64,000 nt of DNA from an uncultured archaeon (GTDB lineage: Archaea > Asgardarchaeota > Heimdallarchaeia > Heimdallarchaeales > Heimdallarchaeaceae), in assembly GCA_964534625.1 (NCBI GenBank), contig CAZHRF010000005.1, positions 32,001 to 96,000 on the forward strand. Direction: 5' to 3'. Both the position numbers and the translations under genes were made by a program. The notes under the pieces were generated by a model. The model worked only from the letters and a program-made list of their open reading frames with translations, was not told the DNA's origin and did not search any database. Shown here piece after piece: positions 1 to 64,000 of this stretch. Numbering within the stretch: position 1 is the stretch's first letter; each line of letters starts with the position of its first letter.

Positions 1-2731
1 GTTTTGCTTCATTTGCTATTTCAGCCATATGTTTTTGTAATTCACCATCTTTTTTTGCTGCCCCCATCAATTTACCTATATTAACAGCTTCTTCTTTGAA
101 CATTTCCTTTACTTTTTCATATAGATGGTTCTTCCATTTACTATTAATATAGATATGAATCTTTTTTGGTTTAGAATCTACCAATTTTACAATTTGATCA
201 ATATCTTCTACTAAATTATCAATAAATTTTGATTGTCTTGCATGCAGTCTGTCTTGTTCTGTCAATTCTTTAACTTGCATTTTTCTTATAGAGATAAAAG
301 GATCGCCACCTATTCTCTCATTTATTTCATCAGCAATGTGAGGAATAACTGGTGACATTACATCAATTATTTTTTCTATTGTTTTTCTTATCACTGTATC
401 CTTTTCATCATTTTTTATCAATTTTGAAACTTTTGCATATTTATCCAACACTCTAAGATTGGCATAGAAACCATCTAGAATGTAATCACGGGCATTATAT
501 TCACCCATATACTTAATAGCTTGAATTACATTTGATTTTACTGTAGATAATGTTACTTTTGATACAAAAGAATATTCATCTATATTTTTCTCTTTTGTAC
601 TTACAGCTATTTTTGCATAGTTCCAGAATTTTTTTAATTGTTGTTTAGCGAAATTTACTTCTTTTTCTCTCCAATCCACTACACTATCAGCAGAAGCAAC
701 AGAAGCCAAATGTAACCTCGTTAAATCTACGCTGTATTTTTCTGGAATTTGAGCCAGAGGTATAACATTACCTTTACTCTTTCCCATTTTTTGTCCTTCT
801 CTAATTAATAGTTCATTCAATGAAAATGCTTTAACCCAATATTTTTCAGGGAAGATAGCTGCATGATGATAGATTGTAAAGGATAAATGATTTGATAGAT
901 GAGCGACTGCTGTATGCCTTACATCATTAGGATACCAATAATCGAATTCTTTTCTCATCTGCTTTAGTACATCAATTGGTATAGAGGTTTTTTCACTAAC
1001 AGTTCCCATATCACCTTTGTCTAAGAAAACATAATTGTAGAACTCAGGTAATAATTGTTCTGCTTTGATATCATTTTGTTTTATTTGTTTAATTATTGTA
1101 TAAAAAGCCATATAGATAACGGAATCACTTAAGGATTCGATTATCCATCCTTTTCCCTTAGTAATTGGAAATTCTGTTCCCAATCCTCTTTTTCTTACAC
1201 ATGGCCTTTTGTCTAACCAATCCAACGTATTTTCAAAGCTTTGCCTGTATTTATTCGGAATAATATCCATAGTTTTTAGCGCTTTTTTTGCTAGTTCATT
1301 CCATTCTTCATTACCATAGTTTAAGAAGTATTGATCTTCAATCACAGCCACAATTATTTTGGTTCCACATCTACAGTATGCAACTTGTGAAACTTCATAA
1401 ATACTGGTTCCGCGATTTTGTTTTTGTAATTCTTTAGAAACAATATCTTTTGCTTTATCAACTCTTGTGCCTTTAAATTTGCCAGTATTATCTTTCATTA
1501 TACCAGAGTAATATTCAGCCTTGTATATTGTCTGTGTTGCTTCAGTTAGTTTTTCTTTATCATCTTGACTAGTTACCCCTAGTTTGTCACATATTTCAAC
1601 AGCGGGCCATTTTCCATATCCCCCAACCTTTATCATTGAAATCGGTTCTATGCCCTTCAACCTTTCTTTGTCCAATCCATATTCTTTGATTCTTTTTTCA
1701 TCTTTCTGCAAATCAACTAAAGCAGCATAATCGTAAGGTGCATGAGCAGGAACACTATAGACGATCCCTGTGGCATGCTTTGTATCAACAAATTTAGCAG
1801 GATAAATGGGGAGCTTTTCCCCCGTAATTGGTACCTCAACTGTTTGATCTATCAATTTTTCGCCTTTAAAACTGGAAATAATATCTATTTCATGATTTTG
1901 TTCTTTTAATTTATCTATTGAATCAGATGAAACGATCCATTTTTCGCCATCTATTTTAATCTTTGAATGACTAGCGGAAGGGTTAATCCAGATGTTTGTT
2001 GCACCAAAGATAGTTTCTGGTCTTAAAGTAGCTGCTACCATATAGGTTTCATCATCGAATTTATATTTAATCCCTACAAACTCACTTACTTCTGTTTTAT
2101 CTTCATCTCCCCCTTGAATATCATCCTCACCAACAGCGTTTCTGCAGTTTTTACAGTATAAAATAGGATATGTTCCTTTTACAATGTACCCTTTATCATT
2201 TAATAGTCTATATTGCCATTCTATGAATGTATTATATTCAGGATCGCCTGTTGTAAATTCTCTCGTAAAATCGATTGAGAAACCCATTCTCTGGAAATCC
2301 TCTTTTAATTTGCTTGCAAAGTAATGTGCAACATTCAGTGGATTTTCAAACGATTTCAATATTTCATTTATTTTATCTGAATCAGTCTCATAAATTTCCA
2401 AATATTCTCTGTATTTCTTGATCTCTTTTTTATTATTTTCGCGTATTTTTGATGATACAGAGAGAATTGGTGTACCAGTAATATGATAGGCCATGGGAAA
2501 AAATACATTATAACCTAATTTTCTTTTATACCTTGCAAATAAATCACCTAGATTATAAGTTCTACAATGACCAATGTGTAAAGGACCACTCGCATAAGGG
2601 TAAGGAATTGTTAAATACCATTTCTCTTTATTTTCATGTATTTTTCCCTCAAATACTCTTTCTGTTTGCCATTTTTTCTGCCATTTGCTTTCTATCTTAT
2701 GTAATTCATCTAAAAACGTCTCTGTTCCCAT
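1..2731 (-). CDS. leuS: Leucyl-tRNA synthetase (archaeal type), 3' end runs off the window edge; absent from the ORF track
   Basis: Manual reverse translation from ATG at 2731 (SD-like AGGTG upstream): MGTETFLDELHKIESKWQKKW...PYPYASGPLHIGH (HIGH), CP1 motifs TLRPETIFG and GIVYSVPAHAPYD, and KMGKSKGN near 770-790. Confidence 0.95.
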   Translation of the reverse strand, partial: MGTETFLDELHKIESKWQKKWQTERVFEGKIHENKEKWYLTIPYPYASGPLHIGHCRTYNLGDLFARYKRKLGYNVFFPMAYHITGTPILSVSSKIRENNKKEIKKYREYLEIYETDSDKINEILKSFENPLNVAHYFASKLKEDFQRMGFSIDFTREFTTGDPEYNTFIEWQYRLLNDKGYIVKGTYPILYCKNCRNAVGEDDIQGGDEDKTEVSEFVGIKYKFDDETYMVAATLRPETIFGATNIWINPSASHSKIKIDGEKWIVSSDSIDKLKEQNHEIDIISSFKGEKLIDQTVEVPITGEKLPIYPAKFVDTKHATGIVYSVPAHAPYDYAALVDLQKDEKRIKEYGLDKERLKGIEPISMIKVGGYGKWPAVEICDKLGVTSQDDKEKLTEATQTIYKAEYYSGIMKDNTGKFKGTRVDKAKDIVSKELQKQNRGTSIYEVSQVAYCRCGTKIIVAVIEDQYFLNYGNEEWNELAKKALKTMDIIPNKYRQSFENTLDWLDKRPCVRKRGLGTEFPITKGKGWIIESLSDSVIYMAFYTIIKQIKQNDIKAEQLLPEFYNYVFLDKGDMGTVSEKTSIPIDVLKQMRKEFDYWYPNDVRHTAVAHLSNHLSFTIYHHAAIFPEKYWVKAFSLNELLIREGQKMGKSKGNVIPLAQIPEKYSVDLTRLHLASVASADSVVDWREKEVNFAKQQLKKFWNYAKIAVSTKEKNIDEYSFVSKVTLSTVKSNVIQAIKYMGEYNARDYILDGFYANLRVLDKYAKVSKLIKNDEKDTVIRKTIEKIIDVMSPVIPHIADEINERIGGDPFISIRKMQVKELTEQDRLHARQSKFIDNLVEDIDQIVKLVDSKPKKIHIYINSKWKNHLYEKVKEMFKEEAVNIGKLMGAAKKDGELQKHMAEIANEAK

Positions 2732-3109
2732 TTTTTACACCTAAATATTTTGATAAATACCTTTTCTCATGTATGTCTAATACTCTGCTCAATTCTTGAA
2801 CAAAACTAGTATAACAAAAACTTTTGCTCTTGGTCAAAAAGCTAGTATTTTTACATTTATAAAGTACTAAAATCTGGAAATCACTAAAAGTAGTTTTTTT
2901 ATCTCTTCTGAAGAAGAACACATTCACCATTCATTGCGATTTCCTCATATTTATTTGACTGTTTGCATTTTTAACTCTATCGACTTTAGTCATAATAAAT
3001 TTTAGCATGATAAAACTAGCTGACAATGAAATACAATTTGTGGTTATACCAACTTATTTTTAAAGAGAGTTTTGAGATATTACTCACTAATAATTGAGAT
3101 TGATTTTTC

Positions 3110-3928
3110 ATGCAAACAAATATGAAAACTGAAGAAGATAAGAAAATTGAAGACACGTTATCTCATATCAAATACAAACTAGCTGTTTTATCTGGTAAAG
3201 GCGGTACAGGTAAGACAACTGTTGCAGTTAATTTAGCCCAAACCTTAGCTGATAAAGGATATAAAGTGGGCATATTAGACGCCGATATTACGGGACCTAA
3301 TGTCCCATTAATGTTTGGTGTTGAATTCGAACAGTTAACCAGCGAGGATAACAAAATAAAACCTATTGAAATTGGGAACTTAAAAATTGTTTCTATGGAG
3401 CTATTACTTGAAAACAAAAGGAAAGCCATTATTTGGAGAGGTCCCTTAAAGATTAAAGCGTTAAAGCAATTTATTGGAGATGTAGCGTGGGGTGAACTTG
3501 ATTATCTTATTGTTGATCTTCCTCCTGGTAGTAGCGATGAACCTCTCTCAATTGTACAGATTATCAAAGATTTAGATGGTATGGTAATTGTTACGACTCC
3601 ACAACAAGTATCGCTATTAGATGTAGGAAAATCTATTGACTTTGCAAATGCAACTAAAGTTCCAATATTAGGAATAATCGAAAATATGTCAGGTTTCGCT
3701 TGTCCTCATTGTGGCGAAGTAACTAACATTTTCCGTAAAGGAGGAGGCCAGGAAATAGCTGAAGAATTAAATTTGACATTTCTTGGAGCCATTCCCCTTA
3801 TCCCTAGTATCTGTGAATCTGGTGATGAAGGAAAACCAGCTGTTAAATCCAACGATAAAGTAAAAAAAGTGTTTTCTGATATTACTGATCAGCTTATTAC
3901 AAAAGTAAAGAAAGAAGTAACAGAATAA
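3110..3928 (+). CDS. Mrp/NBP35 (ApbC) Fe-S cluster carrier ATPase
   Basis: GKGGTGKTT deviant Walker A, DADITGPNVP, IWRGP, DLPPG, ENMSGFACPHC. Confidence 0.95.
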   Translation: MQTNMKTEEDKKIEDTLSHIKYKLAVLSGKGGTGKTTVAVNLAQTLADKGYKVGILDADITGPNVPLMFGVEFEQLTSEDNKIKPIEIGNLKIVSMELLLENKRKAIIWRGPLKIKALKQFIGDVAWGELDYLIVDLPPGSSDEPLSIVQIIKDLDGMVIVTTPQQVSLLDVGKSIDFANATKVPILGIIENMSGFACPHCGEVTNIFRKGGGQEIAEELNLTFLGAIPLIPSICESGDEGKPAVKSNDKVKKVFSDITDQLITKVKKEVTE

Positions 3929-3942
3929 TATTTAACTTCAAA

Positions 3943-4449
3943 TTAACTTTCTTTTTCTTGTTCTATTAATTTCTTTTTTGTTTTTCTTCCATTTCGTCCT
4001 GAATAATTTCCCATATTGCCATTAGATAAAATTACTCTATGACATGGAATTATTGGTGCAAAACGGTTTTTAGCCATTACATTTCCAACAAATCTGGCAG
4101 CACCAGGAAAACCAGCTTTTTTGGCAAGTTCTCCATAACTTATAAGCTGACCCGGAGGTACAGTTAGTAGGGTTTCCAACACTTGTTGCTCTTTTCCAGA
4201 GTATTCTCGGAAATCAAATACAATATCTAGTATATCAAAACAAGTTCCTTCTACAATATTCCTTATTGTCTGAATCACAATATTTTCATTATTCTCTTCT
4301 ATCTCCATATTTCCTTTGTATTGTTTCATCAGATAGGCTACAAGTTCTTTCTTCGTCTCAAACAAAAAACTTGTTGAATATAATTTGCCTTCCTCGGTGA
4401 ATAAAGCACCATACCATTGATTTTCTCCTTCACCAATTACCATTTTCAT
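3943..4449 (-). CDS. ogt: O6-methylguanine-DNA methyltransferase
   Basis: SYGELA...ARFVGNVM...IIPCHRV active-site motif. Confidence 0.93.
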   Translation of the reverse strand: MKMVIGEGENQWYGALFTEEGKLYSTSFLFETKKELVAYLMKQYKGNMEIEENNENIVIQTIRNIVEGTCFDILDIVFDFREYSGKEQQVLETLLTVPPGQLISYGELAKKAGFPGAARFVGNVMAKNRFAPIIPCHRVILSNGNMGNYSGRNGRKTKKKLIEQEKES

Positions 4450-4516
4450 AGTTATATATTTAGTTCAAACCTTTATATACTTTGATTTTATTGGAAGTCT
4501 TGAAAAAAAGTTTCAG

Positions 4517-5566
4517 GTGTATTCATTGTATAATCTCGAAAAACTGCATCAATATTTATATGAAAATTTCAAAAAATATTTCTCCGAATGGCAGAACCTG
4601 AAGATAACAGATCTAGAAGATATCACTTCTGGATGGGAAGCAGATCTTTTTTCATTTCAGTTAGAATATGAGATTAATGGAAATTTGACTATCAAGGATT
4701 TTGTCTTACGAATACATTCTGGGACTATAGCGTCTAATAAAACAGAACGAGAATATTTCATTTTACAGAAACTAATTGAAGTAAATTTTTTTGTTCCTAA
4801 AGTGTTTTTTATGGATTTAAACCTAGGGAAAAATAAATCAGGTTTTGTTATGGAAAAAATAATGGGAGAAAATATGGGACTACTAATACTTGCCTTTAAT
4901 AGTGAAGAACAAAAAAATCAACTTCTTAAACTTTTCATTAAAATTTTTACTCAATTGCACAAATTAAACTGGGAAATAGCAGTTAAAGATACTAATCTAT
5001 ATGAAAATGCACCTATAACTTATTTTATCGAAAAAAAAATTGATACATATCAAAACCAAATCACCAGATATAACCTACATGAATTAATCCCCATAATTTC
5101 TTGGTTAAAAGAGAATATGCCAGAAGATTTAGAAATACATCTAGCAATTAATCATAATGATTTTCACCCGCATAATATTCTTTTAACAAACGACAATAAA
5201 TTGTTCATAATAGATTGGACAGCCTACCAAATAAATGACTATAGATTTGATCTTGCATGGACATTAGTCCTTTTTTATGGTTTCATGGGACAAAGCCATC
5301 GAGATTTAATACTTAAGATGTATAAAAAAAATAGTCAAAAAGATATTTCGCATATTGAATATTTTGAAGTTTTTGCAATCCTTAGACGATTAAGTGATAT
5401 ATTAATGGTACTTACAAAAGCATCGCAAACCATCGGTTTAAGAGAAAATTCTCGAGAGAAGATATTAGAATCAAAAAATCATATTTTCAAGCTTCTTGAA
5501 TTGCTTGAAAAGAGAACGGAGTCAAAATACGATGAACTAAGAACATTAATTGATAGCTTAGTTTAA
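4517..5566 (+). CDS. APH/choline-kinase-like phosphotransferase
   Basis: HNDFHPHNIL catalytic loop, IIDW metal-binding motif, FDLAW. Confidence 0.85.
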   Translation: MYSLYNLEKLHQYLYENFKKYFSEWQNLKITDLEDITSGWEADLFSFQLEYEINGNLTIKDFVLRIHSGTIASNKTEREYFILQKLIEVNFFVPKVFFMDLNLGKNKSGFVMEKIMGENMGLLILAFNSEEQKNQLLKLFIKIFTQLHKLNWEIAVKDTNLYENAPITYFIEKKIDTYQNQITRYNLHELIPIISWLKENMPEDLEIHLAINHNDFHPHNILLTNDNKLFIIDWTAYQINDYRFDLAWTLVLFYGFMGQSHRDLILKMYKKNSQKDISHIEYFEVFAILRRLSDILMVLTKASQTIGLRENSREKILESKNHIFKLLELLEKRTESKYDELRTLIDSLV

Positions 5567-5646
5567 TTATTGATGGTAATAGTTTTTACTAAATGGTCAG
5601 TTGTGTCCATTATATTAATATGGGGTGACCAATCAATTGAATACTG

Positions 5647-8600
5647 GTGCTTATTATGACAAAAGAAAAAGGAACAATAAAAAAATATAACCCATCGATG
5701 GCAAAAGAAGTAGCAGAGATGTTCAACACGTTTCATGAACTATGGCCAGGTGGTTTTGGGGGCGGCACACCTTATGATGAACAACGGGTCAGAGATTGGT
5801 TAGATAATTCTACTGCCATTGCTGATTTAATTGCACTTGATGCGGAAGGTACACCTGTAGGGTATTGTGGTCTTTATCCTCATTGGAAAGAATCAAATGT
5901 TGCATATATCAATATAATTGGCGTTACACCGAGTGTTTTAGGTAAAAAGTTTGGTAAGCGATTACTACTTAAGGCATTAGAAGTGGCCAAAGAGAAGGGT
6001 ATATACAGAGTTGATCTACACACGTGGAGCGGTAACATGAAGGCAGTTCCTCTCTACAAAAAAGTGGGATTATTCTGGGTTCCAGATACAAGTGTGTATA
6101 TGCAAGATTACATTCCTGGTTTACTGAATATTAGTTTTGCCCGAAAATGGTTTGACAAGCATCCCGACTGGTATGGATGTTTTGAAAGAGAGCTAAAACA
6201 ACAACCAGATGCAGATAAAGTTGACAATATGCAAATATACCAATATAAATTTACACGAGAAGATGATTTATTGATCGCTGAAGTAGATAGGTATGGGTTT
6301 GGTTTTTGTGGCTTTAGCAGAAAATTAGATGGCAAAACAGTACTTGCTAGGACTAAATTAGAGGATCATCACATTCATATAGGAATTGAAAATTCTCTTA
6401 CCATTAGTTTACTTAATGAATCAGGCAATGATGTAAATATTTCTTTAGATATTAAACCATTCAAAGGCTTAAAATTTACTGAATCATTTCCACAGACTGT
6501 TTTTTTACAAAACGGCGAAAGTATAGAGATTACAAGAAAGTTTATTGTTAACAAGTCTGCTAAACTTTTTGAAGGAGATCAAAACCAAAATGAAAAGATA
6601 ACAACGAGAATATCGTTTGATAACGAAAACATCCAATTGATAACTAGTGGTAAGATACAATCTGCAGTAGAGATTAGTTTTGATAAAGATGTCCAAATCC
6701 TTCCTAGAATTAATGATGAAACAACAATAATAGATTTTAACTTAATCAATCATACTACCCTTTCTCTAGGGGTTAAAGTAGACACGTTTCTAGAAGGAGT
6801 AGACAACAGCTATCAAAGTATGAATATTTCCTTGAAGCCTAAGGCGAGAACAAGTATACAAGTTCCTTTTCCTTTTTCCTTCAATTCAAGTAAAACAAAA
6901 GTTATGCTTCACGCTATTCCCTTTATTAAAAGTAAAGGCCCTGAACTTATACAGTTGCCCAAATATGTTCACCCAATTGTACCTAATATAAGAGGACTTA
7001 TTGAATTCATGAAAAAGGATAAAAAGATAATCGTCGTTACTGATCTTTTAGCTATTACTGCCCACTTAGAAGGTGGAAATACAATAATAAAAAACAAACA
7101 AGGAGATGGTCATACAAAAGTTATTCGTTTTGAAGCAGGTCCCCCATATGGTATAAATCTCGATCGTTCTCTATTATACGATTATTCAATAAAAGATTCT
7201 AAAGATTCTCTTGAACTAATACTATTTGCTAATAGTTTACATATTCATGGATTGGAAATCGCCCATCATATTAAAGTCCAAGCAAGCGTTCCTGAGGTAG
7301 AGTACTGGATCACTTATACAAACATGCGCACTACTAACATCATTGCAACTGCTAGAACACACACGGGATGGCAGGGTATTCGTTTTTCTGCTTTTGATAG
7401 CATTAGTAAATCTTATACCCCGCTTTGCAATAAGATTGTAGAAAGTTCTCCAAACACAAAAATGATTAGCGGAAATTATATTTCTCAAGATCCTGAAGAG
7501 TGGAAAGAAACTTGGACCGCAGAAGAACGCTATTTTGATGGTTCATTTAATGCTTGGATTTGGAAACCAGATAATGTTAGTAAAATATCAGTGACAAATG
7601 GTACATTGAATCAATTAGAATCAGATTCTGTTGAACTAAAACCCGGTCAGAGCTATCAACCAGTCCATCTCTGGTATTTAACTGACCAAACATCAATCTA
7701 TTCTATAAGAGAACGATGGAATCAAATTTTTGGATATAAAACTTATGAGAGTATAAAAGACATAACAGATAGTATAGTTAAACCTCTTGAAATAACTTTG
7801 AAAGATGATAATCTGGTAGAAAGTGGTAAAAGGTGTGAAAAAAGAGTTCAATTAAGCATTATTTCTGACTATCCTCTTCAAGGTACACTATCTTTAAATG
7901 TACCATTAAACTGGCAAGCGTTTTTTAAACAGGATAATGAATTGCAAAAAGAGATATCAATTGAATCTATGCTAACAGATAAAGTGCTGAATGTGAATGT
8001 CATCATTGATGTCCCAAAAAATGTTTCAAGTACTGTTGAAATACTCAAAATTATCTTTAATGGAGAGTTTTGTGAAGAATTTAAGATTGGTCTAATAGTT
8101 TATTCATCTGGTAAAATAAATATTAAGGAAGAAAAGCTTGAAAATGCACCTGTGCATTATATTGATAACGGACAAATACGTTTCTTCACTTCAAAATTAG
8201 GGGGAATACTATTTAGGTTAGAAAATAAACTCGGTCAAACATTTTTACAAGATAATTTTCCGGATTTTATCCCAAAACTTATGCTACAATATAATATAGG
8301 TGGTATTCAGCCTTATTTTATCTCTCCTTCGAGCAATAATCCCTTTGGTGAACCTGAAGATATGAACGTAGAACTAATCGAAATTGGACAATGGAAAGGT
8401 GTAAAGTTTTCTACTAGGATTGAAAAACAAGAAATACTAAAAGATCAAGAATATACCATATCTTACTTGACTTTACCAAATTCAAATGTTATCAAAATAA
8501 TTGCTGAACACTTCAATCCAAAAAAGAAAACCATTGAATCGAGTATCGTTCTTAACTCTGATATTGCTATTAATAACAAAACAGATAACATCAAAACAAT

Positions 8601-8892
8601 AATTCCAGAGAAAAATGATTTGTTCATTCGCAATCCAAGTGAGAAACAATATATTAGTCAATTGATACCTAAAAATGCATGGGTAAGATTCGAAAATGGA
8701 AGCCAATCATATTCCATTGTTGTATCAAGCAGCACTTGGGGAGGTGTGTCTGCATTTGATCTGGGAATGCTAATATCAGGATGGTTAATTTCTGTACAAA
8801 AAACAAACCCTAGAGAAAGAAAAAAACTTGAATTTTATGTTGTAGTAGATGAAAGTATAGACGTTGTAAAAAGACTTCAAACTCTACTATAA
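5647..8892 (+). CDS. Large protein with an N-terminal GNAT acetyltransferase domain and an unassigned beta-rich remainder
   Basis: IGVTPSVLGKKFGKRLL (acetyl-CoA motif A) and N..AVPLYKKVG within the first ~150 aa; about 900 aa unassigned. Confidence 0.8.
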   Translation: MLIMTKEKGTIKKYNPSMAKEVAEMFNTFHELWPGGFGGGTPYDEQRVRDWLDNSTAIADLIALDAEGTPVGYCGLYPHWKESNVAYINIIGVTPSVLGKKFGKRLLLKALEVAKEKGIYRVDLHTWSGNMKAVPLYKKVGLFWVPDTSVYMQDYIPGLLNISFARKWFDKHPDWYGCFERELKQQPDADKVDNMQIYQYKFTREDDLLIAEVDRYGFGFCGFSRKLDGKTVLARTKLEDHHIHIGIENSLTISLLNESGNDVNISLDIKPFKGLKFTESFPQTVFLQNGESIEITRKFIVNKSAKLFEGDQNQNEKITTRISFDNENIQLITSGKIQSAVEISFDKDVQILPRINDETTIIDFNLINHTTLSLGVKVDTFLEGVDNSYQSMNISLKPKARTSIQVPFPFSFNSSKTKVMLHAIPFIKSKGPELIQLPKYVHPIVPNIRGLIEFMKKDKKIIVVTDLLAITAHLEGGNTIIKNKQGDGHTKVIRFEAGPPYGINLDRSLLYDYSIKDSKDSLELILFANSLHIHGLEIAHHIKVQASVPEVEYWITYTNMRTTNIIATARTHTGWQGIRFSAFDSISKSYTPLCNKIVESSPNTKMISGNYISQDPEEWKETWTAEERYFDGSFNAWIWKPDNVSKISVTNGTLNQLESDSVELKPGQSYQPVHLWYLTDQTSIYSIRERWNQIFGYKTYESIKDITDSIVKPLEITLKDDNLVESGKRCEKRVQLSIISDYPLQGTLSLNVPLNWQAFFKQDNELQKEISIESMLTDKVLNVNVIIDVPKNVSSTVEILKIIFNGEFCEEFKIGLIVYSSGKINIKEEKLENAPVHYIDNGQIRFFTSKLGGILFRLENKLGQTFLQDNFPDFIPKLMLQYNIGGIQPYFISPSSNNPFGEPEDMNVELIEIGQWKGVKFSTRIEKQEILKDQEYTISYLTLPNSNVIKIIAEHFNPKKKTIESSIVLNSDIAINNKTDNIKTIIPEKNDLFIRNPSEKQYISQLIPKNAWVRFENGSQSYSIVVSSSTWGGVSAFDLGMLISGWLISVQKTNPRERKKLEFYVVVDESIDVVKRLQTLL

Positions 8893-8898
8893 TATTTT

Positions 8899-9774
8899 TT
8901 ACATTTCAAATTGCAATTTTGTTCCTACTAAACAAGGTTTCACCTTATTTTCACCAAATCTATCTTTAAAATATTTTATTGTGTTTTTTCCACTACAATG
9001 ATTAAAGTATAAATCAGGCAAACCATATTTTTCTTCCAACACGTTACCTACTTCCTTTAGATCTTCATCTTTAAAATTTCTCATGTGTGTTCCTCCTAGA
9101 ATTGCAATTAGTTTCTTACCTCCACTTATCTCTGATACTTTTTTCAAGGTATTAAGGAGCCCTGAATGACAACATCCACACACAACCACTAAACCATTCT
9201 TTGTTTCAATAATTAGGGAAAGATCATCTCTTAACGGATCTTTTTCCCAGTTTTTGTTCTGTTTGTGTTGTAATCTATTGCTCGTACCAGTCTTAAATGG
9301 CCTTTCTGTTATCTCGCCTGTAGAACAGATGGCTGAAGTTATATTATAGTCACTGTGTGTAAAATTGAAATTTAAACGCTCTTTTTCTCTCTTATTTAAT
9401 TTTGGAAAACCTATATTAACCCTAAATGTGAGGATTAATTTTAGGATTACAGCTTTCTTCGTCTCTAAAGCATCAGGGTGACAAATTACAGAGAGTATCT
9501 TTTTACCTCTTTCTTTTAATAAAGCACGGATTCCGCCCGTGTGATCATAATGTCCATGGGATAAAACTAATGTATCAATCTTATTTACATCAATATCTAA
9601 TATTTTCATATTATTTATTACATGTTCTCCCTTCCATCCTGCATCGAATAATAGTTTTACATCTTCCGTTTCAATATAAAATGCTTGTCCATGCCCCCCC
9701 TTTAATCCTTTACCACCAATCGAATTATTGTTGTAAACATTTGTTATTCTTATACTCATTATCTTCAAACCCAA
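8899..9774 (-). CDS. MBL-fold metallohydrolase (DHPS-like/MJ0448 family)
   Basis: LFDAG, LSHGHYDHTGG, GCCHSG, GGTH, HCSG. Confidence 0.88.
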   Translation of the reverse strand: MGLKIMSIRITNVYNNNSIGGKGLKGGHGQAFYIETEDVKLLFDAGWKGEHVINNMKILDIDVNKIDTLVLSHGHYDHTGGIRALLKERGKKILSVICHPDALETKKAVILKLILTFRVNIGFPKLNKREKERLNFNFTHSDYNITSAICSTGEITERPFKTGTSNRLQHKQNKNWEKDPLRDDLSLIIETKNGLVVVCGCCHSGLLNTLKKVSEISGGKKLIAILGGTHMRNFKDEDLKEVGNVLEEKYGLPDLYFNHCSGKNTIKYFKDRFGENKVKPCLVGTKLQFEM

Positions 9775-9862
9775 TTATTTTTCACAATTATCAATTTTTT
9801 GTACCTTTCTACTTTTCAAGCTCTTTTCCAAACTATTGGACAATCAGTATAATACCCAAACA

Positions 9863-9888
9863 TTTTTATATTACTACTATATTGTTAG
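9863..9888 (+). promoter_or_regulatory. TATA box plus HSR1-like operator of the hsp20-cdc48-regulator operon
   Basis: TTTTTATA at 9863-9870, then CTACT-ATATT-GTTAG (9874-9888), resembling the Archaeoglobus HSR1 site CTAAC-N5-GTTAG. Confidence 0.5.
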
Positions 9889-9929
9889 TATTGAACTAAA
9901 GGTATATTACCCAAAATGGAGGATTAAAA

Positions 9930-10583
9930 ATGTTTAGACGTAAGAAAGACAATAATGACGAAGACTTCCCATTTAATAGCAAACAGTTTAGATCTGTTAG
10001 ATTCTACACTAATATTAATGGTGAAGAAAAACAATATGGTTACGATTATACCCGCGATGAGGACGGTAAAGAAGAATACAAAGAAATTGGCGACCCACAA
10101 TCTTTCGATTTACAAGGAGAGATTAGAGATCGTATAATGAACTTTGATAAACAATTTAATGACTCTTCATTTACTAACCCATTCGAAAAAATTGTGCAAG
10201 CATTTCCTAACATGAATGAATTATTTGGAATGCTGCAAGGTTCAAGAGATGTACCAGTATTAGAACACCCTAAAAAAGAGACCAGTGGGATTGAACAATC
10301 CGATGTTCCTTATGATATTCAAATTGATGAAAACAACAAGGAAATGTTTGTTATTGTTGAACTCCCCGGTTTCAAAAAGAAAGACCTTCAACTCACACTA
10401 AATACCAAAGGATTGAGGATTAAAGGTTCTAATATGAAAAAGGATGTAGATACATTAATTCCTTTGAACTATAATATAGATAAAGAAAAAGTAAAAGCAA
10501 CCATGAAACATGGTATTTTAGAGGTGAAAATCCAGTATAAAGGAAAGATTTCAGACAATGGTTCTGAAATTCCTATAAACTAG
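9930..10583 (+). CDS. Small heat-shock protein Hsp20
   Basis: C-terminal alpha-crystallin domain (VELPG...KATMKHGILEV) and terminal IPI (IXI) motif; directly upstream of cdc48. Confidence 0.9.
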   Translation: MFRRKKDNNDEDFPFNSKQFRSVRFYTNINGEEKQYGYDYTRDEDGKEEYKEIGDPQSFDLQGEIRDRIMNFDKQFNDSSFTNPFEKIVQAFPNMNELFGMLQGSRDVPVLEHPKKETSGIEQSDVPYDIQIDENNKEMFVIVELPGFKKKDLQLTLNTKGLRIKGSNMKKDVDTLIPLNYNIDKEKVKATMKHGILEVKIQYKGKISDNGSEIPIN

Positions 10584-10634
10584 GAATAGTTCTTTCCTTT
10601 ATTTTAATTTTATTTTTTAGTTAGGTGAATTATT

Positions 10635-12860
10635 ATGAGTGATAAAAATATTAAACAAAAAATACTTAGAGTTAAAGAAGCATTACAACGAGATGTTGGA
10701 AGGGGAATTGTACGATTATCCCAAGACATTGCCGATGAATTAAATATCGGTACAGGCGACGTTGTAGAAATTGAAGCTCAAAAAAAGACATACGCTAGAG
10801 CTTGGAGGGGTATTCCCGAAGATTTTGGGAGACAGGTTATACGTCTTGATCGTATGATAAGAACTAATGCAGGGGTTGGTTTAGATGATAAAGTTACTGT
10901 CAGTAAAGCTGAAGCAAAATCAGCACGTAAAATAGTTTTTGCGTTCACTGAGAGGGCACAAGTCCGTGGTATTGAACCATGGCTCAAAAAAACATTAGAA
11001 GATCGTGTTCTTACAGTTGGAGACATTATTCCCATATCTGTTGGTATGGGACGTCGGCTCTATATTGGTGTTGCATCTTTCACTCCTGCTTCAGATGCAG
11101 TAATTTTAACTAATGAAACCAATATTCAAATTAGCGACAAACCGCTTGAAGCCATACAAACTCTTGATGCTCAACGAATAAGTTACGAAGACATTGGTGG
11201 ACTACATGAAGAGATTCAAAAAGTTAGAGAAATGATTGAACTTCCCATGCGTCATCCTGAACTTTTCAAGCGTTTAGGTATTGAACCACCAAAAGGAGTA
11301 CTTCTCTATGGACCACCAGGAACAGGTAAGACTTTACTTGCCAAAGCTGTTGCAAGTGAAACAGAAGCTAGTTTTTACAATTTATCGGGTCCTGAAATCA
11401 TGAGTAAATTCTACGGAGAATCAGAGCAGAAACTTAGGGATTTATTCAAAGAAGCACAACAAAATGCACCTTCTATTATCTTTATCGACGAGATAGATTC
11501 AATTGCACCCAAACGAGAACAAGTTACTGGAGAAGTCGAACGAAGAGTTGTAGCACAACTTTTGGCTTTAATGGATGGGCTTGAATCACGTGGTCAAGTA
11601 ATAGTTATAGGAGCAACTAATAGACAAAATGCTATTGATCCGGCATTAAGACGCCCAGGACGTTTTGATCGAGAGATAGAAATTGGTATTCCTGATCGTA
11701 GTGGAAGATATGAAATTTTACTCATTCACACTCGTGGTATGCCTTTAACTGATGATGTTAATCTGGATAAACTTGCTGATAGAACTCATGGCTTTGTTGG
11801 TGCAGATTTGGCTTCACTTGTGAAAGAATCAGCCATGCAAGCATTACGTAGAGTTCTTCCAGAAATAAGTTTAGAAGATGAACAGATACCCATGGAGATA
11901 TTGGAAAAAATAGATGTCATCAATGACGACTTTTCTGAAGCTCTTAAAAACATTGAACCTTCAGCTCTGAGAGAGGTATTTGTTGAAGTGCCTAATATCA
12001 GATGGGAAGATGTTGGAGGTTTGGATGAGATCAAGAATGAAATGCGTAGAGTTGTTGAATGGCCATTAAAGTACGGTGAGTTATATCGAACAATGAAAGC
12101 TGAATCTCCAAAAGGAATTTTACTTTATGGACCACCAGGTACAGGTAAAACACTCATTGCTAAAGCAGTAGCCAACGAATCGGAATCAAACTTCATCAGC
12201 ATTAAAGGTCCTGAAGTCTTATCAAAATGGGTAGGAGAGAGTGAAAGAGCTATTCGTGAAATCTTTAGAAAAGCTCGGCAGGCTTCACCTTGTGTGATAT
12301 TCCTTGACGAAATCGACTCAATAACACCCATTAGAGGCCGACAGACAGACTCTGGAGCAACAGAAAGAGTCATTAGTCAATTACTAACCGAGATAGATGG
12401 ACTTGAAGAACTACGCGGTGTGACAGTTATAGCAGCCACTAACAGGCCAGATATGGTTGATCCTGCACTATTGAGACCAGGTAGATTTGATAGATTAGTT
12501 AGAGTAACTGAACCAGACTTCAAGGCAAGGAATGAAATATTTAAGATACATCTTCGTGATGTTCCTCTTGCTGAAGATGTCAATATAGAAGACCTTTCCA
12601 GAGAAACCGAAGGTTTCAGTGGTGCAGACATTGCTTCTATCTGTAGCGAAGCAAAACTCATTGCAATTAAGAATTATGTACTAAAACACGAGTCTGAACT
12701 TGAAGAAGGAAAGGGTTTGAAAGAGGGTTTTGATCTTAAGATAACAAAAGAAATTTTAAACGAAGCGCTAGATCAAACAAAACCCACCAAGGAGCGTTCA
12801 GTAGCTGTAGGAAAAGACTTGAGAAAAGAGGAAGATAAGAAGGATATGGGATTCATTTAA
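10635..12860 (+). CDS. cdc48: CDC48/VCP family AAA+ ATPase
   Basis: N domain, two GPPGTGKT Walker A motifs, two DEID Walker B motifs, RPGRFDR SRH. Confidence 0.98.
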
Positions 12861-12897
12861 TCTCCCATCCACTTCTTTTGAAGCGAGGAAAATATAA

Positions 12898-13653
12898 ATG
12901 AATACGACGAAGGAGAATGAAACCAATATGAATAACAATAATGAGAAAAATTTGGATGCAGATGCTTTACTCGATATACTCGCCAACAACACTAGACGTA
13001 AGATACTCCAACTCTTGGCTGCAGAAGAACTATATCCTTTTCAGATTTCAAGAATTTTAGATATCTCTCCTAGGATAATTGGTAAATATATAAACGAACT
13101 GGAATCACTTGGTTTAGTAAACACTTTTGAACGTGCAAGTTCAAAAGGTCCAGCAAGAAAATATGCTAAATTAAACAAATCTTTTTCATTAATCATAGAT
13201 ATTGGTTCGAATAATTTTCAATGGAAAGTCATCAAAGTTGGTGAGCCAGTAGATAGTCAGAGAGATCTAATGGAAAAACAACCAGAGATTACAGACAAAA
13301 TTAGAGAAGAAATTTATTTATTAAAAAATCAGATAACAGAGAAAGCCAAAAAGATCCGTTCAATTGAAGAAAAACGGAAGGAATTAATAGAGGAAATCAA
13401 CGAATGTTTTAGCTACATTAATGAAATCATTGATAATACAATACTAAATTATCAAGAGCGTACTATAGTTCGAACTTTATTAAAAGAAATCATTCGTAAC
13501 GAACAGCAAGAATGGATACCATTATCACAATTAGCTGAAACCTTACGTATGTGGCGAGGAGAACTTAAAGAAAGGTTGCTTACAATAGCTGAAACAACGA
13601 AATTCATCAAAATGAAGAAACATAAATCAGGAGAACTTTTGGTTTCTATCTAA
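12898..13653 (+). CDS. ArsR-like wHTH plus coiled-coil regulator (Phr/HSR1-like heat-shock regulator)
   Basis: LDILANNTRRKILQLL...ELESLGLV...GPARKY, followed by a coiled coil; operon with hsp20 and cdc48. Confidence 0.8.
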   Translation: MNTTKENETNMNNNNEKNLDADALLDILANNTRRKILQLLAAEELYPFQISRILDISPRIIGKYINELESLGLVNTFERASSKGPARKYAKLNKSFSLIIDIGSNNFQWKVIKVGEPVDSQRDLMEKQPEITDKIREEIYLLKNQITEKAKKIRSIEEKRKELIEEINECFSYINEIIDNTILNYQERTIVRTLLKEIIRNEQQEWIPLSQLAETLRMWRGELKERLLTIAETTKFIKMKKHKSGELLVSI

Positions 13654-13683
13654 TCTTTTATATTATCACTTTTTTCCTTTTTT

Positions 13684-15036
13684 TTGATGACCTTGAGTTC
13701 ATGGGATACAATATTACATATTGGATTTGATGACACAGACTCGTTGGAAGGTCAATGTACAACATACTTGGCAACTCTCATTATAGAAGAGATTGCAGAT
13801 ATGGTTATTTTTTTGGACTATCCAAAATTAATACGGAATAACCCTAATATTCCTTGGAAAACAAGAGGGAATGCAGCAATTAGTTTAAAATTAGGCGTAA
13901 AACAAAATCATATACAAAAGATAATAGAAATTTCCAAACAGAAAATACTTAAAAACCATAAGACAGGACCAAATACTAATCCAGGATTAGTATATTTTAC
14001 TGGAGATATCCCCGATGCTGTCAAGGTATTTAGTAAAAAGACTCTTGTCAAACTTGTGAGTATCTCGGAAGCTGATTATTTATGTAATAAATACAACATA
14101 AAATATTTTACGATTGGAAATGGGAGAGGCATAATAGGTGCCTTATCAGCTATTGGTAATACGCTTAATCCAAAATATGAAGACTTTACTTATGAAATTT
14201 TAACATACAGAATCCCTCAATATCGAGGATCTCAAAGAAATGTAGTTGAAACATCAATAAAAAAAATGGATAAACTATTGTCCCCTAAAGTTTTCAATAA
14301 TATAGATGAATATAGTGGAAAAAGTATTATTGCTCCTGCAGGGAAAGATCCCGTATTATATGGGGTTAGGGGAGAAACACCAAATATATTGTTACATGCT
14401 TTAAACATGGTCAAAGTCAAAGAACCTATAGAGAGGTATTGTATTTTTCGAACAAATCAAGGTACAGATCAACATTTCAAATATGCCAATACAGAACTTA
14501 AAAATTATAATGTTTTCAAAGGGAATGTCACTATTAATTCAAAGGGGAATATAATTGAAGGAGGACATGTTTTCTTAATTGGAATAACGAACAGTAATAA
14601 GCGGATAATAGATCTTTCTGCATTTGAACCCACAAAAGATTTTCGTAAGCCACTATTACATCTCATAAAGGGAGACAAAATTGAAGCTTATGGTGGCGTT
14701 AAGTATATAGAAGATAAAAACCGATATGCGGTACAATTAGAGAAATGTATCATATTATCACTTGTTGATAAATATAAAGAGAAAGCACCAATATGCCCAA
14801 AATGCCAAAAACGCATGACAAGCAATGGATATAAAAAAGGATATAAATGTCGAAAATGTGGATATAAAGATCGGAATTTATCAAAAGAGAGAATAAAATT
14901 ACAAAGAAAAGACAACACAGGTCTCTACATACCCCCAGCAGGAGCACAAAGACATTTAGTTAAACCCCATAGAAGATATAGCTTACCTCAAAAAAATGAA
15001 ATTAAATTAATTAAAAATTGGTGGAAAATATATTAA
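13684..15036 (+). CDS. tiaS: tRNA(Ile2) agmatinylcytidine synthase
   Basis: IGFDDTDS..GQCTTY, NPNIPWKTRGNA, DPVLYGVRG, TNQGTD, C-terminal CPKC/CRKC zinc ribbon. Confidence 0.96.
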   Translation: MMTLSSWDTILHIGFDDTDSLEGQCTTYLATLIIEEIADMVIFLDYPKLIRNNPNIPWKTRGNAAISLKLGVKQNHIQKIIEISKQKILKNHKTGPNTNPGLVYFTGDIPDAVKVFSKKTLVKLVSISEADYLCNKYNIKYFTIGNGRGIIGALSAIGNTLNPKYEDFTYEILTYRIPQYRGSQRNVVETSIKKMDKLLSPKVFNNIDEYSGKSIIAPAGKDPVLYGVRGETPNILLHALNMVKVKEPIERYCIFRTNQGTDQHFKYANTELKNYNVFKGNVTINSKGNIIEGGHVFLIGITNSNKRIIDLSAFEPTKDFRKPLLHLIKGDKIEAYGGVKYIEDKNRYAVQLEKCIILSLVDKYKEKAPICPKCQKRMTSNGYKKGYKCRKCGYKDRNLSKERIKLQRKDNTGLYIPPAGAQRHLVKPHRRYSLPQKNEIKLIKNWWKIY

Positions 15037-15065
15037 AAGAATAGGGATAGAAGATTGTTTTATCT

Positions 15066-16874
15066 TTACATTCCCCAATATGGCCAGACGTGCTCTCTTT
15101 TTATTTTGATCAATTCATCTAAAACCTCAAGTTGATCCATGCTAAGACTATTTTTATGTTCTTTTGATAATAATTTTGCATGATTGGAAGGTATATCAAC
15201 ATATAATACATCTCCTTCATGTATTTGTCTTCCTACTGTTGGTCCTTGAATTGAGATGGCGATTTGTCTTCCTTTTTTGGCTTCATCTAAAGTCTCATTC
15301 TGATCTTGTATTTGTCTAATATACCCTACCCTTCTATTATTCTCAGTAACTAATCTAACCCCAGGTTTAATACTACCAGCTAACACTTCTATTCCAACAA
15401 CAGCTGGTTTTGATTTTCTAAAGGTATGATGGGGTAATAGTTCTAATTTTCCAGGCATAGTTATATCTTTCATGGATTCAACTTTTGCTGCCGCTTCCAT
15501 ATCTAATTTCCATCGCTCATATTCTTCAATTAGATTATAGATCACATTACCTTCAAACACCTTAATCCCATTTACTATAATTTCTTCTTTAGCATCAGGT
15601 AAAATATCCACATTAAATGCTAAAATTGCTCCTAGTTCTGGAGCTTTTTCAGCAACCACTGTTGCATCAATAACATCTTTTTTTGTTACTTCACCCACAT
15701 CAGCTTTTTGGATTGGTATATTTTTAGCTCTTAACATATCAACAATTGCTTCCAACGTTCCTAATGTATCTACTTTAACAGTGACCCCATTAGATTTTGT
15801 TTCAATTCTGAATTGTTGTAATTCTTCAGAGACTAAATCCAGTGTTTCTTGTTCTTTTCCTTCTGGAGCAACACGAACGGGAGCCCCCGAGAGTGAATCA
15901 TCCAAACCAGGAGCACTAATTTTTACACCAGCTGACGCAAATACTGAATCTACAGGTTTAAAACGGTCTCTTGGATCACGGATTTCATCTAAGTCTTTAG
16001 GTTGGAGTAGTGCGCGTATTTTAACTAATTGAGGTTTGTCTCTACCCCCGACAACAATTTTATCTGTTTTCTTTATGACACCATCATATAAAATTACATC
16101 AATAGTTGTACCAAGACCAGGTGTTTCTTTTACTTCTAATACAGTTCCCGAACCAGGACCCACACTATATTCAAGCTTCTCCATCATGTACTGTTGTGTT
16201 AAGCCAGCCAGAACTAAAAAGAGATCTGCGATACCTTCTCCTGTTTCAGCACTTGTAGGTATAATTGCAATGTTTTTCCTGAAATCTTTAACCTTGTCAT
16301 ATCGAAATGCCTCCATACGCAATTCTGATAGTTCGCCCATTATTTCATAGATTCTGTTATCCATATCTGCTCTTGCTTTGGATATCTGCTTCGAATAACT
16401 TTCGATAAATGTGGCATTTTGTTGTGGTTTCCACGCAGAAATACGATCTATTTTATTTGCTGCTATAATGAATGGCACTTTTCGAGCCCTTAAAATATCC
16501 ATAGATTCATAAGTTTGGGCTTGGAATCCACGTGTCACATCTACTACTAAAATTGCAATATCAGCGACAGATGCACCCCGTTTTCTAAGATTAGTGAAAA
16601 CTTGATGACCAGGTGTATCTACAATCAATATCCCCGGCAGATTTAACTTAATTTTAGATGTTTTCATCAAATCTCCACAAACTTTTTGTATCGTCTCGGT
16701 AGGGAAAAAACTGGCGCCTACATGTTGAGTAATTCCTGCTGCTTCACGTAATTGTACTACCGTGCCACGTACTTTATCTAGTAAGCTTGTCTTACCCGAA
16801 TCTACATGCCCTAAAATGACAGCTATTGGGCTTCGAATTCTTTTCCCCGTTTTTTCATCAACTACTTTTGACAT
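15066..16874 (-). CDS. infB: Translation initiation factor aIF5B/IF-2
   Basis: GHVDSGKT, AGITQHVGA, DTPGH, NKID. Confidence 0.97.
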   Translation of the reverse strand: MSKVVDEKTGKRIRSPIAVILGHVDSGKTSLLDKVRGTVVQLREAAGITQHVGASFFPTETIQKVCGDLMKTSKIKLNLPGILIVDTPGHQVFTNLRKRGASVADIAILVVDVTRGFQAQTYESMDILRARKVPFIIAANKIDRISAWKPQQNATFIESYSKQISKARADMDNRIYEIMGELSELRMEAFRYDKVKDFRKNIAIIPTSAETGEGIADLFLVLAGLTQQYMMEKLEYSVGPGSGTVLEVKETPGLGTTIDVILYDGVIKKTDKIVVGGRDKPQLVKIRALLQPKDLDEIRDPRDRFKPVDSVFASAGVKISAPGLDDSLSGAPVRVAPEGKEQETLDLVSEELQQFRIETKSNGVTVKVDTLGTLEAIVDMLRAKNIPIQKADVGEVTKKDVIDATVVAEKAPELGAILAFNVDILPDAKEEIIVNGIKVFEGNVIYNLIEEYERWKLDMEAAAKVESMKDITMPGKLELLPHHTFRKSKPAVVGIEVLAGSIKPGVRLVTENNRRVGYIRQIQDQNETLDEAKKGRQIAISIQGPTVGRQIHEGDVLYVDIPSNHAKLLSKEHKNSLSMDQLEVLDELIKIKREHVWPYWGM

Positions 16875-17010
16875 ATCGATACCTACTTTTCAATGAAGAA
16901 ATAAAGTGAACATAAGGAATGTTTTCTTTGCCTTCATACAATAAAGCTAAAATCCATAATAAAAATAAATTGGTTACAAACAAATAATACTAAAAATAAA
17001 AAAGATGAAA

Positions 17011-17469
17011 TTACCCATATATCCACTTTTCATCTACTCTGACATAATCAATTAATTCATCTTTTGTAAAATAAATAGCTGCTTCTTTTTTAGCATTTTC
17101 AGGCGAATCTGCAGCATGTATGATATTTTTTCCTATTTCCAAAGCATAATCTCCTCGAATTGTGCCAGGCAACGCATTTATTGGATTTGTACTACCTATA
17201 AGTTTTCTAGTGATCTTTACAGATTCCTTACCTTTAACTATCATTGCCACGACTGCTCCTGAAGTAATATATTCCAGAAGTCCCTCATAAAATGATTTTC
17301 CTTTGTGCACAGCATAATGCTGTTTCGCTTGTTCTTTTGTTACTTTTAACAATTTCATCGCAATTATCTTAAGGCCCACTTCTTCAAGTCTAGAAATGAT
17401 CTCGCCTACTAAATTCCTTTGCACTCCGTCTGGTTTAATCATAATAAATTCTTCTTGCATATATATCAC
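17011..17469 (-). CDS. ndk: Nucleoside diphosphate kinase
   Basis: IKPDGVQR, PGTIRGD, NIIHAADS. Confidence 0.97.
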   Translation of the reverse strand: MIYMQEEFIMIKPDGVQRNLVGEIISRLEEVGLKIIAMKLLKVTKEQAKQHYAVHKGKSFYEGLLEYITSGAVVAMIVKGKESVKITRKLIGSTNPINALPGTIRGDYALEIGKNIIHAADSPENAKKEAAIYFTKDELIDYVRVDEKWIYG

Positions 17470-17661
17470 CTTTTGAAACCAAAAAGAATATGTATATTAA
17501 AAATTGATTGGTTCTTGAAAAGTTGGTAATTCCAAAAAAACCTGTTTTTAATGACTATTTAAGTCGCAAAAACTGTCAAATTCTTTATGAAAATATCACC
17601 AAGTTCATCAACATAAAAATAATTAGATAAAAAGAAAAGTTAAAAGAAAAGTTAAATTAAG

Positions 17662-17850
17662 TTAGAGAATCTTTTTCTCGTATTTCTTTGTCCATTTGAG
17701 CTTTTTGGGATCACTTTTATGCTTTAGTGATTTTGTTTGGCATTTAGCGCTACAGAAAAATAAGACCGAACCAGTTTTTTGTACATACATCATACCAAAA
17801 CCTGGCTGAACCTCTTTACCACAATATGAACATTCATTTGTTTTAGGCAT
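17662..17850 (-). CDS. rpl24e: Ribosomal protein eL24
   Basis: CSYCG..PGFG...FCSAKC...PKKLKWT; conserved synteny. Confidence 0.95.
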   Translation of the reverse strand: MPKTNECSYCGKEVQPGFGMMYVQKTGSVLFFCSAKCQTKSLKHKSDPKKLKWTKKYEKKIL

Positions 17851-17863
17851 TTTTTATCATCTC

Positions 17864-18085
17864 TTATCTTTTTCTGATTTTACGGGCTTCGCGCTCTGTT
17901 TCCCTTAGCATCAATATGTCCCCTTTTCTAACGGGTCCTTTAAGGTTTCGTGTAATAATACGATTTTTGTCCCGCCCTTCAAGAATTTTTACACGTGCTT
18001 GACAAACCTCACCAACACTTCCTGTTCTTGCTAGAACTTGTATAACTTCAGCGGGGGTTCCTTGATCATCATTTTGAGCGCTCAT
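17864..18085 (-). CDS. rps28e: Ribosomal protein eS28
   Basis: RTGSVGEV...[20 protein letters not shown]. Confidence 0.97.
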
Positions 18086-18095
18086 TTTTTACACC

Positions 18096-18461
18096 TTATT
18101 TTTTGAGTTCATTGACTTTCTTTGTCAGACCTTCTAGGGCATTTTTTGCTTCTCCTGCGTCAACAATAGCTACTGAAGAAGCGCCCACAGAAAGATTTGC
18201 GGATTTACCTAGGTCATCTCTGGTGGCCACATACGTATAAGGAATCTTTTTCTCTTCACACAACAATGGTAGATGCATGACTATTTCGGGGGGAGAAACA
18301 TCCTCTGCTATGAACACCATTTGTGCATTTTGTCTTTCAATAGACTTTGTAACTTCATTAGTACCCTTTCGTATTTTACCACTTTTTGATGCTGACTCTA
18401 GAATATTCAAAGATTCAGCTACAATTTCTGGACTTAAATCAAATTTTTTATACATTGCCAT
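18096..18461 (-). CDS. rpl7ae: Ribosomal protein L7Ae
   Basis: KGTNEVTK...IAEDVSP.EIV.HLPLLCEEK.IPY. Confidence 0.97.
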   Translation of the reverse strand: MAMYKKFDLSPEIVAESLNILESASKSGKIRKGTNEVTKSIERQNAQMVFIAEDVSPPEIVMHLPLLCEEKKIPYTYVATRDDLGKSANLSVGASSVAIVDAGEAKNALEGLTKKVNELKK

Positions 18462-18467
18462 TTTATA

Positions 18468-18525
18468 TCACCTCTGATATAATGCAACTCAAGTAAGTGG
18501 AATTGATTATATCTTCATTAGGTCA
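18468..18525 (-). promoter_or_regulatory. K-turn-like hairpin in the rpl7ae 5' UTR overlapping the SD
   Basis: Minus strand ACC-UAAU-GAA-GAUAUAAU-CAAUUC-loop-GAGUUG-C-AUUAUAUC-AGA-GGUGA: tandem G.A/A.G next to a bulge, with the 3' strand being the GAGGUGA SD. Confidence 0.7.
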
Positions 18526-18563
18526 TTTAGTTAAGGAACAAAAATAGAAGTGGTTTAAAAGAG

Positions 18564-19367
18564 TTAGGATTCGGTACACGATTGAATTAGTGTACAGATT
18601 GTTTCTTTACCTTCATTAATGCTCTTAATTCGCTTTGAAATCCTTCCATTTAATATATAAATTTTATCTACAAAATTTATCATTTCTTTTATTTGTTGTA
18701 ATTTTCCAATCATTTGTCCTGTAACATCTACTTTCTTTGTTTCTCCAGTATTTTCTGGTTTCCAACCCATTATTTCCTCTTTATTCATTAGAGGTATAAC
18801 GTCGAGAGTTCCTTCTTTAGTTTTTCTTAAAATCCCATCAACATCCGTTAGAAAGAGCACACGATTAACACTTAGATTTTTTGCTAACTCGCCTATAAGT
18901 TTATCACCACTTAAAATGGTAAAATGTTTTTTTTCATCAAAACTAACATCACCAGATAATACTGGAACCAGGTTTAGATTTAAAGCATGTTTTATCGCAC
19001 TAAGATTGCAGGTTATGCTCTGTTCGATATCATTTGTCACACATATGGCACTTGTTTGAAATCCCATACCTCTTATATCTAGTTTTCTCATCATTTTTAT
19101 GATTATGTTAGTTAAATCATTCATGTCTTGTCTTATTTGCAATAACCCGTCTATTTGGCCCTCGTTTTTATAACCATACTTGATTGAATAACGTTCAGCT
19201 AGGATATGTCCATACGAACCTGCACCATGTATCAATATATAGGGATTTTTCCACTCTTTTAATACTTTTAAAAGATCTATGAGACTTTTTTCATTCAGTT
19301 TTTTGTATGTGGTTTTATCTGTTATAACAGAACCACCTATTTTTATTATATCAATTCCTTGTTTCAT
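18564..19367 (-). CDS. ipk: Isopentenyl phosphate kinase
   Basis: KIGGSVITDK, HGAGSYGH, ILSGD, DVTGQM.GK; overlaps mvk. Confidence 0.92.
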   Translation of the reverse strand: MKQGIDIIKIGGSVITDKTTYKKLNEKSLIDLLKVLKEWKNPYILIHGAGSYGHILAERYSIKYGYKNEGQIDGLLQIRQDMNDLTNIIIKMMRKLDIRGMGFQTSAICVTNDIEQSITCNLSAIKHALNLNLVPVLSGDVSFDEKKHFTILSGDKLIGELAKNLSVNRVLFLTDVDGILRKTKEGTLDVIPLMNKEEIMGWKPENTGETKKVDVTGQMIGKLQQIKEMINFVDKIYILNGRISKRIKSINEGKETICTLIQSCTES

Positions 19368-20319
19368 TTTTTAACCCCACGGTTGATACTTTAGTGATAA
19401 ATGCATCAAAACTTTTGTTATTTAATCGATTTACTGTTTGTTTTGCAGTGTCTTGATCATCAAAAAGTCCTATAAGACAGCCACCACCACCAGCTCCAGT
19501 TAATTTATAACCTAAAGTCTCATTTTCATTAAGTTCTGTGACAATATGATCCAATTTTTCATGTCCTACACCCAATTTATTTAGTAAAACATGATTTTGT
19601 TTCATTAGATTACCTAGTTGCTCTAAATCCCCCCGTATTAAACTCTTTTCTCCTTGTTTGGTTATTATGGATATTTTTTTGAAGATCTCCTCAACTGCTT
19701 TTGTTTTTCTTTCATAAAATGTTCTTACTTTATTTACCATTTCGATAGTCCTTCTTGGTACTTTAGTATCAATAACAACCACATATGCTTTATCCAGATT
19801 AACATTTAGACGCTCAATTTCTCCTTGTTCAAATCTTATTCCCCCGCCATAAGTTGCCAAAGTATTATCAATACCAGATGGAGTTCCATGGTGAATTTTT
19901 TCTATTTCATAGGCAAGATTATTGATGGCTTTTTGTGTCAACTTTCTTCCATTATACTCTGAAATTGTTTTTAAAAAAGATACTGCTACTGCTGCACTTG
20001 AACCTAGTCCAGCTCCAACAGGTAATGATGATCGTATGCTAATCTCTACAAAACTACTTAAATCACCTAAAACTTGCTTTTCCCTATTCATTATCGCCAC
20101 CAATGAATAAAAAGGATTTGCTGGTTCTATTTTACTTCCTATTTGGAAGTATGTGTCTCCGTACAAATTTGGTGATTTAATATATATCCCTTTTTTATTG
20201 GTTTCTTTAATTTCTGTTCTAACTCTTCTATTAATTGCAATAGCTATAGCTGGATAACCATAGACTACAGCGTGTTCTCCAAAAAGAATGATTTTTCCAG
20301 GTGCAGAATAAGATATCAA
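19351..20319 (-). CDS. mvk: Mevalonate kinase
   Basis: APGKIILFGEHAVVYG, PVGAGLGSSAA, HGTPSGIDN, KLTGAGGGG. Confidence 0.95.
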   Translation of the reverse strand: MISYSAPGKIILFGEHAVVYGYPAIAIAINRRVRTEIKETNKKGIYIKSPNLYGDTYFQIGSKIEPANPFYSLVAIMNREKQVLGDLSSFVEISIRSSLPVGAGLGSSAAVAVSFLKTISEYNGRKLTQKAINNLAYEIEKIHHGTPSGIDNTLATYGGGIRFEQGEIERLNVNLDKAYVVVIDTKVPRRTIEMVNKVRTFYERKTKAVEEIFKKISIITKQGEKSLIRGDLEQLGNLMKQNHVLLNKLGVGHEKLDHIVTELNENETLGYKLTGAGGGGCLIGLFDDQDTAKQTVNRLNNKSFDAFITKVSTVGLKNETRN

Positions 20320-20385
20320 CTATATCTCCATAATTATAGAAAAAAAGTTCAGATAATAATCTTTTGCAAGAGTATTATTAATGTT

Positions 20386-21030
20386 TTAATCGTCTCTTAG
20401 TAGTTTAAAGGCGAAATCATCTGGTGTTGCTTGAAATTCTTCTGTTTCTCCCAGTTCTCCTCTTTCTCTTAATATCTCTCTTGTTAAGAGGTAATATAGC
20501 ATTGCTAATGATTTTCTACCTTTATTATTAACGGGTATAACAAAATCTACATTAGATTTAATATTATCAGTATCACACAGAGCCACCACAGAAACTCCTT
20601 TTGTCTTTGCTTCGGTTAATGCTTGTTTATCTGCTCTTGGATCAGTTAATACAGCTACTTTCGGTTCTATATAACCTGAATATGCTGGATTACTCAGTGT
20701 TCCAGGTATAAATCGTCCGGGAAATACTTTAAAACCGCAGAAACGAGCCATCTTTGTTGCAGGAACGCTTGCATATTGACGTGTTGCAAATATTGCTACT
20801 TGGGATGGATCAAAACGAGCTAAAAACTTTGCTGCAATCCTTATTCTCTCATCTGTATTATTAACATCCAAAACATAAATTCCGTCTTGTCGTACTCTAT
20901 ACGTGTGTTTTTTCATACTTTTCGTACATACTAAAGTACCAATATGGATACCACTAAAAAGATACTCTTCGCGTTGGACTAGTAATAAAGCTTCTTCTCC
21001 TTCTTGAGTTTCAATTTCTTCTTCAGACAT
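20386..21030 (-). CDS. rps2: Ribosomal protein uS2
   Basis: GIHIGT, GRFIPGTLSN, DPRAD.QA..EA, IPVNNKGRKSL. Confidence 0.97.
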   Translation of the reverse strand: MSEEEIETQEGEEALLLVQREEYLFSGIHIGTLVCTKSMKKHTYRVRQDGIYVLDVNNTDERIRIAAKFLARFDPSQVAIFATRQYASVPATKMARFCGFKVFPGRFIPGTLSNPAYSGYIEPKVAVLTDPRADKQALTEAKTKGVSVVALCDTDNIKSNVDFVIPVNNKGRKSLAMLYYLLTREILRERGELGETEEFQATPDDFAFKLLRDD

Positions 21031-21107
21031 ATTCTAAGCCTCTTTTTCTGCGCAGTGAGTTTTTCTTTATTTTTAATAAAAACTTTCTGTTCAGTTACAA
21101 GTGTTTA

Positions 21108-21308
21108 TTATGAAAATGATAATATCTCATCAACTAGGTCAATATGAGAGATTAACATTCGTCGGCAACACCAACGTTTGATACTGAGATCATCTAAAAC
21201 AGCTTTTGGGTCTTCACCGTTATTAGTTCTTTCTTGAAAGTCATCCCATTTATCAGCAATTAATTTACCACATGTGAAACATCTAATCGGGATTTGAATA
21301 ATTACCAC
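21108..21308 (-). CDS. rpoN: RNA polymerase subunit Rpo10 (N)
   Basis: [10 protein letters not shown]...[17 protein letters not shown]. Confidence 0.97.
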
Positions 21309-21364
21309 CTAATCAAACACTCATGAAACATAATTTAACTATTATGGTCGCTGTTTTTTTCAAA

Positions 21365-22585
21365 TCAAAATCCCCAATCTCTCGAAAGCTTAAAACCTCT
21401 GAATAGATTAAACAAACCTAGTGGATCTTTTATAAGTTTAAACCGTCTAAACAATTTGAATAAAATGGATATAGTTTGCAATCCACTTATACGATTAATA
21501 TATAAACCATCCAGTAGAGAACCCAGTACATCTAAATATTCATTACTACGAGAATAAAAAAACTCATGGCACTTTAAAATATTCTTATTAGAAAATGAAT
21601 AGTTCAACAGATTGTTTTTGTATAAATTAGACAAATCTTTTTTATTGTTTTTATGAGATAGTAAAGATTGAACAGCTGTTTTTCCACTTAACATGGCCAT
21701 TCGAATGCCACCATAAAATAATGGGTTTACAAAACCCCCAGTATCTCCCAGTAATAAAACAGACTGATCGCCCAATTTCATGTTATAATAACCTTTCATA
21801 GGTATTCTTCCTCCAATGGTTTTCTTTATTGTTCCTTTGAGTGGTATATTTTTTGATTTAATAAAGGCCTCTAAACGACTTTTAACCCCATTTGCAGTAG
21901 TAACTATACCGATATTTGATTCATTATCTCTAGGAAAAATCCAAAAATAGCCATAAGGACATTTTTGTTTGTCAAAATAAAATTCTATTGTATCCGCATA
22001 TTCACCTATCAGTTTGTATTCATATCCTTTAATATATGGATTAGGTGGTGAAAAACCTAATTTCGAGCTAATTAAACCCCTAGATCCTTCCGCAATAAAT
22101 AAATAATTACAAGTGTAATTTTCTGTTTTATTTTCATTTGTTTTCAAAACTATACCATTTTTTGTTCGTGCCGCATCAATGATTTTTTTATGGATTATTT
22201 TATCAGAAATACTTCCTCTTTCAGCTAAAAACTGATCAAATTTATCTCTGTGTACCATGTAGGCTGCAACATCGCCATAAATAGTATAATGTAAAAAATG
22301 AATTTTTGTATAAGAATGCTTTTTAATTATAAACGGATAATCCTTTCCTTTTATAGGAATAGAAAAATCAGTGAAAATATGCTCACTTATTCCCTCTCCA
22401 CACTGAATTGGTTCCCCAATTGTGTTATTTTTTTCAAATAAAACAAAATCTATGTTATTTTTTTCAAGTTCATATGCAGCGGTTAAACCAGCTGGCCCTC
22501 CACCAATAATAATCACTTCATATTTCATGTTATAAATTAAAGCAAGGTTATTCAAAAACATTTCATGTTGATCTCTAATTTTCAA
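21365..22585 (-). CDS. Geranylgeranyl reductase family FAD oxidoreductase (real start probably at MKYEV)
   Basis: IIGGGPAG, PIQCGEG, PYGYFWIFP, GDTGGFVNPLFYGGI. Confidence 0.88.
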   Translation of the reverse strand: MKIRDQHEMFLNNLALIYNMKYEVIIIGGGPAGLTAAYELEKNNIDFVLFEKNNTIGEPIQCGEGISEHIFTDFSIPIKGKDYPFIIKKHSYTKIHFLHYTIYGDVAAYMVHRDKFDQFLAERGSISDKIIHKKIIDAARTKNGIVLKTNENKTENYTCNYLFIAEGSRGLISSKLGFSPPNPYIKGYEYKLIGEYADTIEFYFDKQKCPYGYFWIFPRDNESNIGIVTTANGVKSRLEAFIKSKNIPLKGTIKKTIGGRIPMKGYYNMKLGDQSVLLLGDTGGFVNPLFYGGIRMAMLSGKTAVQSLLSHKNNKKDLSNLYKNNLLNYSFSNKNILKCHEFFYSRSNEYLDVLGSLLDGLYINRISGLQTISILFKLFRRFKLIKDPLGLFNLFRGFKLSRDWGF

Positions 22586-22629
22586 ATTAACGTTAAAATC
22601 AAAAAAAGAGGGTAAAAAAAAGTAGCAAA

Positions 22630-23934
22630 TTAGCTGTTAATATCATCTCTTATCAAATCACCCAATTGTTTAATACCATCTTCTATTTGTTTAACATTGG
22701 GTGCCGAATAATTAATGCGCATAGTATTGACTTCAGGTTTTCCTGGTTCTAGGGAAGACGTACCCATGTTATAACTCTCAGATCTATCAGGTAAAGGATA
22801 AAAGGCAGCTCCGGGCACATATAATATTGAATTTGGGATTGCAACTTCTTCTAAAAATGTGGTAGCATTGAATTTTTTGTCTTTTAATTCAGCCCACACA
22901 AAAAAGCCGCCTCGAGGTTTCGTATAATTACATGTATCATCCATATGCTCTTGGATTGCCCCCAACATAGCTTCTGCTCTTTTTCTATATACGCTTCTTA
23001 CTTTTTTAAGAGACTTGTCCATATAGCGCGTATAATAGATATCCAGTATTTTCTGATTTAATGATGGCGTACATAGGTCCAGATATCCTTTTGCTTTTGC
23101 CATCTCATTAAATATAGGCGGGGGTACAATGGTATAACCCATACGCAATACTGCTGCTTCTTTGCTTGAAGACGAAAGGAAACAAACAAATTCATTTTCC
23201 TTATCTAAATGTTTTATGGGGGGAATCTTATCACCGCTAAAGTACATCTCTTTATATGCAGCATCTTCGACAATCAACACACCTTCTGCCACACATATGT
23301 CAAATATGGTTTTTCTACGCGATTCTGGTAACATCGTTCCTTTAGGATTATCAGAATCTGGTACAATATACAACAGTTTTGGTACTTTTCCGTATTTTGT
23401 TTTACATGCGCGTATCGCGCCTTCTAGAGACTCTGGTATGACCCCATCAAAATCAGTTTCAACTGTGATAATCTTTGCACCCAATTTTTGCGCAGGACCT
23501 AAGAAACCCAAATAACAGGGAGCAGGAGAGAGAATTATATCTCCAGGATTTAATAGCGTGTCAAGTAAAAGATAAATTGATTGCTGACTACCTGTTGTAA
23601 TCATGACATTTTGCCACCCTGTTTCTAAGTCCAAATAATCAAGCTTATCTCGACGTATCATACGCTCGGTTAAGGTCTTACGTAACGATTCTAAACCGGT
23701 TGTGGGTCCATAATTCATATTCGGGTAAACGTTCTCATGACCCCGTCCAGCACTAATTTCTTCTTCGAAATTTTTACCTAATTCTTTAAGGATCTCAGCA
23801 AATGCATTAAGTGGTAAAGCCGCAGGCATTCCACCCCCAAAAGAATATTTAACTTTAACAGTTAATAAACGCCTTATTTCGCTTTCTTTGATGAACTTTG
23901 TCCATCCAGCGAACTCATATTCATAATTAGACAT
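22630..23934 (-). CDS. PLP-dependent aminotransferase class I/II (LysN/ARO8-like)
   Basis: SEIRRLL, SFGGGMP, NYGPTTG, ITTGSQQ, DNPKG, EDAAY, SSSK. Start moved to MSNYEY (23934) behind an AGGTG SD. Confidence 0.9.
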   Translation of the reverse strand: MSNYEYEFAGWTKFIKESEIRRLLTVKVKYSFGGGMPAALPLNAFAEILKELGKNFEEEISAGRGHENVYPNMNYGPTTGLESLRKTLTERMIRRDKLDYLDLETGWQNVMITTGSQQSIYLLLDTLLNPGDIILSPAPCYLGFLGPAQKLGAKIITVETDFDGVIPESLEGAIRACKTKYGKVPKLLYIVPDSDNPKGTMLPESRRKTIFDICVAEGVLIVEDAAYKEMYFSGDKIPPIKHLDKENEFVCFLSSSSKEAAVLRMGYTIVPPPIFNEMAKAKGYLDLCTPSLNQKILDIYYTRYMDKSLKKVRSVYRKRAEAMLGAIQEHMDDTCNYTKPRGGFFVWAELKDKKFNATTFLEEVAIPNSILYVPGAAFYPLPDRSESYNMGTSSLEPGKPEVNTMRINYSAPNVKQIEDGIKQLGDLIRDDINS

Positions 23935-24189
23935 AATAATACACCTATTATTGGTTGTATAATGTTTTTTTTTTACTCTTTTTAGACATTTTCCTCTCAT
24001 CATAAAATTCGATATCATTAAATAAGATATTTAAGTAAATATTTACCAAACTTTATTCTGTACTTGATTTTATTAAGTGCTAGCAAAATCAATGTCGATA
24101 GTTTTTTCACAAAAGTTTTGTTCCCGCTTGAATCATTAGTTCTCTCAGTCATTTACAAAAAAGAAGATATGGTGACCACGTGAAAATGC

Positions 24190-24635
24190 AGAAAAAGTTC
24201 ATATGACTCCTCATCGAACTTTTCTTGTTCCATTAGAGACTTGCATAGTCAAACCTATTACGACCTTGCTCTTTTCCGTTCTTTCACTGTACTCGGCCAA
24301 TGGTCGCAGTACCAGACAGTCAACTCGTCAACTCCTTAACGTGGAATGACAGTTGCTATCATCCCGGAGGTGGTGGGGTTCTTCAGGAGCCCCGATGAAA
24401 CCCTTGAGGGCCACAAATGAGTCCCGGGAAGAATGTCGCGATGATCCCTCACACTGGCGCTAATCTTGTAGATTGCTGGTGTAATCTTGACACTTATCGC
24501 TCCCAGGTGTAACAACACTGGATACCTTGGTATCCTTGTGTTGTTCTCCTTTTGTCATGTGTCCAGTTGGGTGAGGTGATATACTTGCGGGTAACCGTGG
24601 GTCACTTACCCAAAAGTACCCAAAAGAACTCATAG
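24190..24635 (+). ncRNA. Unidentified large structured non-coding RNA candidate
   Basis: 152/300 GC over 24301-24600 (hand count) in an AT-rich genome, no credible ORF, at least 8 adjacent hairpins. Most G-U pairs favour the + strand; terminal hairpin has a GUAA tetraloop. Confidence 0.65.
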
Positions 24636-24742
24636 CATCTGTCTATTGAATATTTTGAATTATTGAAAACGACAGAAAATATTTTTAAATCAACAATGTA
24701 TAATAGATACTAGTTATCATAAACAAAAAGAGTGAATATAAA

Positions 24743-24913
24743 ATGATGATCGTACAATCTAAAGTCAGGGAATATGTAAAGGAACAAGGGGATTTCAAAG
24801 TTGCTAGTGACTTTTTACAAGCGTTGGATCAACAGTTGTCGACAATTATAAAACAAGCATGTGAAAGAGCTAAATTGAACGGGAGAAAAACTGTTTCTGC
24901 CAGAGATGTGTAA
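24743..24913 (+). CDS. Short histone-fold protein (56 aa; face-to-face/DUF1931-like alpha3-truncated type); not in the ORF track
   Basis: MMIVQSKVREYVKEQGDFKVASDFLQALDQQLSTIIKQACERAKLNGRKTVSARDV; RKTV..RD histone clamp; GAGTGA SD at ~24730. Confidence 0.9.
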   Translation: MMIVQSKVREYVKEQGDFKVASDFLQALDQQLSTIIKQACERAKLNGRKTVSARDV

Positions 24914-25003
24914 TTGATTTTTCCCCCCTAATAAAGCCAATCGATTTTTTTCTTTTTTATTTCTACTTGTAATAGGTAGTAGAATACAGAAGCATAACAT
25001 TTA

Positions 25004-25642
25004 TCAGAATGTAAAACCCTCATCGTCTTCCTCCTTTATATAATCACTTAAAGACAGTTCATAACGGTGGGTTATGTGCATATAAGTCCATTTACCTATT
25101 ACTTCTATTATTATATAATAATCGGGATTTTCTAAGTCTACTGTACCACTTTTGATTTCATTCGCTGCAGCAGTAATGATTTCCTCTGATGATAATTCAA
25201 CATGTCTTTTTCTTATAGCAATTCTCCATTTATCTTTTTCGGTGATTCTTTCACTATACTCTTTTGTAATTTCACTGATTGTATCTAAATCAGTTTTTAC
25301 TCTATAACTAATTGGTATAATCTTTAATGTATATCTTAAAAGAGGAGGATCGGATTTGATTAATTCTTCCAAAGCAGTTAGAATTTTATCAGGATCTTCA
25401 TTAAATTTTGCTATTGATAGACCAGATATGGTTTTAATTGGAGCAACTCTTACCTCAGTACAATCAAGGTATTCAGTTAAAACATAGTACATTTCGCTCG
25501 AGGCGTTTCTTTCACATGTTCGAGCACTGGAAATTATAAAACCATTGTATTTTTGTTTCATATGTATCATTATGTATTGAGGATAGTTTAATGTTTTGTT
25601 TTGATGATAGTTAACTTTTGTCCCCAGAAAAACTTGTAACAA
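25004..25642 (-). CDS. Stand-alone THUMP-domain RNA-binding protein (real start probably ~25561-25570)
   Basis: LRYTLKIIPI, WRIAIRKR, VDLENPDYYIIIEVIG. Confidence 0.85.
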   Translation of the reverse strand: MLQVFLGTKVNYHQNKTLNYPQYIMIHMKQKYNGFIISSARTCERNASSEMYYVLTEYLDCTEVRVAPIKTISGLSIAKFNEDPDKILTALEELIKSDPPLLRYTLKIIPISYRVKTDLDTISEITKEYSERITEKDKWRIAIRKRHVELSSEEIITAAANEIKSGTVDLENPDYYIIIEVIGKWTYMHITHRYELSLSDYIKEEDDEGFTF

Positions 25643-26477
25643 CTATTTTTGTTAGTCTTTTTACTATCACCGCTAGAAATGATACGCCAAAAAGCAAGTA
25701 TAAACCTCCATCAAACAAAAGAAAAACAGTCAACCAATATATAGATGATACTATCCATTTTGTTGCAGATAAATTACGCAATAAATAAGGTATTCGAATA
25801 AGTAAAGTTGCTCCTACAATATATAATAACGGAGAAAGAGCAATAGAGACTAATTTGGTTCTTAATGTTACTTTTGTATGCCATGTAGGTATCTCTGGAT
25901 TAAATTTATCACTCTCTCGTTCATATTTCAATAGAAGAATTGGGAACCAAGAGTTTCGTTTTACTTCTTTATCTTGTCTAACTGTTTTAAAATCGAATCC
26001 ATGTTTTTCAAATCGTTCAATAAGGGTATAGGCCATATCAAAATCAACTTTAAGATCAAAATGTGTTAATTTCTGTGGACGAAACCTCACAATATACTCT
26101 TGATCTTGTACTAAAAGGTACAAGCCTAGAACATCCTTGAAACACCATTGAGTTAATCGATTTGCTTCTTTAAATATCAATTTTTCTGAGTCAAAATCGA
26201 CTACAATCTCTCCTTTAACAAGGGTATAAATCAACAATAGCAAAATAGAATTTAAAACTCCAAAATAAAACCATAAAGAAATTCCAAAAAGTGTTCCTAT
26301 GTACACTTCATTTCTTGGAGGTATATAATAAATTAGAGCGACTAGTAAAACTAAAACAATTATAATGTCCCCTCTTGCCCTTTCTTTTTGCTTTAGTTTG
26401 CTAGTTGAGAGACCACTTGACATTGGTTGTTGAATATTACTTGATTTCGAAATTATAATACTTTCGAAACAACCCAT
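25611..26477 (-). CDS. Hypothetical membrane protein (2+2 TM around a soluble domain)
   Basis: Four hydrophobic segments; no recognised motif. Confidence 0.6.
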   Translation of the reverse strand: MGCFESIIISKSSNIQQPMSSGLSTSKLKQKERARGDIIIVLVLLVALIYYIPPRNEVYIGTLFGISLWFYFGVLNSILLLLIYTLVKGEIVVDFDSEKLIFKEANRLTQWCFKDVLGLYLLVQDQEYIVRFRPQKLTHFDLKVDFDMAYTLIERFEKHGFDFKTVRQDKEVKRNSWFPILLLKYERESDKFNPEIPTWHTKVTLRTKLVSIALSPLLYIVGATLLIRIPYLLRNLSATKWIVSSIYWLTVFLLFDGGLYLLFGVSFLAVIVKRLTKIVVTSFSGDKS

Positions 26478-26556
26478 TTTTTTTATAAAGTGAGTAGATG
26501 ATATCCGATTAGAAGAGAAATCCTTTTATTACAACGTTCACTTCGCGTAAACATGG

Positions 26557-27852
26557 GTGGATATTTTGGACAGATCCAATATAGAAGAATATCAATGGTA
26601 TAGACTTGATAACGCTGCAACAGTTTTTTCATTTGTTATGTCCAAAAGGAGAACATCATTATTTCGTATATCCGTTACTCTTAACGAACGGATCAAGGTA
26701 AGCATCCTTCAAAAAGCATTAGATAGGATAATAGAACGATTCCCCTATTATCAGGTCTATTTAAGACCAGGAATTTTCTGGTACTACTGGGAACAAGCAG
26801 AAAATAAACCTAAAATATCAAAAGAGGTTCGGAATCCCAATCAATGGTTACCTTTGAAACAAAAGGGAGTTTTTCCTTTCAGAGTAATAGCGTATAATAC
26901 TCGAATTGCAGTAGAATTTTCACATATAATAACTGATGGAACAGGCGCTTTAACGTTTTTGAAAGCTCTAGTATCAGATTATCTATTCTTACTAGGTATA
27001 GTTGCAGAAGATTATGGGGATATTCCTAGACCAGGACAGATACCAAATGAAGAAGAATATGAAGATGCTTTCAAGCGATATTATAAAAAAGCTCCATATC
27101 CTAAAATCCCCAAAAAAGCCTTTCATCCACCTTATGACATATTAGAGAAAGGAATATTTCACGTAATAACGGGTATTGTATCAGTAAAAGAGATACTAGA
27201 AGTTTCAAGAAACCACAATGTATCTCTAACAGAATATCTTACAGCAGTATATATTCATAGTTTATTAGGAAGTTATAATGACCTTCCAGAAAACGAACGG
27301 AAAAAAAAGAATAAACCAATTAATATTATGGTACCAATTAATTTACGAAATATGTATCCTTCCAAAACGATGCGAAATTTTTCTTTATTCGTAACACCAG
27401 GAATAGATCCAAGGTTGGGTGAATATACCTTTGATGAAATCCTAATGAATGTCCATCATTATTTGAGAGTTGAAATCAATGAAAAATTCATCAATCAACA
27501 GATAGCTCGCAATGTAAGAGGTGAATTAAACCCAATCTTACGGTCATTACCTTTGTTTATAAAAATACTTGGGGGATTAATACTTTACAATGGATTAGGG
27601 GAAAATCTTTATTCGGGAGTAGTTACAAATTTAGGAAGAATAACAATGCCTGAGCCATTAAATGACTATATTAAAAGATTTGAGTTTGTTCCAGCACCAA
27701 GTCCAGCAACAAAAACAGGTTGTGCCCTAGTGAGTTATAAAGACAGACTATATATTAACTTTGGAAGAATAGTCAAAGAAGCTGATATTGAGAGACGTTT
27801 TTTCCAAAAATTAGTAGAAGACGGAATAAAAGTAAAGATAGAAACAAACTAA
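26557..27852 (+). CDS. Alcohol acetyltransferase/condensation-like CoA-dependent acyltransferase
   Basis: WYRLDNAA N-terminus, HIITDG (HxxxDG), PINLR..PSKTMRNFS, TNLG. Confidence 0.8.
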   Translation: MDILDRSNIEEYQWYRLDNAATVFSFVMSKRRTSLFRISVTLNERIKVSILQKALDRIIERFPYYQVYLRPGIFWYYWEQAENKPKISKEVRNPNQWLPLKQKGVFPFRVIAYNTRIAVEFSHIITDGTGALTFLKALVSDYLFLLGIVAEDYGDIPRPGQIPNEEEYEDAFKRYYKKAPYPKIPKKAFHPPYDILEKGIFHVITGIVSVKEILEVSRNHNVSLTEYLTAVYIHSLLGSYNDLPENERKKKNKPINIMVPINLRNMYPSKTMRNFSLFVTPGIDPRLGEYTFDEILMNVHHYLRVEINEKFINQQIARNVRGELNPILRSLPLFIKILGGLILYNGLGENLYSGVVTNLGRITMPEPLNDYIKRFEFVPAPSPATKTGCALVSYKDRLYINFGRIVKEADIERRFFQKLVEDGIKVKIETN

Positions 27853-27889
27853 TAAAGGAGTAAAATATCATAACATAGAGGAAATAATA

Positions 27890-28618
27890 ATGCCATTTTG
27901 TAAGAAATGCGGAGTGGAAGTAGAAGAGAGACATGAAACATGTCCATTATGTGGGGAAAAAATTAATGGAAAGATAGGAGAGGAGGATCTAGAAAACAGA
28001 AAGTATCCTAGACAAGAACCTACAGAGGGTAAAAAGTTCAAAAAACTGAGTCCAGAGATACAAAGAAAAATCATATGGGAAATAGTAAGTATAGCATTAA
28101 CGGTTCCATTAATTTTAATATTAATTATTAACTTTATATTAAGTAGGACTGTAGACTGGGGATTATACCCAATTACTACAATAGTTTATATTTGGTTAGC
28201 TATATCTTTTCCACTACGATTTTTAAAAAAACCTTTATTGATCGTGGGAGTAGAAATAATCTCACTTGTAGGCTTTTTAGCCATTATAGATTTGATAGAT
28301 GGCACATTCAGTTGGTTTCAGTATTTAGCGCTACCTATAACATTCACTATCATCATAATCACAGGGATAGTAGTATTACTCTCATTCAAATCTAAAAGAA
28401 AGGGAGCCAATATTGCGGCATTTATACTGTTTGGAGTATCTCTTTTATGTATTGGATTAGATCTTATAATAATAAATTATGTTAAAGAAGTAGTGATACT
28501 AATCCCCACATGGTCTATATTTGTATCTTTAGCCTTAATACCAATAGGGTTGTTTTTGCTTTATATTCATTACAGATTATCAGAAGTTGTAGACATAAAA
28601 AGAAAAGTACAATTATGA
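27890..28618 (+). CDS. Zinc-ribbon membrane protein (DUF6320-like)
   Basis: CKKCGV.......CPLC followed by about 6 TM helices; follows the acyltransferase. Confidence 0.7.
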   Translation: MPFCKKCGVEVEERHETCPLCGEKINGKIGEEDLENRKYPRQEPTEGKKFKKLSPEIQRKIIWEIVSIALTVPLILILIINFILSRTVDWGLYPITTIVYIWLAISFPLRFLKKPLLIVGVEIISLVGFLAIIDLIDGTFSWFQYLALPITFTIIIITGIVVLLSFKSKRKGANIAAFILFGVSLLCIGLDLIIINYVKEVVILIPTWSIFVSLALIPIGLFLLYIHYRLSEVVDIKRKVQL

Positions 28619-29009
28619 ACTACCACTGCCTACAGGCAGATGGTTTCTTGCTTCAACGAAGTGGCCTCAAAATGAGGGCTGAACTCTTCTCCACAAGCGT
28701 CGTCTATAGGTCCCGTTGTTCCGACGGTACATGGCTCTAGTACACACAACGTACCGACTCTACATCGGAAGTCCTCAATACCTTACTTAGGTAGATACGT
28801 ATACCCATTATCGTTGTTTAATGTGTAGCTCTATCTTCTACTTCCATCTTTTTCTTTTTGTCTCGTACCACTCTTGGTTTTCGAGATGGCACCAAAGCAA
28901 GTACACAAAGACAGCATACTTACAAAATGTTTGTATGCTAAAACTGACTTTTGTTTTTTCTTCTTTTCATCCTCGCCCTCAAGGACGGGGTTTTCAAGAA
29001 GACGTTCAC
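28615..29009 (-). mobile_element. Non-autonomous IS200/IS605-family element (MITE/PATE) with a TnpB-type right-end RNA
   Basis: Minus strand: TTTAT|GTGAACG...AACCCCGTCCTTGAGGGCGAGGAT (left-end hairpin) ... GTACCGTCGGAACAACGGGA...ACGCTTGTGGAGA...TTGAAGCAAGAAACCATCTGCCTGTAGGCAGTGGTAGTTCAT| (tnpB-like 3' end and right-end hairpin). No tnpA or tnpB ORF. Confidence 0.8.
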
Positions 29010-29180
29010 ATAAAAATAAAAAAGAACACAAAAACAATCATCTAAAATAAACTACAAGAAGAAATACGTAACGAAACAAAGATTTAAAAGAAGAAAGGTC
29101 AAGAGATAATTGCGCATAAAAACCTAAGGTAAAGGTTAAATGTCCCTATTCGTGTTTAATGCGCAGGTAGCAGAAATAAT

Positions 29181-29259
29181 AGCGAGGTAGGCTAGCATGG
29201 ACAGGCCGCAGGGCTCATAACCCTGAGATCGGGTAGTTCAAATCTCCCCCTCGCTACCA
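29181..29259 (+). tRNA. Initiator tRNA-Met (CAT), CCA encoded, no intron
   Basis: AGCGAGG/CCTCGCT acceptor stem with A1:U72, G11:C24, anticodon arm CAGGG-CTCATAA-CCCTG with three G-C pairs, GTTCAAATC T loop. Confidence 0.95.
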
Positions 29260-29639
29260 TTTTTTAAAATCTAATTATAAATACTTTAAATCAATTAATG
29301 TGCTCATATTGCGAATTAAGTAAAAAAGAGGAGAATAATTGTTTATTTTCCGAATAAATCTTGAATTATCTCTGAGGATAGTTCTATTGTTTCACCAAAT
29401 TCCATTGATGCACTTCTTTTACAAGTATATTTTGCAAATTAAATTCTGGTATATTAAGATAGCAAGGTAAGAATCAGATCTGTACATATGGTTCTTACTT
29501 CAACAATCATTATGTTTAGTGCGCAAATCTATCTGCAGTAATAGAAATATAGAATTCGTGGTGAAGTGTAAATTTTACAATAATTCGGAAGACTAATGTT
29601 TAAAATAGATTTAAATATAGCTAAAACCCTTCTAATTTC

Positions 29640-30605
29640 ATGGGATCATCAATTGTCATTGAAACTACAAACCTTTGTCGCAATTATGATACACGTATGG
29701 TTGTATACCGTTTATCCATACAAATTCCAACAGGTGTTGTATTTGGTTTACTAGGCCCAAATGGTGCGGGAAAGTCAACTACCATCAAAATGATAACTGG
29801 TCGTATTCGCCCAACATCTGGTCATGTTCGTGTCTTTGGTCTTAATCCTTGGAAGCAACGAGTTAAAATCAATCAGCGCCTAGGTTATCTTCCTGAAAAT
29901 CCTTACTATTACAATGAAATGGATGTTTTTTCTTACTGCACTTTTAATGCAAAATTATACGGTATGAAAGCAAATCAAGCCAAATTAAAGACTAGGACAG
30001 TTTTAGACCGTTTGGGATTGGGTCGTCTGGAAACACACAAAGTCGGTAAGCTTTCTCAAGGTCAGAAACAGCGACTTGGGTTTGCTTGTGCCATTCTTAA
30101 TGATCCTGATCTTCTTATTTTAGATGAACCCACAGCTAATCTTGATCCTGAAGGGCGAGTTTATGTGTTAAATCTCATCAAGACCCTACGTCAAGAAGAT
30201 AAAACCATCCTCATTAGCAGTCACATACTGCCCGAAATCGAACGTATTTGCGATTATATTGGTATAATGTCGGATGGTCGGCTTTTGGCAAGTGAAAAAA
30301 CGACTGATCTAACCAGAAACGTGTTTGATAACGAATTTAAGATTATCACATCAAATCCAGATCTTGTTGAACAAAAACTACATGATTGGGCATTTATTAA
30401 ACGAGTTATTCGGGATGACGATATACTCATTGTTGAAGTAGAATATGCGTCTTTACCTGATTTATGGTCATCTGTTCCAAGATTTTGCACTGAAAATAAT
30501 ATCAACTTGAAAACACTGGCTCCTGTTCGTGATCCCTTAGAGAAAGTATTTCTTTCTCTTGTTAATCCAAAACAAAAAGAGAAAATAGGTGAAATTAATG
30601 GATAA
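29640..30605 (+). CDS. ABC-2 type transporter ATP-binding protein
   Basis: GPNGAGKST, LSQGQ, LILDEPT, SSH. Confidence 0.95.
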   Translation: MGSSIVIETTNLCRNYDTRMVVYRLSIQIPTGVVFGLLGPNGAGKSTTIKMITGRIRPTSGHVRVFGLNPWKQRVKINQRLGYLPENPYYYNEMDVFSYCTFNAKLYGMKANQAKLKTRTVLDRLGLGRLETHKVGKLSQGQKQRLGFACAILNDPDLLILDEPTANLDPEGRVYVLNLIKTLRQEDKTILISSHILPEIERICDYIGIMSDGRLLASEKTTDLTRNVFDNEFKIITSNPDLVEQKLHDWAFIKRVIRDDDILIVEVEYASLPDLWSSVPRFCTENNINLKTLAPVRDPLEKVFLSLVNPKQKEKIGEING

Positions 30606-31458
30606 TTTTAACAAAAATTCGTTTTTTAGGTCGTTTCAAAAAACAATTAGAGGTTCGCGACTTTTTATAATAGTAACTCATACATATAAACAAATCCTCC
30701 GAAACAAGCGCTTTTTTATCGTTCTTATTTACTTTCTTTTACCTATTTTAGGCAACTTTCTTAATTTTTTAATCGCCCCTTCAAATTTTTATTCTGGGAA
30801 AGCTTATGCTGTTTATCGCATTCATCAAACGCTCTACTCTACAATGAACGATTGGTGGTTATCAATTTTTGGTCAGATGTTTATTATTCTTCTAACTAGT
30901 GATCTTATCGCAAGTGAGTTTGAGAGAGGTACTATACTAGTTTTGAAATCCCGATCAGTTAGTGATTCAGACATCTTTTTTGGGAAACTAATAGGTGTTT
31001 CACTCATTATTCTTTCACTTATTTTGCCTGGTGCCCTACTTATCTACATTGCCCAAGCTTCCGTGTTTGCACCAAATGATTTTTGGTGGGTTTTTTTGCA
31101 TTCTCTTGATGAGCTCATTGTTTCAACTCTTGTTCTTTTTTTAGTTATGCTCATGATGCTTTCTATTTCCTTTCTTTTTTCAACAATATTCAATAAGTCT
31201 TTACAGGCTACACTCGTCTCACTTTTGGTAATCTTTTCGGTTCAATTTATTTCATTAATTTTTTCTCTTTCGGATAGTATAATAAGTAAAGTCAATTTCC
31301 TTTATTATCTTAATTTATTTTTAGACCCTATCTTCTACAATTTAAGTCTATCAAACAGTTCTAATACAATAATTGGTTCTCTTCTCGGTTTTATTGCTAT
31401 TATTATTCTTTTTCTAACAGGAGGTTTTCTTATTTTCAAAAATAAAGAGATCCATTAG
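30589..31458 (+). CDS. ABC-2 type transporter permease
   Basis: Six TM helices, IASEFERGT motif, overlaps the ATPase gene. Confidence 0.9.
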   Translation: MKLMDNFNKNSFFRSFQKTIRGSRLFIIVTHTYKQILRNKRFFIVLIYFLLPILGNFLNFLIAPSNFYSGKAYAVYRIHQTLYSTMNDWWLSIFGQMFIILLTSDLIASEFERGTILVLKSRSVSDSDIFFGKLIGVSLIILSLILPGALLIYIAQASVFAPNDFWWVFLHSLDELIVSTLVLFLVMLMMLSISFLFSTIFNKSLQATLVSLLVIFSVQFISLIFSLSDSIISKVNFLYYLNLFLDPIFYNLSLSNSSNTIIGSLLGFIAIIILFLTGGFLIFKNKEIH

Positions 31459-32531
31459 TATTTCTTTTTTTCCCCAAATAACAATGAGATAACGGTAAAG
31501 CACATAATCATTATCATTACATTAGTATTATTATCCAGATAACCTGTTGAAGCAAGAAAAGCTAACCTATCAAGTTCACTTAACAAATTTACGTCTTTGA
31601 ATATTAAATATGCAAAATATGTGCTAGATAGATCATATTGTCCTTCTTCTTCGTTTTTGAATCCACCACTTGCACCTTGGAGATCAAAAATATTTTCAAC
31701 TACATTATGTTTTTTTTCAATTTCTGCATCTAACAAATTCAATACATGAATTGCATAATGGGTATCATTAATCCGTATGTTTTTTCTCATAAATGCATCA
31801 AATCCAGTCTCGTTATATCGATGTGCCTTAATGTAATTAATCGCATCAGTAGGTTTTTCAGGTTTTTGCCCCAATAATTCTAGTAATCGTATTATTTCTA
31901 TTGCCCGATAAAAAGAATCATATGTTCCATTAACATTTTGAGATTCTTTTAATGTCGTTATTAACAAGTTATATGGAAAGTTTAAAGTTATATTCAAAAT
32001 TGCCGTTGTTAAGATAAAATGGCGTATATTACTCATATCAGCTACAGTCAATCTTTCATAGTATGTACTATTATATAAAATAGGATCAACTGTTTTATTC
32101 AGGTATTCAAATACTTTCCATGCCACCAAATCTTCCGGATTAACCCCTAAATACGTCAATCCAAATACAGCTAATGATGTTGCCTTTATAGATGAATTCC
32201 CTCCTTTTTCAGTAGAAAATCCATAGTCTCCATTCTGGAAACTTTGAATACTATATATTAGATCATACACATCATACTTCACTTGTAGGAAATCTGCCAA
32301 AATCATACCTTGATAAATAGATTCCACAGTTTCTATTTTCTCTTTACTCCTCATAAATCCCGTTTCCGTCTTTAGATTCTCTACAAATGTCTTCATGTAT
32401 TCTTTTCTCGTTTTTGCTCCATTATCCCTTTCTGGTTCCTCCTCAACTGCATAACTCAAAGATAGAACAAAGTTTGTATACAATATCAGTAAAATGATTA
32501 AAGCGACATATTTTGGTAATTTTAACATCAA
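31455..32531 (-). CDS. Secreted, C-terminally anchored prenyltransferase/squalene-cyclase repeat (alpha/alpha barrel) protein
   Basis: Signal peptide; repeated Q.xDxGF-like motifs (FQNGDYGF, SQNVNGTY, LQGASGGF) each followed by T..A; C-terminal TM plus KKK. Confidence 0.7.
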   Translation of the reverse strand: MMLKLPKYVALIILLILYTNFVLSLSYAVEEEPERDNGAKTRKEYMKTFVENLKTETGFMRSKEKIETVESIYQGMILADFLQVKYDVYDLIYSIQSFQNGDYGFSTEKGGNSSIKATSLAVFGLTYLGVNPEDLVAWKVFEYLNKTVDPILYNSTYYERLTVADMSNIRHFILTTAILNITLNFPYNLLITTLKESQNVNGTYDSFYRAIEIIRLLELLGQKPEKPTDAINYIKAHRYNETGFDAFMRKNIRINDTHYAIHVLNLLDAEIEKKHNVVENIFDLQGASGGFKNEEEGQYDLSSTYFAYLIFKDVNLLSELDRLAFLASTGYLDNNTNVMIMIMCFTVISLLFGEKKKY

Positions 32532-32596
32532 TTTTTATTTCGTCTTTATAAATAAAAATATTACTTCCATTTTACTTTACCCGTTACATTTAAATT

Positions 32597-34225
32597 TTGA
32601 AAGAACTGCTAATTAATATGAACTTTATTTCAAGGAGATCTGAAGTTTACGCAAAACATGGTATGGTCGCATCTAGCCAGCCATTGGCTTCTGAAGTCGG
32701 TCTTTCGATTTTAAAGGATGGAGGAAATGCTGCAGATGCAGCTGTAGCAACCGCTGCAACTTTAAATTTGACAGAACCTTGCTCTACAGGTATTGGAGGC
32801 GACTGTTTCTGCCTTTTTTTTGATAATGAAAGGAAGACGGTTTATGGGATAAATGGTAGTGGTAGAGCACCTTCCGAATTGTCTTTAGATTTACTCAGAG
32901 AACAAGGAATCGAACATTCACTCCCACGTTTCAGTCCTCATACTGTTACTGTACCTGGTGCAGCTGCAGGTTGGATAGACACATTAGAAAAGTTTGGTAC
33001 AATGACAATTAAAGAAGTACTTTCACCAGCGATCAAACTTGCAGAAGAAGGATTTCCAGTCGCACCTCTTACAGCTCGTTCTTGGCACTATGGGGTTGGT
33101 CAATTAAAAAATGGACCACACTCTGAAGAATTATTAATAAATGGACAAGCACCAAAACCAGGTCAAATAATGAAGAATCCTTTTTTAGCCAATACATTTA
33201 AAGCATTAGTAGAGCAGGGAAAAGCGGGTTTCTATGAGGGAAGAATCGCAAAAGCCATCGTAAAATTATTAAGATCTCTAGGAGGCGTAATGTTACTAGA
33301 TGATCTAAAAAACCACCATAGTACTTTTGATGATCCAATTCATGTGAGCTACAAAGGATTAGATGTCTTTGAAATCCCACCTAATGGTCAAGGAATTACC
33401 GCATTACTAGCTTTAAACATTTTAGAAGAATTCAACATTGAACAAATGGAACATTCTTCCGTTGAACATTTACATACATTAATTGAAACTATGAGAATAG
33501 CTTTTGCAGACACACGTTGGTATGTAGCAGATCCTGCATTAGTAGATATCCCCATCCAAAGACTTATTTCAAAAGAATATGCAAAGAAACGTCGCGATAT
33601 TTTCAACCCAAAACGAGCAACACTAGACATAGAATATGGCTCACCAACAACTAAGTCAGATACAGTTTACTTTTGTGTTGTTGATGGTACGGGTAATGCA
33701 TGCAGTTTTATCAATTCAAATTACATGGGGTTTGGTACTGGTTTAATACCAAAAGGATGTGGTTTTACTTTACAGAATAGAGGAGCCAACTTTTCACTTG
33801 AACCAAATCATCCCAATGTGTTGGCCCCCAATAAACGTCCTTATCATACAATTATTCCTGGTATGGCGATGATGGATGATGAGTTATATGCACCTTTTGG
33901 TGTCATGGGTGGATTCATGCAACCACAGGGACATATGCAAGTGATTAGTAATATGATCGATTTTGATATGAACCCGCAGGAAGCGTTAGATGCTCCCCGT
34001 TTTTGCATTGTCGATGGTACTAGTGGTGGGAAAGTGGCACTAGAAGAAGGTATTAAACTCCACACCATGAGTACTCTTTCCCGTATGGGCCACTCAATTA
34101 TACCAACAACCAGTTATAGTCGGTCCATTTTCGGTCGGGGTCAGATTATCACACGTAATCCTGATTCCCACGTTTTATGTGGGGGTTCAGACCCAAGAGC
34201 GGATGGTTTAGCCATTGGTTGGTAA
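32597..34225 (+). CDS. ggt: Gamma-glutamyltransferase (glutathione hydrolase YwrD-like)
   Basis: GGNAADAAVA, TGIGGD, PPNGQG, autocatalytic D|TVYF, KRPYHTIIP, MGGFMQPQG, SDPRADG. Confidence 0.96.
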   Translation: MKELLINMNFISRRSEVYAKHGMVASSQPLASEVGLSILKDGGNAADAAVATAATLNLTEPCSTGIGGDCFCLFFDNERKTVYGINGSGRAPSELSLDLLREQGIEHSLPRFSPHTVTVPGAAAGWIDTLEKFGTMTIKEVLSPAIKLAEEGFPVAPLTARSWHYGVGQLKNGPHSEELLINGQAPKPGQIMKNPFLANTFKALVEQGKAGFYEGRIAKAIVKLLRSLGGVMLLDDLKNHHSTFDDPIHVSYKGLDVFEIPPNGQGITALLALNILEEFNIEQMEHSSVEHLHTLIETMRIAFADTRWYVADPALVDIPIQRLISKEYAKKRRDIFNPKRATLDIEYGSPTTKSDTVYFCVVDGTGNACSFINSNYMGFGTGLIPKGCGFTLQNRGANFSLEPNHPNVLAPNKRPYHTIIPGMAMMDDELYAPFGVMGGFMQPQGHMQVISNMIDFDMNPQEALDAPRFCIVDGTSGGKVALEEGIKLHTMSTLSRMGHSIIPTTSYSRSIFGRGQIITRNPDSHVLCGGSDPRADGLAIGW

Positions 34226-34332
34226 TCTAACTCACATCGATTTTCAATTAGGTCGGTTTGCAAATATTAAAAAATGTTCAAAGAATTTTACGTTTAAAAA
34301 TATACTTTAACTGATTTTGCAAGGCGAAAAAC

Positions 34333-35781
34333 ATGATAGACAATGTTCACACTCTAAAATTAACTTCACTTGGCATTGATGTTGGTACAACAACTTCACA
34401 TCTCATTGTATCTCGATTAACATTAGAAAAATTACACACGACACGAGGTATCAAATTTTCTGTAACAGACAGAGAAATCCTTTACAAAGGTAATATCATT
34501 TTGACCCCAATTGATATTGAAAAACAACAAATTGACTATTTAAAACTCGTAAAATATCTTAAAGAGGAATATACTAACGCCAATATTGATCCACGTAATA
34601 TTGATACGGGGGCGGTTATTATAACAGGTGAAAGTGCAAAGAAACTAAATGCCCAAGAGATAGTTACTGCGCTAGCTCACAAAGCAGGTAATTTTGTAGC
34701 TGCCTCTGCTGGTCCAAATTATGAATCTTTTATTGCAGCTATGGGATCAGGAGCAGTCCAATATACCAAAGAAACAAAAAAGACCATCATAAACATCGAT
34801 ATTGGTGGTGGAACAAGCAATATTGCAGTTATATCAAATGGTGAGATACTGGAAACAAGCTGTATTAATGTTGGAGGGAGACTTTTAGCCTTTGACGACA
34901 ATAAAAAAATTATTAGAATAGAAGAACCCATTCGAGTTTTAGAAGATAAAATTGGTCTTGAATTTGAATATGGAATGCAATTAACCGATAATCAAATTAA
35001 AAATATTGTTCATTTACTTGCTCAAAGTCTGATTGAAGTCTTACAAAGAGACGTAAAATCAAACATAACGAGAAGGCTTCTTATGACACCAGAAATACGT
35101 TATCCAGATCATATAGATGAAATTTCTTTTTCAGGAGGTGTTGCAGAATATATCTATGATAAATCTCGTGAGGACTTCAACGACTTAGGGATATACCTCG
35201 GTCAAGAAATTCGTCTGTTAACTAGAAAAAATAATTTTGAACTTCACGAACCTGAAGAATTAATTCGAGCAACAGTTATTGGAGCGGGTCAATATACTCT
35301 ACAAGTTAGTGGGGTAACTACGCACATATCGAATCCAGAAGATACACTTCCTATTCATAATATCCCCGTCATTGAACCAAAGTTAAAAGGTAAAATAACT
35401 TCCAAAATGATCACAGAATCTATTAACAAGAGTCTTCAAATGTTTGATGTGGAGGAAGGAGCAGATACCATTGCATTATTATTTAAAGGAGCCATAGGCG
35501 GTTCATATGAGGGGTTAAGCTTGTTTGTCACGGGTATTGCTAATGCATTGCCCAAAACCATCGAATATGAAAAACCCATCATATTGGTTTTTGATACTGA
35601 TATCGGGAACTCTGTAGGTAATGTTATGCGACGTGAAACTAATACTAAGAAAAATATTATCTCAATTGATGAAATTGCAGTTGAAGAAGGGGATTTTATT
35701 GATATTGATAAACCAAAAGCGGGTGGTCAAGCTGTTCCTGTTGTTGTTAAGTCACTAGTATTTTCCAATAATAAAACTTAG
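34333..35781 (+). CDS. eutA: Ethanolamine ammonia-lyase reactivating factor EutA-like
   Basis: GIDVGTTTSH, TGAVIITGESA..NA, FVAASAGP, DIGGGTSN, FSGGVA, IRATVIGAG, VPVVVKSLVF. Confidence 0.9.
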   Translation: MIDNVHTLKLTSLGIDVGTTTSHLIVSRLTLEKLHTTRGIKFSVTDREILYKGNIILTPIDIEKQQIDYLKLVKYLKEEYTNANIDPRNIDTGAVIITGESAKKLNAQEIVTALAHKAGNFVAASAGPNYESFIAAMGSGAVQYTKETKKTIINIDIGGGTSNIAVISNGEILETSCINVGGRLLAFDDNKKIIRIEEPIRVLEDKIGLEFEYGMQLTDNQIKNIVHLLAQSLIEVLQRDVKSNITRRLLMTPEIRYPDHIDEISFSGGVAEYIYDKSREDFNDLGIYLGQEIRLLTRKNNFELHEPEELIRATVIGAGQYTLQVSGVTTHISNPEDTLPIHNIPVIEPKLKGKITSKMITESINKSLQMFDVEEGADTIALLFKGAIGGSYEGLSLFVTGIANALPKTIEYEKPIILVFDTDIGNSVGNVMRRETNTKKNIISIDEIAVEEGDFIDIDKPKAGGQAVPVVVKSLVFSNNKT

Positions 35782-35792
35782 TTTTATTATTT

Positions 35793-38777
35793 TTAATTTT
35801 CAAAGATTGTAAGAGAGGTTTTGCAATAAGGACATCTTCCCTCTTGTTTAACCCACGCCACCAAATGCTTGAAGTGAAAGATTTTATTGCAAAGTGGGCA
35901 TTCAACTCCTTTTTCATAAACAGGTTTTGAACAGATTATACAAATATTTTTTGTATCTGTTGTTTTTATAATTCCTTTTCCTTTAGCTTTTATTTTTTGT
36001 ATAAACTTTGCTGCTTTGGAAATTGAATCAGCCACAATAACTATCTGCTGTTTTGGTTTGCCTCTTTCTTTTTTTATTGGTATTACTTCTTTAATCAGTA
36101 TATTTTCAGCTTGTTCTTTCAAATAGCTAACATACTGTTGCAAAATCGTGGCTCTTACTTCTGGATTACCCACTATAACAAGTTTTTTCTTTGCCCTTGT
36201 TATTGCTACATTCAGTCTTCTAGGATCTGAAAAACCCACATTCCCTTTTGTTTCAGTTTCAGTTAAAGATAACATAATTATCTCCCTATCACTACCTTGA
36301 AATCTATCCACAGTATCAACCACAGACATAGAGGGGGCCAACCTTCTTATTTCCCCTACTTGTCCTCTATATGGAGCTATTACTCCCAGCTGAGAACGTG
36401 ATATACCCAAAGAAAAAAAGCCTTTTATCACTTTGGCAACCACTTCTGCTTCTTCAACATTCATCTTTTTTGAGGCAACGAAATCCCCCCTAACGGGTAT
36501 AAAAACAAGCGGATATTCAGGCAGGTAGATATTTATATGTTCCAAATTTATCTTACTTTTATCATATCTGACTAAATCACTTAAATTCTGAGAACTTACT
36601 TTTTTATCAAAAGCACGCAATTTTCCATCATAAAATACTTGATTAGAAAACTCCATCAATTTCTCATTCATTCTAAACTGATGCGTCAAAAGATGAATGG
36701 TATCACGATGCTTATTTGCTAGTCTTTCGAATAGTGAAACTCCAAGCCCCTCATTCTGTGCATGTTGACTTTGTACAACAGGTGGTAACTGTTTATGATC
36801 TCCAACAAGAACACATCTATCCCCCTCTAAAATTGCCGATAAGAGATTTGGTTCTGTCATTTGGCTAGCCTCATCAACTATTATAGTTTGAAAACCCAAT
36901 TTTTCAAATATTGGACTAGAAATTGTAGAAGTTGTAGCTAATAAGATTGGAATATCCATCAACAATTGTTTTACATTCAAATTCGTTTTGTCTTTCATAG
37001 CTGATAATGTATTATCGCTTAGATTATCATCAATTACACGAGAACTGCCTAATCTTATGAAATCCTTAAAACCATTATCAATAAGGTAAGATGCCATATT
37101 ATCAACCGCTCTATTTGTAAACGCAGTTAACAATAGTTTTTCCTTCTTATTTGCTAGAGTTATAGCTGCTTTCGCAATAACATGTGTTTTCCCAGTACCC
37201 GCTGGTCCTTGAATAAGACAAAAACCTTCTGTTCCCAAAATTTTTTGTATCGCTTCATTTTGGACATTGTTATTTCTAATAAACATTCCATCTTGCTTGA
37301 TGACGGTAGATTTTTTACCATTAACAATATATTCTGTGAAATTATTTCTTTTAAATATCAGATGAAATAGTCCTCGTTGTTGCCGTCTATAGCTTATATC
37401 ATTGTAGTACACATCAATTGAATTGATTTTCGTTATAGCAGCTCTCGTTTCTATCTCAACAATATTTTCAGTTATTCTTGATATTACACCAGTTATTACG
37501 GGATTTGATACAACCTTAGCATCGCTTAGAAGAACTATATCTCCCTCCCTTAATTCTGATTTATTTTCACACGAAAATATAAATGTTGTAACACCATCCT
37601 CTGTAATTTGATTTTCGAGAGAGAGATTAGTAATAGTTTTTCCTTTTTCAACTCTTTCTTCAATGGATAGGTTCCATAAATCTGCAAGATTACGTTTCGA
37701 TTCATTTTTTTCTTTTCTAATCAAATTAGTATATCTCTCAAAATATGCAATATAATTGTCATTTAAAGCTTTTTTAGAACAAAAGGTTTCATGCGGACAT
37801 GTTGGGCAAGTTCTTTGATGATTTAATCCAGCACAAAGAATTGAGCAAAGGACTTTAACAGAACACTTAGAACATTTATTTATATTTTCTTCCGAAAGTA
37901 CAGGAGGTATAAATCCCAGATATGAAATCCTATACGCAAGGTTTCTCATTTCCATTGCAAAGCGTATAACTCCCCAATTAACATCTAATTGCTTTTTTAC
38001 TAAACTGCCAGATCCAACATAAAGGACAAAATTTGAATCAGTATTAAAATCAGTATCAAAACCATTAATGCCAAAACGATAAACAGCTACTTGCATTAAA
38101 TCTGAAAAACGATACCTATCATCTTCTGAAACATTAGCAGTTTTTAATTCATAAATTTTATTTTGACTTAAAAGATCAATCCTTCCTCGTACACCTAGAA
38201 TTGGAGAAAGAAAAAGTACTTCCGGTGAAGAATCTACTGAAAGCTCCTCAACAAATGGATCTAAAGACTCTGCCATTGAAAAAGTGTCTTGATAAACATC
38301 TTGTGATGAATAATTTAATTGTTCAATGTGAAGTGCATAACTATCAATTACTTCTGACAAAACCTTAGAAGGTTTAGACCGTGAGGAAATTGCTGCGCCC
38401 AATGCATTGTGAACAATAGTACCTCGTACAGCCACATAAGGCGAGGGACTGTCCCCAATAACTTGATTTATGTAAAAACTTCTTGGGCAAAATGAGATAT
38501 TGGAAAGAGATGATGCATTCACCAGTATATCGGGATCCACAATAACTATAGAACTTTTATCTGCTGAATAAAAAAAAGAATCACCTGTTTCAACTCGCTT
38601 GACATTTAACACACGTATTTTTGTATACGATACAAGATAATCACCAAGATCTGTCCAAGGTTCCCATAAATTAAGAACAAAACGGTTAAAATTCCTTTCA
38701 ACTAATATCGAGTATCTAGGGTTATTTCCCGCTTTATTTGAAAGAGTTTTAATATATATACATTCAAGATGTTCCAT
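35793..38777 (-). CDS. Dna2-like Fe-S PD-(D/E)xK nuclease plus SF1 helicase with a C-terminal RING-like zinc finger
   Basis: CPR...GTIVH...GRIDLL.....YELKT...CSKC.....C nuclease; QGPAGTGKT, DEASQ, GDHKQLPP, TVDRFQGSDRE, RLNVAITRAK; C-terminal CIIC-x10-CPLC-x4-H-x2-H-x10-CPYC. Confidence 0.9.
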   Translation of the reverse strand: MEHLECIYIKTLSNKAGNNPRYSILVERNFNRFVLNLWEPWTDLGDYLVSYTKIRVLNVKRVETGDSFFYSADKSSIVIVDPDILVNASSLSNISFCPRSFYINQVIGDSPSPYVAVRGTIVHNALGAAISSRSKPSKVLSEVIDSYALHIEQLNYSSQDVYQDTFSMAESLDPFVEELSVDSSPEVLFLSPILGVRGRIDLLSQNKIYELKTANVSEDDRYRFSDLMQVAVYRFGINGFDTDFNTDSNFVLYVGSGSLVKKQLDVNWGVIRFAMEMRNLAYRISYLGFIPPVLSEENINKCSKCSVKVLCSILCAGLNHQRTCPTCPHETFCSKKALNDNYIAYFERYTNLIRKEKNESKRNLADLWNLSIEERVEKGKTITNLSLENQITEDGVTTFIFSCENKSELREGDIVLLSDAKVVSNPVITGVISRITENIVEIETRAAITKINSIDVYYNDISYRRQQRGLFHLIFKRNNFTEYIVNGKKSTVIKQDGMFIRNNNVQNEAIQKILGTEGFCLIQGPAGTGKTHVIAKAAITLANKKEKLLLTAFTNRAVDNMASYLIDNGFKDFIRLGSSRVIDDNLSDNTLSAMKDKTNLNVKQLLMDIPILLATTSTISSPIFEKLGFQTIIVDEASQMTEPNLLSAILEGDRCVLVGDHKQLPPVVQSQHAQNEGLGVSLFERLANKHRDTIHLLTHQFRMNEKLMEFSNQVFYDGKLRAFDKKVSSQNLSDLVRYDKSKINLEHINIYLPEYPLVFIPVRGDFVASKKMNVEEAEVVAKVIKGFFSLGISRSQLGVIAPYRGQVGEIRRLAPSMSVVDTVDRFQGSDREIIMLSLTETETKGNVGFSDPRRLNVAITRAKKKLVIVGNPEVRATILQQYVSYLKEQAENILIKEVIPIKKERGKPKQQIVIVADSISKAAKFIQKIKAKGKGIIKTTDTKNICIICSKPVYEKGVECPLCNKIFHFKHLVAWVKQEGRCPYCKTSLTIFEN

Positions 38778-38900
38778 TATTAGAAGTTAAAAAGTTAGTA
38801 TAAATAAATGTGTGGTAAAAAAAAATATTTTAGTTATTTTACAAAAAACTATCTATGGTGAGCATAACTTTTATAGTAAATAAAATATCAAGCCTTAGAA

Positions 38901-39416
38901 ATGAAGTGTGATGTCCTTCTTAATCAAGAGATATATGAAGAATTTTTATTAAAAAGAGCTATTTGCTCATCAAAGAGGTTATGGATAACTACAGGGGTAT
39001 CTACAAATTTTCTTATTAAACTAGGAGAAAAAAAATTTTTCAGGTTAGCTGAAATTCTATTATTACTTAGTCATAAAATTGATGTGCGGATCATCTCAGG
39101 ATTAGATGAAACCAAATCTAGTTTATTGAAAAAAGTGAAAGAAAAAAACCCCTCCTTAACTAAGCATTGTCCAAAGATGCATGCGAAAATGATTATAGTG
39201 GATAACAAAATAGCATATATTGGATCTGGCAATCTAACAGCAGCAGGAATGGGTAGACCCGATTTGTCAGAAAATAATTGGGAGGTTGGAGTGCAACTTC
39301 AAGACCAGCAAGCTTTATACAAATGTAGTAAATTTTTCCTAGAGATATGGAATGGAAAATTTTGCGCAGATTGTGAATATAAAGACGAATGTAATCAAAA
39401 AACAATGAAAGTATAA
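38901..39416 (+). CDS. Single-domain PLD (HKD) family nuclease-like protein
   Basis: HAKMIIVD....IGSGNLT, N.EVG, C-terminal CADCEYKDEC. Confidence 0.88.
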   Translation: MKCDVLLNQEIYEEFLLKRAICSSKRLWITTGVSTNFLIKLGEKKFFRLAEILLLLSHKIDVRIISGLDETKSSLLKKVKEKNPSLTKHCPKMHAKMIIVDNKIAYIGSGNLTAAGMGRPDLSENNWEVGVQLQDQQALYKCSKFFLEIWNGKFCADCEYKDECNQKTMKV

Positions 39417-39455
39417 AGAAAGAAAAAAAAAAGATGAACTGTTCTCCATATTAAT

Positions 39456-39632
39456 CTAATCAAAATCAATACATTCTGAAGGACATTCATCTATACATAG
39501 ACCACAATCCGTACAGTCTTCTTTTCTTACTGGCTTTGCGATATCGTCAACCATGTCATAAACATTTTCAGGACAAACATCCACACAAGCGCCGCATCCT
39601 ATGCAACAATCTTCATCTACTATAACTGGCAT
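39456..39632 (-). CDS. 2x[4Fe-4S] ferredoxin (58 aa); not in the ORF track
   Basis: MPVIVDEDCCIGCGACVDVCPENVYDMVDDIAKPVRKEDCTDCGLCIDECPSECIDFD; two CxxCxxCxxxCP motifs; AGGTGA SD. Confidence 0.95.
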   Translation of the reverse strand: MPVIVDEDCCIGCGACVDVCPENVYDMVDDIAKPVRKEDCTDCGLCIDECPSECIDFD

Positions 39633-39804
39633 TTTTTTTCACCTTTTGGTGTTTTTTTTCTTTACTTCCTATTTATAAACTCTTCTCTGCATTATATCTT
39701 TTACTTCACAACCTCTATTTTGCTTAATAATTATTAACCATTTTTCATTGGTACTAGAAGAATCTTTTTAATTTGTTTTTTGCATAGTTAATCGGAGCCA
39801 TGTA

Positions 39805-40389
39805 ATGAAATATGAAATAGTTTCTTGGGATCAAAGCTATCAAATGTCTTTTCGATTATTCGAAAAGATGGTAGAGGATGATTTTTATCCTGATGTTATT
39901 GTTGGTATTGCCAGAGGGGGATGGATCCCTGCACGGTTATTGGCAGATTTCAATGGCAACAAACGAACAGCCAATATTAAAATTGAATTCTACGAACACA
40001 CATCAAAATCTTCAGAGAAACCGATTATATCCCAAGAAATTTCAGAAGACATCAGTAATAAAAAAGTCTTAATTGTTGATGATGTTGCCGATTCTGGAAA
40101 AAGTCTGGCTGTTGCTATAGATCACATTAAAAAAATGAATCCAAAAAAAATTCAAACAGCTACTTTATTTTATAAGGATCATAGTATAATTGAACCAGAC
40201 TATTATGTTCGAGAAACAAAAGCTTGGGTAGTCTATCCTTGGGAATATTGTGAATTTATTAAGTATTATAATGAAAATAATAAAGAGAAGAAATCTAAAA
40301 ATACAATTATTAATGAATTAAAAGACATAGGTATTCCATCAAGTATGGTTGAAGCTTTCTTTTCTTTTATTCTTAGCCACGAAAAATAA
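39805..40389 (+). CDS. Type I purine phosphoribosyltransferase (Gpt/Hpt-like)
   Basis: IARGGWIPAR, VLIVDDVADSGKSL, WVVYPWE. Confidence 0.92.
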   Translation: MKYEIVSWDQSYQMSFRLFEKMVEDDFYPDVIVGIARGGWIPARLLADFNGNKRTANIKIEFYEHTSKSSEKPIISQEISEDISNKKVLIVDDVADSGKSLAVAIDHIKKMNPKKIQTATLFYKDHSIIEPDYYVRETKAWVVYPWEYCEFIKYYNENNKEKKSKNTIINELKDIGIPSSMVEAFFSFILSHEK

Positions 40390-40394
40390 TAGGA

Positions 40395-40703
40395 TTGAAT
40401 CTTATGTCATTAAGCAACGAGAACGGAAACAATGATGATTTACCTACTGAGGTGCTGGATAGAGTTAATATTGGTGTTATTGCCATATCATTAAGTCTGT
40501 TCGATGAGGGGATGACAATACAAGAATTATCTAAAAGCACAGGAATTCATATAGGCGAAGTAAAACGAGCAGTTGAAATACTTCATGCAAACCGAATGAT
40601 TAAAAAAAGAATGCAAACCGAAAATTATGTGGTTATTAATTTTAAAAAACTTTTAAGATTTCTCATTAACAATGGTCTTGTTTATCCTAGCTATAAAACA
40701 TGA
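40395..40703 (+). CDS. Small winged-helix protein
   Basis: MTIQELSKSTGIHIGEVKRAVEILHANRMI HTH-like pattern. Confidence 0.6.
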   Translation: MNLMSLSNENGNNDDLPTEVLDRVNIGVIAISLSLFDEGMTIQELSKSTGIHIGEVKRAVEILHANRMIKKRMQTENYVVINFKKLLRFLINNGLVYPSYKT

Positions 40704-40726
40704 TAGTTTTACAACCGATATACACA

Positions 40727-42313
40727 TTATTGGAAGAATTGATCTAGAGACGTTTGGGGGCTTTTATGATCTTTTTTCTCTTGATGATTTTTTTCTTTTT
40801 CTGATAACGCATTTTCCAGAGTTATATCATCCGGTTCATCCGGTTCATCCGGTTCATCCGGTTCATCCGGTTCATCCGGTTCATTAAACTTGTCCAATCT
40901 TCTTTTCCTCAGAATTGGCACTTTGGTTGATCTTCTTTTATCTTTTTGAAAGTTAATAAAGGAATTAAGTACACTTTCCTCATCTTTTTTCTGTTCTTTT
41001 CTGATGTATTGTTCGGCCATTTGTCTATAGGCATCTTCATAATGTAACATAATTTTTTTATATTGCTGTTTTGAGTTTCCCGCTAGAAATTTTATCAAAT
41101 CTTGGTCTTCTTTTTTATCAAACCTAAGCCATACCGCTATTCCTGCTGCCATTTTAGGATCATTTTCAAAGATAAGTTTCAAGTAAGGAAAAAAATCATG
41201 CTCAAAAGAACTGCTAGAAGCATGGAAAAAATCTTTACTCTTTTCTGTTATTTTATCTAGTTTGGATCTAAAAGATCTTACTTTCCACCACACTTTCCAA
41301 TACGATGAAGATTTATTGAATCTTATTTTTTTATATGGAGTATGTTTTTGCAATCCTACACAAGCTATTAAACTAAAGTAATATTTTAGATACGACCAAT
41401 TTTGTGTTTCATAACATTTTGAAAGATAAAAATCTGCTAAAGCTATTAATTCATACATTTTGAACAGTTCTTCATTGTTACTGGCTTGTTTATATGCATG
41501 TTCAAAAACCGCATCTCTCAAATCCCTATAATCCACGTCTAAGTTGTATGTAGCAGATTGTGCTACCTCATAATCATTCGCACTAAAAATTGTTTCTAAT
41601 GCTTCTTCAATTTCCATTATTGTATCTCTTGGTGAAAAAGCAAACTCACCTTTATAATGGCTTGTAGCAATTCCTTGCAAGTCATTTATAGCTGATCTAG
41701 CATCACCACCACTATTTGCTGCTATTTTATGTAACACTTTGTCTTGTACATTTAGAGACATTTTTCTTTTTACTACTTGTAATAATTTCATTATTTCTTG
41801 GATAGATAGTCTCTCAAATTCAAAAACAATCATACTTTTTTTTGCTGATTTCAATGATTTCGAGTCTGGATCATTGGCTGTACATAATATGGGTATTCTC
41901 GTCTCTTTTATCACTCTAGCTAATGCCTTTGCTCCCCCTCTATCTTGATGACCAAACAATCCGTCAGCCTCATCCACAAGTAACATTTTTTTTACTCTTG
42001 CCCCTTGTAAGACTGTACCCTCCGTTGAGCTTTTACCAACATAATGTTCAATAGCCTTCTTGTTTCTTTTATCACTTGCATTAACTTCTACTAGTTCAAA
42101 ACCATATTTTTTAGCCAGATATAATACTACACTTGTTTTTCCTGTTCCAGCTGGGCCATAAAGTAAAGCAACTTTCTTTTTTTGTTTTTTCCAAGTTTTC
42201 AGCCAATATTCGATTTTTTCTACTGTTTTTCGATTTCCGATAAAATCAACTAATGTTTGTGGTCTGAGTCTTTCTACCCACGGCATCTGTTCCTTAGTAA
42301 TGTTTACAGCCAT
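40727..42313 (-). CDS. rfcL: Replication factor C large subunit
   Basis: PWVERLRP, GPAGTGKT, EVNASDKR, DEADG, GDARSAINDLQ, C-terminal PIP box QTSLDQFF. Confidence 0.95.
   Translation of the reverse strand: MAVNITKEQMPWVERLRPQTLVDFIGNRKTVEKIEYWLKTWKKQKKKVALLYGPAGTGKTSVVLYLAKKYGFELVEVNASDKRNKKAIEHYVGKSSTEGTVLQGARVKKMLLVDEADGLFGHQDRGGAKALARVIKETRIPILCTANDPDSKSLKSAKKSMIVFEFERLSIQEIMKLLQVVKRKMSLNVQDKVLHKIAANSGGDARSAINDLQGIATSHYKGEFAFSPRDTIMEIEEALETIFSANDYEVAQSATYNLDVDYRDLRDAVFEHAYKQASNNEELFKMYELIALADFYLSKCYETQNWSYLKYYFSLIACVGLQKHTPYKKIRFNKSSSYWKVWWKVRSFRSKLDKITEKSKDFFHASSSSFEHDFFPYLKLIFENDPKMAAGIAVWLRFDKKEDQDLIKFLAGNSKQQYKKIMLHYEDAYRQMAEQYIRKEQKKDEESVLNSFINFQKDKRRSTKVPILRKRRLDKFNEPDEPDEPDEPDEPDEPDDITLENALSEKEKNHQEKKDHKSPQTSLDQFFQ
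40827..40880. repeat. Perfect 9-bp tandem repeat (TCATCCGGT)x6 encoding (EPD)6 in the RFC-L tail
   Basis: Directly visible in the sequence. Confidence 0.97.
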
Positions 42314-42390
42314 ATGCTATCTATAGGTACTCTTTAGATTTCAATATAAAAAACATGCGGAATTATAGAAAAGAAAAAATGAAATAAAAA

Positions 42391-43020
42391 TTATTCTTCG
42401 GTTACACTATCATTTACTGACTTTGGTCTTTTAAATATCAACTTACCTAGAATGCCCCCAATTGAACCTCCAATAAAACCTATTATTGAAACAAAGAAAA
42501 ACGACCCAACAGTGATGGTAAAAAAGAATATCACAATGAATAAAAACACGCCACTTAATCCAGCAATTTGTATATCTATTATTACAGATAACAAAGAAAA
42601 TAATACATTTAATGTTATAAAGCTCATTATTGAAGAGGATGTACCAGATCTAAGTCCACCTCGTGAGGCTAAACCGCCAGCAAATGCGCCTAAAAACCAA
42701 ATACCTAGAATTAAAAAATACATACCAGGATTAGCAAATGAGTTAACAAGATCCATATCTTTCATCATTGGTATAGGAGAGGGTATGCTAAAATTAAAAG
42801 GGATAAAAAGGTTTACTACGAGTAGCATTAATAGTATTAACCAAAGATGTCCAAAAAATCCATGTGAAACCTTTAATTGGGCATTTGCACTAAGCAATTC
42901 GGGTTGGTCAATCGTTGGCCACAACAGAAGCATAAATATCAGTACTACTAGAAAATTGGTTAAGAAACCAGTAAATGTGTTTCTCAGTCTTTTTAGTATC
43001 ATAATAAGTATATAGCGCAC
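42391..43020 (-). CDS. Hypothetical multi-pass membrane protein
   Basis: About 5-6 hydrophobic helices with GxxxG/GG motifs. Confidence 0.65.
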   Translation of the reverse strand: MRYILIMILKRLRNTFTGFLTNFLVVLIFMLLLWPTIDQPELLSANAQLKVSHGFFGHLWLILLMLLVVNLFIPFNFSIPSPIPMMKDMDLVNSFANPGMYFLILGIWFLGAFAGGLASRGGLRSGTSSSIMSFITLNVLFSLLSVIIDIQIAGLSGVFLFIVIFFFTITVGSFFFVSIIGFIGGSIGGILGKLIFKRPKSVNDSVTEE

Positions 43021-43087
43021 ACATATATATAGAGTTTACCAAACTAATAACAAAAGTTAATAGACCTATATTCATTATTAATTTTAT

Positions 43088-43915
43088 ATGATACTTATAG
43101 GTCAATCACTTCAAACTTATAAAGGTCTCTCAACCCAACATCTATTACGTTTTGCAAAAACATTTGGTATCCAAAGTTGCGAGATTAACGCTACAGGTAC
43201 AAATCATGAAAATGTAGCAGATATAATCTCAGAAGTAGGGGATATGCCTTTAACATTTCATCTTCCAGTTGAAGGAGTGGAGGGATTTGATTTATCGTAT
43301 AAAGAGAAAGAGAAAGAGATTAAATCCATTATTAAACTGATAAACGACAATCATGTCACGTTAAATATAGTACTAGGGGTATTTCATCCACCCCAGAAAC
43401 GAGGAGATTTTCACACTCTTGTTGAAAATCTGAATCAATTAGAAATTCCTGTTGTGGTAGAAAATGTACCAGATTATTCAGATTTAGAATTTAAGGAATT
43501 ATATTTTAAATTCAAGGATAATTTAAACAATAATTTGAAAGGGTGGTTATTCGATGTTGCTCACTCATATTTGAGGAATGGAAAAGAGAAATATATGGAT
43601 TTGTTGGATATCCTTCCTTTTAACGAACTAGAAGAAATACACTTCTCGGATTGCTTAGAAGGCGATGACTCCCATTATGCGTTTGGTTCCGGTGTTTTAC
43701 CTATTGACTCAATACTTACAGATATTCGTTCACGAAATTATGATAAGATAATTGTAAATGAAATTAATCCCCATCCAACTGTGTGGGATCTGCTTGATTC
43801 TTACATAAAAGTAGCAAAGTATTTCAACAAACGACTATACACAAAAACACTGATAAAAAGATTCATTTTCAGACCAATTGTTCGAAGAAAACTTGAAAAG
43901 GCAGGAATTCATTAA
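43088..43915 (+). CDS. Xylose-isomerase-like/AP endonuclease 2 TIM-barrel protein
   Basis: TFHLP, VFHPP, VVENV, FDVAH, EIHFSD....DSH..G.G, VNE. Confidence 0.82.
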   Translation: MILIGQSLQTYKGLSTQHLLRFAKTFGIQSCEINATGTNHENVADIISEVGDMPLTFHLPVEGVEGFDLSYKEKEKEIKSIIKLINDNHVTLNIVLGVFHPPQKRGDFHTLVENLNQLEIPVVVENVPDYSDLEFKELYFKFKDNLNNNLKGWLFDVAHSYLRNGKEKYMDLLDILPFNELEEIHFSDCLEGDDSHYAFGSGVLPIDSILTDIRSRNYDKIIVNEINPHPTVWDLLDSYIKVAKYFNKRLYTKTLIKRFIFRPIVRRKLEKAGIH

Positions 43916-43920
43916 AAACA

Positions 43921-44172
43921 TTAAATATTCTCTATTAATTCCAATGACAAATTAAGCCATTTTAAGTAAGAATTAACTGCAGCTCTTGCTGAAACTGTAT
44001 CTGTAGCATTTAATTTTAGTAATAATTTTTTTCCCTTCCTTGTAATATTTACATTTGCTCTATCATTTAGTTTTATTTTTGTTTCAATTATTAATGTGTC
44101 ATGAATATTTTTACAAATTTCTTCAGTATCAAAATCAAAATCCATATCCAAACACACACAATTAATCATCAC
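43921..44172 (-). CDS. pcc1: KEOPS subunit Pcc1
   Basis: LNATDTVSARAAVNSYLKWL; conserved position after brix. Confidence 0.85.
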   Translation of the reverse strand: MMINCVCLDMDFDFDTEEICKNIHDTLIIETKIKLNDRANVNITRKGKKLLLKLNATDTVSARAAVNSYLKWLNLSLELIENI

Positions 44173-44185
44173 TTCACCGCTAATT

Positions 44186-44734
44186 CTATATTTCTCTTGG
44201 TATTACTTTAAGCTTCATTCTTGGACCAACAGGCCTATCTTTCTTATTTGTAAATTCAATAAAAATAAATTCTTCTCCATTTTCTTCTATATAATCCGCA
44301 TATGCAGTAATATAATTGGTTTCTTCCAGTTTTTCTATACTGTGTTTCTTTATATTGAGAAATCTCTTTAATGCATTTTCTTTAAACTCATTTTTTAGAG
44401 TAGAAATCAATATCGAATATTGTGGTTGATTTGTTTTCACAGTTCTGATTTCTCGTGATAAGGTTAATCCTCTAATTTTAATTGCATAAGCAAGTTTCTT
44501 AGGAACGCCTGTCGACAAATCAAACATCCTTACAAAATTCGGATTCCCTTTTACTGAGTTAACAATTGCAGCTGTTTTACAATCTTTATGAATCATTTCG
44601 TTTAGTGTCAAATCAACATTCGATGATCCTCTTGTCACACTCATAGATTCAGGTATGACTTTAACAATATCATTAATGAATGATCTTGTTTTTGTTGCAG
44701 GATTTCTTGATGTTGTAAATCCTATTCTTGCCAT
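44186..44734 (-). CDS. Brix/Imp4-domain ribosome biogenesis protein
   Basis: TTSRNPATKTRSF..D, RG, KGNP, GPRM; start placed at MARIGF. Confidence 0.88.
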   Translation of the reverse strand: MARIGFTTSRNPATKTRSFINDIVKVIPESMSVTRGSSNVDLTLNEMIHKDCKTAAIVNSVKGNPNFVRMFDLSTGVPKKLAYAIKIRGLTLSREIRTVKTNQPQYSILISTLKNEFKENALKRFLNIKKHSIEKLEETNYITAYADYIEENGEEFIFIEFTNKKDRPVGPRMKLKVIPREI

Positions 44735-44831
44735 TATATCCCAGTTTTTAAATTGAATTAAAAACATAAGGATTGTTAAGTTCAAAAAAAACAGACAAAA
44801 AACAAATAAGAGTAAAAAGGAAAAGAAAAAT

Positions 44832-45104
44832 TTATTCTTGTTGTTCTGCTATACGGGTAATTCTTCGTAATATACTGCGGCCTGAACTGGTTATCGGTTC
44901 CCAAGCTCCTCCAGCTCTTTTTTCTCCACATTTTTTACACTCCCAAATACCAACACCTTGTCGTTTAAAGTTTCTAGTTAAACATGCAGGACATTTATAT
45001 GTGGCTTTACTTTTCTGTTCTATCTCACGAACACGCTTTCTTATTGTGGAACCATATCTTGTTCCATAGCGACCTGTTGATTTTACTTTTTTTGTTTTTC
45101 CCAT
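44832..45104 (-). CDS. rpl37ae: Ribosomal protein eL43 (L37Ae)
   Basis: TGRYGTRYGSTIRK, CPAC...GIWECKKC, AGGAW; start at MGKTKK. Confidence 0.97.
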   Translation of the reverse strand: MGKTKKVKSTGRYGTRYGSTIRKRVREIEQKSKATYKCPACLTRNFKRQGVGIWECKKCGEKRAGGAWEPITSSGRSILRRITRIAEQQE

Positions 45105-45108
45105 TCTA

Positions 45109-45942
45109 TTACACCTCTTTTTGTTTTTTATACTCTGAAATCGCACTCATTAACTGGTTTCTTAAATCTTTTGACCTTGTAAAGGCTTTTCTTACCATAG
45201 GCATAATTTCTGAGCGTTTAAATACACCAGTATTACCCTTTTGAGCTGCCACAATATGATCCTCCTCATCAAACGCCAATACTAGATAGGCTTCACTTAT
45301 TCTTTCTTCTTTCATGTTTGGATCAATTATTGTATAATCACCTATCTTATAATTTGTTACAGTTATTGGATAGTGAGCGATTGGTAAGTCGTAAGTTTCA
45401 TCCAATATTTCGTAATCATCGTCATCCTTTAATTCGATTTTAGGTATCTTTGTTGTTGCTAGACTTGCAATTGCTCCTAGTGTAGCGGCATCAAAAAGAG
45501 AACCATCATAGTTTAGAACATACATGTCAATAAATATTATCCATACCAATTTACCAGGAACTATACATAATTTGCTTAGATCTACACAATGAGACTCTCT
45601 TATAGCTCTATCTGTAACTCTAGCTAGTATTGTTGCATCGTCTCTAGGTGGCCCACTTTCATAAAAAGGAGCGGCTACTGGACTCAACTCTGCAGTAGTG
45701 GTTATTACACCCGAATCTGGTGTATCTGGATAGGGTGTTCCTATTTCCGCTTTAATTCCAACTAATATTTTTGTATTACCTATTGAAACTACTGCCGACC
45801 CCTCTGCTTTTTCGATATAACCAAGTTCAACTTTTATTGGTCTATGTTCATCTAGTTCTCTTCTATCAGCTCTCTTTCCTTTTTCAATTAAAGAGAGAAT
45901 ATATCCTTTTTCAATTTCACTTATAATAAAATCGTCTGACAT
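45109..45942 (-). CDS. rrp42: Exosome subunit Rrp42
   Basis: AEGSAVV.IGNT, PYPDTPDSG, ARVTDRAIRES, YDGSLFDA. Confidence 0.96.
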   Translation of the reverse strand: MSDDFIISEIEKGYILSLIEKGKRADRRELDEHRPIKVELGYIEKAEGSAVVSIGNTKILVGIKAEIGTPYPDTPDSGVITTTAELSPVAAPFYESGPPRDDATILARVTDRAIRESHCVDLSKLCIVPGKLVWIIFIDMYVLNYDGSLFDAATLGAIASLATTKIPKIELKDDDDYEILDETYDLPIAHYPITVTNYKIGDYTIIDPNMKEERISEAYLVLAFDEEDHIVAAQKGNTGVFKRSEIMPMVRKAFTRSKDLRNQLMSAISEYKKQKEV

Positions 45943-46892
45943 TATTGAACCTCCTCATCCTTTTTTCCTAAATTTTCAGGTTCATCTTTTTCCTCGACTG
46001 CCTTCGTCACATCATCAACACTAACAGGGGTTGGATTATCATCTTCATCTTCATCTTCATCTTCATCTTCGTACTCGTCTCCTTCTACAACAGCTGATGA
46101 ATCTTTCAATGATTCTTCAATGATTTGTTTTGATTCTTCTTCATCTTCGTCTTCGTCAGCAACTTCTGCACGAATACTGGAATATACTTTCTTAAGCGCG
46201 TCTTTTTGTAGTTCATATATTTGCTCACAGCCATTGATCGCCGTATTTACAGCTTCTTCAAATTGCTCTATTGTAAAGATCCCATCCAATTGTAGTAGCG
46301 AAATCTCATCTAAAGCTGGTGCATAACCAACAGGCAAATCGCCACCACCCTTTTGATCTTCAATATTAGCTAAATCTAGCACAACTTTATCGTTGGCTAA
46401 GCCAGAAGCTATTCCAGCAATTATTCCTCGCATGGGTACTCCTGCATCAGCTAAAGCAACAGCAGCAGCAGTCAAAGATGCACAACGTGTTCCACCACTT
46501 GCTTGTAATACCTGTACATATACATCTATTGTTGTTCTAGGATATCTTTTAGCGAGAACTACACTTTGTAGAGCATCACTTAATATTTTTGATATTTCTC
46601 TTTCTCTTCTAGATGGGGCAGGGCTTTTTCTTTCATCAACTGAAAAAGTTGCCATTCTATAGAAACATTGAACCAGAGCCCTATCTGGCAAAGCAAGGTG
46701 CTTTGGATGTAATTCTCTTGGTCCATATATGGCAGCCACAATAATATTTTTGCCTTGACGAATTTCTGCACTTCCATCTGCGTTTTCTAGTATACCTACT
46801 TTAATGCTTGTTGGTCTATATTCATTAAGATTACGACCATCAAGCCTTTTTCCATTCTCATCAATAAGCTGTTCTGTTCCATCTCCAGCCAT
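45942..46892 (-). CDS. rrp41: Exosome exonuclease Rrp41 with a long acidic C-terminal tail
   Basis: RLDGR, ADGSA, YGPRE, PSRRE.EIS, GGTRCAS; about 75-aa D/E-rich tail. Confidence 0.96.
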   Translation of the reverse strand: MAGDGTEQLIDENGKRLDGRNLNEYRPTSIKVGILENADGSAEIRQGKNIIVAAIYGPRELHPKHLALPDRALVQCFYRMATFSVDERKSPAPSRREREISKILSDALQSVVLAKRYPRTTIDVYVQVLQASGGTRCASLTAAAVALADAGVPMRGIIAGIASGLANDKVVLDLANIEDQKGGGDLPVGYAPALDEISLLQLDGIFTIEQFEEAVNTAINGCEQIYELQKDALKKVYSSIRAEVADEDEDEEESKQIIEESLKDSSAVVEGDEYEDEDEDEDEDDNPTPVSVDDVTKAVEEKDEPENLGKKDEEVQ

Positions 46893-46922
46893 TTAATCAC
46901 CTTTTTAATTATAATCAATTAT

Positions 46923-47609
46923 TTAATTGTTTTCTAATAACTCACGAATTCTATCAGTTAAACCAGTTGTATGGGCTTCTAATTCTATTTTCTTAAAAGC
47001 TTGAATAGCTAAAAGTTCATCTTCATCTTTTTTTCCTTGAACCCAAAGTCTTCCATTTTGTCCAATAATAACTTGACAGCGAGTTAATCTTTTAATCATA
47101 TTAATCATTGTTCCTTTCTTACCAACAACTCGAGGGACATGAGCAGATTCTATTTGAATAACTCTACCCCCACTTAATTTTCCAAGACCCCTCTCATTTG
47201 TTATTAAAGAAGGATCTCTTGTTCTATCAAAACTAATTACCTTAGCAAGAATGATATCACCAATATCATAAATTTCTCTAGCGTCATGTTTAACAGGGTC
47301 AAATCTTCTTCTTCTAGCATTTGAAGCTTGTAATATACCCGGATATGGGCAACCTATATCAACTTGCCAGTTTACCAATCCAACTTCCATAACTTTTCCA
47401 ATTACTAAATCACCAGGACGGGGAATATATTTCGCTTTAAGCGATTTCACACGGATATACTCACCTCTGTCTTGAAAAAGTCCAACAATTGTACAATAAT
47501 AGTTGCCATTTTTTTTATTTATTCCCTCGCCATACTTGAAATGACCTTCTGCTACTTTTTCGCCAGGAATAACAATAGCGTGATTATCTACTAATACTTT
47601 ATTAGCCAT
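46923..47609 (-). CDS. rrp4: Exosome RNA-binding subunit Rrp4
   Basis: YIPRPGDLVIG, S1 plus KH (PRVVGKKG), GQNG, EAHTTGLTDRI. Confidence 0.96.
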   Translation of the reverse strand: MANKVLVDNHAIVIPGEKVAEGHFKYGEGINKKNGNYYCTIVGLFQDRGEYIRVKSLKAKYIPRPGDLVIGKVMEVGLVNWQVDIGCPYPGILQASNARRRRFDPVKHDAREIYDIGDIILAKVISFDRTRDPSLITNERGLGKLSGGRVIQIESAHVPRVVGKKGTMINMIKRLTRCQVIIGQNGRLWVQGKKDEDELLAIQAFKKIELEAHTTGLTDRIRELLENN

Positions 47610-47636
47610 ATAATTAACCTCTCGTTTATATTTAAT

Positions 47637-48380
47637 TTATTCAGTTAAACGTTCTAGCACTTTAACTTGTGCTTTACCCTTTGATTTTGAAGTAACCTCA
47701 TCTAAGAAATCTGCTTGCATTCCCGAAGGAATTTGAACAACAACCGCCAAAGAACCATCTGATAACCATTCCTCTTCTAATGGTTCACCTAAATCATAAA
47801 TGACACCATAAAGTGAACCCGCATAACTAGCAGGTATTTTTAATGCTAATTTTACAGATTCAAAACGAATGGGCATAATAGGCTTAAGTTGTTTAATGAT
47901 ATCCATAGCTTGTTCTTTAACCCCTCCACGATACTTAATATTAATACCTAGATCAATAATTGCATTATTTATTCTATCTTTTGGGATGGGTGAGTTTTCA
48001 CGTGGATTAATACAATGAACATGGATAAAATCTACAATCTCCTCTCGTTTTTCTTTCATTATCTCATTTCTTTGTTCTTGAGTTAATTTTAATTCTCCTT
48101 TCTCAAGAATTTCTAGAGCTATCTCACGTTCATTTTTATCACCAAAAACAACGGTAAGATCGTCATCAGAAGCACGAATACCTCTAGAAACATTTTCATA
48201 AACAGTATAGACTTCGAAGATGTCATCTGGCTCTACTTCTTCACCTTGTAAATGTAACCATGCAGCTTCGGGATTTACCAACATTTCAAATCTGCGACCA
48301 TGACTGCTGTACTTTACAATAGACTTATCTTGTAAATCAATTCTTTTATCGGAAGTAACGCCTTTGAAATCGCGCATCAT
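47637..48380 (-). CDS. Ribosome maturation factor SBDS/Sdo1
   Basis: GRRFEMLV, LTQEQR, INPR...PIP..RI.NA, EEW.SDGS. Confidence 0.95.
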   Translation of the reverse strand: MMRDFKGVTSDKRIDLQDKSIVKYSSHGRRFEMLVNPEAAWLHLQGEEVEPDDIFEVYTVYENVSRGIRASDDDLTVVFGDKNEREIALEILEKGELKLTQEQRNEIMKEKREEIVDFIHVHCINPRENSPIPKDRINNAIIDLGINIKYRGGVKEQAMDIIKQLKPIMPIRFESVKLALKIPASYAGSLYGVIYDLGEPLEEEWLSDGSLAVVVQIPSGMQADFLDEVTSKSKGKAQVKVLERLTE

Positions 48381-48511
48381 ATTATATCACACTCTTTTTA
48401 TCACTATTAATTTACTAATAGTAGAGTTATTTTGTGATACTTCACAGAGTAGATTTATAACTCTTATTACAATAGAGAACACGAAAAAAAATGTTGAAGA
48501 GATAAAGAAAA

Positions 48512-49063
48512 ATGGACAGAACACAAAAATTCAATATACTTATTACAGGAAAACCAGGTGTTGGCAAAACCTCACTTTTAATTAAAATAATAAAACAACT
48601 GAATCTTAAAATGACAGGATTCATCACAAAGGAGATTAGAGAGAAAAAAAGAAGAATGGGTTTCAAGATTACTACCTTAGATTATAAAGAGTATCTTTTA
48701 GCATCAAAACAGGGAAAAAAGAGTAACGAGAAAGTTGGAAGTTATAATGTTTATATTGAAAATTTGGAATTAGCCTTGTTAGAGATTGAGAAAGAACTAA
48801 AGAAAAATAAACACGATATAATCATAATTGATGAAATAGGCAAAATGGAACTGTTTTCAAAAAGCTTTCAAAAATTTGTTGAAAAACATTTAAATGAAAA
48901 AAGAGTAGTAGCTACAATTATGTTAAGAGACAATCCTTTTACTAAACGTCTAAAAAAACGTTCAGATACAAAAATCTTTGAAGTTACAAGAGCAAACAGA
49001 GACAGTATAAAAAAGGATATAATAACATCAATTGTTGAACAACAGATAAATGTTGGAATTTAA
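48512..49063 (+). CDS. NTPase (THEP1/NTPase_1 family)
   Basis: ITGKPGVGKTS, GFIT.EIR, IIDEIGKMELFS. Confidence 0.93.
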   Translation: MDRTQKFNILITGKPGVGKTSLLIKIIKQLNLKMTGFITKEIREKKRRMGFKITTLDYKEYLLASKQGKKSNEKVGSYNVYIENLELALLEIEKELKKNKHDIIIIDEIGKMELFSKSFQKFVEKHLNEKRVVATIMLRDNPFTKRLKKRSDTKIFEVTRANRDSIKKDIITSIVEQQINVGI

Positions 49064-49112
49064 TAATCTTTAAATTGAATTTTGCTTTCAGTATTTTAAA
49101 CAGAGTGGTTTC

Positions 49113-49958
49113 ATGCCAGAAGGACCAGAAGTAGAATGTACAAAAAGATCATTGGAGCTATTACTTAATAAAACAGTTAAAAAAATTAAAATGACAAAAC
49201 TCTCTCAAAAGTATTCGAAGTATTTGAATAAACAAAAAGATTTTGACGGTTTTACTAATAAAAAAATATACAACTTAATAAGAAGGGGGAAATATCTACT
49301 TTGGATATTTGAAGGAGAAAAAGTAATATTAAATCATCTAGGGATGTCAGGAAAGTGGATTTTTGTTGATAATATTAAAGACATTACCTCCCATGCAAAG
49401 ATAATACTAGAGATGGGGGAACCACCTCATGCCATATTTGATGATGTTAGAAATTTTGGGCAATTTAGAGCATATAATTCGTTAAAAGAGGTTTTAGAAT
49501 ATAAACCCATAAAAAAACTTGGTCCCGATGGACTAAAAAAGCCATTTAACTGTAATCTTTTTTTAAAACTGTTAGAAAAAAACAAATATCATTTCAAACA
49601 AATAGGCCAAGTTTTACTTGATCAAGAATTAGTAGCAGGTGTAGGAAATATTTACAAATCAGAAATACTATTTTTTGCAAAAATAGATCCGAGAAGACAG
49701 GTTGATAAATTAACATATGCAGAGAAGAAAAAACTCTGTGTTTCAATATCCACAATTTTACAAAAAGCAGTAAACTGTAATGGGAGTACATTCAATATTC
49801 AACCTTATAAAACACCTACAGGTGAAATAGGTGGTGCACAAAATTGGCATCGAGTTTATGGAAGAGAGGAAGCAAAATGTTTTGAGTGCAACCAGAGAAT
49901 AAAAAGAATTAAACAGGACAAGAGAAGTACGTTTTTCTGTTCAACATGTCAGAAATGA
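49113..49958 (+). CDS. mutM: Fpg/Nei DNA glycosylase
   Basis: MPEGPEV, RRGK, HLGMSG, D.RNFG, AGVGNIY.SE, C-terminal CFEC...CSTCQ zinc finger. Confidence 0.93.
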   Translation: MPEGPEVECTKRSLELLLNKTVKKIKMTKLSQKYSKYLNKQKDFDGFTNKKIYNLIRRGKYLLWIFEGEKVILNHLGMSGKWIFVDNIKDITSHAKIILEMGEPPHAIFDDVRNFGQFRAYNSLKEVLEYKPIKKLGPDGLKKPFNCNLFLKLLEKNKYHFKQIGQVLLDQELVAGVGNIYKSEILFFAKIDPRRQVDKLTYAEKKKLCVSISTILQKAVNCNGSTFNIQPYKTPTGEIGGAQNWHRVYGREEAKCFECNQRIKRIKQDKRSTFFCSTCQK

Positions 49959-50021
49959 ATAGAATCAATCATCTCATTTTCATGCGAAAACAATAAATTT
50001 GTTCTCTCCTTTATTTATTTA

Positions 50022-51989
50022 ATGCCACTAACAGAGTTAATTGATCAAATTTCTTTAGAACTATCCGGAATACGAACAAAAAAAGTTATCGAAAAGATTA
50101 TTCAGTATCACAGAATTCAAGCGAGCACTCCGTTTTTTGAGAGTTTGAAATTTATTAAGAGCAAACTAGAAGATTATGGAGATAAGAAAGCCCATATTCA
50201 CGAATATATAGCTGATGGTACTAAACGAGTTTATAATTGGTCTTCCCCGCTCTCATGGGATATTACAAGTGGTAAACTCAAGCTAATAGAACCAAAAGAA
50301 GAAATACTTGCAGATTTTTCTATTGAACCAGAAAGTATCTGTACACATTCAAAACCAGTAGAATCGGTGATTGCAGAAGTTGTACATATTGGGAAAGCAA
50401 CAGATGAAGATCTAAAGAATGATATTTGTGGAAAAGTTGTACTAACTTCAGGTGCTCCACGGTCCTTAATTGAAAAATTAGCAGAAAAAAAAGCTAGCGG
50501 CATTATAGCTTATCCGTCTTTAGAAAAAGCTGGAAAGTATCATGAAATGATCAGATATGTTGGATTATGGCCAGATGCAGATAATTTGTCAAAGAGTTCT
50601 TGGGGCTTCTCTATTTCGACCAAAAAAGCTCTTGAACTCATAAACTATCTAAAAGAAGGCAAAAAAATTGTAGTTGAAGCAAACATAGATTCCAAACTAT
50701 ATCCGGGCAAACTACATGTTTTAAGTACTGTTATCAAAGGTTCAAAAGAACCAAATAAAGAGATCATATTATGTGCACATATATGTCATCCGAAACCTTC
50801 AGCTAATGACAATGCATCAGGTAGCGCTCTATTGTTAGAGATATACAAAACTATTTCATCCTTAATCAAACACCACAAAATTGATCGACCAGATATTTCA
50901 ATTCGATTTTTGTGGGTTCCTGAGTTTCACGGTACTATTCCATGGATTCAACAAATGAAAAAGAGAGGAGATTTTGAACCATTAACTTGTTTGAACTTGG
51001 ATATGGTTGGTGAGGACCCACAATTAATTGGATATCCTTTTGTTGTCTCTCAAACTAGTATCACAACGCCATCTATTATTAATGATCTTATAACAGCACT
51101 CCTTGATATTATCAAAGATGATAAACGACTAACTGAACCAAATGGCTGGCAGAGACCGTGGAATTATAGAATGAAACCCTATTCTGGTGGCTCTGATCAT
51201 ATACTTTTTACAGATGAACCACTTAGAATCCCTGCTGTTATGTTTGGTCATCCAGATCAATTTCATCACACAAATCTAGATACAATTGACAAAGTTGATA
51301 CAACGACTTTAAAACGTGTAGGAGTCTTGACAGTACTTACAGTACTTATTTTAGATTCACCAACTAAATATCAAAATATTTATCTAAAAGGCTATTGGCA
51401 TGGGTTCCATAAACGAAGAGCAAATCTATTTTTATTATTAGAGAAATACAAGAATTATAATCAGAATAATAATTACGGTGATCATCCGATAGATTTATAC
51501 AAACAACTTATAGACTATGCTCTTTACTTCGAATTTCGTATACTCGATTCTTTGACACATAAAGAAGTCATTAAAACAGTCAAAGACATTGTTAAAAATG
51601 ATTATCAAAACATTATGAAACTATTTTCCACTTATATTGAAAAAAACGAATTGGCTAGTAAAAAAGAACAACTAACTAATAAGATGGAACTTGTCCCAAA
51701 AAGATTGTGGAAAGGTCCCATTAATTATAAAGTATTGAGTAAATTAGAAAAACCGGAAATGAAAGATGTTGAGAAAGAGGACATTAACAAACTATATGAT
51801 TTCCTTAAAAATGAACATTATGATTATGGAGGATTTGTTCTTGAGCTTATAAATTTAATTAATAATAAAAGAACATTATCTGAAATTTATGTTTCACTCT
51901 GTTTTGCTACTGCTGATATAATTGACATTTCTTCATTGATTGCTTTTTATGAGAAACTCGCTGAAATAGAATTAATTTCACTTCATTAA
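50022..51989 (+). CDS. M28-family metallopeptidase with PA domain (DUF4910-like)
   Basis: YHRIQAS, AHICHP..ANDNASG, VPE, NLDMVG, GGSDH, HHTNLD. Confidence 0.85.
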   Translation: MPLTELIDQISLELSGIRTKKVIEKIIQYHRIQASTPFFESLKFIKSKLEDYGDKKAHIHEYIADGTKRVYNWSSPLSWDITSGKLKLIEPKEEILADFSIEPESICTHSKPVESVIAEVVHIGKATDEDLKNDICGKVVLTSGAPRSLIEKLAEKKASGIIAYPSLEKAGKYHEMIRYVGLWPDADNLSKSSWGFSISTKKALELINYLKEGKKIVVEANIDSKLYPGKLHVLSTVIKGSKEPNKEIILCAHICHPKPSANDNASGSALLLEIYKTISSLIKHHKIDRPDISIRFLWVPEFHGTIPWIQQMKKRGDFEPLTCLNLDMVGEDPQLIGYPFVVSQTSITTPSIINDLITALLDIIKDDKRLTEPNGWQRPWNYRMKPYSGGSDHILFTDEPLRIPAVMFGHPDQFHHTNLDTIDKVDTTTLKRVGVLTVLTVLILDSPTKYQNIYLKGYWHGFHKRRANLFLLLEKYKNYNQNNNYGDHPIDLYKQLIDYALYFEFRILDSLTHKEVIKTVKDIVKNDYQNIMKLFSTYIEKNELASKKEQLTNKMELVPKRLWKGPINYKVLSKLEKPEMKDVEKEDINKLYDFLKNEHYDYGGFVLELINLINNKRTLSEIYVSLCFATADIIDISSLIAFYEKLAEIELISLH

Positions 51990-52064
51990 AATGATAAATG
52001 GCAGAAGCAAACTATTTTAATATAAGAGAGAGAAATTAAATGTGTAAAATACGAGAAGATTAAA

Positions 52065-52973
52065 ATGTCTAATAAAGAGATTAAATCACTAATTAGTAGC
52101 GTATCTATGCTTAAAAATATGATGGAGAGTATTATTGATGGTGTTCAAGAACGATTGCAAGATTATGATGATGTTGTTGAAAAGTTATCGAATAGATTGG
52201 ATGCTATTGAGGATAAGACAGAACAATTAAAGTTGGATTTAAATTCTTTTCGACAGAACAACTTATCTAAGTCTACTGAAAGTAATAACTTAGCACAAAT
52301 TCAAAAGCGTCTAGAAGTATTCGATAAACGTTTATCTGAGATTGAAATTTCAAGAAAGGATCTTAAAACATCTTTGAAAGAGCAAACACCAGCACCAAAA
52401 ACACCAGCACCAGAAACACCAGCACCAGAAACACCAGCACCGACACCAGCACCAAAAACACCAGCACCGACACCAGCACCAAAAACACCAGCACCAGAAA
52501 CACCAGCACCAGAAACACCAGCACCGACACCAGCACCAAAAACACCAGCACCGACACCAGCACCAAAAACACCAGCACCAGAAACACCAGCACCGACACC
52601 AACCGCCATACCAAAACCAAAGCCAATGCAAACAGAATCAGAATCAGCACCAGTCGTACAAGAAATACCCGAAAGAGAAACAAAAGCAGAAATATCGGTA
52701 TCTAAAACACCCAAAGTGGATGAAGTGAAAGAGCGTGAGGTAAGCCCAATATCTAAAGATGTAAAAGGGAACATTCCTTCTCCCTCAAAAGCTGCTCCGA
52801 CATCGACAGCGCCAATACCAGCACCAGAAACACCAACACCAAAGATATCAAGACAGCAAGATTATGATAAACTTGCACCAGAAAAAAAACTTTCTGCAGA
52901 ATTGTTTGATAAAAAAGTTTCTGGCGAAAAGGCAGAATTACTCGACGCATTAAAAAAACTTGAGGATATATAG
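52065..52973 (+). CDS. Coiled-coil protein with a Pro/Thr-rich repeat linker and a C-terminal amphipathic helix
   Basis: About 100-aa heptad N-terminus, 15 TPAP units, C-terminus EKAELLDALKKLEDI; no TM segment or signal peptide. Confidence 0.75.
   Translation: MSNKEIKSLISSVSMLKNMMESIIDGVQERLQDYDDVVEKLSNRLDAIEDKTEQLKLDLNSFRQNNLSKSTESNNLAQIQKRLEVFDKRLSEIEISRKDLKTSLKEQTPAPKTPAPETPAPETPAPTPAPKTPAPTPAPKTPAPETPAPETPAPTPAPKTPAPTPAPKTPAPETPAPTPTAIPKPKPMQTESESAPVVQEIPERETKAEISVSKTPKVDEVKEREVSPISKDVKGNIPSPSKAAPTSTAPIPAPETPTPKISRQQDYDKLAPEKKLSAELFDKKVSGEKAELLDALKKLEDI
52386..52595. repeat. Compound minisatellite of 15 units (15-bp TPAPK/TPAPE, 12-bp TPAP) with an 84-bp higher-order period
   Basis: ACACCAGCACC[AAAA|AGAA|G] units in order K,E,E,-,K,- twice, then K,E,-. 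Confidence 0.95.
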
Positions 52974-53018
52974 CTCCTAGAGGAAGTTTCTTATATACAT
53001 GTTAGGGGTTGCTAATTA

Positions 53019-54044
53019 ATGGTACTACCTATTGTTATTTACATTCTATCTTTTGTTATTCCATTAATAATAACGATTACTGTATTCCCTTTTTACATTA
53101 AGATGATGTTAAAGTTTGGTATATATGGAGTTGATATCCATAAAGAAGAAAAACCAAAAGTAGCAGAGATGGGTGGTATTGTTATGATATTTGCTATAGT
53201 CATAACAGGCGTTATTACTATATTTTTGGTCCCAAGCTCAGAGGACAAAGTATCGATAGCAATTTTTTGCATGGTTGTTTCTATAGCAGCTATTGTTGGT
53301 TTTATTGATGATGTTAAACCTTTAAATGCCATTCTCAAACCAGTATTGTTACTATTTGCTTCAATCCCCATAATTATTTCCAAGAAATATAGACCAGAAC
53401 CCGTTCTCCCTTTCATTGGAAGAACGAGGTTAACAATAGTCTACTTAATACTCTTACCTTTTGTTATTTCTGTACCTGCAAATGCAGTAAACATGCTTGA
53501 TGTTTTTAATGGATCAATGGCTAGTACTGTAATAATTTTACTTGTTATTATTCTTATTTCTAGGATGATAATTTTTGGAATTAATTTTAATGATGTCACT
53601 ATTTCAATTATATTTATTTTAATTATTATCGGTACGTTAATTGGATTTTGGATCTACAATCGATATCCCGCAAAAATTTTTGCAGGCGATACTGGTTCTC
53701 TATCCATTGGTGCTGCCATAGGTGCAATAGCTGTTATGGGAGAACTTGAAATAGTTACTATTATTGCCATGATACCCTTTATTATGAATTCATTTAGCAT
53801 AATTAGTAGTTTGAAGGGATTTGTTGAAAGAAGAAATATGCCAGCTAGACCAACAGAAATGACAAGTGATTGGAAAATAAAAAGTTCGGACAATCCTCGT
53901 GCGCCTATTACCCTAGTCGGCTTAATATTACAAAAAGGTCCTTTACGCGAAAATGATATTGTAAAGGGTTTTAATATTTTAACGATATTCAGTGGCATTC
54001 TAGCTATTTTAACTGCAATACTTATTCGCTTGGTGATACAATGA
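53019..54044 (+). CDS. UDP-GlcNAc:dolichyl-phosphate GlcNAc-1-P transferase (AglH/DPAGT1-like, GT4/MraY family)
   Basis: GVDIHK..KPKVAEMGG, GFIDD, NAVNMLDVFNG, NRYPAKIFAGDTG. Confidence 0.9.
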   Translation: MVLPIVIYILSFVIPLIITITVFPFYIKMMLKFGIYGVDIHKEEKPKVAEMGGIVMIFAIVITGVITIFLVPSSEDKVSIAIFCMVVSIAAIVGFIDDVKPLNAILKPVLLLFASIPIIISKKYRPEPVLPFIGRTRLTIVYLILLPFVISVPANAVNMLDVFNGSMASTVIILLVIILISRMIIFGINFNDVTISIIFILIIIGTLIGFWIYNRYPAKIFAGDTGSLSIGAAIGAIAVMGELEIVTIIAMIPFIMNSFSIISSLKGFVERRNMPARPTEMTSDWKIKSSDNPRAPITLVGLILQKGPLRENDIVKGFNILTIFSGILAILTAILIRLVIQ

Positions 54045-54283
54045 ATTATTTTAAAATTATCCCGAAATTGATTAAACTATATTTGCTTGAGATATATGTT
54101 TTTATAACGTTTTTAGCCATATGTGCACTTATTAATGGATTAATCGTCAATGTTTCTAATCCTCATGACTTTTTTTATGCATTTTTAGTTGGTTTATTCA
54201 AAGTTGGAACTAGTTTCTTACTTGTGGCTATATGGTTGATTTCATGGTACTATATTACCAAAAAAATGATTAAGCAAAAGTAA
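54041..54283 (+). CDS. Small two-TM membrane protein, translationally coupled to the GT4 gene
   Basis: ATGA start/stop overlap; two hydrophobic helices and a basic C-terminus. Confidence 0.65.
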   Translation: MNYFKIIPKLIKLYLLEIYVFITFLAICALINGLIVNVSNPHDFFYAFLVGLFKVGTSFLLVAIWLISWYYITKKMIKQK

Positions 54284-54305
54284 AAAGAAAATGATATTAG
54301 TAAAT

Positions 54306-54965
54306 TCAACTTGGTAGTTGTAAAAGATATAATCTTTTTTTCAATTTATGATACTTTTTAGCGAATTCAATACTAGAAATATCATAATCCTCAAATTGAT
54401 TTTCTATTGCAAATAATTGATTTTCAATCTCTAATATTTCATCATCAAGTTTTTTATGTTTTTCCTGCTCTATAGTTTGTTCTGAAAGATTGCGATTTTT
54501 CTTACTTGTTATATCTCTTAATTCTTTTTCTTTTTGTTCAACCAAAGTTGCAAGATGGTCTCTTTGTGATAATAATGGCGTTAGTTGCTCTTTTGGTTGT
54601 ATTTGTTGTCTCATACTTGGCTTTGCTAGCACTCTCCCTCTCACTTTTGAAAATAGTCTTTGTGTTTCGACCATCACTTGAAAAAGATGGTAATTGGGTC
54701 GCCATCTTGCTAACATCCTCATCGAGAGAATACCATTTTCTACATTCGGATGAGATATAGGTGTTTTAACATAAACTATTGGAGGAACACTTGGGAAATT
54801 TTCAGGTAATACTATTTCAAGTGCAACCATTGCTGTACCAGTTTGAGTTATCATCTTAACAAAGCCTCTCCAACGTTTTAGATTACCATCAATTGGTTCA
54901 AATCCATAAGCTCGTTCATAAACAAATGCAGCTTCTCTGACAAGAATTTCATCGGGGATTACCAT
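54306..54965 (-). CDS. UEV-Vps23/TSG101-like ESCRT-I subunit
   Basis: UBC fold (LPENFPSVPP, HPNV, W.P) with Ser in place of the catalytic Cys (NGILSMRML), a coiled coil, and a steadiness-box-like C-terminus (ISSIEFAKKYHKLKKRLYLL). Confidence 0.85.
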   Translation of the reverse strand: MVIPDEILVREAAFVYERAYGFEPIDGNLKRWRGFVKMITQTGTAMVALEIVLPENFPSVPPIVYVKTPISHPNVENGILSMRMLARWRPNYHLFQVMVETQRLFSKVRGRVLAKPSMRQQIQPKEQLTPLLSQRDHLATLVEQKEKELRDITSKKNRNLSEQTIEQEKHKKLDDEILEIENQLFAIENQFEDYDISSIEFAKKYHKLKKRLYLLQLPS

Positions 54966-55117
54966 ATTATCCTCTTCTCCTAATACGTGTTAATATACAC
55001 ACTATTGTATTTATACATTATCTTTCAACTTAGAAATAATCAATGGCATATTATTTGTAAATCTCAAAACAGTAGGAGGTTTTTTAAAGACAGATTCTGG
55101 TAGTTTTTTGATCATCT

Positions 55118-56950
55118 ATGACCCGTATTGCAGTAATTGACCAAGAAACATGTAAACCAGATAAATGCGGAAAAGTATGCTACAAATATTGTCCTGTAGT
55201 CAGAACAGGTAAAGACTGCATCACTTTTGATCCACCAGAAAAGAAAGCAGTTATTCACGAAAATCTCTGTACAGGGTGTGGGATTTGTCCAAAAAAATGT
55301 CCTTTTGAATGTATCAAAATTATTAACTTACCTGAAGAATTAGATGATCAAGTTACTCACAGATATAGTCAAAATGGTTTTAAACTCCATCGTCTTCCTA
55401 TGCCAAAACTTGGATCTGCAATAGGTCTTGTTGGTCAAAATGGTTCTGGTAAGACCACAACCTTAAACATTCTTCAAGGGAGACTGAAACCAAATTTAGG
55501 GAAATATGAACATCCTCCCGAATGGGATGAGATAATTCAACATTACCGAGGAACGGTCATTCAGACATATTTTGAAGAATTAGTCAACAATAATCTTAAG
55601 GTTATATTGAAACCTCAAAATGTTGATAAACTCCCCAAAGTGATCAAGGGCACCGTTTCTGATTTAATTAAAAAGGCGGATGAGAGGGAAATTAGTGATG
55701 AACTAAAGGACGTTTTTTCTCTCAACAAAGTTTGGGATCGTGATATCTCAACCCTTAGTGGAGGGGAATTACAAAGACTCGCTTGTGCAGCAGCGGTAGC
55801 TAGAGAAGCCGATGTTTATCTTTTCGATGAACCAACGTCCTACTTAGATGTTAAGGAACGTGTAAAAATTGCGGATTATATAAATGGTATGCAATCACCA
55901 GAACGAACTATTGTTGTTGTAGAACATGATCTTGCAATGCTTGATTATTTAAGTGAACAAGTTTGTTTATATTATGGCAATGCGGGAGCATATGGTATTG
56001 TATCCCACCCTTATTCTGTGAGAGAGGGAATCAATGTTTTTCTCGATGGCTATATTCCCTCGGAAAACATGCGTTTTCGACCAGAACCCATCATATTCAA
56101 AAAAGCGAGTCAAGAAGACAGAATTGCTTCAGAAAGAGTTGCCATAAAATATGGTAATATGACAAAAAAATTCGAGAACTTTAAATTAGAGGTTCAAGGA
56201 GGAGAATTACGAAAAGGTGAAGTAGTTGGTATCATTGGACCGAATGGTATTGGAAAAACAACATTTATTAAAATGCTTGCTGGTTCTTTAGAGCCCACCA
56301 AAATGGAAGAACCAGTTCAGTTGATTAGTGGTTCTGGAGATAAAGAACTCCAAAAAGAAGCTGAAAGTATTACTATCTCTGCAAAGCCACAATACCTTTA
56401 TACTGAATCTGAAGAAACAGTCGATTCATATCTTAGAAATATCAATCAAATGATGACTTCAAGTGCCTGGCATAAAAGTGAGATTATAAGACCATTAGGC
56501 GTTACAAAAGTCATGAATAGCCGGTTGTGTGATCTATCTGGTGGTGAGTTGCAAAGAGTAGCTATTGCTGGGTGTTTGGGCAAAAAAGCGCATCTTTATT
56601 TATTAGATGAACCTTCAGCGTATATATCCGCAGAAGATCGCGTTACAGTAGCTAAAGTCATAAAACGAGTTGCTCTTCATTATGAAATGCCCATGGCAGT
56701 TGTAGAACATGATGTTATGTTGTTGAATTTTGTTAGTGATCGTTTAATGGTCTTTGATGGAAAACCAAGTGTCGAAGGAAAAGTATCTCGAATTAGAACT
56801 CTTCAGGACGGAATGAATACATTCCTTAAAAAAATGGATCTAACATTTAGACAAGACCCTAGAACCTTACGACCACGTGTCAATAAGAGAGGGTCTCAAT
56901 TAGATAAAAAACAAAAAGCACAAGGAAGATATTTTATGGTAGCAAAATAA
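55118..56950 (+). CDS. Ribosome recycling ATPase ABCE1/Rli1
   Basis: N-terminal Fe-S cysteines (CKPDKC...C..YCP, CTGCGICPKKCP), two ABC domains with LSGGELQR. Confidence 0.97.
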   Translation: MTRIAVIDQETCKPDKCGKVCYKYCPVVRTGKDCITFDPPEKKAVIHENLCTGCGICPKKCPFECIKIINLPEELDDQVTHRYSQNGFKLHRLPMPKLGSAIGLVGQNGSGKTTTLNILQGRLKPNLGKYEHPPEWDEIIQHYRGTVIQTYFEELVNNNLKVILKPQNVDKLPKVIKGTVSDLIKKADEREISDELKDVFSLNKVWDRDISTLSGGELQRLACAAAVAREADVYLFDEPTSYLDVKERVKIADYINGMQSPERTIVVVEHDLAMLDYLSEQVCLYYGNAGAYGIVSHPYSVREGINVFLDGYIPSENMRFRPEPIIFKKASQEDRIASERVAIKYGNMTKKFENFKLEVQGGELRKGEVVGIIGPNGIGKTTFIKMLAGSLEPTKMEEPVQLISGSGDKELQKEAESITISAKPQYLYTESEETVDSYLRNINQMMTSSAWHKSEIIRPLGVTKVMNSRLCDLSGGELQRVAIAGCLGKKAHLYLLDEPSAYISAEDRVTVAKVIKRVALHYEMPMAVVEHDVMLLNFVSDRLMVFDGKPSVEGKVSRIRTLQDGMNTFLKKMDLTFRQDPRTLRPRVNKRGSQLDKKQKAQGRYFMVAK

Positions 56951-56953
56951 ACT

Positions 56954-57397
56954 TCAACCAGTTTGTTTTTTCTTAAGATGATTAAACCACCCAGGTACCT
57001 TTAAGTCTTCCTTGTTTATACTATCGCCAGGTAAATAAGGTTTTATATCTAAAATGGGAGTGCCATCTATTGCATCAATTCGATCGATATAAATACGGCT
57101 ATCTTCTATTTTTTCTAGTTTCACTTTTGTCAATCCAATCGGATTTGGTCTACTGGGGCTCCTACATGAAAAAACACCCGTTTTTATTTGTTCTTTAAGT
57201 CTGGGGGGAGTAGTCACTAATTTTGTTCTATCATCTGAAGTATCACGCCTAGAAATCCACCATAATACGAATAGATGCGAAAATTGATCAAGATCTTTTA
57301 ATCCCTCTACAAATTCCTCGTTTATCTCGATAAAACAAGCATACTTCTCAATACAAACTTTTCCTATTTCATAAACCATGTAACTCATATTAACCAA
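56954..57397 (-). CDS. tsaA: tRNA m6t6A37 methyltransferase TrmO/TsaA
   Basis: FSHL.VLWW, GVFSCRSP.RPNPIGL, DAIDGTPILDIKPY. Confidence 0.92.
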   Translation of the reverse strand: MVNMSYMVYEIGKVCIEKYACFIEINEEFVEGLKDLDQFSHLFVLWWISRRDTSDDRTKLVTTPPRLKEQIKTGVFSCRSPSRPNPIGLTKVKLEKIEDSRIYIDRIDAIDGTPILDIKPYLPGDSINKEDLKVPGWFNHLKKKQTG

Positions 57398-57522
57398 CTA
57401 AACATGCTAACAATTTCTTTTGAATGTTTCCTTATGAATGAATCAAATGGAATATTTTAGTTAAATAACAAAATTCAACAACATCATAAGCTTTAAAATG
57501 AGTTTTTTAAATTGGAACTTAA

Positions 57523-57554
57523 CTAACGAGATGTCGTAAGGAATCGTTAGGTGA
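57523..57554 (+). promoter_or_regulatory. Leader hairpin overlapping the rpl15e SD
   Basis: CTAACGA (57523-57529) pairs with TCGTTAG (57544-57550); SD AGGTGA begins at 57549. Confidence 0.45.
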
Positions 57555-57559
57555 TTATT

Positions 57560-58189
57560 ATGGTAAAAAGTATGTATTCATATGTAGCTGAATTTTGGCG
57601 AAATAGAGAATCTCCAGAGTTCATTGAATTAAGTAAAAAGAGGATAATTCAATGGAGAAGAGAAGGAGCACTGGAAAGAATTGAACACCCAACCAGAATT
57701 GATCGAGCACGAAGTTTAGGCTACCGAGCAAAACCCGGATATATAATAGTTCGTAGTCGCGTTAGAAAAGGCGGTAGAAGGAAAAAAAGACCAGTTAGAG
57801 GTAGAAAAAGCAGAAACTTGGGTGTAAACAAGACAACGCCAAAGAAGAGCATTAAGCTTATTGCAGAGGAACGGGCAAATAGGAAGTATTCCAACTTGGA
57901 AGTTTTGAACAGTTATTTTGTTGGACAAGATGGTACTCATAAGTGGTTTGAGATTATATTTGTTGATCCACAACATCCAGTTATAGCGAAAGATCCAAGA
58001 ATAAATTGGATTTCAACCTATGAATACCGTGGAGATAAGAAATATTATCTTAAAAAACCCAAACATAGGGGAAGAGTTTATAGAGGTAAAACTAGAGCAG
58101 GCAAAAAAATGAGAGGTCAAACCACTAAAAGAAAAGGAACAGAAAAGAATAGACCCTCATTAAGAGCACACGGAAGACGAGGAAACTAG
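57560..58189 (+). CDS. rpl15e: Ribosomal protein eL15
   Basis: PTRIDRARSLGYRAK.G, AEERA, LEVLNSY, KWFEII.VDP; start at ATG 57560. Confidence 0.97.
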   Translation: MVKSMYSYVAEFWRNRESPEFIELSKKRIIQWRREGALERIEHPTRIDRARSLGYRAKPGYIIVRSRVRKGGRRKKRPVRGRKSRNLGVNKTTPKKSIKLIAEERANRKYSNLEVLNSYFVGQDGTHKWFEIIFVDPQHPVIAKDPRINWISTYEYRGDKKYYLKKPKHRGRVYRGKTRAGKKMRGQTTKRKGTEKNRPSLRAHGRRGN

Positions 58190-58216
58190 TTTTTTTTTGT
58201 TTTTAAAGTGATTTAA

Positions 58217-58672
58217 ATGAGTATCAGTGTCCATAGAATTAAGATGAGTTTATCAATTCATGCGACAGAAGATAGAGAAAAGGTTCTTTCTACGTTGAAT
58301 CATTTTATTACACCAGAGATACTAGATGAATCTCAAGTTATCCAAGATACGCTTGAGGGTGGATATGGCAATCCAATTCACTTTATAGACATTAACGTTC
58401 AAAAAAAGAAACATGTAAAAAATATCTTCAAGAATATAATTTCAAAACTCTCGGATACAGATAAATCAAAATTATTTAGTGAGTTTAAGGAACGCTTTAA
58501 TGAAGAAGATACAAAATTTTTCATCAGAATTAATAAAGAACAGGCATTTTTACATAATATTCAAGTCAGTAAAAGTCAAAATACTGTCAGAATTGAGATT
58601 AAACTTCAATCTTACAATAAAAATGCAAGCTTTAAGCAATTTTTATGTGATGAAGGATTATTAATTAACTGA
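58217..58672 (+). CDS. Predicted RNA-binding protein (DUF54-like, exosome superoperon-associated)
   Basis: HATED.EKV, GGYGNPI, FFIRINKEQA; conserved position after rpl15e. Confidence 0.85.
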   Translation: MSISVHRIKMSLSIHATEDREKVLSTLNHFITPEILDESQVIQDTLEGGYGNPIHFIDINVQKKKHVKNIFKNIISKLSDTDKSKLFSEFKERFNEEDTKFFIRINKEQAFLHNIQVSKSQNTVRIEIKLQSYNKNASFKQFLCDEGLLIN

Positions 58673-58915
58673 AACACACATGTAACGTTTTCACGTAAGA
58701 GAACATTTAATAAACGTCTAATTTATAATGTTAAATAATCTATTTTTGTCTCTTCCTTAACTTACAAACAAAAATTTAAAATAAAATACCTTTTTATGAA
58801 AGTTAGAGGTTTATAGGATGGATCATGAAATTATACCCCAGCAATAACTTTGCATTTTTACATATATCAAAGATTCATCCGGTTTTTATGACAATTAGTT
58901 CTTATAATTCAGAGG

Positions 58916-61900
58916 TTGATTAACTTGGATAAGAAGAAAATTTTCAAATCAGTTGAAGCTATGCCAGACTTTTCCAATAAAGAAGAAAAAATCTTAGAAT
59001 TTTGGAAAAAAAAAGATATATTTCGAAAAAGTCAACGAAAAAACAAGGAGAAGAAACTATTTAGATGGTTAGAAGGTCCCCCTACAGCTAATGGTCTTCC
59101 ACATATGGGACACGTCCTAACTAGATCTATCAAAGATGTATTTCTCAGGTATAAATGGATGCAAGGATTTCATGTTGTTCCACGTATAGCGGGATGGGAT
59201 ACTCACGGGCTGCCAGTTGAGAGAGAAGTAGAAAAAAAATTGAATCTTAATGACAAGAAAGACGTTGAAAAATATGGAATAAAGGAGTTTAATCAAAAGT
59301 GTAAAGATTCAGTCTTCATTTATGAAAAAGCTTGGCGTGATATGACAAGACGTATCGGATTTTGGGTTGATATGGATAATCCTTATGTTACAATGCATGA
59401 AACATATATTGAAAGTGTATGGTGGGCACTTAAACAGATGTGGGACAAGGATTTAATCTATTTGGGTCATAAAGTCGTTCCTTACTGTTCTCGATGTGGA
59501 ACACCACTCAGTTCTCACGAGGCAGGACAAGGCATGAAAGAAACCACAGACCCATCGATCTACATCAAATTTAAAGCTAAAGATTTTGATGACACATATT
59601 TCCTTGCTTGGACTACAACACCATGGACACTAATATCAAATGTCTGTTTAAGCGTTCATCCCAATGTCGATTACGTTCTTATTAAACATGATACTGAAAA
59701 ACTAATTTTGGCAAAAACTATAGCTAAAAAACTATTCGAAAATTATGAAGTTTTAGATGAATTCAAGGGTTCTGACCTTGAATATAAAGAATACAAACAA
59801 CTGTTTCCTTATATTCAACCACAAGAAAGAGCTTTTTTTGTTACTCTTGCAGATTATGTTTCAACAGAGGATGGTTCAGGAATAGTTCATTCTGCACCAG
59901 CATTTGGTGAGGATGATGCAGAAACAGGAAGGAAATACGAACTACCTTTCATAAATCCAGTATTAGAAGATGGAACTTTTGATGAAAGAATAAAAGATTT
60001 TGCTCATTTACACGTAAAAAAAGCTGATCCCAAAATTATTAAAGACTTGAAAGAGCGGAACTTGTTATTTAAACAAGAGACAGTAAAACACACTTATCCT
60101 TTCTGTTATCGATGTGACTCACCACTATTATACTACAGTACACCTACTTGGTATATCAAAATGACAGAAAAAAGAGATGAATTATTACGATATAACGATA
60201 AAATAAACTGGTATCCACATCATCTTAAACATGGTAGGTTTGGTAACTTTATCGATAGTGTAAGAGATTGGGCACTTTCTAGAAACAGGTTCTGGGGAAC
60301 GCCTTTACCCATATGGGAATGTAAAAATGGTCATTATACATTCCTTGGAAGTCTCAAAGAATTGAAAAATTATTATAGAAAGGAATTACCAAAAGATTTC
60401 AGTCTTCATCGCCCTTGGGTTGATGAAATAAAATTTGATTGTCCGGAATGTGGAAAAACGGCTCAAAGGGTTCCTTATGTCATTGATTGTTGGTACGATA
60501 GTGGTTCAGCTCCATTTGCACAATATCACTATCCATTTGAAAATAAAGAAATGTTTCAAGAACATTTTCCATTTGATTTCATTACTGAGGCATTAGATCA
60601 AACAAGAGGATGGTTTTACACACTACATGCCATTAGCACGGTTATTTTTAACAAACCAGCTTACAAAAATTGTCTCACTATGGGGCTAATTCTAGACGAA
60701 AAAGGTAACAAGATGAGTAAAAGCAAGGGAAATGTTGTTTCGCCTGATGATGTAATCCCAACCTATGGTGCCGATGCTACAAGATGGTATTTATTTTCTA
60801 ATCCTACTTGGTCAAATGCACGTTTTTCACCTGAACTTGTAAGACAAGCTATGCAGAAATTCATGCTAACTTTATGGAATAGTTATAGTTTCTTCATCTC
60901 TAATTCTAATGTAGATGCGTTCAATCCATTAAACCATCAACTAGAGATGGATAAACGTCCTGAACTTGATCGTTGGCTATTAAGCGAGTTAAATTTCTTA
61001 ATTCAAGAAGTGCAAGAAGCAATGGAACAATATTCAGTTCATTTAGCGGTTCAAGCTTTCGAAAATTTCACCATAGATAAATTAAGTAATTGGTATTTGC
61101 GTCAGTCTAGAAGGAGATTTTGGAGAGAAACAATAGACGAGGATAAAATTTCTGCTTATTTAACTACTTATGAGACTTTTGTTAAGATCACCAAGTTATT
61201 AGCTCCCTTTATCCCTTTCTTGTCAGAACAACTATATGAGAATTTGGTCAAAAACATCCAACCTAATTCAGAAGAAAGTATTCATTTATGCTATTATCCA
61301 AAAATTGACCAAAATGAAGTTAATAAGCAATTGTCTCAAGACATGAATAAAATATTGTCTATTGTTACAGCTGGAAGAAGCATAAGAGCTCAAGCAAATA
61401 TTAAATTAAGACAACCTTTAGGAGAACTAATAGTCATTGCACCTAAAGGTAAGGAAAATCTTATTCACAAGTATGAACAGGTACTAATGGAAGAATTGAA
61501 TGTAAAATCAATCAATATCAAAAAAACATCAAAAGATTTGGTTTCTTATCTTATAAAACCAAACTTCCCCGTATTAGCACCCAAAGTGACTTCTGCTATA
61601 AATAAGATAAAAAAACACTTGGAAAATTTGTCCTCTGAAAACGCACAAAAATATGTGGAAAAACTGGAAAGTAATGAATCTTTTGCTATTGAAGTTGCGG
61701 GTAAAAATTATGAACTTACTCTCGAAGATGTTGAATACCATATTCAAGTGACAGAAGGTTTCGAGGGTGAAGAAGTAGAAGGGTATCAAATACTATTTGA
61801 TACAACAATCACACCAGAATTAAAACAAGAAGGATACGTTAGAGATATTATTCGGAGAATCCAAACAATGAGAAAAGACTTGGATTTGGAATATACTCAG

Positions 61901-62083
61901 AATATTGAAGTATCCGTAAAACCTGGAAACTTTGGTAAAGTAGCAATAGAACAATTTAAGGATTTTATAAAAAAAGAAACGCTCGCGGCAAAATTAACTC
62001 TTACCGCTGAACCAAAAGGTAAAATGGTAAAAGAATGGGAATTTGACGACTACAAAGTCAAGATTGGTGTTATTCCTAAGTAA
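58916..62083 (+). CDS. ileS: Isoleucyl-tRNA synthetase (archaeal/eukaryotic type; start probably TTG 58925)
   Basis: EGPPTANGLPHMGH, GWDTHGLP, WTTTPWTL, DWALSRNRFWGTP, DQTRGWF, KMSKSKGN. Confidence 0.98.
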   Translation: MINLDKKKIFKSVEAMPDFSNKEEKILEFWKKKDIFRKSQRKNKEKKLFRWLEGPPTANGLPHMGHVLTRSIKDVFLRYKWMQGFHVVPRIAGWDTHGLPVEREVEKKLNLNDKKDVEKYGIKEFNQKCKDSVFIYEKAWRDMTRRIGFWVDMDNPYVTMHETYIESVWWALKQMWDKDLIYLGHKVVPYCSRCGTPLSSHEAGQGMKETTDPSIYIKFKAKDFDDTYFLAWTTTPWTLISNVCLSVHPNVDYVLIKHDTEKLILAKTIAKKLFENYEVLDEFKGSDLEYKEYKQLFPYIQPQERAFFVTLADYVSTEDGSGIVHSAPAFGEDDAETGRKYELPFINPVLEDGTFDERIKDFAHLHVKKADPKIIKDLKERNLLFKQETVKHTYPFCYRCDSPLLYYSTPTWYIKMTEKRDELLRYNDKINWYPHHLKHGRFGNFIDSVRDWALSRNRFWGTPLPIWECKNGHYTFLGSLKELKNYYRKELPKDFSLHRPWVDEIKFDCPECGKTAQRVPYVIDCWYDSGSAPFAQYHYPFENKEMFQEHFPFDFITEALDQTRGWFYTLHAISTVIFNKPAYKNCLTMGLILDEKGNKMSKSKGNVVSPDDVIPTYGADATRWYLFSNPTWSNARFSPELVRQAMQKFMLTLWNSYSFFISNSNVDAFNPLNHQLEMDKRPELDRWLLSELNFLIQEVQEAMEQYSVHLAVQAFENFTIDKLSNWYLRQSRRRFWRETIDEDKISAYLTTYETFVKITKLLAPFIPFLSEQLYENLVKNIQPNSEESIHLCYYPKIDQNEVNKQLSQDMNKILSIVTAGRSIRAQANIKLRQPLGELIVIAPKGKENLIHKYEQVLMEELNVKSINIKKTSKDLVSYLIKPNFPVLAPKVTSAINKIKKHLENLSSENAQKYVEKLESNESFAIEVAGKNYELTLEDVEYHIQVTEGFEGEEVEGYQILFDTTITPELKQEGYVRDIIRRIQTMRKDLDLEYTQNIEVSVKPGNFGKVAIEQFKDFIKKETLAAKLTLTAEPKGKMVKEWEFDDYKVKIGVIPK

Positions 62084-62147
62084 AATAACCTTTTTCCTTT
62101 TTTATATTTAAAAGTAACAATTAAAAAGACCAAAGGAAGGGTATACT

Positions 62148-62222
62148 TGGCCAATGATAGTACCGCTCCAGACTAAGCAAATTTATTATTTGCAATGAGG
62201 AACTCACGACGAATTGAGGCCA
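62148..62222 (+). ncRNA. Candidate box C/D methylation guide sRNA
   Basis: Terminal stem TGGCC/GGCCA; box C-like ATGATAG, D'-like CAGA, internal hairpin, C'-like ATGAGGA, D-like TTGA; guide CTCACGACG is complementary to the conserved LSU rRNA sequence CGUCGUGAG. Confidence 0.55.
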
Positions 62223-62286
62223 TTTATCTTTCAACTATTTAAACAAGCAAGGGTTTTTTAATTACTTTAGTTTTATTTTTATATCC

Positions 62287-63864
62287 ATGACTAATAGTGT
62301 CTCCGAGATACCATTCCACCAATCTGGTCATAATAAAACTGTTTCCTCTATTACTAGAATTAAGGATAAGATAATTTCAGCTGGAGCGGATGGTCGTATC
62401 TGTATTTGGTCCAAAGATTTCGATATTGAATATGCTACCATTTATGCTCATGATTCAGCAATTACTGCTGTTTGTTGGGATAAATATCATGATATTCTAT
62501 TGACTGGAGCAAAAGATACGACTATTAAGTTATGGGATTTGTCATCTTACACTCTATTAGGCTCAAAACACGCACATATTTCTTCTATAATACAGATAGC
62601 CCAAACAGATGAACACATTATATCTGCGGGGATGGAACGAATACTTACAAAATGGGACCTAAAAGACAATCAATTAGTTAAAGGAAGAAGAAGAAGGGTG
62701 CCTGAGATGGAGAATTTCTTCACCGAGGGTAGATATTTAGTAACTACAAATACACAAGGGTTAACAACAGTTTATGATGTAAAGGACATGTCAAAGATTA
62801 AACATCTTTTTATGCGTGATTCAAAAATTTTTCGTACAATTCGCTCTGCAAAAAAAACCATAGATGAATTTGCTGACAAAAACACTCATGACTTATTTTA
62901 TAAAATGGTTCGATTTGAAGGTATTCCAGTCTATTCCTGTGTTTTCTCTGACAATTTTCTAATTTTAGGACATCAATTTGGACTGCTTTCATTTTGGTCA
63001 TTAAAAAAATTTAAACTAAAACGTGCTTTATTTATTCACTCAAGCCATATAACCGGAATGAAAGTCTTTGATAATTATCTTTTTTCGATTTCTATGAGCA
63101 AAGAAATTTCGAGGTATAATATTAATTTAAGAGTAATTGAAAAGGTTACACAACTCCCAACTCATCCAATTTCCCTAGAAATTATAGATCAAGATACTAT
63201 TGTGGTAGGGATGATTAATGGTCAGATAATAATATTAGACCACCATTTTAACATAAAAAAAAGAGTAGAGTCTTTTTCAAGCATAACCTCTGCATGTTTA
63301 ACCCCTAAAGGATTAATCATAGGTTATGAAACAGGTCATGTGTCCCTCTTTGACTATGATTCACAACAAATTATTCAAAAATCCAAAATACACGAAAAAA
63401 AAATTGTTGGAATTGGCTATTATAATGACTTTTTATGTACTATTAGTGAGGATGGAAAATTGAAATTGTTCAGAAAATTCTTTGAAGAAGAAAAGACTCA
63501 GATATTACCAATTTTACCCTCTAATGTGACAAATTATGGTAGATATATTACTCTCTCTCATAACTATATATTCGATGGAAAAAGCCAACTAATTATGAAA
63601 GGTGAGGTGTCAGAACAAACAAACGAAGATCATAAGAGAGATTTGATACACCAATTTCTTGTAAGGAATGGAGACCTCATATTGGTTATAGATGACAAGA
63701 AATTGACCCAGTACCAACAAAATAGAGAGAAAATTATTAAATCAGACCTCTATACTGAAAAGATAATATCAAAATTAATCCAGTTGAAAGATAAGAAAGG
63801 ATCACTGGTATACCAAAAAAAGCATCAGTTTGCCATTATCAATACAAAAATTATTAGAAAATAG
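62287..63864 (+). CDS. WD40-repeat beta-propeller protein
   Basis: GH...SAGADGRICIW, AHDSAITAV...TGAKDTTIKLWD, further degenerate repeats. Confidence 0.88.
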   Translation: MTNSVSEIPFHQSGHNKTVSSITRIKDKIISAGADGRICIWSKDFDIEYATIYAHDSAITAVCWDKYHDILLTGAKDTTIKLWDLSSYTLLGSKHAHISSIIQIAQTDEHIISAGMERILTKWDLKDNQLVKGRRRRVPEMENFFTEGRYLVTTNTQGLTTVYDVKDMSKIKHLFMRDSKIFRTIRSAKKTIDEFADKNTHDLFYKMVRFEGIPVYSCVFSDNFLILGHQFGLLSFWSLKKFKLKRALFIHSSHITGMKVFDNYLFSISMSKEISRYNINLRVIEKVTQLPTHPISLEIIDQDTIVVGMINGQIIILDHHFNIKKRVESFSSITSACLTPKGLIIGYETGHVSLFDYDSQQIIQKSKIHEKKIVGIGYYNDFLCTISEDGKLKLFRKFFEEEKTQILPILPSNVTNYGRYITLSHNYIFDGKSQLIMKGEVSEQTNEDHKRDLIHQFLVRNGDLILVIDDKKLTQYQQNREKIIKSDLYTEKIISKLIQLKDKKGSLVYQKKHQFAIINTKIIRK

Positions 63865-64000
63865 CATTATTTTATGTTTTCTTAAGCCTTAATGGTAACA
63901 TTCTTTGAAATTTAGTCTCGTTATTAAAAAAGAAACTACATATCAGAAAAACCATTAATTTGATATAGTTCAAATAGATATAAGAAATTATGATAGTAGG

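Follow-up and report, generated by a model that had tools for sequence, protein, structure and literature searches.

Does an archaeal DNA-processing enzyme carry its own ubiquitin ligase module? The question is raised by a gene on the reverse strand of the window (the whole stretch of DNA that was analysed, 64,000 nucleotides), which comes from a Heimdall-group (Asgard) archaeon and which the initial annotation had read as a Dna2-type nuclease-helicase fused to a C-terminal RING-like, E3-type domain. The features of the gene are collected in Table 1. The identification of the protein as a Dna2 bearing a RING-type tail is nearly certain, and the best explanation of the gene, the only Dna2 in its genome, is that it encodes the archaeon's single housekeeping Dna2.

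Table 1. Features of the Dna2-RING gene, with positions in the window, strand and basis of assignment
Feature	Residues	Position	Strand	Basis
Whole gene: Dna2 nuclease-helicase with C-terminal RING		35793..38777	(-)	single ATG-to-stop ORF, 994 aa plus stop
All-beta (OB-like) N-terminal domain	1-80	38538..38777	(-)	strands in model, pLDDT about 90
PD-(D/E)xK nuclease with Fe-S cysteines	85-335	37773..38525	(-)	Pfam Dna2 PF08696 1.4e-12, PDDEXK_1 7.8e-07
Second Cys set	C315, C324, C327, H329, C333	37779..37835	(-)	conservation in close homologues
Stalk helix and beta-barrel joining nuclease to helicase	340-456	37410..37760	(-)	model; collinear with mouse Dna2
SF1B (Upf1-like) helicase domains 1A and 2A	500-890	36108..37280	(-)	AAA_11 9.7e-37, AAA_12 1.1e-44
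Linker	891-944	35946..36107	(-)	two short strands (912-916, 924-928), then disordered Lys-rich stretch
RING-H2-like C4H2C2 zinc finger, predicted cross-brace	945-994	35796..35945	(-)	profile homology and predicted fold

The full-length AF2 model of the protein (pLDDT 88, pTM 0.89) has mouse Dna2 (5EAN) as its best fold match in the PDB (E 2e-52, TMq 0.72, 1032 columns), and mouse Dna2 is also the best sequence match (1.5e-54), while IGHMBP2/Upf1, the next family in the fold search, matches the helicase part only (TMq 0.5). The domains, an OB-like N-domain, an Fe-S PD-(D/E)xK nuclease, a stalk and barrel and an SF1B helicase, are collinear with those of the mouse enzyme, whose structures (5EAN/5EAW/5EAX; PMC4716839) have the same order of N-terminal beta domain, nuclease, stalk/barrel and helicase 1A/2A. 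Pfam matches, sequence match and full-length fold match agree on a complete Dna2-type nuclease-helicase, as had been proposed. The N-domain is modeled with strands at residues 2-15, 21-28, 31-38, 53-64, 67-72 and 77-80, and its assignment as OB follows from the collinearity with Dna2 in the full-length structural match.

The catalytic residues of the nuclease (D201, E210, K212, Q229 and Y233) and four cysteines that align with cysteines of mouse Dna2 (C97, C302, C305 and C311) show no variation in an alignment of 51 homologues, which bears out the earlier reading of an Fe-S staple nuclease; as judged from sequence, these four are the Fe-S cluster cysteines that staple the nuclease domain. The second Cys set noted behind them (C315-x8-C324-P-T-C327-x5-C333, plus H329) is likewise real, being invariant in 20/20 proteins of a Heimdallarchaeaceae-type group of ~51-55% identity, absent from Hodarchaeales-type proteins and present in just 2 of 17 outgroup sequences. 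Modeled as low-confidence coil (means of 60-83 for 10-residue blocks), it probably forms an additional metal site peculiar to the window's family. Beyond it, the model has a helix (340-378) and strands (381-456) forming stalk and barrel, followed by the helicase. Its Walker motifs, A (GTGKT) and B (DEASQ), are intact and do not vary among the aligned homologues; together with the AAA_11/AAA_12 matches they support the SF1B assignment.

It is behind the helicase that the protein departs from mouse and halobacterial Dna2. Mouse DNA2 matches in its helicase part with 177.6 bits over query residues 502-871, and the match stops there, in keeping with the statement that eukaryotic Dna2 has no RING; the mouse enzyme ends soon after helicase motif VI, without a RING and without the second Cys set. 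Dna2 proteins of Halobacteria (e.g. Halorubrum lacusprofundi "DNA replication factor Dna2"), with ~30% identity over 84-88% of the length and with nuclease and helicase motifs as here, are about 895 aa long and stop directly after the helicase, without linker or RING. The linker of the present protein falls below pLDDT 50 at residues 932-940 of the full-length model. Its Lys-rich character, pointed out in the initial annotation, is present here (11 K+R vs 2 D+E in the 41 residues preceding C946) but is family-specific and unconserved across the class, the net charge being +9 here, between +2 and +7 for most members of the window's family (-1 in L024) and between -6 and +4 in other families. 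Being confined to the window's family, the Lys-rich linker is therefore not a general part of the fusion design.

The tail itself presents eight ligands (C946, C949, C960, C963, H968, H971, C982 and C985) in the motif C-x2-C-x10-C-x2-C-x4-H-x2-H-x10-C-x2-C, with W975 in HLVAW; motif and Trp are as first described, and the ligand codons span 35823-35942, fitting the ~35820-35945 originally given. Across 22 tails, drawn from four families and as little as 16% identical to the window's tail, none of the eight ligands varies, and the motif is thus not a product of chance. By profile and predicted fold the tail is a RING, as had been claimed; its ligand set, however, is C4H2C2 and not the canonical C3H2C3, a Cys three residues upstream of C3 taking the place of H4 and C6 being replaced by His.

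Profile searches place the tail among RING-H2 ligases. Against zf-RING_2 (PF13639; cut-off 27.3 bits) the tail alone scored 27.4 bits, the genome scan gave 27.7 and the whole protein 21.1. A profile built from the 22 tails matched the RINGs of Arkadia (best, 7.7e-11), RNF165 (3.7e-10), AMFR, HRD1 and RNF38 at 7.7e-11 to 3e-08 among PDB sequences, with RING-H2 ligases overall reaching to 1e-07, and the top ~35 matches are all RING E3s; a word-based search using the tail alone returned the query itself and nothing else. In alignments with RING-H2 E3s (Arkadia/RNF111, RNF165, HRD1, gp78/AMFR and RNF38), the correspondence covers ligands 1, 2, 5, 7 and 8, the helix with its Trp, the C-P-x-C motif and the basic residue that follows the final Cys, and these RINGs superpose on the tail with an rmsd of 1.3-1.6 A over 45-50 residues (1.3 A for 48 columns of HRD1, 1.5 A for 45 columns of RNF165). 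Unlike them, the tail is C4H2C2 and joined to a DNA enzyme.

The predicted structure of the tail (pLDDT 80-90) leads to the same assignment. The top 50 fold matches, by Foldseek and in an unbiased search of 48,161 chains, are essentially all RING/U-box domains; the best have VIA Z scores of 5-7 (up to 7.1) and an rmsd of 1.3-1.9 A over 45-51 residues, and a cross-brace would be expected from the superposition. A PHD finger and a C1 domain had been named as possible identities, and tail profile, Foldseek and unbiased fold search all decide for RING: neither PHD nor C1 occurs among the top 50 fold matches from the 48,161 chains. The ligand spacing does resemble PHD (C4HC3). PHD fingers gave only partial sequence matches (E 0.018-0.023, vs 7.7e-11 for RING-H2), the residue two before C7 is G/E/D rather than W, and the Trp occupies the place it has in RINGs; C1, matching part of the tail, scored no more than 19 bits and was not among the top sequence or fold matches.

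The initial annotation had called for a survey of relatives, in which the fusion proved to be kept. Four families of the class have it; within the window's family Dna2 is present in 21/21 genomes and the RING fusion in 20/21, the gene of the 21st being cut by a contig end. There is one Dna2 match per matching genome, with a gene split over two contigs as the single exception. In a tree of the 49-column RING domain the Dna2 tails do not come together as one clade, but the hypothesis that they do is not rejected (p-AU 0.23). A full-text literature search found no paper describing a Dna2-RING fusion; a 2025 study of the Asgard replisome links eukaryotic Dna2 to Asgard homologues and leaves the RING unmentioned (PMC12680538).

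RING domains contact E2 enzymes through a hydrophobic residue before C2, the helix Trp, a Pro after C7 and a basic linchpin after C8. Residues of all four types are found in this tail (I948, W975, P983 and K986) and are kept throughout the window's family; among the 22 tails, position 948 is hydrophobic in 22, W975 is present in 21, P983 in 18 and K/R986 in 17. Hodarchaeales-type tails have V at P983 and Q at K986, and in lineage L027 the helix is shortened and W975 is missing, so that activation of E2 may not be universal.

The genome supplies the partners that such a module would need, in agreement with the earlier statement that Asgard archaea encode ubiquitin systems: two ubiquitins, five ThiF/E1-like proteins, an operon RING and four proteins of E2 fold, two with an HPN motif and catalytic Cys and two UEVs. 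The two Cys-bearing E2s lie at C1:198268-198612 and C72:6216-6692, and the C72 cluster includes an E1 and a Ub. At least seven further ORFs of the genome carry the C4H2C2 variant, the RING gene of an E1-Ub-RING-E2 cluster among them. The ubiquitin clusters sit on other contigs than the Dna2-RING gene, and among relatives no conserved linkage of this gene to ubiquitin genes or to any neighbor was found; EutA-like, GGT, PRTase and orf102 neighbors are unconserved, and a PLD-like nuclease neighbor is kept in two relatives only. Since every genome of the class (83/83) has an E2, its co-occurrence with the tail is uninformative.

Precedent for ligase activity in RINGs of this kind comes from archaea. 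In Caldiarchaeum subterraneum srfp, a RING E3 proven by biochemistry, C3/H4 is shifted and there is one additional Cys, C3B (PMC5654768); for Helarchaeia, reconstitution of a cascade with a RING E3 has been achieved (bioRxiv 10.1101/2023.07.25.550441). The archaeal operon RINGs resemble the tail in the shifted C3/H4 and the extra Cys, and that of the present genome shares CPxC-x4-H with it; they are, however, small, stand-alone proteins encoded beside Ub/E1/E2, whereas the tail is fused to a 944-residue enzyme far from those genes.

The tail is most likely a built-in E3 module, and this is the reading we favor, with moderate confidence; we infer E2 binding, ligase activity, substrate and outcome alike. 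Counting for an E3 are the RING homology and fold, the invariant ligands, the conserved E2-contact-type positions and the ubiquitin toolkit, and against it the non-canonical ligand set, the whole-protein Pfam score (21.1 bits, under the cut-off) and the lack of Ub-gene linkage; some RINGs, moreover, are non-catalytic scaffolds. In mouse Dna2, free-ended ssDNA threads through a tunnel in the nuclease domain and the helicase domain aids binding (PMC4716839). The archaeal enzyme would engage DNA likewise, the free end of ssDNA threading the nuclease-domain tunnel and the SF1B helicase helping to bind it, with the RING-H2-type domain tethered flexibly, by roughly 15-30 residues, behind helicase domain 2A. 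There I948, W975 and P983 would contact a ubiquitin-charged E2, which K986 at the linchpin position would activate, and ubiquitin would go to lysines in reach of the DNA-engaged Dna2. Candidate targets are Dna2 itself (in this family, through the Lys-rich linker) and the ssDNA neighbors RPA, PCNA and Fen1, and ubiquitylation would limit flap or end processing or hand it over.

Among the alternatives, a non-catalytic zinc scaffold, serving dimerization or the binding of a partner (RPA, PCNA or a UEV) without E2 activation, fares best, and we consider it rather unlikely. The structural matches of the tail include non-catalytic or scaffold RINGs (GATOR2 WDR59/WDR24, Nse1, Bmi1 and PCGF5), and the loss of Pro and linchpin in Hodarchaeales-type tails and of Trp in L027 would fit such a role, as would a gene unlinked to Ub genes. 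The window's family nevertheless keeps all four E2-contact-type positions, the closest sequence relatives of the tail are active monomeric or dimeric RING-H2 ligases, and archaeal RINGs of similar ligand peculiarity are active E3s (PMC5654768).

Next comes the proposal, which we judge quite improbable, that the zinc tail and basic linker together bind nucleic acid and so strengthen the grip of Dna2 on DNA. DNA binding is common among zinc fingers, and the linker charge of +9 would suit the task; yet that basicity is unconserved beyond the window's family, where net charge goes down to -6, the top sequence and fold matches include no family of DNA-binding zinc fingers, and the conserved positions of the tail are hydrophobic and E2-type, not basic. 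More improbable still is an E3 for another ubiquitin-like modifier (SAMP/Urm1-type) or one with a non-UQ_con partner: the five ThiF/E1-like genes exceed the need of two ubiquitin clusters, but the genome holds genuine ubiquitin and Cys-bearing E2s, RING domains work via UBC-fold E2s, and neither SAMP nor Urm1 systems are known to employ an E2 or a RING. Lastly, an anti-virus defense protein in place of a housekeeping Dna2, suggested by matches to PADLOC MkoA (Mokosh, 242 bits) and the NCBIfam PLuB helicase-like model (271 bits), is scarcely credible, since those matches are confined to the helicase core and far under the curated cut-off (271 vs 999 bits), whereas the Dna2 match is full-length, N-domain and nuclease included, and the gene is single-copy in 21/21 genomes of the family, with no conserved neighbors.

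With the tail taken as an E3 module, there are parallels among helicases and ATPases that have E3 activity in the same chain. Rad5, HLTF and SHPRH are SNF2 (SF2) ATPases with an embedded RING; they likewise unite a motor acting on nucleic acid with a module for ubiquitin ligation, but the helicase here belongs to SF1B (AAA_11/AAA_12) and the RING lies at the C terminus. ZNFX1, whose helicase core is detectable as a relative of this helicase (1.9e-23), is a Upf1-like SF1 helicase and E3 in one chain (bioRxiv 10.1101/2025.10.14.682297); it differs from Dna2-RING in its NFX1-type fingers and in having RNA as its target. None of the Rad5-type proteins has a nuclease or is a Dna2, and the same holds for ZNFX1. 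Eukaryotic Dna2 is controlled in trans by separate RING E3s, TRAF6 (PMC6698806) and CRL4-Cdt2 (PMC7394458).

In a class near the eukaryotic stem, then, the sole Dna2 is joined to a RING of ubiquitin-ligase type, and ubiquitin, E1 and E2 are encoded in the same genomes. Regulation of DNA replication and repair through ubiquitin counts as a hallmark of eukaryotes. The fullest scenario, in which the fusion is an active, DNA-engaged E3 that acts on RPA, PCNA or Dna2 and predates the split of the Heimdallarchaeia families, ubiquitin control of replication and repair being archaeal and later divided by eukaryotes between a tail-less Dna2 and trans-acting RING ligases, is speculative and, in our view, unlikely. 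More broadly, the fusion suggests, without proving it, a link between ubiquitin tagging and DNA maintenance in archaea closely related to eukaryotes. Should the tail be active, Dna2-RING, which is amenable to work with recombinant proteins, would offer a simple one-protein system for how ubiquitin first joined DNA metabolism.

ORF listing and translation give the gene as a single 994-aa reading frame, from ATG to stop, whose closest database relatives (51-55% identity at full coverage) are labelled Heimdallarchaeaceae, Heimdallarchaeum aukensis or 'Asgard group', followed by a second tier of ~33% identity labelled Hodarchaeales or Heimdallarchaeota and a third, of ~30% identity, formed by halobacterial Dna2, which unlike the window's Dna2 terminates directly behind the helicase. 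Pfam assigns the Dna2 nuclease domain PF08696 (1.4e-12), PDDEXK_1 and the SF1 helicase pair AAA_11/AAA_12. Mouse DNA2 is the top solved relative by sequence (1.5e-54), with IGHMBP2 and Upf1 scoring well below, and its Fe-S cysteines align with those of the archaeal protein. An alignment of 51 homologues shows no variation at the catalytic residues D201, E210, K212, Q229 and Y233, at the Fe-S ligands C97, C302, C305 and C311, or in Walker A and B. The full-length AF2 model (pLDDT 88, pTM 0.89) starts with an N-terminal beta domain, continues through the nuclease and a stalk helix plus barrel to a pair of RecA-like helicase domains, and closes, behind a linker that is disordered at residues 932-940, with a terminal domain modeled with confidence; Foldseek places three mouse Dna2 crystal structures on top (E 2e-52, TM 0.72, ~1030 columns), with helicase-only relatives at TM 0.5. 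As a model of mechanism we take that described for Dna2, in which a tunnel houses the nuclease site and ssDNA ends thread through it (PMC4716839). The motif C-x2-C-x5-C occurs twice in the protein, in the Fe-S motif and in a second Cys set that is invariant within the window's family only.

The initial annotation had proposed a RING-like domain at the C-terminus, with PHD as a competing fold, and both profile and model comparisons favor RING. All eight putative ligands (C946, C949, C960, C963, H968, H971, C982, C985) are invariant among 22 tails from four GTDB families. Scanned alone, the tail scores 27.4 bits with Pfam zf-RING_2 against a threshold of 27.3; the whole protein scores 21.1 bits. 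When the 22-tail profile was searched against all PDB sequences, the first ~35 matches were RING E3 ligases, including Arkadia (7.7e-11), RNF165, AMFR, HRD1, RNF38, RLIM and RNF13, and PHD fingers gave partial matches only (E ~0.02). The modeled final 50 residues (pLDDT 80-90) fold into a beta hairpin followed by a helix (HLVAWVKQEGR) and a last strand, superposing on the RING domains of HRD1 (1.3 A over 48 columns) and RNF165 (1.5 A over 45 columns). The top 50 consist of RING, U-box or RING-like folds both among re-examined Foldseek candidates and in an independent search through 48,161 representative chains, at Z values (≤7.1) kept modest by the small size of the domain. It is the sequence evidence that carries the RING homology of the tail, and the protein is securely identified as a Dna2 that ends in a RING-type domain.

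Several RING positions have established roles in E2 contact. The corresponding tail positions are largely conserved: a hydrophobic residue (I/V/L/F) before C2 at position 948 in 22/22 tails, the helix Trp (W975) in 21/22, Pro983 behind C7 in 18/22, and a basic residue (K/R986) behind C8 in 17/22. The exceptions are Hodarchaeales-type tails, with V at 983 and Q at 986, and one lineage (L027) with a shortened helix and no Trp.

Aligned with Arkadia, canonical ligand C3 corresponds to the second Cys of C-P-x-C, and the residue at the canonical H4 position varies, being K in this protein and H in many relatives. An invariant Cys three residues ahead of C3 stands in place of H4, and C6 is His; the pattern is therefore C4H2C2. 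The motif CPxC-x4-H-x2-H-L-x2-W-x6-CPxC recurs in at least seven further ORFs of the same genome, one encoding a PCI-domain protein, and a close variant, with E at the expected sixth ligand, occurs in the RING encoded within the E1-Ub-RING-E2 cluster. A biochemically validated Caldiarchaeum RING E3 is reported to show a shift of the same kind, its C3 and H4 lying out of register and C3B being present as an additional Cys (PMC5654768), and an E1/E2/RING cascade has been reconstituted from Asgard (Helarchaeia) archaea (bioRxiv 10.1101/2023.07.25.550441).

Coordinates of the Dna2 gene and other features (G000, the window's own genome; C, contigs; L, loci)
Feature	Location	Strand	Remarks
Dna2 with RING-type tail	window 35793-38777	-	
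Second Cys set of Dna2	window 37779-37835	-	C315, C324, C327, H329, C333; directly behind Fe-S motif
Small PLD-family (Nuc-like) nuclease	window 38901-39416	+	divergent from Dna2; adjoins Dna2 elsewhere only in L013, L018
RFC-large-subunit/Rad17-like AAA+ protein	window 40727-42313	-	528 aa; ~2 kb from Dna2
UEV-like UBC-fold protein	window 54306-54965	-	219 aa; HPN kept, no catalytic Cys
ABCE1/RLI-type ATPase	window 55118-56950		adjoins UEV-like gene
Ubiquitin cluster	G000:C72:1145-6692	- (all)	E1, Ub, RING, E2
Ubiquitin cluster	G000:C36:4702-6393		Ub, E1-like gene, 494-aa UEV protein
Second RING-helicase fusion	G000:C53:14048-17119 (L048:1049-4120:-)	-	1023-aa ORF
C4H2C2-variant RING	G000:C16:28388-28516 (L042)		C-terminus of PCI-match protein (related to proteasome lid/CSN/eIF3 proteins)
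Dna2 homologue of one relative	L033 (G166:C90:10080-12986)		in-frame TAG

In a sample of 201 genomes from the phylum, four families of the class gave full-length matches (21/21 genomes of the window's own family, 6/7 of f2, 1/1 of f3 and 4/10 of f5), the remaining families yielding nothing but two helicase-only matches. Each matching genome has one match, except G184, in which the gene is split across two contigs. Retention of the fusion in close relatives, on which the original proposal depended, is borne out by the tail in 20/21 loci of the window's own family, the last gene being truncated by a contig end. The in-frame TAG of one relative's homologue may stem from an assembly error or mark a broken gene. 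Searching 1.84 billion cluster representatives with a profile recovered more Dna2-length proteins ending in this RING; all named members belong to the Heimdall group, Kariarchaeaceae among them, and one match labelled 'Thorarchaeota' shares a 90% cluster with a 'Heimdallarchaeota' label. By a tree of the 49-column RING, in which a single clade of all Dna2 tails has a p-AU of 0.23, the tails may have one origin or several.

In the window's own genome, ubiquitin is encoded by two genes and ThiF/E1-like proteins by five; of the four UBC-fold proteins, two retain the HPN motif and catalytic Cys and two, one of them inside the window, lack the Cys and are UEV-like. An E2 is present in 83/83 genomes of the class; being universal there, its co-occurrence with the tail fits an E3 reading and is not diagnostic of it.

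Neighbors of the gene encode an EutA-like protein, a gamma-glutamyltranspeptidase, the PLD-like nuclease, a phosphoribosyltransferase and the Rad17-like protein; none of the four nearest is kept beside Dna2, save the PLD-like gene in two relatives. Defence-system identity was rejected, as defence models cover the helicase core only. The second RING-helicase fusion of this genome has an N-terminal RING (residues 35-78, zf-RING_2 29.8 bits) ahead of a ResIII/DEAD SF2 helicase core.

A literature search found no description of a Dna2-RING fusion; a 2025 Asgard replisome study ties eukaryotic Dna2 to Asgard homologues with the RING unmentioned (PMC12680538). Eukaryotic Dna2 is regulated by RING ligases that are separate proteins (PMC6698806, PMC7394458), whereas here the RING is fused to Dna2 itself. 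The tail probably works as an E3, which would bring charged E2 to DNA-engaged Dna2. A non-catalytic interaction role is distinctly less probable, and we give slight weight to DNA binding or service to another modifier. If the tail does act as an E3, a candidate substrate would be the Lys-rich linker of Dna2; the linker is not basic in other families, and it is for the window's family that such self-modification is attractive.
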